Origin: a virus | Taxonomy: Duplodnaviria > Caudoviricetes | Direction: 5' to 3' (one strand) | Length of the DNA: 39,128 nucleotides | Virus record (IMG/VR): IMGVR_UViG_3300038393_001279 | Span: 1 to 39,128 of that record | Shown: one piece after another, positions 1-39,128 of the stretch | Numbering within the stretch: the stretch's first letter is position 1 | Layout: every line of letters begins with the position of its first letter | Position numbers and translations under genes: made by a program | The notes under the pieces: model-generated | Told to the model about the DNA's origin: nothing | Databases searched by the model: none | What the model saw: the letters and a program-made list of their open reading frames with translations, nothing else

Positions 1-127
1 GCCGTTGCGGACCACGAACTCCTGGCACGCCCGACCCGTGGCGAGCGCCTCCTCGACGGCCACGTCTAGCGCTCGCGTATCTCTTTCGACGTCCTCACGT
101 ACCAGCCGGCCGGCGGAATCGGCGCCA
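1..127. repeat. Left copy of 127-bp terminal direct repeat (assembly circularisation overlap)
   Basis: Bases 1-127 are identical to 39002-39128. The repeat falls inside the Rz ORF, which reads in frame across the junction. Confidence 0.95.
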
Positions 128-459
128 TTGCCGCCGCCGGTGCTCGCGGCTTCGGTGCTGGCGGCAGGTCCACAACTTGCGGCGCCGACACGCACGCGGT
201 CAACGTACACAGTACGAATAACAGGGGCCAATTCCTCATGCTTTTTTTCCGTTACGGTCAGGTTGATGGATTGCTGTTTCGACGCCTCGACGGCGTTGTC
301 CTGGACGCGTGCCACGGTGGCCACGAGGGTGCGGGCGCGCTGCGCCTCCTGCTCCGCCGCCACGCCGGCGTGGTATTCGTGGGCGCCGTACGCGCGCACG
401 CCCAGGCCCGCCAGCACGAGGGCCGCCGCGCCCCACACGAGCCGGTCAAGCGCGCTCAC
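1..459 (-). CDS. Rz: Rz-like inner-membrane spanin, 5' part (continues across the circular junction to 39001..38909)
   Basis: Not in the ORF track because it runs off the end. The GTG at 459 overlaps the endolysin TGA. Translation MSALDRLVWGAAALVLAGLGVRAYG... gives an N-terminal TM helix, a coiled coil and a C-terminal ...RACQEFVVRNG. It contains an embedded lipoprotein gene. Confidence 0.85.
   Translation of the reverse strand, partial: MSALDRLVWGAAALVLAGLGVRAYGAHEYHAGVAAEQEAQRARTLVATVARVQDNAVEASKQQSINLTVTEKKHEELAPVIRTVYVDRVRVGAASCGPAASTEAASTGGGNGADSAGRLVREDVERDTRALDVAVEEALATGRACQEFVVRNG
66..239 (-). CDS. Rz1: Rz1-like outer-membrane lipoprotein spanin embedded in Rz (+1 frame)
   Basis: Manual translation MRNWPLLFVLCTLTAC-VSAPQVVDLPPAPKPRAPAAAMAPIPPAGWYVRTSKEIRER* shows a signal peptide with lipobox LTAC and a Pro-rich mature part (57 aa). 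Confidence 0.85.
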   Translation of the reverse strand: MRNWPLLFVLCTLTACVSAPQVVDLPPAPKPRAPAAAMAPIPPAGWYVRTSKEIRER

Positions 460-920
460 GCCGTCACCCCGTCGAAACGTTGCAGGTTGCGGCCCTTCAT
501 GACGGCCACGAGTTTGACGGCGTAGTCCGGATCCGTCGCATACCCCGCCTTGGCCACGGCGCACGCCCAGCCGGCGCCCGTCGATTCCTTGAAACACGCC
601 GCATAGCGCTCGTTATCGTGGAAAAAGTCCGCGTGATCGGCCATGCACTCGGCCCAGCTCGAATACTTGCGCCACACGGCCGGCACCACCACTTTTTTGC
701 CGTTGAATACCTCGCCGGTGCGCATGGACAGCGTGGGGCCGTGCCACGATTTGTCCGCCTTGACGCCGAACAGGTTATTTGCCCGCGCCACGAGGTCCGA
801 GTCGCCCCACCGGGATTCTAGCGCGGCCTGCGCCAGGATGAACGAGGCCGGGATCCCGTGGAGGCGCTGGCATTCCAGCGCGGCCGGGAGCAGCATGTCG
901 AGGAAAGCGCTAGGCGGCAT
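456..920 (-). CDS. Endolysin, GH73 glucosaminidase/FlgJ-like muramidase
   Basis: AQAALESRWG, NNLFGVKA and GYATDPDY motifs. Likely start is the ATG at 920 (MPPSAF), overlapping the holin 3' end. Confidence 0.9.
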   Translation of the reverse strand: MPPSAFLDMLLPAALECQRLHGIPASFILAQAALESRWGDSDLVARANNLFGVKADKSWHGPTLSMRTGEVFNGKKVVVPAVWRKYSSWAECMADHADFFHDNERYAACFKESTGAGWACAVAKAGYATDPDYAVKLVAVMKGRNLQRFDGVTA

Positions 921-1272
921 TGTCGCCCCCTTTTTGCGGATCCGCCGGCAGGTTGAATTTTGCCGTGAACAGGGCCTCCAGCTTGAACAGGGCACGCGAA
1001 CCCATGTGCGACGCGATGCCCACGAGCGCGTATTTCAGGGCCGGCGAGGATCCCCCCGCGTCACACAGATTCGCGGTAATGATGCCGGTCAGGCCAGCCG
1101 CCGCAATCTCGCCCACGAATTCCGTAAAATTCCAGGCGCGCACGTGGCCGGTTTTCATCTTTTGCAGGAACGACGCCACGCCGCCGAGCAGCGAAACGAA
1201 CGCCACCCATGCCCACGGGAGCAGCTCGGCCAGGTGGCCCGGGTCGGCGCCCGGCGGGGTTTTTTCGATCAT
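910..1272 (-). CDS. Holin (LydA-like)
   Basis: 120 aa with 2-3 hydrophobic segments (PWAWVAFVSLLGGVASF; FVGEIAAAGLTGII; ALVGIASHMG), directly upstream of the endolysin. Confidence 0.8.
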   Translation of the reverse strand: MIEKTPPGADPGHLAELLPWAWVAFVSLLGGVASFLQKMKTGHVRAWNFTEFVGEIAAAGLTGIITANLCDAGGSSPALKYALVGIASHMGSRALFKLEALFTAKFNLPADPQKGGDNAA

Positions 1273-1298
1273 TATTTTTCCCTAGTTTTATTGGGGCA

Positions 1299-3572
1299 TC
1301 AGCCCACTTTGACGAACACGCGTGCGCGGCCGTCCGCTTCGATTGCCGAGACTTTGCCGATTGCACGCATGTATTCCGCGAGCGTCATGTCGGCCTCGTT
1401 CTTCGCAATTCCTTTGATGCCGTCGCCGTCCTGAACCGGCACGATGTACTGGCCCGGGGTGGCGCCCAGCACGTTGACGGGCACGCGGCCCGCAAACGCG
1501 ATACGGTCGACGGTGGCGCGTGCGGCGTCGTGCGCGGCGTCGTATTCGGCCGTTGCGGCCGCCCAGGCGGCCATGGCCTCGGCGTGGTCGGCGCGGGCCT
1601 GCGCGAGCTGCGCGTCGTATGCGGCGCGGTCGATTTTTTCTTGTGCGAACACGGCCTCCCAATCGGCCAGCGCTTTGGCGTATTCGGCCTCGAGCACCTC
1701 GTCCACTTCGGGCACGCCGAGCGGCTCGCGCGGGAACGGGGCCCGGCCCGCCGTCACGCCGGTGTATTCCGGCTCGACGTAGGACGGCGCGACGGGGCGC
1801 GCGCCCAGCGCCTCGGCCCAAATGTCGCCCCCGACATAGGACGGGTCTGTCGATTTGATGGCGAAAATCACGGCGTCCGCCCATCGGTCCGTGATTTCGT
1901 CTTGCGCGTTGACGCCGACGATTTGACCCTTGGCCACGGTGCCCACGCCGGCCGCCTTGCGCATATATTCGGCATAGTCGGCGCCCGCCGCGTTGACGGT
2001 GCCTGCCGCGTTGATGGTGCGGCCGGTGCTGGTGTTCTTGTTGAGCGCCAGAGCCGTGGCCGCCCCGTTGATCGTGCCGAGGCGCGCGTCCTGGACATAC
2101 CCCACCGTGGAGCCGGCGCCCTGAAACGTTGCGATTACGGCGCCCTCAGTCGACCCCACCTTGTTGATGGTGTGCGAGGATCCGGAGCTCGTGCCCATGA
2201 AGCAATTGCCGGAGGTGTCCATCCCGAAACCGGCGATCCCGCCCGGGGCGTTGACGCCGTATTGCGTCGACGTGTAACGGCTCGACCAGCCGAACCGATT
2301 TTCCACCTTGCCGACGGTATCCTCGATAACGTAATTCTTCGCGCCAGCGTCGGCCACGGCGGCCGTGCAATTATCGTTGTGGTTGCCGATGGCGTGGAAA
2401 ATCTGATAGGTGTTGTCCGCGTTTTGCGTCTCCACCATGGCGAGATACAGCTCGATATAGTTCCCGTGGAGCTTTTCGCCCACGACGCCCGCGCCGAACG
2501 TGAAACCCACGCCAGCTTTGACACTGGACGTGCCGCTCGAGGACTGCGCCAGGTTGTCGCGGTACGAATTGCCGCCGCCCTTGTTCATGCGGACGGCACG
2601 GTCGGAAAAGAACGTGTTACGGTCGACGTGGGACGCGGTGATACCTTGCGCGCTCCCCTCGTAAATGCCGGTGGCGAACGCGAACCCGGCGTCCCCGATA
2701 ACGTTGTTGACGATGTTGTGATTGTAGGCGCCCGGGACGAATGCGCCGGTGTCCGGGTTCGTGTCGGTCAGCCAAATGCCGGTGCCCGAGTTGTTGACGG
2801 CCGCGAGGAAATAATTGTCGTGAATGTGGGCCCGGCCCGCGTAGATCCGGAGCGGGATTTGCGTTGCGCTCGCCGGTCGGAAAATGATGTCCGAAACCTC
2901 GCATTGCTGCGCGGCGATCCGCACCATGTCGAAAATGGCGCCGTCCGCCGCCGTCAGGTACGTGCCGTATTTCGACGCGCCGCGGAGCCGCGTCCCGCGC
3001 TTGCTCATCGTCAGACCGGAGCCCAGGCGGAAATTACCGGGCGGGAGGTCCACGGTTCCCGGGTAGACGGCGAACGAGTCGAGCGCGGCTTGCACGGCGG
3101 CCGTGATGTCGGTTGGTACACCGGCGCGCACGTTAGCGATTTGCGCGGCCGTCATGAAGTCAAACGCGCTCACGGTGTCGCGGCCACGGTCCAGGAGGTC
3201 GCGTTTTACGGCGCCCGTGCCGCTGGCGATGAACCCGACGAGGGCCGCGCCTGCGCTGCTGGCCAGGTTGGCGAGAATGTTCCAGAATCCGCCCGGGTCG
3301 GTCTTGAGGTTGTCGACCGGATAGCCCGTTACCTGCGTGCCGTCGGCCTGTTTGAGGTCGACTTTATAGGCACCGTTCCAGTAGATGACGGCCTCGCCCT
3401 TGGCGTCCAGGGTGATGGGGTTCGGATTGGCCACGCCGCCGGCCTCATCGGCCCACGTGGTTTTAGGCGTCGACGTGCCGGCCGCGTAGGTCCAGAGCTT
3501 GCCGCCCGCGCAGGGCGTCCCGTCGTTGTTGTAGTAGCGTTGCCGGCCCTCCGGCATGATTGCGGTAGGCAT
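1299..3572 (-). CDS. Tailspike/receptor-binding protein with beta-helix domain and C-terminal intramolecular chaperone (Peptidase_G2/IMC-like)
   Basis: Podovirus N-terminal anchor (GGKLWTYAAGTSTPKTT...NPITLD), pectate-lyase-like start (SAFDF...DITAAVQAALD...LPPGNF) and C-terminal ADYAEY...GQIVG...RIAFAGRVPVNV. Confidence 0.85.
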   Translation of the reverse strand: MPTAIMPEGRQRYYNNDGTPCAGGKLWTYAAGTSTPKTTWADEAGGVANPNPITLDAKGEAVIYWNGAYKVDLKQADGTQVTGYPVDNLKTDPGGFWNILANLASSAGAALVGFIASGTGAVKRDLLDRGRDTVSAFDFMTAAQIANVRAGVPTDITAAVQAALDSFAVYPGTVDLPPGNFRLGSGLTMSKRGTRLRGASKYGTYLTAADGAIFDMVRIAAQQCEVSDIIFRPASATQIPLRIYAGRAHIHDNYFLAAVNNSGTGIWLTDTNPDTGAFVPGAYNHNIVNNVIGDAGFAFATGIYEGSAQGITASHVDRNTFFSDRAVRMNKGGGNSYRDNLAQSSSGTSSVKAGVGFTFGAGVVGEKLHGNYIELYLAMVETQNADNTYQIFHAIGNHNDNCTAAVADAGAKNYVIEDTVGKVENRFGWSSRYTSTQYGVNAPGGIAGFGMDTSGNCFMGTSSGSSHTINKVGSTEGAVIATFQGAGSTVGYVQDARLGTINGAATALALNKNTSTGRTINAAGTVNAAGADYAEYMRKAAGVGTVAKGQIVGVNAQDEITDRWADAVIFAIKSTDPSYVGGDIWAEALGARPVAPSYVEPEYTGVTAGRAPFPREPLGVPEVDEVLEAEYAKALADWEAVFAQEKIDRAAYDAQLAQARADHAEAMAAWAAATAEYDAAHDAARATVDRIAFAGRVPVNVLGATPGQYIVPVQDGDGIKGIAKNEADMTLAEYMRAIGKVSAIEADGRARVFVKVG

Positions 3573-3577
3573 GGCGA

Positions 3578-3913
3578 TTATCCGTTGATGAGGTCTTTAG
3601 CCGTGTACTTGAACGTGAGGCCCGTTCCGAGGCCCCACACGGTCCCGCCCGGCCCGAGGCCCTGGCCGATGAGCTCCGGGCAGAGGTAGGACTCGCCCGC
3701 CGCGATGCCGCGCGCGCTGATTGCCGCATTGCCGGAGCCCGCCGCGCCGCCCGACGGCACCAAATTGACCGTGGCCGGGACCGTCGCCCCGGTGGTATTG
3801 ACCAGCACGGCGGAAATGATGATTCGTTTCGTACTGGCCGGGACGGCGTTGCCTTGTTGCGAAGCGGCGCCCGTGAGGACGGCCGCGTCGGGGGCGTATA
3901 GTTGGGTGGGCAT
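3578..3913 (-). CDS. Small virion/tail-associated protein
   Basis: 111-aa beta-rich ORF (CPELIGQGL motif) in the tail operon. Confidence 0.6.
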   Translation of the reverse strand: MPTQLYAPDAAVLTGAASQQGNAVPASTKRIIISAVLVNTTGATVPATVNLVPSGGAAGSGNAAISARGIAAGESYLCPELIGQGLGPGGTVWGLGTGLTFKYTAKDLING

Positions 3914-3920
3914 AGTCTTG

Positions 3921-3975
3921 ACTTCCGTAAATAGTTCCGCGCGGACATTTTGCGGGAACTACTTCCGTAAGGCAA
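3921..3975 (-). promoter_or_regulatory. Possible internal promoter upstream of the tailspike/lysis genes, with a 10-bp direct repeat
   Basis: TTGCCT(3975-3970)-N17-CAAAAT(3952-3947). ACTTCCGTAA occurs at 3921-3930 and 3961-3970. Confidence 0.4.
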
Positions 3976-3988
3976 GAAAATCAGGTTG

Positions 3989-4792
3989 TTATGCCGTCGT
4001 GCTGTCGGTAATCAGCCCCTCGGACGCCAGCGCCGTGAGCGCCGAGGCAAGCGCCGCATTGCCGCCGCGCGAGCCGGTTACGGTCGGCTTGGCCACGGGG
4101 GTGGCGCCGAAAAAGCCAATCCCGGTCCCGTTGGCGACGATTCGCGGCGTGTTCGTGGCGCGCAACGTGATGGACGAGGCCGCCACCGTGAGCGCCACAT
4201 ATCCGGCGGCCACGCGGTCGTACGCCAAAATGCCCGTGGATCCGGCGCCGAATGCTGCGCCGTCCGAATCGAACTCGAGGCCCTGCGCGCCGTTGTTCGA
4301 GACGCCAAAACGATACGCGGGTGACGTCGTGCCCACGCCGACGGTGGTAAAGCGGCCCGTGCTTTGCGCGGTGGCGCCAATGCTGGTCCCGTTGATCGTG
4401 CCGCCGGTGATGGCCACGGCGTTGGCGTTCTGTTTGGCCATGGTGCCGAGCTGCGCCAACATGGCCGAGTAGCTGGGGACGATGGCCAGGTCGAGCTGGA
4501 GCGCGTCTATATCGGATTGGCTCACGGCGGGGCGGCGCACGACGTCCAGCGCGGCCTGGAGCTCCTCCACCTGGCGCGCCAGCGCGGCGACTTGTGCGGC
4601 CAGCGCGCCGGCCTCCGACACGGACGCGGCATCCGTGGCCAAATCCTCGTTGCTCGAGCCGTAGGAGCCGCCCACGCGCCCGAACAGGTCGGCCATTGCG
4701 CGGCCAAACTCCATGGACGCATAGATTTTCTTGCCGCTGGCGTCCTGGCCGATGGGGATATGCTGGGGGAATAGGGACAGTGCGGCACTCAT
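3989..4792 (-). CDS. Tail needle/short-fibre-like structural protein
   Basis: Start at ATG 4792, overlapping the upstream stop (ATGA). Heptad coiled coil (LAAQVAALARQVEELQAAL), then LGTMAKQNANAVAITGGTING fibre-like repeats. Follows the gp10-like gene, as gp26 does in P22. Confidence 0.6.
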   Translation of the reverse strand: MSAALSLFPQHIPIGQDASGKKIYASMEFGRAMADLFGRVGGSYGSSNEDLATDAASVSEAGALAAQVAALARQVEELQAALDVVRRPAVSQSDIDALQLDLAIVPSYSAMLAQLGTMAKQNANAVAITGGTINGTSIGATAQSTGRFTTVGVGTTSPAYRFGVSNNGAQGLEFDSDGAAFGAGSTGILAYDRVAAGYVALTVAASSITLRATNTPRIVANGTGIGFFGATPVAKPTVTGSRGGNAALASALTALASEGLITDSTTA

Positions 4793-6219
4793 CGGGACAG
4801 CTCCACCGCGTCGACGGCCGCCGCTACGATTACGCGTTTCACGGGGTCGGAAATCGAAACCTCGAACACGCGGTCCCGCGCGACGCCCAGCCGGTCGACG
4901 GATACGCGGCGCGAATACTCCCCGAGTTTCCCCATTTTCAGGCTCTTGAGCGCCGACCAGGTGGCGCCGCCGTTGTTGGACCACCGGAGCATCAGCACGG
5001 GGTCGACGCCCTGGCCGCTTTCGGTGCCGACGCCGGTTTCCATGTCCAGGCGCAGGCGGTTAAACCGCACCTCGTTGCCGCTGGCGGCTCCCATGTGGGC
5101 GCAGCTGCGCAGTGAGACGAGCGCGTCGCCGTCGTCGTCGTAGCAATTCGGGTCCAGTGCGTACAGGCGGCCGTCTTGCCAGTCCCCGAGCACGTGCACG
5201 CCGTTGTATTTCATGTGACACGCGCCGCGGTGTCGGCCGAAATTGCCGGTACTCGGGTCGAGGTACGCGCGTTCGTGCCACTCCCCCGTGGCCGTGTCAT
5301 AGGACCAGGTGGCGCCGGCGGTCGGGAAGTTGAGCACATAGAACGCGTGGCCCTCCTGCTGGTAGCTGTACGCCCAGGCGTCCGAGGTGGTCGCGTAATT
5401 CTGGATAGCGTAGTCGAGGCCGTCATGCGACACGGGCACCGGCGTGTAGCCGTCCAGCCGCCACACGGAGCCGCCGCCGTCCTCTGCGCCGCCGAGCCAG
5501 AACACGACGCCGCCGACCGACGCAACGGAGTGCTTTGCGTCGCACCCCATCGGGATAGACACGTTGGTGTCACGCGCGAATAGAAAGTCCCCGCCGGCCA
5601 CGGCGCGCCACACTTCCGTGACGGTCTGTTTGAATAGGAGAATCTCCTCGCGGCTCACGATATGCCGGACGACGGGCTCCGCGTTGCTCGTGGCGCGTGC
5701 GATGTCCAGCGCGTCGAACGTCACGCCGGCTTGCGGCTTGGTGATGTAGAAATCCGCCGTGTTGGGCCGATTGAACACGAACACGGTTTTGTTGTAATAG
5801 ACGTAATCGGCGCCGTAAAACGCCTCATCGTCAATTTGGGCAAACGCGTTGCTCCCCAGGTTCAGCGTGTAACCGTTCGGACCTGTCACGAGCACGGCCG
5901 TGGTGCCGTCGTCGTCAATGCTCACGGGCGTGCCGAGGTTGTCGATGGTGCCCACCTGGACGGCGGACCAGTCGGCGGCCACGCGGTACACGTAGGGGCC
6001 GCACACGACGATGGCATTGCCCGAGGTCGGCACGTGGAGGCCGCGGATTCCGCCCCCCGTGAGCGTGGCCAGGCGCCGCAACCCGGGCGTGCCGAATAGC
6101 GCCAGCTGTCCATTTTCGTGTTTGGCCAGGTAGAAATTGACGCACCGTTGCGCGCCGAGTTTGCGCGAGCGTGAGAGGTACGCGCCGCCGATGAACGGGA
6201 ACGGGATTGGTTGGCTCAT
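4789..6219 (-). CDS. P22 gp10-like packaged-DNA stabilisation/tail hub protein
   Basis: 476 aa with TPGL near the N-terminus, YQQEGHAFYVLNFP, TWSYD...WHER and LRWSNNGGATWS...G.LGEY.RRV...RLG.ARDRVFE. Confidence 0.85.
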   Translation of the reverse strand: MSQPIPFPFIGGAYLSRSRKLGAQRCVNFYLAKHENGQLALFGTPGLRRLATLTGGGIRGLHVPTSGNAIVVCGPYVYRVAADWSAVQVGTIDNLGTPVSIDDDGTTAVLVTGPNGYTLNLGSNAFAQIDDEAFYGADYVYYNKTVFVFNRPNTADFYITKPQAGVTFDALDIARATSNAEPVVRHIVSREEILLFKQTVTEVWRAVAGGDFLFARDTNVSIPMGCDAKHSVASVGGVVFWLGGAEDGGGSVWRLDGYTPVPVSHDGLDYAIQNYATTSDAWAYSYQQEGHAFYVLNFPTAGATWSYDTATGEWHERAYLDPSTGNFGRHRGACHMKYNGVHVLGDWQDGRLYALDPNCYDDDGDALVSLRSCAHMGAASGNEVRFNRLRLDMETGVGTESGQGVDPVLMLRWSNNGGATWSALKSLKMGKLGEYSRRVSVDRLGVARDRVFEVSISDPVKRVIVAAAVDAVELSR

Positions 6220-8102
6220 CGTTGGCCCTGGTCCGGGTTGAGCGCGTCGTCTACGCGCTTGAGGGTCTTATTTCGCGTGTGGCGTTGCTTGAGCACGCGC
6301 GTAACGGTGCCGATGGGCAGCGGGACGCCCGACGCACCCGAGATGAGGGCGTCCAGCGCGGCCAGCACCACGGCGGCCGTGTTCGAGTGGTTGACGGCGG
6401 CCTCCGGCGGAATGGTCTTGATTTCGCGCACGCCGTCGTTGAGGTCGCGCAGCTGCTCGGCGCCCTTCTTTCCGAAAATGAGGTCGAGGCGGCCGTCGGC
6501 GTCCAGGCGGCGGACAATCTTGTCCAATTCGCTGGCCAGCACGGGCCGGTTGCCGGCGCCGTCAATGGACGTTCCTTGGATCTTCTCTTTGATTTGCCGG
6601 ATCGTCTCGCCCTGGAGCTCTTTCCACGCCTGCTGGCCCTGTTGGACGAGCTCCTCCGGCGCGGTTTTCGGGTACGCGGTCAGCGCCCGTTTCACGTTGC
6701 GCACATCGTCCGCGCTGGCCGTCTCGCCCAGGACGGCACGGTCGACCACATCCTCGAACGCGACGGCGCGGTCCTTGGTGCCCGGCTTCGTTCGGATGAG
6801 GCGGTCGACAGCGCCCGCGTTCTTGAACTCGTTCATATAGTTTTCGTACATGCGCCGCGCCTGACGATAGGCCGGGCCGCCGTTGGCCTCCACGCCTTCA
6901 TCAATGATGCGTTGCAGGTCGCCCCGATAGGCGGCGTTCGGCGTGCCCTCTTTCGAGATAGCGCCCACGCGTTCGCGGATCTCGTTGTACGCGCGGAGCG
7001 GGATTTCTCCCGTCCCTTGCGGGTCCAGATCGTTGATGATGCGGCGCACCGTGTTGAGCACGGGCGCGTTGCCGGTGTCCGCTTCGGCCTGGTATTTCTT
7101 GAGGTATTCGTCCAGCGCCGAGTAATTTACGGGGACGGCGCCCTCGGCGGATTGCGCCGCAGCGTCGTATGCGCCCCGGATTTCCTGTTTAGCGCGTTCC
7201 ACTTTCTTGATGAGCGCGTCCGTCACCACCTTGCCGGTGGCGCGCAGGCCGGAGCCCTCGGCGCCCGTCATGTCCGTGAACGCGTCGAAGTTTTGCAGAA
7301 TGCCTTGATTGAGCTCCACGGTTCGGTTGCGCAGCGGTGCGCCGAGCTCCGGATTTTTGGCCGTCTCGCGCTCGAATTGGATCTGTGCGGCGTCGCGGGA
7401 CAGCATGCCCTTTGTCGGCTTGAGCGGCACCGGCAATTGCGCCATACGCTCGGCACGTTGCGCGGTATCGGAGGCGGCCGCGGCGCCCACGCCGGCAAGC
7501 GTGGATTGTTGCGGGGCGCGCGCCAGCTCGCGCAACGTGCCGCGTTGGCCGTTGGCCAGGGTGGCCGCGTCGGCGGCGTCCAGCACGGCGGCAGAGGGCG
7601 CAGCGAGGCCACGAATTGCCGTGTTCGCGCTCGAGGCGGCGCGCCCCATGTTGAGCACCTCGGCCGATGGCAGCGCGACGAGCGGCTCCGACACGGTGGC
7701 CAGGCCCTCCAGGAGCTTGCGGCCGGTCTGCGTGGCCGGCGGGCGCGCGATTTTCTCGGCAATGCGGGAGCCGAATTCCTCGCCCTCCCGGATGCCCTCT
7801 TGCGTGCCGAATTTCCCGCCCAGGAGCGTTTTTCCAGCACCGGCGACGGCGCCCACGATGCCGCCCAGCGCGGACGAGCCGGCGGACAGCGCCGCGTCGA
7901 CGGGGGAAACGAGCACGCCGAGGAGATTGTCCTCCGGCTCCGTCGGTTTCCCTACGTTGCGATTGCCCGCCAGGCCGCCGCCCGGCACCTGGTCGGCCGG
8001 GGTGGCCGCCGCGCCGACGGGCCGCGCCGTGTTCAGGTCGAAACCACGCGGGGCGGGCGTGCTCGGCGCCACTGGTTTGGCCGTGTTCAAGTCGAAACCC
8101 AT
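6216..8102 (-). CDS. Ejection/DNA-transfer (internal virion) protein
   Basis: Large Ala/Gly-rich helical protein in the ejection gene position, with a duplicated N-terminal GFDLNTA(K/R)PV. Confidence 0.65.
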   Translation of the reverse strand: MGFDLNTAKPVAPSTPAPRGFDLNTARPVGAAATPADQVPGGGLAGNRNVGKPTEPEDNLLGVLVSPVDAALSAGSSALGGIVGAVAGAGKTLLGGKFGTQEGIREGEEFGSRIAEKIARPPATQTGRKLLEGLATVSEPLVALPSAEVLNMGRAASSANTAIRGLAAPSAAVLDAADAATLANGQRGTLRELARAPQQSTLAGVGAAAASDTAQRAERMAQLPVPLKPTKGMLSRDAAQIQFERETAKNPELGAPLRNRTVELNQGILQNFDAFTDMTGAEGSGLRATGKVVTDALIKKVERAKQEIRGAYDAAAQSAEGAVPVNYSALDEYLKKYQAEADTGNAPVLNTVRRIINDLDPQGTGEIPLRAYNEIRERVGAISKEGTPNAAYRGDLQRIIDEGVEANGGPAYRQARRMYENYMNEFKNAGAVDRLIRTKPGTKDRAVAFEDVVDRAVLGETASADDVRNVKRALTAYPKTAPEELVQQGQQAWKELQGETIRQIKEKIQGTSIDGAGNRPVLASELDKIVRRLDADGRLDLIFGKKGAEQLRDLNDGVREIKTIPPEAAVNHSNTAAVVLAALDALISGASGVPLPIGTVTRVLKQRHTRNKTLKRVDDALNPDQGQR

Positions 8103-9499
8103 TAGCGCGCCTCCTCGAATTGCTTACCGTCCGGGCTCACATACGCCTTATTGCCGTTCGCGTCCTCGTGGAGCGTCCAGCCGCGGGCGTTTTTCGGCGG
8201 CAGCGCGGCGGGCGTGTTCGATCCGCCGGCCGGCGTGTAGTTGGATCCGGCGTTTCGCTGGAGGCCCTCGATTGCGAGTTTGCGATTGCGGGCCTTCTGC
8301 GCGATGTTCCCCGGCTTGTCGTTCGGTTGCGGGAAGTATTGGCGGCGTGCGTTGTCGAATTCCGATGCACCGATGGCCGCGCCCGACTCCTGGCGCAAAA
8401 TCGCGTTGATGAAATCGCGCTGCGCCTGTTCCGCGCGCTGGTCATTCTCGGAAAGTAGGTAATTGGTCGCCGCGCCCATGGCGCCGCCTACCAGCGGCAC
8501 GCCCTCCACGGACGCCTTGGAGTTGATGGCCGCCGGGTTATATTGGCCCTCCAGGCTCGAGATAATGCGATCCGCCTCGGCCGCGCGGTCCCCGAACGCG
8601 GCGGATTTGCCTTGGAATTCCGTCATTGCTTTGTCGCGGGTCAGCGGCTTGCCGTCCGGGCCCATGACGGCCGACGCCGTGCCGCTTTTCCGGTTGACCA
8701 GCACGCCGCGCGCCGCGTCGTACGTGCCCTCGTTGGCCGTACTGAGGTCGCGTTCGCGCTTGTCGGTGCGCAGGGACTCGCGCTCACGTTGCGCGACGCT
8801 GGCGGCACTATCCGGAGACTGGCCTTTCTTGGCCGTGCCCGTGACTTTCACCTCCCCGGTGTCCGGATCCGTGAGCGTGGTTTCCACACGGTCGCCCGCG
8901 TCGCGCGTGCCCACCACCGGCTTGGTGATTTCGACCAGCTTTTCCGCGCCCAGCTGCGAGCCGCGTTTCCACTTTGCGAATCCGGCGGGGTCGACGGCCG
9001 GGTCGGGGATCCGCCCGAGCGCCTGGTCCATCGGGCCCAGTTCCTTGGCGAGGACCGGGCCGACGTGTTCGTCCGCGTACATGGCGCGCACCCAATCGGC
9101 CGCCGCGGCTTGGCTGTTCACGTTGCCCAGCGCGTCGCGGTAGCGCTGCGTGCGCAGGTTGAGCGCCTCGAGGCCGGTTTTATCGGCCGTCGCGGCGTCC
9201 TTTTTTGTCTCGGCGTTGGTCTTGGCCACGTCGGCATTGGCTTTCACGCCCGCGAAATACCCTTTCACGTTGCCGGCGCTGGCCAGGCCCTTGAGATAGC
9301 CCTCCCCGCCGGTCGGGTCGGCCTGGAGCGAGGCGCGCGCGGCCTGGTCGTCCACGACGGCCTGGCGGGCGGCGTCCAGCTTGAGCGCGCCCTCCTGGTT
9401 TTGCAGCGCCAGCGTGCGCAGGTTGGCTTGCTTGGTCGGCACCTCGAGCGGGTCGATTTCCGCCGGCCGGGCCAGTAGTGCGATGGTGTTCAGTGCCAT
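8102..9499 (-). CDS. Ejection/DNA-transfer protein (P22 gp20-like position)
   Basis: Helical protein with the FINAILRQESGAAI...E.....QYFPQP motif that I associate with podovirus ejection proteins. Confidence 0.65.
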   Translation of the reverse strand: MALNTIALLARPAEIDPLEVPTKQANLRTLALQNQEGALKLDAARQAVVDDQAARASLQADPTGGEGYLKGLASAGNVKGYFAGVKANADVAKTNAETKKDAATADKTGLEALNLRTQRYRDALGNVNSQAAAADWVRAMYADEHVGPVLAKELGPMDQALGRIPDPAVDPAGFAKWKRGSQLGAEKLVEITKPVVGTRDAGDRVETTLTDPDTGEVKVTGTAKKGQSPDSAASVAQRERESLRTDKRERDLSTANEGTYDAARGVLVNRKSGTASAVMGPDGKPLTRDKAMTEFQGKSAAFGDRAAEADRIISSLEGQYNPAAINSKASVEGVPLVGGAMGAATNYLLSENDQRAEQAQRDFINAILRQESGAAIGASEFDNARRQYFPQPNDKPGNIAQKARNRKLAIEGLQRNAGSNYTPAGGSNTPAALPPKNARGWTLHEDANGNKAYVSPDGKQFEEAR

Positions 9500-9508
9500 G
9501 GGTTGTCC

Positions 9509-10222
9509 TTAGAGGAGCACGTTTTCGACGGAGCCCGAGCCGCCGCCAGTCGTCCAGGGGCCGGCCTGGTACGCGTTATACAGGCCCTTGATTCCCGAGC
9601 CGATGGCGTTGGACCTGGCCACGTAGCCGGAGGCGGCCGCCTCGCCCATATCGCCCAGGATTGCGGCGTTGCGGTTCGCGTACGTCGTGCCCAGGCTGTT
9701 GAGCTGGGAGTTTGCGCTCGTGCCGGCCGATTGCGTGGCGTTGGTCGAGGTTTGCCCGATGCCGGCGACTTGTGCCAGCCGGTTGAATCGCGCGCCGTAT
9801 TCGCTCGAGGCGTTATCGCTGTTGAATCGGGCCAGGGCCTTGAGCGTGGCGCCCGAGTAGCCCGCACCCGTGGCCGCCGCCGCGCGCTTGATCGCGCTTT
9901 CCCCCTCGTTCACGCGGAACAAGTAGCCCGGATCCGCGCCGAGCGTAGCGGAGACGCCCGCCGGGTTGGCCAGGTCGGCCATGATTTGCGCGAGTGCCGA
10001 TTTCCCGGCCTCGCGGTATGGCGCCTGGTCCTCGCGCTGTTGTTTCAACAGGTCCAGCGTGTCCTGGCGCGAAATGTCGAATTGCCGGTCACTCGAGGAT
10101 TGCGCGGCGCGTGCGGCGTCCTCCTGCGCGTCGCCGGCTTTGCTCGCACCGTACGCGCTCACGGCGGTGGTGCCCACGGCTCCGATGGCGGCCCAGCCGG
10201 CCGCGGTGATTCCTAGAGACAT
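9509..10222 (-). CDS. P22 gp7-like DNA-transfer (pilot) protein
   Basis: Hydrophobic Gly/Ala N-terminus, QAPYREAG, and DPGYLFR..EG..AI...AAA.G...SGATLKAL. Confidence 0.8.
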   Translation of the reverse strand: MSLGITAAGWAAIGAVGTTAVSAYGASKAGDAQEDAARAAQSSSDRQFDISRQDTLDLLKQQREDQAPYREAGKSALAQIMADLANPAGVSATLGADPGYLFRVNEGESAIKRAAAATGAGYSGATLKALARFNSDNASSEYGARFNRLAQVAGIGQTSTNATQSAGTSANSQLNSLGTTYANRNAAILGDMGEAAASGYVARSNAIGSGIKGLYNAYQAGPWTTGGGSGSVENVLL

Positions 10223-10695
10223 TTTGGCCCCTCGTTGGTGTTGTTCAGGGCCGCCAGGCGGTTGCCGAGCAGCTCACTATTTTTCGACGTGCATAGCCGC
10301 TCGACAATCACGTCCATGTCGCGGCAGTCGTCCGGGTTCGCGTGGATCGTGCTCCAGATCGCGCCCTCCTCGAACGTGCGGCCCACGCGCTTGATACCGG
10401 GCCGGGATAGGAGCGTGCACGGCGCCGTAAGCACCTGGAGCCCGTCCTCCGTGAGCACCTCGATACGCCCTTTCACGAGCATGGCCAGGTGTTCCGTTTT
10501 GTGAACGGCGCCCGTAAGGACCGTCCAGGGCGGGACGTGCATTTCCCGCACGTAGACGCCCGGCGCGAAGTGGTCCACGACGGGGCAGTCGACTTGCGGT
10601 TGTTGCAGGAGCTCGGCCTCGAGCGCGTGGATACGGGCGCGCAGCTCCTCACGCGGGGCCAGCGCGCCCGAGTAGGTGAATTCGGTCAGCACCAT
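10213..10695 (-). CDS. Cupin-like conserved phage protein
   Basis: HFAPGVYVREM...LTGAVHKTEH...KG.I.V...PG.KR double-stranded beta-helix pattern. Confidence 0.7.
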   Translation of the reverse strand: MVLTEFTYSGALAPREELRARIHALEAELLQQPQVDCPVVDHFAPGVYVREMHVPPWTVLTGAVHKTEHLAMLVKGRIEVLTEDGLQVLTAPCTLLSRPGIKRVGRTFEEGAIWSTIHANPDDCRDMDVIVERLCTSKNSELLGNRLAALNNTNEGPKCL

Positions 10696-10698
10696 GGG

Positions 10699-11091
10699 CT
10701 AGAACGGCCACGATGAGGTGGACGTCGTGCCGTCGGCCACGGACGCGTAATCCGGCAGGGCGGGCGCGTCGTAGTCGATGAGTTTGTCGCGCAGGCCGGC
10801 CCATTGCTGGAGGCGTAGCGCGGTAGCCGTGACGTCGGCGCCGAACTCGTCGCCAATCTCGGCGGCCACGCCCAGGATGAGGGCCTCGTCCCAATGCTCC
10901 CCGAGTTGGGTTTCGGTGGCGGGGCGCGGGTCCGGCCAGGTGTAGCCGTGCACCGGCAATTGGGCGATGAGGCGGCCCAATGCGTCGGTGGCGATTTGGA
11001 GGTCGTCCGGATTGGCCGTTTCGCCGCGCGCCAGGTTGCCGACTTTCTGGAGCGCCTTTTCGGCAATCTTCGCGCGGGTCAATGCGGCCAT
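10699..11091 (-). CDS. Head-to-tail adaptor (P22 gp4-like)
   Basis: 130 aa with IAEKALQKVG...GET...D...A..AL and EAL.LGVAAEI..EFG, located between capsid and tail genes. Confidence 0.6.
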   Translation of the reverse strand: MAALTRAKIAEKALQKVGNLARGETANPDDLQIATDALGRLIAQLPVHGYTWPDPRPATETQLGEHWDEALILGVAAEIGDEFGADVTATALRLQQWAGLRDKLIDYDAPALPDYASVADGTTSTSSWPF

Positions 11092-11097
11092 GGTGCG

Positions 11098-11739
11098 TTA
11101 CGCCGGTTCCGCGGTGAACGGATAGCGTTGCATCTTCACGGCCACTTTCTGGCCGGTTTCCGGATCCTGCGCGATGGTGTCGATAGTCGAATTGCGCAGC
11201 ACCTCGACATAGGCCTCGTCAATCACGACGGGCAAACCGCGCTTGATGATGACGAGGTGGCCATTCACGCCGAGTTTCACGTCCTCTTTCTCGGATTCGG
11301 TGGCCATGACGGTGACGCGCATTTTACGGGCACCGGCGAGCGCGCCGTCCAGGGAGCGGAGCGCGCCCTCTTTCGGCAGGTCGACGCCGTTGTCCGGGAC
11401 CAGTTTGTCGGTTTCCAGGGCCGCGGCGGCTTTGGCGGCCTGCTCGCGTGCGGCGTTCAGGTCGGCGGCCTGCGCCTGGTTCAAGGCCATCAATTGGGCC
11501 ATTTGTTTCTGGAGCTGTTCGATTTGCGCGGCCTGGTCATTGGCCGGGGCGGCGGCTTCGGTGGTCACGGGTGCCGGGGTCGGCGCGGCCGGGGCGGTGG
11601 CGGCGGCCAATTGCGCATTGGCGAGCAGCAGCTCGACCAAATCGCCCTTGGTCATTGCGGGGGTGGCGGCCAGGTTGGCGCCGGTTGCCAGGGCCAGGAG
11701 GTCGGCTTTGTTCTTGGCGTTCAATTCTTCGCGGGTCAT
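11098..11739 (-). CDS. Conserved protein downstream of the major capsid gene
   Basis: N-terminal Rho-N/HeH-like segment, Ala/Pro linker and coiled coil, then V.LGVNG....IKRG..V......VEVL...RYPF. Confidence 0.6.
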   Translation of the reverse strand: MTREELNAKNKADLLALATGANLAATPAMTKGDLVELLLANAQLAAATAPAAPTPAPVTTEAAAPANDQAAQIEQLQKQMAQLMALNQAQAADLNAAREQAAKAAAALETDKLVPDNGVDLPKEGALRSLDGALAGARKMRVTVMATESEKEDVKLGVNGHLVIIKRGLPVVIDEAYVEVLRNSTIDTIAQDPETGQKVAVKMQRYPFTAEPA

Positions 11740-11775
11740 GGTGTCGTGTCTCTCGGGTCAGGTGGCGGGGGCAGG

Positions 11776-11803
11776 AAAAAAGCGGGCGCCGTACTGGCCG
11801 CCC
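11776..11803 (-). terminator. Rho-independent terminator after the major capsid gene
   Basis: Minus strand reads GGGCGGCC-AGTAC-GGCGCCC (stem with one bulge), then GCTTTTTT. Confidence 0.55.
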
Positions 11804-11822
11804 ACAAACATGCCGCGCTCGA

Positions 11823-12818
11823 TTAGGTCAGGGCGTTGGGGTTGGTGTGCTCGATACGGATCATCCACGCATCGTTGAGGATTTTCGTGGTGGTCGTAGC
11901 TTTCCAGCCCGAGGTGGCGCGCTGGTTCAGCGGGTCAGCGGTGCCCGACGAGCCCAGCGGCTTGACGATGTTTTGCATTGCTTGGCCAGCCAGCGGGCAC
12001 ACGCCGTAAGCGTTGGCGCCGATGATGAGCGTTGCATAGACGTCGTTGTTTACGCCGCCGGTGCTGATCTGGCCATCGGTGCCGACAGCCAGGCCGACGT
12101 TAGGCCACACTTTGCAGTTGGTCGAGCGGAAGAAACGAATGTTGCGGTACGCGCCGACTTCATCGTCCTCCGCTTTCATGGCCGACGAGTAGCTCGACAC
12201 GGGGATATAGCCGGTGATCGCCTCGAGCACGGCCTCGGTGTCCGGGTGCACCAGGCCGATGTAGGCCGCGCGAATCGGTTGCGTGCCGATGCCGTTAGTT
12301 GCGGAAACCATGTCCCGCACGAATTTGGCATTCTGGCGGTTCAGGGCGCGGATTGCGGTACGCAGCGCGATATGGTCGAGCGGCGCTTTCAGGCCGGCGC
12401 GGGTGGTGCCGTTCGAGTAAATCACGTTGGTGCCGGCGACGAGCACGTCGCGGCGCACGGCGTCCACGGTGGTGCCGCCTTGCTCGCCCAGGACGGTGCC
12501 GGCTTCGGTGAGCACCGGATCCTGGTTGGTCATGTCCACCATGTCGGTGACGGTGACGAACGAGCCGTATTGCGCCAGGGTGGCGGTAACGTCGGTAACG
12601 GTCAGGTCATTGCCGGCCGGGGTGGCGCCCTCGGTCAGGGCCGTGGTAACGAGCGGCAGGGCCTCGTAACGGCGGAATTTGATCTGATTGCCCGAACGCA
12701 TTTTGATGGGGCGGACCTGGCCAAAGCGGCCGTGCACGTCGGCCGGGACGGCGCGCTCCAGGAGGTTGCGGTCGTAATACGCCTGAATTGCTGGCGGCAA
12801 GTTGGTAGTGTTGTTCAT
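11823..12818 (-). CDS. Major capsid protein, N4-gp56 family
   Basis: GNQIKFRRYEAL....ALTEGATP, LAQYG.FV.VTD, HPD and DPLNQR...GWK motifs. Confidence 0.9.
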   Translation of the reverse strand: MNNTTNLPPAIQAYYDRNLLERAVPADVHGRFGQVRPIKMRSGNQIKFRRYEALPLVTTALTEGATPAGNDLTVTDVTATLAQYGSFVTVTDMVDMTNQDPVLTEAGTVLGEQGGTTVDAVRRDVLVAGTNVIYSNGTTRAGLKAPLDHIALRTAIRALNRQNAKFVRDMVSATNGIGTQPIRAAYIGLVHPDTEAVLEAITGYIPVSSYSSAMKAEDDEVGAYRNIRFFRSTNCKVWPNVGLAVGTDGQISTGGVNNDVYATLIIGANAYGVCPLAGQAMQNIVKPLGSSGTADPLNQRATSGWKATTTTKILNDAWMIRIEHTNPNALT

Positions 12819-12843
12819 GGCTGTTTAAATCCCAATGGAAAAA

Positions 12844-13665
12844 TCAGTAACCCATGACGCGGCGCCGTTCTTTCTCGAAATCGGCGGAGCTCATGGTCGC
12901 GTAACGTTGTGCCTGGTCGACGGGCGGGGCCTGGCGGGTTGCCCCGTTGCCTGGAACCGACGACATGGCGGTCTGTTGCTTGCGGCGCGTCTCGAAATCA
13001 CGCGCGGCGGCTTCGCGGGCCGCGGTGGCCACGCGGGTGCGCTCGTGCTCGATTTGCAGCGCGCCGAGCTCGCGGATTGCGACAATCGGGTCGTTCCACG
13101 CCTCGCCCAGCTCCCGCGCCTTGGCCGTGGCCTTGTCGCGGAGCGCCGGGTTTTGGTCGAGCAGGGCGTCCAGGCCCGGCAATGCGGTGCCCACGGTGTC
13201 GGCCCATGCGTCCGGGTCGAATGCGGGTTTGCCGCCGGCCGGCGCGCCCGTCACATAGCGGACGGCCTCCTCCAATCCCGGGTTGTCGTCCAGGACGGCG
13301 GGGCGGTTCGCGCGGCGGTCGCGTTCCTCCTGCTCTTTCTTGAGGCGTTTAACCTCGGCAGCGTTGCGGCTGGCCCACGCTTTCGTGTCGTTCAGGGCCT
13401 TTTTCGTGCCCTCGTGTTCCCGTTCGAGGCGTGCGAAACGCTCCTCCAGGGTTTCCGTTTTCGACGCGGCGCCCGGTTCGCCGTTGGCGTCCGTGGCGGT
13501 TGCGTGGGTGGCGGCGTTGGCGTTCGGGTCCGTCTCGGTGGTCGAGGTAGTCGTCGCGGCGGCCGGGTTGGTCCCGTTCGCGGCGGCGGCCTCGGCGTCG
13601 AGGCGGGCCATTTCGGCCTGATAAATCTCGTCGTAGCTTTGCGCGCCTTGGTTTTCGGTGGACAT
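12844..13665 (-). CDS. Scaffolding protein
   Basis: Acidic low-complexity N-terminus, coiled coil and C-terminal MSSADFEK, immediately upstream of the capsid gene. Confidence 0.7.
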   Translation of the reverse strand: MSTENQGAQSYDEIYQAEMARLDAEAAAANGTNPAAATTTSTTETDPNANAATHATATDANGEPGAASKTETLEERFARLEREHEGTKKALNDTKAWASRNAAEVKRLKKEQEERDRRANRPAVLDDNPGLEEAVRYVTGAPAGGKPAFDPDAWADTVGTALPGLDALLDQNPALRDKATAKARELGEAWNDPIVAIRELGALQIEHERTRVATAAREAAARDFETRRKQQTAMSSVPGNGATRQAPPVDQAQRYATMSSADFEKERRRVMGY

Positions 13666-13720
13666 CTTTGTCGTTCTCCATTGGGCCGGGTTGCCCCGGT
13701 AATCCGGTTAAATTCCCGAC

Positions 13721-13981
13721 CTATTCGCCCGTTTTGGGTAATGAATTGGTCAGGGACAATAATTCTTGGCGTAAATTATTGGGCAATTGCAACACCTCGT
13801 CAATGAATTTGATAGCGCCCCGCACGGCTTCGTTGTTCTCCGTGATGAGCGCGTCCACCTTTTCGGCCCGGATCCGCTCGAACTCACGCGCCAGGGGCCC
13901 CCACGCGCCCGGCATGGCGTTGAGGACGGCTTGCACCTGGTCGGCGCGCTCGCGGACGATTTGCAGCTGCTCGGGCGTCAT
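13721..13981 (-). CDS. Small conserved protein between portal and scaffold
   Basis: 86-aa helical ORF; its ATG overlaps the portal stop. Confidence 0.6.
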   Translation of the reverse strand: MTPEQLQIVRERADQVQAVLNAMPGAWGPLAREFERIRAEKVDALITENNEAVRGAIKFIDEVLQLPNNLRQELLSLTNSLPKTGE

Positions 13982-16185
13982 GCCGGCACCTGGTCGACGG
14001 GTGCGGCGCTGGCGTCAGGCGTAGCGGGCGCGGGCGTGGCCACGGGGTCGGATTCGCCCGTCTCGGCGCCCTCGGGGGGCGCGTCGTCCAGGGTTTGCGC
14101 GGCGTTCGTGACTTGGGCCGACGCCTGGCCCATGACGTTTTGCAGGATGGCCAGAATTTGCGCTTGGATCTGGTCGACCTGCGCCTCGGACAGCTCCACG
14201 CCCGCGAGTTTGGCCTCGGCGTTCACGCGGCTGTCCCGGTCCTTGATTTCCAGCTCCGCCGCTTTCAGCTGGTACTGATCGCGCGCCGCCTTGAGGTCGT
14301 CTTGCAATTTTTGGATGAGCGCCTCTTGTTTCTGGAGCGCCTGCTCGACTTGCGGCGGGATCTGGCCGGCGCCCTGCGCCGCGGCTTTCCGTTGCTTGCT
14401 CGTCTCCGCGTCCAGGACCGGCGATTCTTTGCCCACCTCGCCCGCGTCCCATACCTGCTCGAGCAGCTCGCGGACGTCGATTTCCTGCGCGGTCAGCGGC
14501 GACGCCAGGCAGAGCTGGAGGAACCCTTGCAATTTCTGCATGAGGATTTCTTTCATCATGAACGTGGCCGAGCCGGTCGCTTTCCAGTCCATGAACGACG
14601 TTTTGCCGAATTGCTGAATCTCGGCCCAGCGCTGCGCGTGCTGGTCGCCCAGGAGCACGCGCACGGCTTCGGGGTCGAGGTGCTGCATGTTCCAATCGAC
14701 CAGGGCCTCGATAATCGGCTCGATCCACATCTCGTCAATGTTCTGGATTACCTCCTTCATCGGCAGGGACGCGGCGTTCATAATCATGGAAATGCCGGTC
14801 GCCGTTTTGTTGAGGTGGTCGGCGTCGTTGCCCTGCGTGTACTTCGTCACGGCCGTGTCGTCGTCGGAGAATTTTTCCGACATGGCGACGACGTGCTCCC
14901 ACCCCTGCGTGACGTCCACCATGTCGTGCCAGATGAGCGCGGTTTTCCGCTCGTCCGCCGTGAGGCCGCGTTTCATCTTGAAGCGTTTGCCCGGGTAGAA
15001 CTTGAAATCCTCGTCCGGCTCGAACGCGTGCGCGTCGGCGCTAAACGTCTTGAGCAGGGCGAACGCCTTGCCCTCGATATACAGGCGGAACGCGGCATTA
15101 ACCACGCGTTGGTGCGGGTCGTTGTTCTCCGCGATGCCGACGCCCCAAAACTCGTGTTCCGCCTCCTCGTACACGCACCGGTATGCCGGGCGTTTGCTGC
15201 ATTTGTAGGGGGACGGGCTGGCCTTGACCACGACGCCGCCGGCCATGATGACGACGGCCTCCACGGTGTCGCCTGGCCGCACGTCGGCCGGCAACTCCTC
15301 GCCGGTCCACATGGCCAGCGCCTCGGCGTCCACGCGGCCGAAATAGCGCAGCACGCGCACGCGGCCGTCACTGGCGAAACGGTACGTGTTGGCGCGCATG
15401 TCCTTGGTCAGGTCGGAGCCCTCGGAGCTCGAGGACGTGGCCAGCTGCGTGAGCGCGTAGTCGATGGCCTCGGAGTTGTAGCCGTCCAGGTTGCGCCAGG
15501 TCTGCACCTCGTAAGGTTGTTTCCAGCTGCTCCAGTAGACGCCGAGGCCGGATTGCGTGTCCGCGCCCTCCGGGTCCGGGTAGACGTCCATGGTTGCGCC
15601 GTGCTCGAAATACGGGGCGCGATACTCGAATTTGTTCTCGCCCAGCACCATGACGCCGGAGTCCTTGTCCGGCACCAGGCCCACCGTCACGTGCTCTTTC
15701 ACGCGCTCGAACGGGCCGAACAGCGCGCCCGTGCCGTACGTGCACAGGGCGTTGACGGCGCCGCCCATCATTCCCCGGAAATTCATGTCCTTGAGCTGGA
15801 ACGCGAGGATTTTTTCCATCGTGTCGGCGTATGGCGCCAATTGCTCGTTGGTCGGGTTCGTGTCAAACGGCATGCGGCCGGCGCCGAACAGCGAGTCCTT
15901 GATTTTGGCGCGGGCGCTCCGGATCTTGCCGCGCGTCGAGCCCACGAACAGGCGCGATTTCTGCGCGCGCGAGGTGCCGGTCCCCTGCGTGTCGTCGTCG
16001 CGCGGAATCCGCATGGCGTCTTGGTAGGCGTCCGTAAATTTTTCCTCTTGCGGCTTGCGGGCCTGGAGCCAGGACTCGAAACGGCTTTGCAGGGCGACGG
16101 ATAGCGCGTCCTGGCCCACGGTGGGGCGCTGCGTGGACGGGTTGAGCGCGTCGACGGGCGTGTCGTGTTGTTCGGTCGGGGTCAT
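13978..16185 (-). CDS. Portal protein
   Basis: 735 aa downstream of the terminase. Contains FWGVGIAE...D.Q and NKTATGISM motifs and a C-terminal coiled-coil barrel. Confidence 0.85.
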   Translation of the reverse strand: MTPTEQHDTPVDALNPSTQRPTVGQDALSVALQSRFESWLQARKPQEEKFTDAYQDAMRIPRDDDTQGTGTSRAQKSRLFVGSTRGKIRSARAKIKDSLFGAGRMPFDTNPTNEQLAPYADTMEKILAFQLKDMNFRGMMGGAVNALCTYGTGALFGPFERVKEHVTVGLVPDKDSGVMVLGENKFEYRAPYFEHGATMDVYPDPEGADTQSGLGVYWSSWKQPYEVQTWRNLDGYNSEAIDYALTQLATSSSSEGSDLTKDMRANTYRFASDGRVRVLRYFGRVDAEALAMWTGEELPADVRPGDTVEAVVIMAGGVVVKASPSPYKCSKRPAYRCVYEEAEHEFWGVGIAENNDPHQRVVNAAFRLYIEGKAFALLKTFSADAHAFEPDEDFKFYPGKRFKMKRGLTADERKTALIWHDMVDVTQGWEHVVAMSEKFSDDDTAVTKYTQGNDADHLNKTATGISMIMNAASLPMKEVIQNIDEMWIEPIIEALVDWNMQHLDPEAVRVLLGDQHAQRWAEIQQFGKTSFMDWKATGSATFMMKEILMQKLQGFLQLCLASPLTAQEIDVRELLEQVWDAGEVGKESPVLDAETSKQRKAAAQGAGQIPPQVEQALQKQEALIQKLQDDLKAARDQYQLKAAELEIKDRDSRVNAEAKLAGVELSEAQVDQIQAQILAILQNVMGQASAQVTNAAQTLDDAPPEGAETGESDPVATPAPATPDASAAPVDQVPA

Positions 16186-16216
16186 GTTCGTGGGTCGTAT
16201 GGGTTGCGGTGCGGAA

Positions 16217-16243
16217 ATTCTACCGGAGATTGCCGCGTGTCAA
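16217..16243 (-). promoter_or_regulatory. Possible late promoter upstream of the portal gene (short spacer)
   Basis: Minus strand reads TTGACA-N15-TAGAAT. The -35 overlaps the stop codon of the upstream ORF. Confidence 0.4.
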
Positions 16244-16437
16244 TGGATTTGTTGCGGTTCAGTGGGGCTGTTGTGCACGTGCATGACGCCGTGCGCCTGC
16301 TCGTCCATGCGCGGGTTGCACCAGCACGCCACGGTGGCCACGTGCGCGCGTAAATCGGTCAGCGGGACCACGTGGAGCACGTCGTCGCGGTCCTCGTCCT
16401 CGACCACTTGCCAGAAATTGAAGGGCGACGGGCTCAT
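16240..16437 (-). CDS. Small His/Cys-rich hypothetical protein
   Basis: HVVP..DL..H.....CWC.P...HVHN pattern; its ATG overlaps the TerL stop. Confidence 0.65.
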   Translation of the reverse strand: MSPSPFNFWQVVEDEDRDDVLHVVPLTDLRAHVATVACWCNPRMDEQAHGVMHVHNSPTEPQQIH

Positions 16438-17891
16438 CCGAGGGCAATCCCGAAGAATGACGTTGGCGCACGGTCGCCGCCGAGCAGCGCGGGCGCCGGT
16501 TGCGTGATGGCGCGGTCCAGGCCCGACACGACGAGGTAACGCGTTGCGTCCATGAGGTGGTCGTTTGCCTTGACCACGTGCCCCTTATCGTCGCGGCGAT
16601 ACATGCGGTATTCGGCCCGCCAGTCCTGGCAGGATTGAAACACCTTGAGGCGGCCGCCGGACATGCGCTCCCACACGCGATGAATGCCCGTCTCGACGCC
16701 GTTGTCAGCCGTGGCGATGTCGAGCCCAAGATCCTTGTACGCCTGGAGCAGCTGCGCGCCGTCGGTCTGCGTGCGGCCGCGGCTGGCCGGGTCGATAACG
16801 CCCGGGATCCACTTGCCGCGCGCGTCGATGCTGGTTTTGTGGACGGCCGGCTCGGCGTGGCCCTTGTAGTGCTGCGAGTACAGGTACAGCGTTTGCGCCT
16901 CGCGGTCGATGGCGCCCCACACGGCGGCCGTTTTGTTCCACCCGACGTCCAGGCCGTACGCGCGCGGCCAGTGGGCCGGGATGGCGAAGTCCGGCACGAC
17001 GATTTCCGACTCGGGCACCGGGTAGATAGCACCGGCGCCGAGCTGGGGCACGCCCTTGGAGCGCGCGTCACGCTGGAATGGCGGGATGGCCTTGTAGAGT
17101 TCGTCCTTTACGGCTTTCGTGAGGTGGGGCACGTCGTCCCACGTCGCCATGACAACGAATTTGCCCTCCGCCGCGCCCTGGTCGAGCGAGCCTTTCGGCA
17201 GGAACGCGAGCACCACCTCGGACATACCCATCAGCGGCGTGAACGTCAGCATGAGCATGCCGTTATTCGTCATGGTCCGGAGCAGGCATTCCGTGTAGAT
17301 GTCGAGCGGCGGCTCCTCGTCCAGGAGGATGACGTCCACCTCCGTGCCCTGGAACGCCTCGCGGCGCTGGTCGTACGATTTCAGCACCACCGTGGACACG
17401 CCGCCCGTGACGTGACGCACCGTGACGGTTTCCACGGCGTTGCCCACGCCTTGCTTGGACGTGTAGCCGATGAGCGCGTCCCCGGGCAGCACGCCAGTGC
17501 CGAACGCGCCCCACGAGCCGAGGAGCTTTGTTTGCAGAATGTCGCGCACCGTCTTACCGGTGTCGCCCGCCGCCCAGGCCAGAATGGGCCGATGGAACCG
17601 GCGCCCGCCCACCGCGTCCCACCACTCCGGATAGAAGCCGGTCAGGTGGAGCACGAGCTCGTACACGCCCACGCCCTCGGTTTTACCCACGCGGTTGGCG
17701 GCCAGCATGAGGCGCTCGCGGTGCTTGGATCCCGCGGCGAAAAATTGCATGTGCTTGGGGTACAGCTCGCGGCGGAGCGGCCCCTCGGCCGGGTAGTAGG
17801 TCCAGAGTTTGCGACGGTCGGCGCGGCGGAGCTGCTCCTCGAGGAGCGCGAGATACGCCAGGCGCTCCAGGTACGGGGAGGCGGCGTCCAT
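16434..17891 (-). CDS. terL: Terminase large subunit (P22 gp2-like)
   Basis: Walker A AANRVGKT, Walker B ILLDEEPP, LTFTP coupling motif, and nuclease motifs GLDVGW and DHLMDATRY. Likely start ATG 17891. Confidence 0.95.
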   Translation of the reverse strand: MDAASPYLERLAYLALLEEQLRRADRRKLWTYYPAEGPLRRELYPKHMQFFAAGSKHRERLMLAANRVGKTEGVGVYELVLHLTGFYPEWWDAVGGRRFHRPILAWAAGDTGKTVRDILQTKLLGSWGAFGTGVLPGDALIGYTSKQGVGNAVETVTVRHVTGGVSTVVLKSYDQRREAFQGTEVDVILLDEEPPLDIYTECLLRTMTNNGMLMLTFTPLMGMSEVVLAFLPKGSLDQGAAEGKFVVMATWDDVPHLTKAVKDELYKAIPPFQRDARSKGVPQLGAGAIYPVPESEIVVPDFAIPAHWPRAYGLDVGWNKTAAVWGAIDREAQTLYLYSQHYKGHAEPAVHKTSIDARGKWIPGVIDPASRGRTQTDGAQLLQAYKDLGLDIATADNGVETGIHRVWERMSGGRLKVFQSCQDWRAEYRMYRRDDKGHVVKANDHLMDATRYLVVSGLDRAITQPAPALLGGDRAPTSFFGIALG

Positions 17892-18004
17892 TACGGGCAC
17901 CACCAGCACACGGCGGAGACGGCCAGCACGAGCGCCACGGCCGGGATGGCCACGCACTCGGCAATCAAGCGGCTCGTGCCGCGGCGGATCGGCGCGCGGC
18001 TCAT
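17891..18004 (-). CDS. 37-aa membrane peptide between terS and terL
   Basis: MSRAPIRRGTSRLIAECVAIPAVALVLAVSAVCWWCP*. It overlaps the terS stop (ATGA) and the terL start (TAATG). Confidence 0.55.
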   Translation of the reverse strand: MSRAPIRRGTSRLIAECVAIPAVALVLAVSAVCWWCP

Positions 18005-18774
18005 GGTTTGCCGGCCCCGGGCAGTAGGCCCAGCGTGCGGAGACGGTGCTCGGCCTGCGCGGTGCGGCGCGCGAGCTCCTCGTCGGGGATCTGGCGCACG
18101 TCGTCCACGTGGAGCGTTTCTTTCGACACGCCCGTGTGCTTGGCGGCCAGGTCGAGCGCCTTGTCGCGGTCGCGCGCCTGAATCTCGATGCCGTTTTTCG
18201 TCACCTTGGCGCCCGCGTACTGGCGGCGGCCGGTGTCGGACAGGAACCGCGTGTCCTTGGCCAGCACGACGGGCACGCCGCGGCCGAAACACTCCGGGCA
18301 ATCGGGGTGGGGCGGCCGGCGCGGGTCATATCCCACGTTGGCGCCGTGCTTTTCCAGGAACTTGAGGCCCATTGGATCCTTGGCCCCGCCCTTTTGCATG
18401 CGGTCGGCCTGGAGGTACGACTCGAGCGCGCGCTCGAATTCGGCCGGCGTGAACTGGTATTTGTGCCCGTCGCCGTGACAGTAGCGGCACGAGTCGAGCA
18501 CGTGCTCCACCAGGTCGTTGGCGTCGGCGCGCAGGCCGAGCACGACGTCCCGGAGCACGTCGTCGGCCGTGACCGTGAGGCGCTCCAGGCGGGCCGCTTT
18601 GCCACGCTCCACGGCCTCGCGCACCTCGTCCACGGCCATGAGCTTGGACGCGCTTTCCGCGGCGCGCTGGCGGTCCATGACGCCATAGGCGAGCATGTAC
18701 GCCTCGGCCTGGTTGTAGGTCGGGGAGGCCAGGAGGGCGGCGACGAAACGTTGACGGTTGGTATTGAGGGCCAT
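18001..18774 (-). CDS. terS: Terminase small subunit with Cys-rich zinc-finger insertion
   Basis: N-terminal QRFV...YNQAEAY..AY...A...ASKLM HTH, plus CRYCHG and CPECFGRG pairs. Likely start ATG 18774. Confidence 0.85.
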   Translation of the reverse strand: MALNTNRQRFVAALLASPTYNQAEAYMLAYGVMDRQRAAESASKLMAVDEVREAVERGKAARLERLTVTADDVLRDVVLGLRADANDLVEHVLDSCRYCHGDGHKYQFTPAEFERALESYLQADRMQKGGAKDPMGLKFLEKHGANVGYDPRRPPHPDCPECFGRGVPVVLAKDTRFLSDTGRRQYAGAKVTKNGIEIQARDRDKALDLAAKHTGVSKETLHVDDVRQIPDEELARRTAQAEHRLRTLGLLPGAGKP

Positions 18775-18939
18775 GATGCACGCGAGAATACATGCACTTG
18801 GGAAAAAATTCCAGTTGGGAAAAACTGGACCACACAGGGCCCGGCGCGCGTTCCAGCGCGATACGCTCCGATACTCACGCCTCAATGGCCACGCTTCGGG
18901 CCGCAATGCCCGGAATCCCCCCGGTATCGTTACGGGTGC

Positions 18940-19210
18940 TCTAAGTCGTTGATTGTTTTCCTCTTTTCCCTATTTACCCTTAATACCCATTACTAAAATA
19001 TTGATGAGTAAGAGAACGTCATATAAATAAAGATAAGAGATCATATATAAAACATCATATAAAAATAGAGAGAGAGATAGCAAACGGTGTCGGGGGTGCC
19101 GTTCCGGGTGCCGAAATGGGCCATTTTAAAGATATTTTTATGATAGAATCGGACTTTTCATTGGCACGCCGACAACAGGCCGCCTAAATTAACCGCTCCG
19201 GGAGAAAATC
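18940..19210. other. AT-rich non-coding region; candidate replication origin or control region
   Basis: The only long AT-rich tract in a GC-rich genome, strongly A/G-rich on the + strand. It is flanked by GGGTGC repeats, and an extended -10 (TG-A-TAGAAT) lies at 19141-19149. Confidence 0.5.
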
Positions 19211-19214
19211 ATAA

Positions 19215-19748
19215 ATGGAAATCGTCACGCGAAAACAGGCCGTCGAGACTGGTTCTAAAACGTACTTTACCGGGATTCCGTGCCGGAATGGCCACACGGC
19301 CGAGCGCTATACGAAAAGCGGCGGCTGTAAAGAGTGCATCACGGAGGCCGTGCACGGGGTCCGCCGAGCCGTCAACGAAGCGAACCGGCCCACGCCGGAG
19401 CGCGTGGCCCAGCTCGAGGGCCTGGCAACAATCCGACTCCGGGCCCACCCGGACGACGCGGCCACGCTGCTGGACTGTGCAGCGGCCGTCACGCTGGCGC
19501 GGCGCCCCGCACTCGTGGCCACCGATGTGGTGGGCGCGCGCAAGGGCACGAAACCGGAGGGCGGCACGCTGTTGTATATCGTCAACATCGACGCGGCCGA
19601 CGTCCAGGTCTTGCGCGATATGCAAAACGCGATGCTCCAGGCCCGGGGGCCGAACATGGACGAGGCGCGGGGCCGTGCGGTAGGGGGATTGATGGCCCAG
19701 GCCGAGGCGGCCCGGGACAACGGCGAGGGGGAATGGAAATTTACTTGA
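19215..19748 (+). CDS. Hypothetical protein with an N-terminal Cys/His zinc-binding domain
   Basis: R..A...G...YFTG.PC.NGH...R......C..C motif and a GGAG RBS. It is the only plus-strand gene in the left 30 kb. Confidence 0.75.
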   Translation: MEIVTRKQAVETGSKTYFTGIPCRNGHTAERYTKSGGCKECITEAVHGVRRAVNEANRPTPERVAQLEGLATIRLRAHPDDAATLLDCAAAVTLARRPALVATDVVGARKGTKPEGGTLLYIVNIDAADVQVLRDMQNAMLQARGPNMDEARGRAVGGLMAQAEAARDNGEGEWKFT

Positions 19749-20070
19749 GGCGGTCGAGGTGGTATTTCGTCGCTTGCCAGGCGTTGGCCACGCGTGTGCG
19801 GGTGTCCCGCATTACCTCCTCCGGATCCCGGCCGCGCGGGTCGGGCACCTCGGGGTGGAGCAGGGCGTCCAGCGCCTCCCACGCCTGGCGCAGCGCGCCG
19901 ACCATATCCTCCGGCCGCACCTTGTAGAGCTGCGCCTCGGTGCCCACCAGGACGAACACGGGGGCCTTGCCGGGCACGCTTTCGACGTTGAGTGACACGC
20001 CCTCCGCCGGGCTGGCCTCGAGCCATTCGCGTGCCGCGGCCCGGAGCTTTTCGTCGGCGTCGCGGTTCAT
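19741..20070 (-). CDS. Hypothetical protein
   Basis: 109 aa; ATGA-coupled to the upstream ORF. Confidence 0.6.
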   Translation of the reverse strand: MNRDADEKLRAAAREWLEASPAEGVSLNVESVPGKAPVFVLVGTEAQLYKVRPEDMVGALRQAWEALDALLHPEVPDPRGRDPEEVMRDTRTRVANAWQATKYHLDRLK

Positions 20071-20369
20071 TCCGGCACCACCAGGGCGCGAATGTCCGCG
20101 GGCAGCACCTCGAACAGCTGGCGCATGGCGGCGATAGAGTCGGCCTTGCTCGGCCCGAACGGCTGGTCCGCGGCGGCCACGAGGGCGTGGAGCTCACGCA
20201 GGGCCGTTACCATGTGCGGCATGAGGTCCGGCTCCAGCGTCGTGCCCCGGGTCGACAGCACGACACGCGCGGCACCATGTCGGCGCACCTGATTGAGCAG
20301 GGCCACGCCGGCCACGTTCTCCATGCGGCGTTCAGGGCCGCGGCGTTCTTGTTGCATTCGCATGTTCAT
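20067..20369 (-). CDS. Hypothetical protein
   Basis: 100 aa; GGAG RBS and ATGA coupling. Confidence 0.6.
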   Translation of the reverse strand: MNMRMQQERRGPERRMENVAGVALLNQVRRHGAARVVLSTRGTTLEPDLMPHMVTALRELHALVAAADQPFGPSKADSIAAMRQLFEVLPADIRALVVPE

Positions 20370-21001
20370 TTCTCCAGATAGGCCGCGAGCGCGGCGATTT
20401 CTTCGTCGGCGGTCCCGCCGTTGTGCCCCTCGGCGCGGATCTGCTCGGCTAGGTGCAGGAATTTCGGGTCGTCTCGGAGGGCGAGCCGCGCCGTAGCGGC
20501 CGCCCGGAGCGCCTCCTCCTGTTCGGAGTGTTCAATCGTCAGGCGCCCCCACATATCACGCAGGTCGCGCGCGAACACCTCGGCCAGCACGCGCGCCGCC
20601 GGCTGGCGGATCCGGGCCTCGGCGGCCTGGTCGTAGCGGGGCACGGCGGACGCCTCAAGGGACAGCGCGCGCAGCAATCCGGCCGTGCCGAGCGGGTCGA
20701 CGGCGCGGCGCTTTTCGCGTTCGGTGCGCAGCTGCGCCACGATGTCGGCTAGGCTGGCGCGCTGTTCGGCCCGGGTGCCGTTGAGCAGGAGGTCCAGCTC
20801 GCGCACGAGGCGGTAATGTTCCGCGAGCACCTCCTCGTAATCCGGTTGCAGGGCGACGGCGAGCGCGGCGTCCACGTACTGCGCCTCGAAGTGGTCCAGG
20901 TAGCGGATTCGGCGGCCGTCCTCCTCTGCGAGCTCCCACCCGCCACCACGTGTCGCGCGCAGCTGGCGTCCCCGCTGTAGCGGGATCTTGTCGACTTTCA
21001 T
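20366..21001 (-). CDS. Hypothetical protein
   Basis: Likely start ATG 21001 (MKVDKIP), overlapping the upstream stop. Contains a YEEVLA.H.RLVRELD.LLNG...A...SL.DIVAQ segment. Confidence 0.6.
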   Translation of the reverse strand: MKVDKIPLQRGRQLRATRGGGWELAEEDGRRIRYLDHFEAQYVDAALAVALQPDYEEVLAEHYRLVRELDLLLNGTRAEQRASLADIVAQLRTEREKRRAVDPLGTAGLLRALSLEASAVPRYDQAAEARIRQPAARVLAEVFARDLRDMWGRLTIEHSEQEEALRAAATARLALRDDPKFLHLAEQIRAEGHNGGTADEEIAALAAYLEK

Positions 21002-21354
21002 TGGCTCGCCTCTTTCGGTGCGCCTTGTCGGGCAAGGGCATCTTCCGCCAGCAGCTTGATATAGGCATTGTTGTTGCGCGTTGCCGACGCCGCGATCTCG
21101 CGGAATGCCGATGCGGCCCATGCTGGCAGCGGCGCAGCATCCCCGCCCACGCTTGCCGTGGTGGCCGCAGGGGATGCGCCCGGCTGGGCGAGGATGGCGC
21201 GCGCCGCCTCGATGCCGTGCCACATGGCCGCGCGGTTGTCGATGGCACGTTGCGCCACGGAGGCGTGCGGCGTGTCCGGAACAGGGAACACGCGGTCCAC
21301 GGCGGCCTGGTATGGGTCGCGCGTGTCGGTCGGGTAGAGGTCACGGTAAGACAT
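20998..21354 (-). CDS. Hypothetical protein
   Basis: 118 aa with an AAGGA RBS. Confidence 0.6.
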   Translation of the reverse strand: MSYRDLYPTDTRDPYQAAVDRVFPVPDTPHASVAQRAIDNRAAMWHGIEAARAILAQPGASPAATTASVGGDAAPLPAWAASAFREIAASATRNNNAYIKLLAEDALARQGAPKEASQ

Positions 21355-21365
21355 GGTTCATTTCC

Positions 21366-21779
21366 TTAAGTAGTTTCATTCTGACACGGTTTGTACAGGA
21401 ACGGCGCGAGCAGCGGGTCGACGTGGCCGGCCCGTCGTCGGCGCGCGTGGTACTGGTTCACCCATTTGGCATTGAGGACGTCGAGCCCGTGCCGGGCCTT
21501 GGCGCGGCGCCAGCGTTCGGCGTTGGACGTGTGCCAGGTGGGGTATGGGGCGTGTTCCCCGGGGCCAGCGCGCCACACGGCCGAGGCCGGCCCGCGCCCC
21601 TTGGGGATGCGCCATTTTGCGATGTGCGCGGCGCGCTGCTCGGGTTCGCCCTCGCGCAGCTTGGCGAGCCAGCGTTTTACGGTGGCGTGCGCGTAGCCCG
21701 AGCGCTTGACCAATTCGGCCTGCGTCCCGGGCATGGCCTGGAGAATGTCGGCGCGGGCCCGATGGTAGTCACGGGGCAC
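21366..21779 (-). CDS. Putative HTH DNA-binding protein
   Basis: ILQAMPGTQAELVKRSGYAHATVKRWL winged-HTH-like segment. Probable GTG start at 21779. Confidence 0.55.
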   Translation of the reverse strand: MPRDYHRARADILQAMPGTQAELVKRSGYAHATVKRWLAKLREGEPEQRAAHIAKWRIPKGRGPASAVWRAGPGEHAPYPTWHTSNAERWRRAKARHGLDVLNAKWVNQYHARRRRAGHVDPLLAPFLYKPCQNETT

Positions 21780-21852
21780 GGCGCAGCACCAGCCAGATAA
21801 TGGAGGCGCCGGCCACGTGCGCGGCCAGGGCCAGGACGAGCCAATCAACCAC
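21769..21852 (-). CDS. 27-aa hydrophobic peptide
   Basis: MVDWLVLALAAHVAGASIIWLVLRRAP*, preceded by a strong GGAGGT RBS; it fills the gap between neighbouring genes. Confidence 0.4.
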   Translation of the reverse strand: MVDWLVLALAAHVAGASIIWLVLRRAP

Positions 21853-22288
21853 GGGGCGTCACCTCCCCCAGCGCGACGGCTCGCGCCACGTTCTCGTGCA
21901 CGTTGGCCGAGGACACGATAATTTCGTCGTGCACCATGCGCACGTGCGCAGCATGCCCGCCGGCCGCCAAGCGTTCGACGTCCGCGAGCAGGCCCAGCGC
22001 CACATGGCGACGAAGCAGGGCGTGCGCAAGGTCGGCCGGTGCGTCGGCGGGTTGCCTTGGCCGTACCACCTCGAGCGGAGCGTCGGCCGGCCACGCCACT
22101 GTGGCCACGCGGCTAAGATGCGGGGCAATCGGCCCGAGGCGTCCGAGCTGGAGCCCGACGGGGCCCGGGTCAGCGATGGCGAGGTCCAGTACGACAAACG
22201 AGGGCGCGCCGCCCACGGGGGTGGGGAGCGGTTCGAGGATGACGTCGCCGGGGCGCAGCGCGCGCACGGCGGTGGTGATGGTCGGCAT
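21845..22288 (-). CDS. Hypothetical protein
   Basis: 147 aa with an AAGGA RBS. Confidence 0.6.
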   Translation of the reverse strand: MPTITTAVRALRPGDVILEPLPTPVGGAPSFVVLDLAIADPGPVGLQLGRLGPIAPHLSRVATVAWPADAPLEVVRPRQPADAPADLAHALLRRHVALGLLADVERLAAGGHAAHVRMVHDEIIVSSANVHENVARAVALGEVTPRG

Positions 22289-22339
22289 GTTCGATGTCCT
22301 TTTTTTTGATAGGCCCGCCGGAGCGGGCGCGGGTTGAAA

Positions 22340-22540
22340 TTAGCGCCAGGCTCTTACGAGAGGGGTTACGCGCCAGAACGCGCCGTCCAGTGAGGACGCG
22401 GTTGCCAAGAGGGTACGGCCGGCGCCGTACTTGGCCATTCCGCCACCGTCGCGGGCAATTTTAAATCCGAGGCGGCGCAGCTCCTCCAGGCAAAACCGCT
22501 TAGAAAGCGTGGCGTAAATCTTGGGTTCTCGGCGGGGCAT
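22340..22540 (-). CDS. Hypothetical protein
   Basis: MPRREPKIYAT... starting at ATG 22540 with an AAAGGA RBS. Confidence 0.55.
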   Translation of the reverse strand: MPRREPKIYATLSKRFCLEELRRLGFKIARDGGGMAKYGAGRTLLATASSLDGAFWRVTPLVRAWR

Positions 22541-22551
22541 GGTTTGTCCTT

Positions 22552-23001
22552 TCAGGCAGTGCGGGCCAGGTATTCGGCTTTGGCGGCGTCGATGTCGGCG
22601 CGCACGCCGGAGGTGATGCGCAGGATTTCCGCGCGGAGGAATTCGGCGTCGTGGTACAGCGGCATATCGACGTCGGGGTCCACGAGGTTGGCCAGCTCGG
22701 CAAGCGCACCGGCCATGATACGGCCAGTAATGCCGCGTTGGATTGCCAGGTCGGCGGCCGTGACGCGCGCAGCGGCGGGGACGGCCTCCACGGGTGCCGG
22801 GCGCAGCTCCAGGATGCGCGCGTCGTAGATGGCGAAGCATTCCGCCTCGTGTTCCGGCGAGCCCTGTTCGTTGAGCGTGTCGCGGATATTTTCGCGGTGG
22901 GAAGCGATGGATTTTTCCAGGCCGTCGTAATCGGCGGCGCAATCCACCGCGATATTGGCGGAGGTGCGGGCAAAGCTGAGGGCGTCGGTTTTGGACATCA
23001 T
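22552..23001 (-). CDS. Hypothetical early protein
   Basis: 149 aa with an AGGAG RBS; first gene after the promoter at 23052-23080. Confidence 0.65.
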   Translation of the reverse strand: MMSKTDALSFARTSANIAVDCAADYDGLEKSIASHRENIRDTLNEQGSPEHEAECFAIYDARILELRPAPVEAVPAAARVTAADLAIQRGITGRIMAGALAELANLVDPDVDMPLYHDAEFLRAEILRITSGVRADIDAAKAEYLARTA

Positions 23002-23051
23002 GTTCGTTTCTCCTGTTGCGCAGCGCGGGAGTGCGCCGTCCTTGAGAAAGG

Positions 23052-23080
23052 ATAATACTTAAGTTACTTAAGCATTGCAA
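23052..23080 (-). promoter_or_regulatory. Sigma70-like promoter with palindromic operator TTAAGT-W-ACTTAA in its spacer
   Basis: TTGCAA-N17-TATTAT on the minus strand; operator at 23059-23071. Confidence 0.75.
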
Positions 23081-23083
23081 TAG

Positions 23084-23104
23084 AAAAATGGCCCCGAGGG
23101 GCCA
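23084..23104 (-). terminator. Rho-independent terminator closing the primase/anti-defence transcription unit
   Basis: Minus strand reads TGGCCC-CTCG-GGGCCA followed by TTTTT. Confidence 0.6.
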
Positions 23105-23122
23105 AAAGAACATGCGCGCCGA

Positions 23123-23326
23123 TTATGCCGGTTTCGTGGCGTCGAGGGCGGCGCGGACAAAACAGTCTTTCGCCTCGAGCAGCTTGCGCATGCCGGCCGA
23201 TTTCTCGGGACCGTCGGGGAGTTGCGCCTCGAGCTGGTCGGCCAGGTCGCCAATCGGTTTGCTCACGGCCTGGAGGTGGGCCGGGAGGTGGCCGTATGCG
23301 AAAAACTTAATCGTGGTGGTGGGCAT
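23123..23326 (-). CDS. Small conserved phage protein; possible Acb2/Tad1-like helical-hairpin sponge
   Basis: FFAYGHLPAHLQAVSKP...LPDGPEKSAGMRKLLEAKDCFVRAA with an AAGGA RBS. The function is inferred. Confidence 0.6.
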   Translation of the reverse strand: MPTTTIKFFAYGHLPAHLQAVSKPIGDLADQLEAQLPDGPEKSAGMRKLLEAKDCFVRAALDATKPA

Positions 23327-23335
23327 GGTCGTTCC

Positions 23336-24118
23336 TTAAAATGCGGCGATTCGGTCGGCCAGCACGCCGGCCAGCTTTTCCATAAGCTCGAGTTGGTCGG
23401 ACAGTCGCTCCTGCTCCGCCGCCGGCAGGGTGCCGAAAATCTCGCCCTGGATAAACGGGCTCAGGCGGGAAATGCGCTGTACCAGGTCGGCACGTTCGGC
23501 GCACACGCGGTCCTGGAACGTCAGTTCCGGCGCCTCGTGGAATTGCGGCTCCTGGCCGGTGAACACGGATAGCGCGAGCAACAGGCCGTTGGCCATGCCG
23601 CGCATGTATTCGCCCTGGTCGACGGTGCCCAGGGAGGATTGGACGGCCACCAGGTCGCGCAGCTTGCCGACTTTCTCGTCCTCGGTCGCGGCGCGGAACA
23701 GGCGCTCCGCCAGGAGATAGCCCTCGAGTGGCCAAATCTGGTCCACGGCCGCCTTGTACGCGTACTCGCACCCGATTTGCTGGTCGAAATTCGCGGCACT
23801 CACGGGGCCGTTATTCACGCCCACGACGCAAAAGCCGTTGACCAGTTCCAGACGGCACACGGTCGTGCGCGTGCCCTCCAGGTTGGTGTAAGTCTCGTCC
23901 ACGATGATGGACTGAATGTGTTCTTTCGTGATGCGCGGCGCGGCCGGCTTGAGCTCCTCGACGCGCGCCTCGAGCTCGGCGTCGGACAGCGGATCCGCGA
24001 GCGTGGCGCCCTGGTCAACGTCCAGGAACACATGGGCGTTGCCGCCCTCCGTCGGTACGACGTGCGCGGCGCTGGCCAGGGTCGAGGCGATGGCGGCGGC
24101 GATGTTGGTTTTCTGCAT
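23336..24118 (-). CDS. Three-domain putative anti-defence sponge: Gp49/Sf6-gene66 (Acb4-like) + unknown domain + crAss001_48 (Sequestin-like)
   Basis: Start ATG 24118 with a GAGGA RBS, 260 aa. Domain 1: PRIT...I...T.C.L.L.NGF.V.G....VS..NFD..IG...A......IW.LEGYLL. Domain 3: FQDRV..E..DL...I..L..FI....F..L...EQ..L..Q...M......L..RI..F. Confidence 0.75.
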   Translation of the reverse strand: MQKTNIAAAIASTLASAAHVVPTEGGNAHVFLDVDQGATLADPLSDAELEARVEELKPAAPRITKEHIQSIIVDETYTNLEGTRTTVCRLELVNGFCVVGVNNGPVSAANFDQQIGCEYAYKAAVDQIWPLEGYLLAERLFRAATEDEKVGKLRDLVAVQSSLGTVDQGEYMRGMANGLLLALSVFTGQEPQFHEAPELTFQDRVCAERADLVQRISRLSPFIQGEIFGTLPAAEQERLSDQLELMEKLAGVLADRIAAF

Positions 24119-24137
24119 TTCTATGTCCTCTTTCGGG

Positions 24138-26561
24138 TCAGGTTGTAACAGTGTTGAGCAGCGGGGCCATTTGGGCCGCGCTGTAGGCTTTGGCAATCTC
24201 GGCCGGCCCTTGGATCCGGGCGGCCTCGTGGCCAATCTTGACGAATAGCACCGGCTTGCCGCCGTCCGGTGCCACCAGGTTGTTGACGCGGCCGTGTGAG
24301 GCCAGCAATCCGGGGTGCCAGTCGTAGCCGAGGCGGACCAGCATTTCGCGGCGCTTGTTGATCGGGACGGAGCGGGCGCGGCCGTGGTCCTCGAGGAGCT
24401 TTTGCAGGGCCATAGACGAAATCCACCCGCCAGCGAAACCGGGCGCACCCTGCGCGATGGCCTCGAGGATTTCTTGCTCGACGCCGCCCAGGCTGGCCGC
24501 GACGGATTCCTCCGTGCTGGTCGTGACGGGGGCAATGTGCCCGTGCGCCGGGTTGAATTCGTCCGGGATAGGGTAGGTCTGCAAAAATTCGTTGATGATG
24601 GCGTAGCCGCCGCCACGTGCCCACGCGTACAGGCGCGGGAAGTATTGGCCGGACATGCCCCATTCGACCAGATCCTCGGCCGTTTGCTGCGCCGTGAAAA
24701 ACGGTGCGATGCGGCGGTCGTTCTTGCTCTTGCGGTAGCCGTCCTTGTGGTTGCTGTTAATCATGAAATTACAGCACACCTCACGGGAGACTTTTTTCTC
24801 GCCCTTGCCCTGGATCTGTTGCTCCTCGCCGGTAATCATCGGCTTGAGCTCCTCCATTACCTCCTGGCGGCTGTCCGCGACGTAGATGTCCTCCACGCCG
24901 ATGAACACGGTCCCATATTGCCAGTCGTTGAATTTGTCCGCGATGTCGGACGCCTTGGGGAAATACGTGTAGCGCTTGCCGACGGCGAACGCCACGCAGC
25001 GCGTGAGGAACGTTTTGCCGTTGCCCTCCACGCCCTGAATGAACGGCGCCCACTGGAATTTGATTCCCTTGTGCTGGACGATGGCCGCCATGTAGGACAG
25101 CATAATCGTGCGGTCCCGTTGGTCCGGCAGGAGCGCGGCCAGGTGGTTGAGGAATGGCGACACGTCACCTTGCATGCGCGCCGTCTCGACCGGCCACCAG
25201 AGATTGGCCTTTTTCTGGCCGTCGTAGTCGATGATGGCGCCGGGGGTCTTGTCCGGCCGGAAGCACGACGAATCGGCGCGCGGCGAGCGGAACGCCTGCG
25301 ATTGACTGAACGCCTCCCACGGGTCGCGGCTCGAGCGGTTATTGTCGAGGTCCATCATGAACGTGTAGCCGCCGAACATGACGCGGAATTGATCGGGTTT
25401 CAACAGGTAGCCCCCCGGGACCAACACGGCGTGTTTGTCGCACACGTACGAGCACCCATGGAACAGCGTGATTTGCTGCTCCGGGCCCAGGAACGTGGAG
25501 CCGGTCACGAGTTTGGCCATGGGCGCGGCGTCCGTGCTCGAGGAGCTGGCGGCGGGCGTAGGGGCGCTACTCTGGAGCGGCTCGGGGGGCGTGTCCTTTA
25601 AAACCTGGTCGTCCTGCTGCACGGCGACGGCGCCCAGGATGGTGGCGTAGACGTACGACTCGCGCGCCCACTTCTCACGTACCAGGCCGGACTGGAACAT
25701 CAGGCGGCGGATCCGCTCGCAATCCTTGCCGGTCCAGAACGCCAGGTGTTGCGCGAGCGCACGGTCGGCGCGGCTGGCGTCGTACGGGAGCGCGCCGTTA
25801 CCGTCGGGCGGGTACGCCGCGGCCAGGACGTCCACGTCACAGTGCCAGAGGTCCGCGAAGCTGGCCGCGGCGCCGAACGCTGCGCGCGCGCTGGTCGACT
25901 GCATGGCGCGGCGGAGGAGCTGCTCGTCGTCGGTCGGACCGTTCCAGCCGGGCACCGGGCCGGTGGTCCACTCGACGTCCTGGCCGGCGGCCGTCGTCAC
26001 GCGCTTGAGCCATTTTTCCGTGAGGGCGTACAGGCCCGCCGTGTGCTCCGTGGCCACGTCGCCGGTAATGCTCGTGCCGGTCAGGGCCACGAACCGCTTT
26101 TCCGTGTACAGGTCGAAAAGTTTATTCGTGATGTCCTTTTTGCGGCGGTCGGTCGGCGCGGTGCCGGTGCCGAAAAAGTGCAGGCCGCGGCCGGACTGCG
26201 AAATCTCGCACGCGGCGCCAGGCAGCGCGGCGGCCAGTTCCGCAACAATCGGCGTCCAGCGCGGCGGCGAGCCGTCGGCCGGCACCTCGAGGCAGTTGTC
26301 CACGTCGATGAAGAAAAACGGGTCCGCCTCGGTGAACACGAAGCCGACGCAGTAATCAGCGCCCCAGGCCGTGACGATGCGGCACGCCTCCGTGGAGTCC
26401 AGCCAAATGCCGGAGTCGTGGGCGTCGTGCTTTTTGCCCGTGTAGACGTTGAGCGGATATTTGAACGTTTTCCCCGGGTGCTCGGTGTCGGGGACGAGCT
26501 GGCACACGATGAATTGGCGATACCTCGCCATTGCGGCCAGTGCTGGGGGCAGCTGTTGCAT
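24138..26561 (-). CDS. NrS-1-like primase-polymerase fused to an SF3 helicase (DUF5906-like)
   Basis: AEP motifs FIDVD and EISQSGRGLH, helical-bundle motif D.S.AD.AL...LAFWTG.D..RI.RL...SGL.R.KW, and Walker A GVEGNGKT. Confidence 0.9.
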   Translation of the reverse strand: MQQLPPALAAMARYRQFIVCQLVPDTEHPGKTFKYPLNVYTGKKHDAHDSGIWLDSTEACRIVTAWGADYCVGFVFTEADPFFFIDVDNCLEVPADGSPPRWTPIVAELAAALPGAACEISQSGRGLHFFGTGTAPTDRRKKDITNKLFDLYTEKRFVALTGTSITGDVATEHTAGLYALTEKWLKRVTTAAGQDVEWTTGPVPGWNGPTDDEQLLRRAMQSTSARAAFGAAASFADLWHCDVDVLAAAYPPDGNGALPYDASRADRALAQHLAFWTGKDCERIRRLMFQSGLVREKWARESYVYATILGAVAVQQDDQVLKDTPPEPLQSSAPTPAASSSSTDAAPMAKLVTGSTFLGPEQQITLFHGCSYVCDKHAVLVPGGYLLKPDQFRVMFGGYTFMMDLDNNRSSRDPWEAFSQSQAFRSPRADSSCFRPDKTPGAIIDYDGQKKANLWWPVETARMQGDVSPFLNHLAALLPDQRDRTIMLSYMAAIVQHKGIKFQWAPFIQGVEGNGKTFLTRCVAFAVGKRYTYFPKASDIADKFNDWQYGTVFIGVEDIYVADSRQEVMEELKPMITGEEQQIQGKGEKKVSREVCCNFMINSNHKDGYRKSKNDRRIAPFFTAQQTAEDLVEWGMSGQYFPRLYAWARGGGYAIINEFLQTYPIPDEFNPAHGHIAPVTTSTEESVAASLGGVEQEILEAIAQGAPGFAGGWISSMALQKLLEDHGRARSVPINKRREMLVRLGYDWHPGLLASHGRVNNLVAPDGGKPVLFVKIGHEAARIQGPAEIAKAYSAAQMAPLLNTVTT

Positions 26562-26564
26562 GGA

Positions 26565-26867
26565 TTACGCCTTGATTGAATTTGCGGCTTCGTCGCGGAG
26601 GTCGTCGGGGGCCTTGCATGCCTCGGGGTCGCGCATGGCCAGCCCTTGGGCCAGCACGGGCAAATTGCGTTGGCGGACGGCCGCCCGCATGAGGGAACGG
26701 CGGAATTGCTGCATGGTCCCGAAGTGCAGCGAAACCGTGCCCTCCGCGACGCCGACGGCCTGCGCCAGGTCGGAGCGGGACACTTGTTGGTAGCCCTTGG
26801 CCACCGCGAGCACGAGGCCGGCGGCGATGATTTCCTCGACGCGCACGGCAGATTTTTTGTAGGTCAT
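26565..26867 (-). CDS. TetR-like HTH transcription regulator
   Basis: II.AGL.LA..KGY..VSR.DLA.AVGVA.GTVS.HFGT pattern. Confidence 0.75.
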   Translation of the reverse strand: MTYKKSAVRVEEIIAAGLVLAVAKGYQQVSRSDLAQAVGVAEGTVSLHFGTMQQFRRSLMRAAVRQRNLPVLAQGLAMRDPEACKAPDDLRDEAANSIKA

Positions 26868-26890
26868 TTTGATTTTGGCGGGTAATTTGA

Positions 26891-26924
26891 GTTGATGTTA
26901 GTCAATTCTGACGGACTCGTCAAT
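26891..26924 (-). promoter_or_regulatory. Sigma70-like promoter/operator; inverted copy of 33898-33931
   Basis: TTGACG-N17-TAACAT, containing TGACG-N4-CGTCA and TTGA-N6-TCAA palindromes. 33 of 34 bases match 33898-33931. Confidence 0.8.
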
Positions 26925-27701
26925 CGCTACGCGGCGGCTAACCTCGTGTTCTCGAAGAAACACGTTAAACGCGTAAATCGCCTGCTCGTCCGCCGAGCGC
27001 TCGAACACGGCGGCGCTGTTGTGCGCCTCCACACGGTCGGCTATTACGGCCATTCGTTGCGCCGCGGTCGGCGGGGCGTACATGCCGAATCGGGCGGTTT
27101 GGCTCTGGTTGCGCACGGCGTTGGTGCTATCCGCGCTGGCCAACGGCAAACGCGAAAAGAGGCGGGGGTCGAGCATGCGCAACCCATGGAGCTTGCAAAC
27201 GGGGCGGCCGTGCTCGTCGCATATCGCGTTGAGGGCCTCGCGCATGCGCGCCCACCAAAGGGCGGATCCCGGCGTACGAAAATCGCCGGAGCTCCCAAGC
27301 GCCACCGTGCGCCAGGCGTGCCCGAGTGCGACGAGGCGCTCCACCGGTTCGTGGAGGTGCCACACGGGCACGCCGTCGGCGCGAAGATCCGCCGGCCACT
27401 CCGCGATAAGGGCGTCGTTTTCTTCGGGCGTGCCGCCGATTACGTCGGGGATCAGCGCCCAATCGAAACCCGGGTGCCGGTGCCATTCCCGGACCCATGC
27501 GACATAGCCCGGAACGTCCAGCACGCCGCCTTTGTTCCAGATCGTAAACGCGCCGTTGTCGAGCACGAAGGATTGGCACACCTCCGCGACGACGGCCATG
27601 TCGTCCTGGCGCGGGAACGGCACGAGCGCGTGCCGCCCCGTGAGAAAGCGCGCAACGTCCTGGCGGGATCCGCTCCCAGGGGTTCCGTGGTATGGCTTCA
27701 T
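26898..27701 (-). CDS. TGT-fold DNA guanine transglycosylase (DpdA-like)
   Basis: Motifs in TGT order: LDNGAF (cf. DSGGF), IPDVI, PVWH, ALGSSG, KLHGLRML, SADST. Confidence 0.7.
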   Translation of the reverse strand: MKPYHGTPGSGSRQDVARFLTGRHALVPFPRQDDMAVVAEVCQSFVLDNGAFTIWNKGGVLDVPGYVAWVREWHRHPGFDWALIPDVIGGTPEENDALIAEWPADLRADGVPVWHLHEPVERLVALGHAWRTVALGSSGDFRTPGSALWWARMREALNAICDEHGRPVCKLHGLRMLDPRLFSRLPLASADSTNAVRNQSQTARFGMYAPPTAAQRMAVIADRVEAHNSAAVFERSADEQAIYAFNVFLREHEVSRRVAIDESVRID

Positions 27702-27946
27702 TTACAAACGGTCTTGATGTCCACGCCGTGATGGTGCGCGGTCAGAGTCAGGACGCCTCCGAACCGGCCGAACAGGTTAGCGGCGATGTCCTCGTGATAG
27801 CCGCGCCGGTGCAGGGCGCACGCCGTAACAATGTGCTCCACCATGATTTGCCTGGACGTTTCGATTTCCAGCAGATAGGCGATTACCTGGCCGTTATTTG
27901 GGCACTCTGCAAAGAAGCGATGCGAATACGTGTGTGTCATGCTCAC
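27698..27946 (-). CDS. Single T-fold protein, QueF-like (QueF-L type)
   Basis: F.AECP...Y...I...IMVE....YHEDIA...GVDIKT. It lacks the QueF NADPH-binding E(S/L)KSxK motif. Start is GTG 27946 or ATG 27940, and it is coupled to both neighbours. Confidence 0.65.
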   Translation of the reverse strand: MSMTHTYSHRFFAECPNNGQVIAYLLEIETSRQIMVEHIVTACALHRRGYHEDIAANLFGRFGGVLTLTAHHHGVDIKTVCK

Positions 27947-28419
27947 AATGAGCCCTCCCCGGAACAGAACGAGGCGTCCCCGCCCACGGACAAAATGAGT
28001 TGTGCCCACGCCAGCTGTGCCACTTCGCGCGGCGTGGCCGAGTAGCGCCACCCTTTTTCCTTCACCTCGCGGGACACGAATTGGCCGATGGTTTGGCCGA
28101 CGTGCTGGGGGCCGATCAGCACCGGCCGCACGCCGATAAGGTCGCCGGATTTCAGCACCTTGTTTTCCGCCGCGGTGGTGTTGGCCAGGCCGTACCGCAC
28201 CGGGACGCCGCGCTCGTCGGTCAGGGCGCCCACGTTGTTGCGCCAGAGGTAGACGCCCTTGCGGGACGCCTCGAGGCGCACGACGGCTTGGACGGCCGCC
28301 TCGCTCTCGCCGCCCTTTTCCGGCATGTAGTCGCCGCCGTTGAGGCGCAGGCGCTCGCGCAGATCCGCCAACGCGGCATACGGCACGCCCCAGGCCACGG
28401 CCCAAGATTCGAGGTCCAT
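27943..28419 (-). CDS. VRR-NUC (PD-(D/E)xK) nuclease
   Basis: SEAAVQ..VRL.AS..G..LWRNNVG...RYGL...SGDLIG...SREVK...Q..W. Start ATG 28419. Confidence 0.85.
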   Translation of the reverse strand: MDLESWAVAWGVPYAALADLRERLRLNGGDYMPEKGGESEAAVQAVVRLEASRKGVYLWRNNVGALTDERGVPVRYGLANTTAAENKVLKSGDLIGVRPVLIGPQHVGQTIGQFVSREVKEKGWRYSATPREVAQLAWAQLILSVGGDASFCSGEGSL

Positions 28420-28664
28420 CAGATGGCCTCCTTCAATGCGATGAGCGCGGCGGCGCCCGAGACGGTCAGTTCGGCCGGCACGTGGCCGATACGGCCGCCC
28501 CACGTGATGAGGCCGAGGCGCTCGGCGGCCGCCGTGTCGAGTTTCTGGTCGCGGCGGGTCGGGCGGCCGTCCCATTGCAACGTAAATCGTTCGTAGCCGA
28601 ACCGCGTCAAGCGGCCGGCCTGGACGTCCGCGAGGAACGCCCGGAGACGTTCGGCGGACATCAT
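28419..28664 (-). CDS. Hypothetical protein
   Basis: 81 aa, coupled to neighbours. Confidence 0.55.
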   Translation of the reverse strand: MMSAERLRAFLADVQAGRLTRFGYERFTLQWDGRPTRRDQKLDTAAAERLGLITWGGRIGHVPAELTVSGAAALIALKEAI

Positions 28665-28885
28665 CCCGCGTATCCCCCGCGCTTGGCCGCCTCGAGGTTG
28701 TGGTCGATGGCGCGGCGCACCGTCACGGTGGGGGAATAGCGGCCCATGGCCGGCGGGAAGTCCGCCACCTGGTCGACGGTGGAGACGAGGCCGAGGCGCA
28801 CGCAGCGGACCACGGCGGCCGTGAGGGCGGCCACGGCGTCGGCTTCGGTTTGGGTCAGGTCTTGCGCGAGGAGGTCGAGTTTCAT
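28661..28885 (-). CDS. Hypothetical protein
   Basis: 74 aa with an AAGGA RBS. Confidence 0.55.
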   Translation of the reverse strand: MKLDLLAQDLTQTEADAVAALTAAVVRCVRLGLVSTVDQVADFPPAMGRYSPTVTVRRAIDHNLEAAKRGGYAG

Positions 28886-28895
28886 GATGCTTCCT

Positions 28896-30668
28896 TTACA
28901 GGGGGGTTGCGGCCACGTCGATACCGAACGGGGCCAGGTGGTTGTGGAGCTTGAGCCAGAGGTCGGACGCCTCGCGCGCCCCGAGCGTTTGTGCGGTCGC
29001 GGCGTCGGTGCCGAACGTGAAATAAAAACGGCGGTACTGCTCGGAGAGGTCGGCGCGTCCGCGCGCGGCCTCGAACCCGGACCACCATTGCATGGCGAGC
29101 CGGAGTTTTTCTTGTGCCTGTTGGCGGTCCCAATGCCGACGCCGGATGCTCAGGGCCACCACGTCATTGCCCTTTGCCACCTCGTCGGCCGGCACCATGA
29201 TTGCGGCCGCCTTGGCGCGCCATGCCTCGAGCGCGGCCGGCTCGAGCTCGAACACGTCGCCGTCGACCATGGCCGGGACGGTGCGCTCGGGCGGCTCCGG
29301 ATAGTGGCCGCAGTACGGGCACGCACGGAACACGCGTTCGTAAGTTTTGGCGCAGGCCACGCCGGTGCCCTTTACGTCCTTGTTGAGACACACACGCGTG
29401 GGGATTGCGTCGGTGCTCGAGGAGCCGCGCGAGCTGCGCGCGTCCAGGCTCCAGGAGACGCGGAAATCCGGCGGGCCGTTGTGCCGCTCGACGTTGCCCA
29501 CCATGTCGATGAGCCACATATACGGCTTGGCCGAAATGGAAATCATGTAACGGCGCTGCTCGTCCGTGTACTCGTCCCATCGTGCTTGCCACTCCTCGGG
29601 GATCTCGAGGCGGGCGCCGCGGCCCCACTGTTGGCAGTACAGGGAAAAGGACTCCGTGTGGCGGGCCATGATTACGCCGTCGATGCTCGGGAGGTCGAAA
29701 CCCTCCCCGAACAGGTCGACATTGACCAGGACGCGCAGCTCGCCGGACTCCAGGCGCGCGACGGCGTTGTCGCGGATTTCGTCGTCCGTCTCGCCGTTCA
29801 CGGCCTCCGCCGGAATCCCGGCCTCGCGGAACGTGCGTGCGGTCTTGGTGGCCTCCTCGACGTCCACGCAGAACACGACGGCGCGTTTGCCGTCCAGGTA
29901 TTTGCGGTACGCCTTCACGATGTCGCCGCAAATGGTCTTGGACTCGTGGAACGCCTCGGCCAGCTCGCGCTGGATGAATTCGCCGGTGTTCTCGGACACG
30001 CGCACCTTGGCGATGTTGATGTCCGTCTCCGGCATGGCGACGCGGTAGTCGACCAGGTAGCCCATATTGATGGCGTCGCGCATGGTCGGGCCCAGCACCA
30101 TGAAATCCGCGAAGCCGTGCGCGTGGCGGCCCAGCCCTTTACCGTCGGCGCGGCACGGCGTCGCCGTCACGAGCAGGCCGCGTGCGTTGGGGAACTTGGC
30201 CACGCCTTTGCCCCATTTGTTATCTCGTAAAAAGTGGTGCCCCTCGTCGCCTACCCATAGGCGCACCGTGGGGAGCCAGGCCGCCTCCGGATCCGTCGGG
30301 CCGATGTTGTTTAACGTGTCGATGCCGGCCACGGCGCATTTGGCGTTGGGGTCGACAAAGTGGCGTTTCAGTTTCTTGAGCTGGAGCCGCTGGCAATGCT
30401 TGCGCGCCTGTTTCGAGCCGATGATCCGATGCCGCACGCCGTTGCGCGCCAGCGCCAGCGCGATTTGGGACACGATTTCCTTGCGGTGCGCGATGGCGCA
30501 GGACGCGCCCGGCTCTTTCCGGATGACTTCGGAGAACGTCACGGTTTTACCGGTGCCCGTGGGCGACACGGCCAGCACCACCGCGTTGGGATTGGCGGGG
30601 AGCAGCTGCGCCCAGGCGGCGTGGATTTCGGCGTCTAGCTTGGATTGATAAGGGCGGAGCTTCGGCAC
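28896..30668 (-). CDS. SF2 DExH helicase (RadD/ResIII-like) with a C-terminal zinc finger
   Basis: LRPYQ, PTGTGKT, DEGHH, TATP, EGFDLP, QQWGRGAR and CPYCG motifs. Likely GTG start at 30668. Confidence 0.9.
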   Translation of the reverse strand: MPKLRPYQSKLDAEIHAAWAQLLPANPNAVVLAVSPTGTGKTVTFSEVIRKEPGASCAIAHRKEIVSQIALALARNGVRHRIIGSKQARKHCQRLQLKKLKRHFVDPNAKCAVAGIDTLNNIGPTDPEAAWLPTVRLWVGDEGHHFLRDNKWGKGVAKFPNARGLLVTATPCRADGKGLGRHAHGFADFMVLGPTMRDAINMGYLVDYRVAMPETDINIAKVRVSENTGEFIQRELAEAFHESKTICGDIVKAYRKYLDGKRAVVFCVDVEEATKTARTFREAGIPAEAVNGETDDEIRDNAVARLESGELRVLVNVDLFGEGFDLPSIDGVIMARHTESFSLYCQQWGRGARLEIPEEWQARWDEYTDEQRRYMISISAKPYMWLIDMVGNVERHNGPPDFRVSWSLDARSSRGSSSTDAIPTRVCLNKDVKGTGVACAKTYERVFRACPYCGHYPEPPERTVPAMVDGDVFELEPAALEAWRAKAAAIMVPADEVAKGNDVVALSIRRRHWDRQQAQEKLRLAMQWWSGFEAARGRADLSEQYRRFYFTFGTDAATAQTLGAREASDLWLKLHNHLAPFGIDVAATPL

Positions 30669-30691
30669 GTTGAGGTTGCGTAGAAAAAATG

Positions 30692-30734
30692 TTGACGGAG
30701 CCGTCAGAATATCATTACTATTGACGCTCATCAA
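30692..30734. promoter_or_regulatory. Overlapping divergent promoters with palindromic operators
   Basis: Plus: TTGACG-N18-TACTAT (30692-30721). Minus: TTGATG-N17-TATTCT (30734-30706). TGACG-GAGC-CGTCA at 30693-30706 and TTGA-N6-TCAA at 30721-30734. Confidence 0.75.
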
Positions 30735-30755
30735 TTATTTTTGGGAATTTTCCAC

Positions 30756-31799
30756 ATGATCCGTTTGAACCTCGAAATCCAAGATCCGAGCCGCTCGGAC
30801 TCCGCCAAGCTGCTGGCCCTGGCGGCCCTGTTCACGTCCCTGGCGCAAGGCGACAAAGCCGACCAGGCCCGCGCCGCGCTGGAGGATAAAGTCGGCGGCC
30901 GCGTCGTTGGCACCAATCCGGGCATGGCCGCGCCGTACGGCACGCCGGGCGCCGTGACGCTGGCCAGCCACGCGCAGCTGGACCCGGCCGACAATCCCGC
31001 CGCCGGCATCCCGTCCCCGTCGGAGGCGTTCGGCGTGGGAAACGACGCGGCCGCCTCGGGTTCTGCATCTTCCCAATCGAATGCGTCGACGAGTGTGGGC
31101 TCGGATGCTGCGGCGCTCCCGGATCCGGCGGCCGTGTTCGCGGGTAGCGCGGGAAACGCGGCCCCCTTGACGCCGCCGGCTGGCACGCCGCCCGCACCGC
31201 CCAGTGGCGCGCAAACGGCTGGGGCGTCTACCCCGGCGAGCGGCGCCGTTGAGCTGGACGCCGAGGGCCTCCCGTGGGACGCGACGATTAATGCACTCGG
31301 CGCCGACGGTGGCCACCCGAAAACGGCGGACGGTAAATGGAAGAAAAAGCGCGGCGTGGGGGAAACCTACCTGAACGAGCGCAAAGCGATGCTCCGCGCG
31401 GCGCTGGCAGCGGGAAACGGCGCGGCTCCGGCTGGCGCGCCTGCTACGCCTCCGGCCAATGTGCCGGCGCCGCCGCCGGCTGGTGCTGGTGCGCCCGTTC
31501 CGCCCCCGCCGCCAGTGACGCCGCCGAGCACGGCGGGAAACGTGACCCCTACGCCGCAAGCATCGCAGCAGACTACGAACGGCGCGGCCGTCTCTAGCAC
31601 CGGCACCGTGACCATGGCGCAGCTGCTCCCGCGCGTGACGGCGGCCATTACGGCGGGCCTGCTCACGCCGGACAGCGCGGCCGGCATTGCGAAAGAAATC
31701 TCCGGCGGATCCATCGACAACGTGGCCATGTTCGCCGTGCGCCCCGACCTGGTGCCGGTGTTCTGGCAGCGCCTCGACGTGCTCGGGATCCCGGCATGA
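30756..31799 (+). CDS. Ala/Pro-rich conserved protein of the replication module
   Basis: Small globular motif ELD.EG.PWD..I........TADG.WKKK.GV within low-complexity linkers. Start ATG 30756. Confidence 0.7.
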   Translation: MIRLNLEIQDPSRSDSAKLLALAALFTSLAQGDKADQARAALEDKVGGRVVGTNPGMAAPYGTPGAVTLASHAQLDPADNPAAGIPSPSEAFGVGNDAAASGSASSQSNASTSVGSDAAALPDPAAVFAGSAGNAAPLTPPAGTPPAPPSGAQTAGASTPASGAVELDAEGLPWDATINALGADGGHPKTADGKWKKKRGVGETYLNERKAMLRAALAAGNGAAPAGAPATPPANVPAPPPAGAGAPVPPPPPVTPPSTAGNVTPTPQASQQTTNGAAVSSTGTVTMAQLLPRVTAAITAGLLTPDSAAGIAKEISGGSIDNVAMFAVRPDLVPVFWQRLDVLGIPA

Positions 31800-32311
31800 T
31801 GCACGCGCCCGAAATGTCGCCGTCCTTGGACGATGCACTCCGGGCGCTGGACGGCGCCAGCGTGAACGGCGTAATCAGCGCCGCGCAGCTGGCCGCCGTA
31901 CGCGGTTTCCTCGAGCAGCTGGACGAGGTGCGCAACGTGCCGCCCATGATCGTGGGCCGCGCCGTGGCCGAGCTCCTCGAGGGCGCGTACCTGGCCGGCG
32001 CACGGTGCCCGGACGAATCCGGCCGCATGCTGGTCATGAGTGTGCCCGCGTTCGTGCAGCTGTCCGCCCCGTTGGCCGTGCGCTCGCCGCGCGCCTCCTG
32101 GTTGGCCCGTGCGTGTGACGTGCTCGAGGCGTCCGTCCTGCGCCGCCCCCTGGCGTACATGGCGGCCGGTTGCGCGGTGGCGTCGCTCGTTTCCGCCCTG
32201 GTCGACCACGACGCCGCGGCCGCGGCGTGGCTCGCGTTCGGCGCCGCCGGTTGGCTCCTGCTCGAGTATGTCGTCGCCCCCATGTTTTACACCACGAAAA
32301 AAGGCCCCTGA
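31796..32311 (+). CDS. Hypothetical protein with C-terminal membrane helices
   Basis: ATGA-coupled, with two hydrophobic segments. Confidence 0.55.
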   Translation: MMHAPEMSPSLDDALRALDGASVNGVISAAQLAAVRGFLEQLDEVRNVPPMIVGRAVAELLEGAYLAGARCPDESGRMLVMSVPAFVQLSAPLAVRSPRASWLARACDVLEASVLRRPLAYMAAGCAVASLVSALVDHDAAAAAWLAFGAAGWLLLEYVVAPMFYTTKKGP

Positions 32312-32313
32312 TA

Positions 32314-32727
32314 ATGCCCACGAAACGCCCGCCCCCGCCGGCCCTCTCTTACGTGCTCCGCACGCCCACCCTGCGCACCGAATATAAGGGCGCTCACGCC
32401 GAGGGCCTCGAGCACCTGTTCGTGTCGCTCCCCGACGCGCTGGCCCGCCGAAAAATGATTGACCGTCTCGAGAAAACGCACGCCAAATTGCTGGCGCGCG
32501 AGTCGGGTCCGGACGTCGACCAATCCACGGCCGCCCAGGCCGCGGCGCTGGCCAGTCAGGTGCACCCGGATAGCGCGCTCCCGTCGGCCGCTCCGTTGCA
32601 CAGCTGCGCGGCGAACCGTGACGGCGAGTGCGGGCACCCGCATTGTCCCCAGCTGCGCGACAACGAGCCCGCCACGTCGGGCCGCCATTGCCCCCTGGAC
32701 CACGAGCGCAAGGACGACGCGAAATGA
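32314..32727 (+). CDS. Hypothetical protein with a C-terminal Cys/His cluster
   Basis: Start ATG 32314; ends with CAANRDGECGHPHCPQLRD.EP...GRHCPLD. Confidence 0.6.
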   Translation: MPTKRPPPPALSYVLRTPTLRTEYKGAHAEGLEHLFVSLPDALARRKMIDRLEKTHAKLLARESGPDVDQSTAAQAAALASQVHPDSALPSAAPLHSCAANRDGECGHPHCPQLRDNEPATSGRHCPLDHERKDDAK

Positions 32728-33902
32728 ACGCCCCGGCCCCCCTTCCGATTGTGCAGGCCCTCGCGCATGCATTCTTGCCGCCGAGCGGCGCGCACGCGTG
32801 GGTAATCTGCGCCCTCTGGCCCACGATGAACCAGCTTTATCCGGAGCTCCAGGAGGGCACCGAAGCGGCCGAGGGCACGGCGGCGCATTGGGTCGTGGAG
32901 GAGCTGCTCTACCGGCGCCCCGTGGCCGTCGACCAGGTGGCCGGAAACGGCGTCCCGGTTACGCTGCAAATGCTCGAGGGCGCCGACATCTACGTCGAGG
33001 AGGTGGGCCGAGCGTATGCCAGCCTGGCCAGCGTGTCGCACTACAAGGTAGAGCAGCGCGTCGCCATTCCGGCGGTGCACCCGAATAATTGGGGCACGCC
33101 GGATTGCTGGATCTTCGGGCACAACCCGACCACGGGGCGCGCGCGCCTCATCATCGTGGACTATAAATTCGGCCACGGTTTCGTGGAGGTGTTCGAGAAT
33201 TGGCAACTCGTGGACTACGCCTCCGGCATCCTGGACGAGCTCGGCATCGACGGCGCCGGGGACCAGCACGTCGACGTGGAGTTTGTGGTCGTCCAGCCGC
33301 GCAGCTACCACCGCGACGGCCCGGTCCGACGCTGGACGACGCGTGCGTCCGAGCTGCGCCCCCTGGTCAACAAGCTGGCCAGCGCCGCGGAGGCCGCGCA
33401 CATGCCGAACCCGACGGCGCGCCCGGATCCGGTGGCATGCAAGCATTGTCCCGGCCGCCACGCGTGCCAGGCGCTCCAGCGCGAGGCGTATCACGCCGCC
33501 GACGTCGCGGGAATGTCCACGCCGCTGGAGCTCCCCATCGACGCCATGGGCCTGGAGCTGCGCATGCTGGAACGCGCGCAAAAGCTCCTCGAGGCGCGCG
33601 CCTCGGGCCTGGCCGAGCAGCTCGAGCACGCGCTCGCCAATGGCCAGACCACGCCGTATTACGCCCTGGCGCCCGGGGAGTCCAAACTCGTGTGGAGCAA
33701 ACCGGCCGGCGAGGTGCTGGCGCTGGGGCAGCTGCTCGGCGTCGACCTGGCGCGGCCACGTGAGCCCGTGACGCCCACGCAGGCCAAAAAGCTGGTGGAC
33801 CCGTCGCTCGTCGCGGCTTACTCGGAACGCACGCGCGCCGCGCTCAAGCTCACGCCGGTGGACACGACGCAGGCCCGTAAAGTGTTCGCCAAAAACAATT
33901 GA
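32724..33902 (+). CDS. DUF2800 (Cas4-like/PD-(D/E)xK) exonuclease
   Basis: HA.L.PS.A..W..C, A.EGT.AH, VEQRV, WGTPD, IVDYKFG, NWQL..YA and C..CP....C motifs. Start ATG 32724. Confidence 0.9.
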   Translation: MNAPAPLPIVQALAHAFLPPSGAHAWVICALWPTMNQLYPELQEGTEAAEGTAAHWVVEELLYRRPVAVDQVAGNGVPVTLQMLEGADIYVEEVGRAYASLASVSHYKVEQRVAIPAVHPNNWGTPDCWIFGHNPTTGRARLIIVDYKFGHGFVEVFENWQLVDYASGILDELGIDGAGDQHVDVEFVVVQPRSYHRDGPVRRWTTRASELRPLVNKLASAAEAAHMPNPTARPDPVACKHCPGRHACQALQREAYHAADVAGMSTPLELPIDAMGLELRMLERAQKLLEARASGLAEQLEHALANGQTTPYYALAPGESKLVWSKPAGEVLALGQLLGVDLARPREPVTPTQAKKLVDPSLVAAYSERTRAALKLTPVDTTQARKVFAKNN

Positions 33903-33954
33903 CGAGGCCGTCAGAATTGACTAACATCAACGTGTAGTAATTAAGTAACTTAAT
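33898..33954 (+). promoter_or_regulatory. Sigma70-like promoter carrying both operator types
   Basis: TTGACG(33899)-N17-TAACAT with TGACG-N4-CGTCA, and TTAAGTAACTTAA at 33941-33953 just before the RBS. Confidence 0.8.
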
Positions 33955-33970
33955 CCCAAGAGGAACGATA

Positions 33971-35146
33971 ATGGCAGATCAGGAGTATCAATTCACCACG
34001 CCCGTGGGCCGCATGATTGGCGGCAGCATTTACCAGGGCAAAACCACGGACAGCAAGGGCGCCCCGCTCTTTTTCAAGAATGGCCCCCGCAAGGGCCAGC
34101 CGCGCACGGACTTTTCGTTCGGCGTGGCGTTCCCGAAAACGCCCGGCGTCACGCATTGGGCCAGCGAGCCGTGGCTCCAGGCGGTATGGAACCTCGGGCA
34201 CGCGGCGTTCCCGCAGGGCCAGGCCCAGCGCCGTGACTTTTCGTGGAAGATCATCGACGGCGATAGCACGGAGCCGAACAGCGTCATGAAACGCCCGTGC
34301 GACCAGGAGGGCTATCCGGGGCATTGGGTTATCTGGTACAGCAGCACGTCGGCGCCCAAGGTCGTGAACCGTGACGGCTCGCAAGTCATTACCGACCCGG
34401 ACGCCGTGAAACCGGGCTACTACGTGCAGGTGTTTTGCACCGTCACGGACAACAAGCCGAGCGAAACGGCCGGCCTGTACTGGAACCCGCACTATGTCGC
34501 GCTGTCGGCCTACGGTCCGGAAATTACGTTCGCGCCGAACGTCGCCGCCGCGGGTTTCGGCCAGGGCGTCCAGCTCCCGCCGGGCGCGTCGGTCACGCCG
34601 CCGGCTGGTATCGCGCCGCCGGGTGCCGGTACGCCTCCGCCGCCTCCTGGTGCCGCTCCCGCACCGGCCCACGCTGCGCCGCCGCCCCCGCCGCCAGCCG
34701 CACCGGCTCCGGCCGGCCTGGTCCAGGTGCCGGGCGCGCCGCACACTATCGAACAGTGCCGCGCCGGTGGCTGGACGGATGAACAGATGATTTCCGGCGG
34801 GATCGCCACGCGCGCAGCTGCTCCGGCGCCCACGCCCGCCGCTCCGCCTCCGCCGCCCCCGCCGCCGGCCGCTCCAGGTGCCGCCCCTTTGCCGGCTGGT
34901 TCTGTGCCGCCGCCACCCGGCGGTGCGCAGACTGCGCCTGCTCCCGTGACGGCTAACCCGGCGTTCACGCAGATGGCCGCCGTTACGCCGCCCCCGCCGC
35001 CGCCCCCGCCAGCTGCTCCGCCGCCCGCCGCCGCGGTGCGCCAGCCGTCGGCCGCCATGGCCGCACAGGGCCACACGCGCGATTCGCTGCTCGCCATGCC
35101 CGGCTGGACGGAGGACATGCTCGTCCAGCATGGCCACCTGGTCTAA
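33971..35146 (+). CDS. DUF2815-like ssDNA-binding protein with a long Pro-rich tail and two GWT modules
   Basis: T7 gp2.5-like pattern (TPVGR...F.WKI.DGD...EGY.G.W...G.YV...GLY.N...V), located between the DUF2800 gene and polA. Confidence 0.8.
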   Translation: MADQEYQFTTPVGRMIGGSIYQGKTTDSKGAPLFFKNGPRKGQPRTDFSFGVAFPKTPGVTHWASEPWLQAVWNLGHAAFPQGQAQRRDFSWKIIDGDSTEPNSVMKRPCDQEGYPGHWVIWYSSTSAPKVVNRDGSQVITDPDAVKPGYYVQVFCTVTDNKPSETAGLYWNPHYVALSAYGPEITFAPNVAAAGFGQGVQLPPGASVTPPAGIAPPGAGTPPPPPGAAPAPAHAAPPPPPPAAPAPAGLVQVPGAPHTIEQCRAGGWTDEQMISGGIATRAAAPAPTPAAPPPPPPPPAAPGAAPLPAGSVPPPPGGAQTAPAPVTANPAFTQMAAVTPPPPPPPPAAPPPAAAVRQPSAAMAAQGHTRDSLLAMPGWTEDMLVQHGHLV

Positions 35147-35171
35147 ACGGTATAAATAGTTTCTCCTGTTT

Positions 35172-35200
35172 CGCTCGCCCTCCGGGGCGGGCGTTTTTTT
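35172..35200 (+). terminator. Rho-independent terminator
   Basis: CGCTCGCCC-TCCG-GGGCGGGCG followed by T7. Confidence 0.85.
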
Positions 35201-35212
35201 GATAGGTGCACC

Positions 35213-35407
35213 ATGTTTAATTTTGTCCCCCTCGGCATCGTGGCCATGCAGGCGCAGCAGCGCGCCGCCCAGGAGGCCGCCGACCACGCCGCCGACGCGT
35301 TTTGCTACATGGCGGCCCACTGGCGCCGCGTCGACCCGAACACCATTGACGTGGAGGCGCGCGAGGTGCCGGAGCCGCGTTTGATTGGCCACGCGGGCGC
35401 CCGATGA
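35213..35407 (+). CDS. Hypothetical protein
   Basis: 64 aa with an AGGT RBS; ATGA overlap with polA. Confidence 0.5.
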   Translation: MFNFVPLGIVAMQAQQRAAQEAADHAADAFCYMAAHWRRVDPNTIDVEAREVPEPRLIGHAGAR

Positions 35408-38001
35408 ACGCCCCGGCTCCGCTCCCCCCGCCAGGCCCGGACCTGGCCGCCGATATTGCCGCCCTGTTCTGGCCGCGGGATCCCGCGCCGATTCCGCCGC
35501 CCCTTTTCCCGCCCGAGGCGCTCCCGCGCGCCGAGTATCTGGCCACGCTGCGCGCGCAGGCCGCCCCGCCCGTCCTCCCGCCGCCATTGCCGCCGCCGGT
35601 GCCCGTGTGGGAGCTCCCGGCCGGTACGCAGCTGCGCGCCGCGCTCGGCACCACCACCGTGTTGCCCGACCTGGATTTCGAGGCGTATTCGGAGGCGGGC
35701 TACGTGTGGGACGGCGGCCGCATGAAATGGGGGTGCCTGCGTGGCACCGATAAAAAGGGCCTCGGCGTGGTCGGCGCCCAGGTCTACGCGGAGCACCCGT
35801 CCACGGAGGTGCTGTCCCTGTATTACGACTTGAAGGACGGGCGCGGGCGCCGCCGGTGGTTGCCGTCGGATCCGTTGCCGCCGGTCGACCTGCTCGAGCA
35901 CGTGGCGCGCGGCGGCACGCTCGAGGCGTGGAACTCCGGCTTTGAATACCGAATCTGGAACATCGTTTGCCGGCGCCGCTACGGCTGGCCGCCGCTCCCG
36001 CTCGAGCAGCTGCGATGCGCGATGGCGAAATCGCGCGCGTTCTCGTTGCCGGGCAAGCTCGAGAAAGCCGGCCAGGTGCTCGCGCTATCGCTGCAAAAGG
36101 ACAAGGACGGCGAACGCCTGCTCAAAAAATTTAGCATGCCGCGCGACCCGACGGCAAAGGACGCGCGCCGCCGTATCCACCCGCTCGAGGATCCCGTCGA
36201 CGGCCCCAAGCTCTACGCCTACAACGAGCGCGACATCGTGGCCGAGGCCGAGGCGTCGGCGCGCGTGCCGGATCTGAACCCGGACGAGCTGGCGTACTGG
36301 CTCATGGACCAGGGCATCAACATGCGCGGCGTCCAGATGGACGTGGCCGGCATTGAAAACTGTATCGCTATCGTGGAGCAGGCGTTCGCCAAGTACGACG
36401 GCCAGCTCGCCGTGGTGACGGGCGGCGCGGTGCCGGCGGCCAGCGAAATGCCCAAGTTGAAAGCCTGGCTCGAGGCGCAGGGCGTCCGGCTCCCGCGCAC
36501 GGACAAGGGCGGCGCGTCGCTCACGGACGAGGTTATCGACAACCTCCTCGCCGGTGATGTAATCCGGCCCGGGGCGCTCCCGCCGGCCGCGCGTGAGGCG
36601 CTCAAACTCCGGCAAAAGGTCGGCTCCGCCAGCATCAAAAAACTGTTCAGCATGGCGCGCATGGTGTCGGCGGCGGGCCGGTTGCACGATCTTTTCAATT
36701 ACTACGGAGCGCGCACCGGCCGCGCCACCGGCCAGGACTCCCAGCCCACGAATCTACCGAAAGCGGGCCCGGACGTGTTCCGGTGTTTCCAGCTCACGGC
36801 GAAAGCGGGCGGCCACACGCTGCGCGACCTGCGCGGCGCGGGGTGGACGGAGGCGCAGCTCCTCGAGCACGGCTACGCGACCGGGTGCCGGAAACACTAC
36901 GGCGCGCACGCGGCCACGTGCCCCTGGTGCGGCCACGCGAGCCCGGACAAGTCCGAGGCGGAGGAATGGTCTTGGCGCGCGGCCGTCGACGCCCTCGAGG
37001 TGATCGCCACGCGGGCGTTGGCCTACGTCGAGCACTATTTCGGAGACGCGATTTTCACCATTACGGGATGCCTGCGCGGCATGTTCATTGCGGCGCCCGG
37101 CCATGACTTGATCTGTTCCGACTACTCGGCCATTGAGGCCGTGGTCCTGGCCATGCTGGCGGGCGTGGAGTGGCGCGTCGAGGTGTTCCGCACGCACGGA
37201 AAAATTTACGAGGCGTCGGGCGCCAAGGTGGCCGGCCTCACGGTCGAGGAGGTGCTCGCGCACAAAAAGAAAACCGGCACGCACCACCCTATCCGCGCCA
37301 AAGGCAAAGTGATGGAACTCGCGTGCGGCTATGGCGGGTGGATTGGCGCAATGGTCAATTTCGGCGCCGACAAGTACATGACGGAAGAGGAAATGAAAAC
37401 GGCCGTGCTCGAGTGGCGCGCGGCCTCGCCGGAGATTCCGGAATTTTGGGGCGGCCAGTGGCGCCGCGTGCCGGGCCAGGGCTGGCGGAAAGAGCTATTC
37501 GGCGTCGAGGGTGCGTTCGTGGGCGCCGTGCTGGCACCGGGCACGGAGACGGAATACCGGGGCCTCAAATTCCGCATGGAGGGCGACGCCGTGTTCCTGC
37601 GCCTGCTATCCGGGCGTTACCTCACGTACCATCGGCCACGCCTCCAGCTCGAGAACAAGTACGGCCGCGACCAGTTCGCCATTTCGTTTGAAGGGTGGAA
37701 CACGAACCCGAATAACGGCCCGATTGGCTGGATTCGCATTGACACGTACGGCGGGCGCCTCACGGAGAACATTGTCCAGGCCACGGCCCGGGATATTCAG
37801 TGGTACGGCATGCGCAACTTGACGGCCGCCGGCTATCCGATCGTGCTCCACGTCTACGACGAGGACGTCGCGGAGGTGCCCGAGGGTTTCGGCAGCGTTG
37901 AGGAGTTTGAACGCATTATGTCGACCATGCCCCCGTGGGCCGCCGACTGGCCAATCCGTGCCAATGGCGGGTGGCGCGGAAAGCGGTATCGTAAGGATTG
38001 A
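35404..38001 (+). CDS. polA: Family A DNA polymerase with 3'-5' exonuclease
   Basis: Exo motifs DLDFEAYS, AWNSGFE and YNERD. Polymerase motifs ARTGR...QPTNLP, A DYSAIE, B RAKGKVMELACGYGG, ENIVQATARD, C HVYDE. Confidence 0.95.
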   Translation: MNAPAPLPPPGPDLAADIAALFWPRDPAPIPPPLFPPEALPRAEYLATLRAQAAPPVLPPPLPPPVPVWELPAGTQLRAALGTTTVLPDLDFEAYSEAGYVWDGGRMKWGCLRGTDKKGLGVVGAQVYAEHPSTEVLSLYYDLKDGRGRRRWLPSDPLPPVDLLEHVARGGTLEAWNSGFEYRIWNIVCRRRYGWPPLPLEQLRCAMAKSRAFSLPGKLEKAGQVLALSLQKDKDGERLLKKFSMPRDPTAKDARRRIHPLEDPVDGPKLYAYNERDIVAEAEASARVPDLNPDELAYWLMDQGINMRGVQMDVAGIENCIAIVEQAFAKYDGQLAVVTGGAVPAASEMPKLKAWLEAQGVRLPRTDKGGASLTDEVIDNLLAGDVIRPGALPPAAREALKLRQKVGSASIKKLFSMARMVSAAGRLHDLFNYYGARTGRATGQDSQPTNLPKAGPDVFRCFQLTAKAGGHTLRDLRGAGWTEAQLLEHGYATGCRKHYGAHAATCPWCGHASPDKSEAEEWSWRAAVDALEVIATRALAYVEHYFGDAIFTITGCLRGMFIAAPGHDLICSDYSAIEAVVLAMLAGVEWRVEVFRTHGKIYEASGAKVAGLTVEEVLAHKKKTGTHHPIRAKGKVMELACGYGGWIGAMVNFGADKYMTEEEMKTAVLEWRAASPEIPEFWGGQWRRVPGQGWRKELFGVEGAFVGAVLAPGTETEYRGLKFRMEGDAVFLRLLSGRYLTYHRPRLQLENKYGRDQFAISFEGWNTNPNNGPIGWIRIDTYGGRLTENIVQATARDIQWYGMRNLTAAGYPIVLHVYDEDVAEVPEGFGSVEEFERIMSTMPPWAADWPIRANGGWRGKRYRKD

Positions 38002-38026
38002 CGGGCTTAAGTAACTTAACTATTAT
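37998..38026 (+). promoter_or_regulatory. Sigma70-like promoter with TTAAGT-A-ACTTAA operator in its spacer
   Basis: TTGACG-N17-TATTAT; operator at 38007-38019. The -35 overlaps the polA stop. Confidence 0.8.
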
Positions 38027-38052
38027 TGACGAGCAGCAAAGGAGAAAATACG

Positions 38053-38265
38053 ATGAGCGGGACGGTTTTATCGACGTCGGACCGGATCAAACGCGCGCGG
38101 CGCATGGAGCAGGCCGTCGCGGCGGCCACGCACCCGGACCCGGCCCAGCGCGTGACGGCCTACGCGGCCGCCAAGCGGTTCCACGTGTCGCAATCTGCTA
38201 TCAGCCAAAACCGCGCCTATCGGGCGTGGAAAGATCAACAGCCCCAGGAGGAGAAACAGCCGTGA
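38053..38265 (+). CDS. Small HTH protein; candidate repressor
   Basis: TAYAAAKRFHVSQSAISQ HTH and an AAGGAG RBS; first gene after an operator-bearing promoter. Confidence 0.7.
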   Translation: MSGTVLSTSDRIKRARRMEQAVAAATHPDPAQRVTAYAAAKRFHVSQSAISQNRAYRAWKDQQPQEEKQP

Positions 38266-38432
38266 GAATACAAAACCGATTCGCCCGCCCCGCCGCGTAC
38301 ATGCCGCCGGTGCGCTCGCCGTTCCAGGACCACGTGGCCGCGCAGCGCCGCATGGTGTGGGTGGAACGCCTCGGCCGCTTCGCCGTGGCCCTGGTCGTCG
38401 TTCTGGCCGTGCTGGGGCACCTCGGCGCATGA
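38262..38432 (+). CDS. Small membrane protein
   Basis: GTGA overlap and GGAG RBS; C-terminal FAVALVVVLAVLG helix. Confidence 0.5.
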   Translation: MRIQNRFARPAAYMPPVRSPFQDHVAAQRRMVWVERLGRFAVALVVVLAVLGHLGA

Positions 38433-38620
38433 ACAGGAACCCGACGCCCGCGCAGCTAGCGGCCGCTATCGCTGCGTACGACGAACGAGTCGGCCAGAAC
38501 CCGGCGCCGAATTTACGTGTTCGCCACGCCGCCATGCTGGCCGCGCTGCGTGCGGCGGCGGACCACTCGAGCAGCACCGGAGGAACCCATGAGCATATGC
38601 AGCGCCGCCCGGCAGGGTGA
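38429..38620 (+). CDS. Hypothetical protein
   Basis: ATGA-coupled; MNRNPTPAQLAAAIAAYD... Confidence 0.45.
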   Translation: MNRNPTPAQLAAAIAAYDERVGQNPAPNLRVRHAAMLAALRAAADHSSSTGGTHEHMQRRPAG

Positions 38621-38990
38621 TGAAATGGCGTGTGGCCGGTGCGGCCTGCGCTGGGGCGTGGCCGACGTCGACCCGCCGAAATGCCTACAGCACGAACGGC
38701 GCCAGCGTCCACGCGGGAACGGCTTGCCGCCCATGCCGGTGCGGCCGCTGGCCGAGACGGAGCGGCGGCAGGATCCGGAGCAAAGGGCGTGTTTCGAGCA
38801 GCTGGCCCGGAGCGTGGATTTCCGGGAGCTGCTCACGAAGTACATGCGGCACATGCGCGTGGAGGAGGGCAGCACGGGCGCCGCGTGGATCGGCGGCGAC
38901 GGCCGCGGCTATTTTTCGGACGTGCTGTTCTCGCCGGCCGAGGTGGCCGCGTTGAAACTGTGCTCCGAGGAGGCGGAGGACGGGATTTGA
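38589..38990 (+). CDS. Hypothetical protein with an N-terminal Cys cluster
   Basis: GGAGG RBS; C.A....DEM.C..CGL.W...D..PP.C. Confidence 0.6.
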   Translation: MSICSAARQGDEMACGRCGLRWGVADVDPPKCLQHERRQRPRGNGLPPMPVRPLAETERRQDPEQRACFEQLARSVDFRELLTKYMRHMRVEEGSTGAAWIGGDGRGYFSDVLFSPAEVAALKLCSEEAEDGI

Positions 38991-39001
38991 TACCGGCCCA
39001 T
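38909..39001 (-). CDS. Rz: Rz-like spanin, 3' part (continuation from position 1)
   Basis: In-frame continuation MGRYQIPSS...NSTSEK*, with TAG at 38911-38909. Confidence 0.7.
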   Translation of the reverse strand: MGRYQIPSSASSEHSFNAATSAGENSTSEK

Positions 39002-39128
39002 GCCGTTGCGGACCACGAACTCCTGGCACGCCCGACCCGTGGCGAGCGCCTCCTCGACGGCCACGTCTAGCGCTCGCGTATCTCTTTCGACGTCCTCACG
39101 TACCAGCCGGCCGGCGGAATCGGCGCCA
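39002..39128. repeat. Right copy of the 127-bp terminal direct repeat
   Basis: Identical to 1-127. Confidence 0.95.

Follow-up and report, generated by a model that had tools for sequence, protein, structure and literature searches.

A protein that joins an Acb4-family domain and a Sequestin-family domain with an unnamed third domain (domain X) is encoded in the window, i.e., the whole stretch of DNA analysed here, a virus record of 39,128 bp that is complete and carries direct terminal repeats. The protein belongs to both the Acb4 and the Sequestin family by profile, with fold or residue support. It probably oligomerises and sequesters cyclic dinucleotides through its Acb4 domain and 3′cADPR through its Sequestin domain. 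The Acb4-Sequestin pairing by itself adds little; what is new is domain X between them.

The gene (23336..24118, minus strand), delineated by its open reading frame, Pfam, and an AlphaFold2 model, runs from an ATG at 24118 to a stop that ends at 23336 and encodes 260 residues, comprising a leader followed by the Acb4-family domain, domain X, and the Sequestin-family domain. A plus-strand reading of 23336-24118 was ruled out by an internal in-frame stop. A Shine-Dalgarno-like AGAGGA (24126..24131, minus strand) lies 7 nt upstream of the ATG. The primase gene sits directly upstream (24138..26561, minus strand; phrog_1829 DNA primase, E 7.5e-123), and the fusion gene starts 20 nt past its stop, in agreement with an earlier reading of this DNA made from its letters alone (the sequence-only reading). 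A 9-nt gap then separates the fusion gene from a 67-aa gene, termed Y67. The terminator that the same reading had placed at the end of this unit was recovered in part: a terminator-like hairpin with a T-run (23079..23104, minus strand; hairpin 23104-23089) closes the primase-fusion-Y67 run, but it lies after Y67 and is a consensus match of a kind that is no more frequent in the region than in shuffled sequence (12 sites vs 11.8).

The window has a GC content of 66.6% and carries portal, terminase, capsid, and DNA polymerase genes. Its primase is at most 52% identical to those of the 15 named phages listed. PHROG scans of this 39-kb phage retrieved no RNA polymerase, and as far as scanned the phage is not N4-like. 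In the AlphaFold2 model of the fusion protein, built from a 29-row alignment, pLDDT stays below 50 over most of residues 1-42, and block means range from 77 to 98 from residue 61 onward, which agrees with the flexible leader and compact modules proposed from the sequence.

Acb4- and Sequestin-family domains in one chain

The Acb4-family domain, a predicted cyclic-dinucleotide sponge, occupies residues 63-139 (23702..23932, minus strand) and was assigned by Pfam, profile, and fold. Pfam places PF13876 at exactly these residues (E 1.4e-22; 80.4 bits against a gathering cut-off of 27), where the sequence-only reading had recognised an N4 Gp49/Sf6 gene 66 pattern at approximately 60-142. A single-sequence search of the PDB with the whole 260-aa protein gave no match, but a profile search matched the Acb4 structure 9e4w (E 2.3e-6). 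The same structure was the first match of the model in two fold searches (Foldseek; VIA-align Z 9.5, rmsd 1.9, 72 residues), and the predicted domain displays a three-stranded sheet flanked by helices, as in 9e4w.

The Sequestin-family domain (residues 201-260; 23339..23518, minus strand) is a helical hairpin and a predicted 3′cADPR sponge, assigned by Pfam, pocket residues, and conservation. PF21825 matches residues 200-258 (E 1.8e-14; 53.8 bits against a gathering cut-off of 24.8), bearing out the crAss001_48/T4 Y16Q-like hairpin read at approximately 199-260. The SequestinB pocket residues R7/E11/Q45/R59 align without gaps to R204/E208/Q242/R256, and 27 of the 29 proteins aligned retain each of the four. 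Counted by hand against the supplement row, SequestinB and the window domain share 22 of 60 residues. The domain thus shares with SequestinA/B and the 64-aa T4 protein (PF21825) the helical hairpin, the four named pocket residues, and the SequestinB spacing; it differs in being the C-terminal domain of a fusion and in carrying Leu at position 249, where Tyr is found in 23 of 29 aligned rows. No Sequestin structure appeared among the solved-structure matches, the hairpin matching generic coiled coils only. A proposed check of both flanking domains by HMM and structure was borne out for the two Pfam assignments and the 9e4w fold, but not for the fold of the Sequestin hairpin. Five relatives (P0019, P0021, P0025, P0026, and P0033) have, in place of the C-terminal Sequestin, a domain that finishes with a GDY...Y.NP..VFE.KY motif and that in P0025 gives a weak PGDYG match.

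The family links that the sequence-only reading had given for these domains agree with print: PF13876 has been defined as the Acb4 family (Chang et al., bioRxiv 10.1101/2024.12.30.630793) and PF21825 as Sequestin (Tal et al., 10.1101/2025.07.12.664507). In the latter study, 10 of 13 Sequestins inhibited type I Thoeris, none inhibited the other four systems, and the E, the Q, and the second R of the pocket were essential. Tal et al. also list 91 Pfam cases of Acb4-PF21825 fusions. One such fusion, Ab09 gp59, binds gcADPR tightly and 3′3′-cGAMP more weakly, strongly blocks type I Thoeris and partly blocks type II-A CBASS, forms a tetramer, and triggers Panoptes (10.64898/2026.06.04.730250). The window protein has the same two Pfam domains in one chain as gp59 and the YH6 fusion (10.1101/2025.07.12.664507), in the domain order of gp59, and shares with both an accessory slot adjoining the primase gene. 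Whereas gp59 has 147 residues (Acb4 1-83, Sequestin 84-147) and, as described, lacks a third domain, the window protein possesses an additional 57-aa domain X and a 42-aa leader. It also differs from the gp59 and YH6 fusions in its host genome, a 39-kb phage with terminal repeats and no RNA polymerase in PHROG scans.

Homologs were collected from 4,229 candidates of 143-455 aa, with domains assigned by our own profiles. Among the 56 retained, 21 display the Acb4+X+Sequestin arrangement (one being a fragment identical to the window protein) and nine Acb4+Sequestin; the rest comprise three Acb4+X, 20 Acb4-only, two X-only, and one Sequestin-only protein. A three-domain relative that is 69% identical occupies two rows of the Sequestin table of Tal et al., the accessible text of which makes no mention of its middle domain. 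Within close relatives, identity is 48% over the Sequestin domain vs 70% over domain X. Two sister phages, whose primases are 84% and 89% identical to that of the window, keep the fusion after the primase; the gene before the fusion is Y67 in one and a Tad2-like gene (PF11195, E 1.8e-25) in the other. The slot is thus occupied by sponge-type genes that vary between phages. In a sister phage, a gene with a PAPS-reductase domain follows directly after the fusion (L246:4218-4994).

Acb4 domains form tetramers with four pockets, and Sequestin domains form antiparallel dimers with two. By analogy with these relatives, the Acb4-family domain would sequester cyclic dinucleotides, such that CBASS effectors stay off, and the Sequestin-family domain would sequester 3′cADPR, such that ThsA of type I Thoeris stays off; the likely cost would be the tripping of Panoptes/PanDA decoy systems. 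Domain X, continuing the last Acb4 helix in the model, would most likely be a third accessory module carried along by fusion. On this account the window protein most likely works like Ab09 gp59. Four parts of this account come from the analysis itself: the identities of the domains, the match to the Acb4 fold, the pocket residues of the Sequestin domain, and the position in a sponge-rich slot after the primase. Oligomeric states, pockets, and gp59 binding come from tested relatives, and we infer from them the same action by the window protein during infection. The suggestion that one polypeptide could act against both CBASS and Thoeris is thus likely right, having been demonstrated for Ab09 gp59 with type I Thoeris, although as a concept the dual sponge is already published. 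His-ADPR and type II Thoeris, also proposed as targets, are unlikely: none of the 13 Sequestins inhibited type II Thoeris, and the main text on gp59 reports no inhibition of it, although the legend of Extended Data Fig. 10 of the same preprint says otherwise (10.64898/2026.06.04.730250).

Domain X and its possible roles

Domain X (residues 144-200; 23519..23689, minus strand) was delimited from stand-alone ORFs, a profile, and the model. It is a predicted helical hairpin marked by Q160, G164, Y171-M-R-G-M-A-N-G178, and P191, with a near-invariant YMxGxANG motif. That it is an independent domain, as the division into three modules implied, follows from its occurrence alone in 5 of the first 12 loci, as ORFs of 53-87 aa; when it is modelled by itself, the prediction (pLDDT 95) is a hairpin of two helices followed by an extended tail. 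In the AlphaFold2 model of the full protein, residues 113-160 form one long helix that runs from the Acb4 domain into X.

A 12-row profile retrieved 2,177 cluster representatives at E ≤0.001, 840 of them at 1e-10, among 1.84 billion. Short X proteins had escaped a word-indexed search altogether, which is a sensitivity artefact given the 2,177 found by profile. The best 150 of the 2,177 were analysed, 146 of them new; with two of the 12 seed rows taken from the fused clade, these best hits lean toward the seed. The X alignment excludes one locus, L012, whose match was judged to be due to chance. Across 148 domain rows, G174, N177, and G178 are each conserved in 100%, Y171 and M172 each in 99%, G164 in 97%, and Q160 in 95%. 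The window copy carries T165 at a position occupied by Asn in 93% of the family, and contains four K/R vs nine D/E. Among the best 150 of 2,177, 59 of 146 representatives are no longer than 90 aa, and two proteins contain X as a tandem duplicate. Among named phages, X occurs for example in gp34.22 of SPO1 and the orthologous proteins (19 Bacillus phage records), in MazG-like proteins from Brevundimonas phages (five records, one checked), and in the stand-alone gp53 of Octadecabacter virus DB2; the eight matches in GTDB genomes are all MAGs.

Library searches returned no named family for X. Pfam gave no match, and only PHROG 23796, of unknown function, was hit; NCBIfam and PDB profiles gave nothing significant, and the ESM Atlas gave unnamed clusters only (best feature score 0.85). 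Fold searches returned a generic hairpin at Z ≤5.6, and BFVD gave no match at E ≤0.001; such weak matching does not amount to a new fold. When compared with the sponges Acb2, Tad1, Tad2, Lockin, and TadIV-1, X displayed no significant Pfam or PDB profile match, the best fold match again having Z 5.6. Lockin, being mostly beta, was ruled out by secondary structure, and a relationship of X to Y67 was looked for and rejected, none being found. A 2026 review recognises seven sponge families (PMC13712596), and X matched none of those with a Pfam model or a solved structure in the libraries searched. In the literature covered, which was largely open-access, we found neither X nor gp34.22 described, and the accessible text of PMC13243611 and PMC13728456 does not describe X either. 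In the supplements of the three papers searched, the motif occurred only inside two rows of the Sequestin table.

In SPO1 gp34.22 (PHROG 23796), X makes up part of the C-terminal half (tblastn, 43% to a stand-alone X). No sponge domain is attached to it, and no function was found in print; gp34.22 is listed among the SPO1 proteins detected in infected lysate, in figure text that does not identify the individual list (Fig. S2 of Chang et al., 10.1101/2024.12.30.630793). Just upstream of one stand-alone X gene, a long run of a six-base repeat can be read as Ser-Arg/Ser-Trp or Gly-Arg repeats (L009:2638-2950).

Partners of X were surveyed in 146 representatives and 66 loci (L013 and L245, of the fusion's own clade, left out), which gave 197 non-redundant proteins. 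An extra segment of at least 45 aa is present in 69 of these and absent in 128. Five of the 197 carry an Acb4, Sequestin, or Acb2 domain fused to X, in the orders Acb4-X, Acb4-X-Sequestin, Sequestin-X, and X-Acb2, and a Tad2-like match in a sixth fell below the cut-off (E 0.039). The differing orders suggest that X was fused on more than one occasion. With strong support for just 5 of 171 branches, the X tree resolves little, and how many of the fusions were independent is judged from domain order only. A MazG-like domain is shared by nine of the 197 and stands on either side of X in several unrelated phages (L015, L202, L213, L215, L227, L231, and L026:1709-2911). Conversely, X occurs in none of 80 metagenomic and 2 of 51 viral Acb4 loci.

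Two accounts of X go beyond a passenger of the fusion. In the first, X would be a new sponge family for a signal missed by the flanking domains, such as a newer Thoeris signal, cCMP/cUMP, dITP, or (p)ppGpp, and one chain would block three pathways; we regard this as possible on a tentative footing. Sequestin was itself uncovered by examining Pfam families fused to known sponges (Tal et al., 10.1101/2025.07.12.664507), and the fusion of X to Acb4, Sequestin, Acb2, and, weakly, a Tad2-like domain follows the same logic. That search for fusion partners was bound to miss X, for which there is no Pfam model. The small size of X, its frequent stand-alone and occasional tandem occurrence, and its near-invariant polar/Gly motif point the same way, as does its commonest partner: the MazG-like domain also acts on nucleotides, and the phage MazG-like Atd1 depletes ppGpp and counters TIR-STING (10.1101/2022.06.09.495361). 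Against a third sponge stand the low share of sponge fusions and the poorly resolved tree, as well as the absence of any sponge Pfam from 111 genes flanking X in 62 loci (ATG-start ORFs only; four duplicates, L013, and L245 dropped). Furthermore, SPO1L4 has an X gene and is still blocked by a 3′cADPR-based type V Thoeris (10.64898/2025.12.03.692087), and the top cGAMP match in SPO1 lysates was gp1.3, an Acb4, not gp34.22 (10.1101/2024.12.30.630793).

In the second account, X would be a promiscuous oligomerisation or spacer module of small phage accessory proteins that links the Acb4 tetramer with the Sequestin dimer and has no ligand of its own. A simple helical hairpin that is continuous in the model with the last Acb4 helix, together with the great variety of X partners, would suit such a role. 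So would the Gly-x-x-x-Gly spacing at G174 and G178, a spacing typical of helix packing. However, X usually acts alone, its near-invariant Gln, Asn, Tyr, and Met exceed the needs of a spacer, and Acb4-Sequestin fusions such as gp59 are reported to function without it.

Neither role is favoured strongly. Binding of a nucleotide signal by X and a ligand-free scaffold are about equally likely, each less likely than not, and the remaining probability falls to other roles, e.g., binding of a host protein. Our best guess, offered with low confidence, is that X may be a homo-oligomeric nucleotide binder whose pocket would be formed by the conserved Q160-Y171 loop and the GxANG helix. The better conservation of X than of Sequestin in close relatives favours a role for X; T165 and the excess of D/E over K/R in the window copy, like the scarcity of X in Acb4 loci, count against it. 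Of the three putative immune-signal sponges read in one chain, the Acb4-like and Sequestin-like ones are supported by family membership; for X, support for a putative sponge comes entirely from its fusion partners. That X could found a phage anti-immunity family not described before and directed at a signal that known sponges do not cover, and the window protein be a three-pathway sponge, is a somewhat improbable extension. If it were true, X and Y67 would point to one or two signals, and defence systems, without a matched inhibitor, and a positive result for X would add a sponge fold that is new and perhaps an immune signal that is new as well. X is testable at once because the family is large, the motif sharp, stand-alone members of 53-90 aa exist, and SPO1 has a copy.

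The Acb4 ligand and the N-terminal leader

For the preferred reading, in which both flanking domains act as sponges, the ligand of the Acb4 half calls for separate treatment. When compared with SPO1 gp1.3 (9e4w, PF13876), the window domain has the same fold at approximately 24% identity, a one-residue insertion in the pocket loop, and a place within a fusion. Contacts were mapped by hand through the profile alignment, with K81 extrapolated two residues past the alignment end. F48, F62, and I66 are kept and K36 corresponds to R84, but E49, Y57, T70, and K81 are changed to C97, V106, Y119, and P130; V56 is changed as well, and N63, a backbone contact, is replaced by D. Since several SPO1 Acb4 contacts differ, the CBASS ligand of the domain is uncertain; other family members also vary at these positions. 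It is unlikely, on balance, that only the Sequestin half is active as a sponge, with an Acb4 domain that binds weakly or has drifted to another ligand such as c-di-AMP. The altered contacts, the weak cGAMP binding of gp59, and the binding of c-di-AMP by N4 Acb4 at 111 nM (10.64898/2026.08.10.743972) speak for this alternative; against it, all eight Acb4 homologs tested bound 3′3′-cGAMP (Chang et al., bioRxiv 10.1101/2024.12.30.630793), and the Acb4-family domain is the best conserved part of the three-domain clade (88% identity). Elsewhere, two proteins (P0027 and P0031) pair Acb4 with PF02026 (RyR).

The N-terminus of the fusion comprises a secretion-signal-like segment (residues 1-20; 24059..24118, minus strand), so called from a basic N-terminus, an uncharged Ala-rich hydrophobic stretch, and an AxA-like site, and a variable linker (residues 21-42; 23993..24058, minus strand) with pLDDT below 50. 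Residues 1-42 average 34% identity in 15 close relatives, with the first 16 residues at 46% vs 28% for the remainder. A home-made signal test was passed by 19 of 20 clade leaders and by none of 29 other homolog hits; its thresholds were set after the leaders had been inspected, and the relatives are not independent. Shuffled leaders pass at 0.4-5% (0.7% for the window leader). The test was also passed by a single one of the 146 X representatives and, among the 34 window genes, by two, namely the fusion and a TetR-like gene. A lipobox-like LAAC is present in the leader of one relative and a twin-Arg-like motif in that of another.

The signal-like leader is a lead, and an odd one for a cytoplasmic sponge, as a functional signal would move the protein away from cytoplasmic signals. 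To our knowledge, all known sponges act on cytoplasmic signals. Export or membrane tethering of the fusion, with a role in the periplasm or membrane such as trapping incoming signals or carrying them out, seems improbable. The pass rate of the clade leaders against other hits and shuffles argues for it, as do the two motifs in relatives, the twin-Arg-like starts of three stand-alone X representatives (P0089, P0149, and P0179, among signal-like N-termini), and an X protein (L244, 825-1133) that lies exactly at the Tat-signal cut-off of TIGR01409. It is opposed by the post hoc and non-independent character of a crude test that also flagged the TetR-like gene, by its near-complete failure among X representatives, by the lack of any match of NCBIfam models to the window protein, and by the cytoplasmic action of known sponges. 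In the literature covered, the only match on exported sponges was a general review. The leader nevertheless poses a separate, cheap question, namely whether sponges can be exported; a sponge taken outside the cytoplasm would be the boldest extension of the three-pathway proposal.

Y67 and other neighbouring genes

The next gene, Y67 (23123..23326, minus strand; 67 aa), belongs to a widespread unnamed family and is a candidate anti-defence partner, as judged from phage records and Sequestin fusions. Matches were found in 349 of 50,697 phage records. In 7 of 80 loci a single protein joins Y67 and Sequestin, with an Acb4 gene following in five of the seven. The Y67 motif has 22 occurrences in the Sequestin table of Tal et al. 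and is fused once to a Tad1 homolog in the table of Hadary et al. (PMC12393519). Seven Y67 members, predicted as hexamers (one as dimer/hexamer), have been screened, with no collapse in any of the five systems where transformation worked, as far as the accessible text reports (Tal et al., 10.1101/2025.07.12.664507). Y67 is thus a recognised anti-defence candidate with negative results so far. The window copy did not match the Acb2/Tad1 hairpin PF24729, which gave weak matches to 7 of 25 Y67 members (best E 0.019), and the Y67 profile did not match an Acb2-bearing protein. At two loci (L113:2406-3263 and L117:2400-3293), Acb4 domains behind an N-terminal hydrophobic, membrane-spanning-looking stretch adjoin Y67-Sequestin fusions.

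Just upstream of the TetR-like gene and the primase, a 267-aa gene (26898-27701, minus strand) matches phrog_887 queuine tRNA-ribosyltransferase (E 2e-68) and possibly encodes a DNA base-modification enzyme. On the other side, a sigma-70-like promoter (23052-23080, minus strand) stands directly behind the terminator-like hairpin and ahead of small unannotated genes from 23001 downward, among which there could be further host-takeover genes.

Follow-up and report, generated by a model that had tools for sequence, protein, structure and literature searches.

A 53-residue domain, here called domain X, lies between an Acb4 and a Sequestin sponge domain within a single 260-residue phage protein and, as judged by profile comparison, belongs to a real, undescribed family that is none of the known sponges. 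We give roughly even credence to the reading that domain X is itself an undescribed homodimeric sponge for a nucleotide alarm, with a ligand that is probably other than those of its two neighbours.

Genomic setting of the host gene

The window (the whole stretch of DNA analysed, 39,128 bases) is a complete viral record with direct terminal repeats; its G+C content is 67% across its length, and its gene content includes terminase, portal, major head and head-closure proteins, primase, helicase, and DNA polymerase. The gene of interest (23336..24118, minus strand) is situated immediately after the primase gene and ahead of a gene for a 67-residue protein. A ribosome-binding site read from the sequence, AGAGGA (24126..24131, minus strand), precedes the ATG at 24118 by 7 nt, and this start agrees with that of a relative in locus L005; an upstream GTG start at 24616 was rejected, as it would make the gene overlap the primase gene. 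Elsewhere in the window, a 267-residue protein encoded at 26898-27701 on the minus strand matched phrog_887 (queuine tRNA-ribosyltransferase-like, E = 2.3e-68); phage proteins of this kind place deazaguanine bases in the DNA, a trait that counters restriction.

From the open reading frame, Pfam, and a full-length structural model, the 260-residue protein consists, in order, of a predicted disordered leader (residues 1-42, 23993..24118, pLDDT <50), an Acb4 domain (PF13876; residues 63-139, 23702..23932, Pfam E = 1.4e-22), domain X (residues 145-197, 23528..23686), and a Sequestin domain (PF21825; residues 200-258, 23345..23521, Pfam E = 1.8e-14), all on the minus strand. The names of the two outer Pfam families follow Tal et al. 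(bioRxiv 10.1101/2025.07.12.664507). The initial annotation had described a middle domain of about 53 residues between two sponge-like domains, and both points were upheld: 23528-23686 translates on the minus strand to 53 residues, of which the sequence quoted in that annotation is the last 50, and Pfam matches nothing between Acb4 and Sequestin. A relative at locus L009 has the same Acb4-X-Sequestin architecture at 69% identity to the window protein.

Fusion of Acb4 to Sequestin has already been published, in gp59 of Pseudomonas phage Ab09 (10.64898/2026.06.04.730250) and in a YH6 fusion (Tal et al., 10.1101/2025.07.12.664507). The outer domains of Ab09 gp59 and their order are identical to those of the window protein; however, gp59 is 147 residues long with abutting domains, whereas the window protein has domain X inserted between them. 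Ab09 gp59 is reported to be a tetramer that binds 1''-3' gcADPR tightly and 3'3'-cGAMP weakly, as well as 2'3'-cAA, and to trigger Panoptes (10.64898/2026.06.04.730250). A close relative of the window protein is present in the Sequestin homologue table of Tal et al., and the accessible part of that report (10.1101/2025.07.12.664507) makes no mention of a middle domain for it. The residues that contact cGAMP in SPO1 Acb4 are partly kept in the window domain: F96, F111, and I115 are identical, K36 is replaced by R84, and E49, Y57, and K81 are not kept; because only some of these contacts are retained, the dinucleotide preference of the window Acb4 may differ from that of SPO1. In the window Sequestin domain, R204, E208, Q242, and R256 align by eye with the SequestinA pocket residues R8, E12, Q47, and R61, which makes binding of 3'cADPR likely.

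Domain X is a self-contained and essentially viral family

Domain X is a self-contained domain, since 60 of the 150 phmmer matches listed are proteins of 95 residues or fewer, in keeping with the stand-alone small phage proteins mentioned in the initial annotation. Searching the 53 residues against 1.84 billion representatives with phmmer returned 324 matches at E ≤ 0.001, each member being a cluster at 50% identity. Of 2,528 candidates, a 9-row profile recovered 663 proteins (26-126 residues), and of 7,994 candidates a 150-row profile recovered 174 (159-2,000 residues); a word-index search with the 53-residue domain alone gave no match, whereas these profile and full HMMER searches succeeded.

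The motif that the initial annotation found striking (YMRGMANGL; the family motif proper, Y171-G178, lies at 23585..23608, minus strand) is conserved far beyond chance in the alignment. Across 266 proteins, which were gathered through the motif itself so that the percentages lean high, G178 is kept in 100%, G174 in 99%, Y171 in 98%, N177 in 97%, G164 in 96%, M172 in 94%, P191 in 92%, and Q160 in 87%. Position 173 is His in 46% and Arg in 35%. Most of the family has N-W at 165-166 and the window lineage has T165-V166, a substitution by which the window copy may differ from the rest of the family. The family has a median net charge of -4 and lacks an invariant Lys or Arg, and the 266 proteins likewise show no invariant His, Asp, or Glu of catalytic type. 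The idea that X is a decayed linker was rejected on its conserved columns and on a pN of 0.14 against a pS of 0.25 in comparison with L009 (few sites).

Among isolated phages, carriers of X include those of Bacillus, Brevundimonas, Sphingomonas, Vibrio, and Octadecabacter. It is a 72-residue stand-alone gene in Octadecabacter phage DB2 (gp53), is fused to MazG-like proteins in Brevundimonas phages and Sphingomonas phage Birtae, and forms the end of a 106-residue protein in a Vibrio phage. A strict motif scan recovered 61 IMG/VR loci and 260 metagenome stretches, and only 8 loci, all metagenome-assembled, from 185,579 prokaryote genomes (GTDB); given 61 viral loci against 8 in prokaryote genomes, the family appears to be essentially viral.

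The C-terminal half of SPO1 gp34.22 is a diverged X, with relatives in 19 Bacillus phage records. The corresponding phrog_23796, of unknown function, was the only PHROGs match for X and a weak one (E = 0.05); the BFVD model of a 124-residue protein superposes on the X model with a TM score of 0.91. Although its C-terminal half resembles X, gp34.22 differs in having an extra N-terminal domain and in lacking N177. We found no description of gp34.22 in a literature search; it is named in the Fig. S2B protein lists of Chang et al. (PMC11722364), most likely a mass-spectrometry list, which suggests that gp34.22 is made during infection.

Comparison with known sponge and anti-defence families

No match to domain X was found in Pfam, NCBIfam, or PADLOC, and nothing under E = 0.8 was found among PDB sequences; the view that X could be assigned to no named anti-defence family, Lockin included, is thus borne out by sequence and profile. 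With hhalign, comparisons to Acb4, Sequestin, Lockin, Tad2, the Acb2/Tad1 hairpin, T4 Acb2, and TadIV-1 gave 0.2-1.3% (several against single-sequence templates), against 67% for a positive control that paired the hairpin with T4 Acb2. Acb4 (PF13876; a dsRBD-like alpha/beta fold) was ruled out by the lack of a Pfam match and an hhalign value of 0.29%, Sequestin (PF21825) likewise at 0.71%, and the Acb2/Tad1 hairpin (PF24729) and Tad2 likewise at 0.23-0.25% with single-sequence templates, Tad1 itself being compared through Pfam and PDB sequences only. The comparison with TadIV-1 (T4 Vs.3), whose pocket is an N-terminal flexible loop, gave 1.3% over 13 columns against one sequence; it gives no hint of relatedness but is of low sensitivity. 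Lockin was ruled out by the lack of a PDB-sequence match, an hhalign value of 0.18%, and the all-helical X model.

Both Lockin and Sequestin nevertheless resemble X in kind. Lockin (PDB 9p8l) is also a small unannotated phage family with a highly conserved motif, but that motif is K45-S-T-K48 and the protein is a mostly beta-sheet hexamer (Tal et al., 10.1101/2025.07.12.664507), whereas X is all-helical. Sequestin, like X, is a short helical-hairpin phage domain, mostly stand-alone and found through sponge fusions, and it forms a homodimer such as is predicted for X; its dimer is antiparallel with Arg/Glu/Gln pockets, whereas X is predicted to pair through parallel second helices on glycines and has no invariant Arg. 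The Acb5 family, marked by R10/W38/H61, cleaves cGAMP (Tal et al., 10.1101/2025.07.12.664507); the X motifs were not found among the Acb5 table rows listed, and no resemblance to Acb5A was seen by eye.

Among the rows listed in the supplements of Tal et al. (10.1101/2025.07.12.664507), the X motif occurred in only two, both in the Sequestin table and both the close relative of the window protein; neither the screen table of that study nor the supplementary files of Hadary et al. (PMC12393519) contain it. An October 2026 review (PMC13712596) lists, in its accessible part, seven sponge families, and X matched none of them by profile or Pfam. Domain X is not described in the accessible portions of that review or of PMC13728456, PMC13232231, PMC13243611, 10.64898/2026.06.04.730250, 10.1101/2024.12.30.630793, 10.64898/2026.07.21.739742, and 10.1101/2022.06.09.495361; our literature and supplement motif searches, which covered open-access text, returned no description of X, and subscription versions could change this result. 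The field moves fast, and X might already have been characterised as an anti-defence family under another name, but its absence from these databases, tables, and reviewed families makes this very improbable.

Predicted structure and dimerization of domain X

An AlphaFold2 model of X built on the 150-row alignment has a helix at positions 2-16, a nine-residue loop, a helix at positions 26-43, and an extended tail, with a mean pLDDT of 97.1. In the full-length model, which has a pTM of 0.38 so that the positions of the domains relative to each other are undefined, X again folds as its own unit with helices at residues 146-160 and 170-187. The proposal that X is a self-contained helix-loop-helix is therefore supported at the level of prediction, as is the proposal that it oligomerises. 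Two modelled copies gave a dimer score of 0.73, against 0.00 for the best of three controls; in calibration, 20 of 30 solved pairs reached the mark used for this score, as did 1 of 23 single chains, and this calibration is roughly applicable here, since our own alignment was used. The dimer runs showed 100% contact agreement with pLDDT ≥ 86, and a homodimer is thus the supported prediction.

In the predicted interface, helix 2 packs in parallel against helix 2 with like residues touching (positions 27, 30, 31, 34, 35, and 38); G174-x3-G178-x3-A182 lies on the two-fold axis, with Y171 against Y171'. Such helix packing would explain the invariance of G174 and G178 (and the identity of A182). The predicted interface also takes in Q160, H/R173, and N177; outside it are the conserved residues of the loop (G164, N165, aromatic 166) and of the tail (P191, aromatic 193). 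N177, Q160, and P191 could be structural. A two-fold X dimer would fit with the tetramer of Acb4 as well as with the hexamer of Lockin. Tandem copies of X occur in 5 of the 266 proteins (P0192, P0262, P0178, P0194, and P0247) and are possible single-chain mimics of the predicted dimer.

Structural searches did not connect X to a characterised protein. Foldseek found no PDB match at E ≤ 0.001, and the top two hits of a BFVD search were evident members of the X family (E = 0.016 and 0.020). A wide VIA-align search had a best Z of 6.2 at the head of a flat list of generic hairpins, with no sponge among the 50 rows listed; this flat list does not show that the fold is new, as a two-helix model cannot discriminate folds. 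The first matches in the ESM Atlas (0.83 and 0.81) were unnamed viral clusters, which are leads only.

Fusion partners and gene neighbourhood

We retrieved 378 distinct X proteins, of which 217 exceed 95 residues, or 216 without the window's own fragment; a known sponge domain (Acb4, Sequestin, or Lockin) is present in 12 of these 216. Most of the sponge-fused proteins share the window lineage, being Acb4-X-Sequestin or Acb4-X with an unnamed domain and carrying Thr at 165. Outside that lineage we found X-Acb4 (P0288), Sequestin-X (L066), and X-Lockin (P0258, E = 3.3e-23 to PDB 9p8l), and Acb4-X in P0160 may be a fifth arrangement. Because the X copies of P0288, L066, and P0258 are closest to members without a sponge and are scattered on the tree, the alignments point to X having become associated with sponges independently at least four times, across three unrelated families. 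On the tree, which is built on 54 columns, has low support, and serves as a cross-check only, 16 of the 382 copies are sponge-fused and fall into 9 groups, against at least 14 for shuffled labels. X is thus found both alone and with sponges other than the pair in the window (Lockin, Acb4 alone, Sequestin alone), a result that leaves the proposal of the initial annotation unrefuted on this point; at locus L020, a Lockin gene is a near neighbour of X.

In the eight Acb4-X-Sequestin proteins, mean identity is 58% in X and 47% and 43% in the two sponges, a comparison biased by the selection of these proteins through X. X is retained where Sequestin has been swapped out (P0125 and P0128). The replacement after X in these two proteins is an unnamed beta-type domain, which we call GDW; it precedes Acb4 or X elsewhere (GDW sites: P0125, P0128, P0146, P0221, P0373, L030, L035, and L070:29489-29767), is also found in 2 of 66 control loci, and is similar by eye to SPO1 gp34.82. 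An unnamed N-terminal domain of about 90 residues before Acb4-X-Sequestin or X-Sequestin makes four-module chains in P0130, P0229, and L079, and two more unnamed small domains are recurrently fused to X (one set being P0287, P0290, P0300, P0331, P0343, and L049, the other P0149, P0303, and P0326).

The profile set least tilted to the window lineage gives a broader picture, for in it only 1 of the 119 long proteins listed is sponge-fused, besides the window's own. The other partners in that listed set are DUF5662 (4), dNMP kinase (3), MazG (2), WDGH (2), TMEM65 (2), dGTP diphosphohydrolase, Lar, Ead/Ea22, DUF551, DUF3310, and ligase, and most of the proteins have no Pfam partner. MazG-like fusions account for 6 of the 61 IMG/VR host ORFs, with X at either end. 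MazG-like proteins with X at the N or C terminus were seen at loci L003, L006, L007, L023, L029, L038, L045, L055, and L062, and a DUF7173 gene comes next after three of these. X thus fuses promiscuously, and among these proteins its partners appear to lean towards sponges and nucleotide-handling enzymes.

Of the 119 X loci that were left after redundancy was removed from 149, 5 had a known sponge gene in the flanks or host ORF, against 0 of 66 Lar-family controls (from 80), an enrichment that is not significant (one-sided P = 0.11; P = 0.26 without two window-lineage loci). This comparison used HMMs for Acb4, Sequestin, Lockin, Tad2, and the Acb2/Tad1 hairpin, with two of the seeds drawn from test loci, and many of the loci are short. 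When 263 neighbour ORFs from 55 IMG/VR loci were compared with Pfam, a single Acb2/Tad1 hairpin was seen and Tad2 was absent. The case for a sponge by guilt through fusion, as made in the initial annotation, therefore stands in that Acb4, Sequestin, and Lockin are all partners of X, and is diluted by their small share of the fusions and by the neighbourhood result.

The same observations could be accounted for if X were a generic small accessory or dimerisation module of phages with no role in immune signalling, which in this protein would brace the Acb4-Sequestin oligomer; we rate this as a real but minority possibility. Promiscuous fusion to whatever small gene adjoins, the position of the motif glycines on the predicted two-fold, the lack of significance in the neighbourhood comparison, the tandem copies, and, in some relatives, the nearly linkerless junction of X helix 1 to the last Acb4 helix are all consistent with such a role. 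However, a pure spacer would not be expected as a common stand-alone gene, Acb4-Sequestin works as a tetramer without X in the accessible account of Ab09 gp59 (10.64898/2026.06.04.730250), and G164, N165, aromatic 166, P191, and aromatic 193 are conserved outside the predicted interface.

The 67-residue neighbour of the fusion gene (23123..23326, minus strand) encodes a helical protein and is kept beside the fusion in a relative (L005:3348-3554). It has no match in Pfam or the PDB, and its likeness to the Acb2/Tad1 hairpin is weak (hhalign 18% over 27 columns); its family is also fused to a Tad1 homologue in a table of Hadary et al. (PMC12393519). We consider it a second candidate sponge.

A possible third sponge specificity in one chain

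In the predicted dimer, parallel packing of the two second helices through G174-x3-G178-x3-A182 brings Y171/Y171', Q160, and H/R173 close to one another, next to the G164-N/T165-W/V166 loops. If domain X is a sponge, this end of the dimer would hold a nucleotide tightly without cutting it, and the host effector that awaits this signal would stay off. The window protein would in that case combine three specificities in one chain, for cyclic dinucleotides (Acb4), 3'cADPR (Sequestin), and a third signal (X). Domain X recurs in fusions with Acb4, Sequestin, and Lockin, the kind of recurrent fusion used for discovery by Tal et al., and it has the published sponge traits of being short, viral, and stand-alone, and homo-oligomeric by model only. 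Sequestin was itself discovered in this way, being the domain most often fused to Tad2 and Acb4 (Tal et al., 10.1101/2025.07.12.664507), a precedent that counts in favour of X as a sponge. The polar and aromatic positions Q160, G164, N165, Y171, H/R173, and N177, shared across diverse phages, would be easier to explain by an invariant small ligand than by a host protein that varies.

Against the sponge reading, sponge fusions are a minority (12/216), the other partners are many, the neighbourhood comparison lends no support, and part of the motif is accounted for by dimer packing. Published sponge pockets are mostly basic (Tal et al., 10.1101/2025.07.12.664507), whereas X has a net charge of -4 and no invariant Lys or Arg; this argument is weak because a net negative charge is also found in the Acb4 and Sequestin domains, and X cannot be told from proven sponges by net charge.

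We consider it unlikely that X instead serves in anti-defence or host takeover by acting on a protein, in the manner of Tad3-Tad8, or as a small nucleotide enzyme like Acb5. Any anti-signalling role would be consistent with sponges and MazG as fusion partners, and there are precedents: Acb5 is an enzyme, though from a sponge-type screen (Tal et al., 10.1101/2025.07.12.664507); Bes1 and Bes2 adjoin Acb4-Sequestin and, in the accessible part of that account, had no measurable signal binding (10.64898/2026.06.04.730250); and Tad proteins block ThsA/ThsB via a protruding conserved loop on a dimer (PMC13728456). Yet the motif is constant across hosts of several phyla, which is hard to reconcile with a protein target, and the absence of an invariant catalytic His, Asp, or Glu speaks against an enzyme.

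As to the ligand of a putative X sponge, the MazG, dNMP kinase, dGTP diphosphohydrolase, and DUF5662 partners hint at a mononucleotide-sized alarm, and because these partners handle (deoxy)mononucleotides, dITP, m6dAMP, or (p)ppGpp could be candidates, as leads only. No result favours cCMP/cUMP or cyclic oligoadenylate, which had been among the signals proposed. None of the seven sponge families is listed in the accessible part of the review as binding dITP, m6dAMP, or (p)ppGpp (PMC13712596), and in Kongming the dITP is made by a phage kinase (PMC13728456). A more specific version, to which we assign quite a low probability, would make X an eighth family of sponges, the first to trap a linear signal of the deoxynucleotide or alarmone type (Kongming's dITP, Metis's m6dAMP, or (p)ppGpp) or else an undiscovered signal; trapping of this kind would explain its fusion to sponges as well as to dNMP kinase, MazG, dGTP diphosphohydrolase, and DUF5662. 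Atd1, a phage MazG-like (p)ppGpp pyrophosphatase, acts in anti-defence by depleting (p)ppGpp (bioRxiv 10.1101/2022.06.09.495361) and, being MazG-like as are the repeated partners of X, is a precedent for such enzymes in this role; X, however, is not a MazG, and X-fused MazG may do ordinary nucleotide housekeeping. SPO1 is restricted by Thoeris systems of types I and VI (2'cADPR and 3'cADPR) despite carrying gp34.22 (PMC13232231), and its 3'3'-cGAMP binder is Acb4, not gp34.22 (10.1101/2024.12.30.630793); both observations speak weakly against a sponge role and narrow the X ligand only weakly, as SPO1 also carries Tad2 and gp34.22 is diverged.

Domain X, which by profile or Pfam matched none of the seven listed sponge families, has hundreds of members, a stand-alone form of 50-70 residues, and a copy in SPO1, and is cheap to test. 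If X is a mere dimer module, guilt by fusion would have a real false-positive rate. If X binds a nucleotide, either a gap in counter-defence would be closed or a new bacterial alarm molecule revealed, and if it is a sponge for a novel signal, purified X could be used as bait for the immune molecule. The three-in-one chain bears on how phages stack counter-defences and also on the design of phages that pass several signalling defences in laboratory strains.
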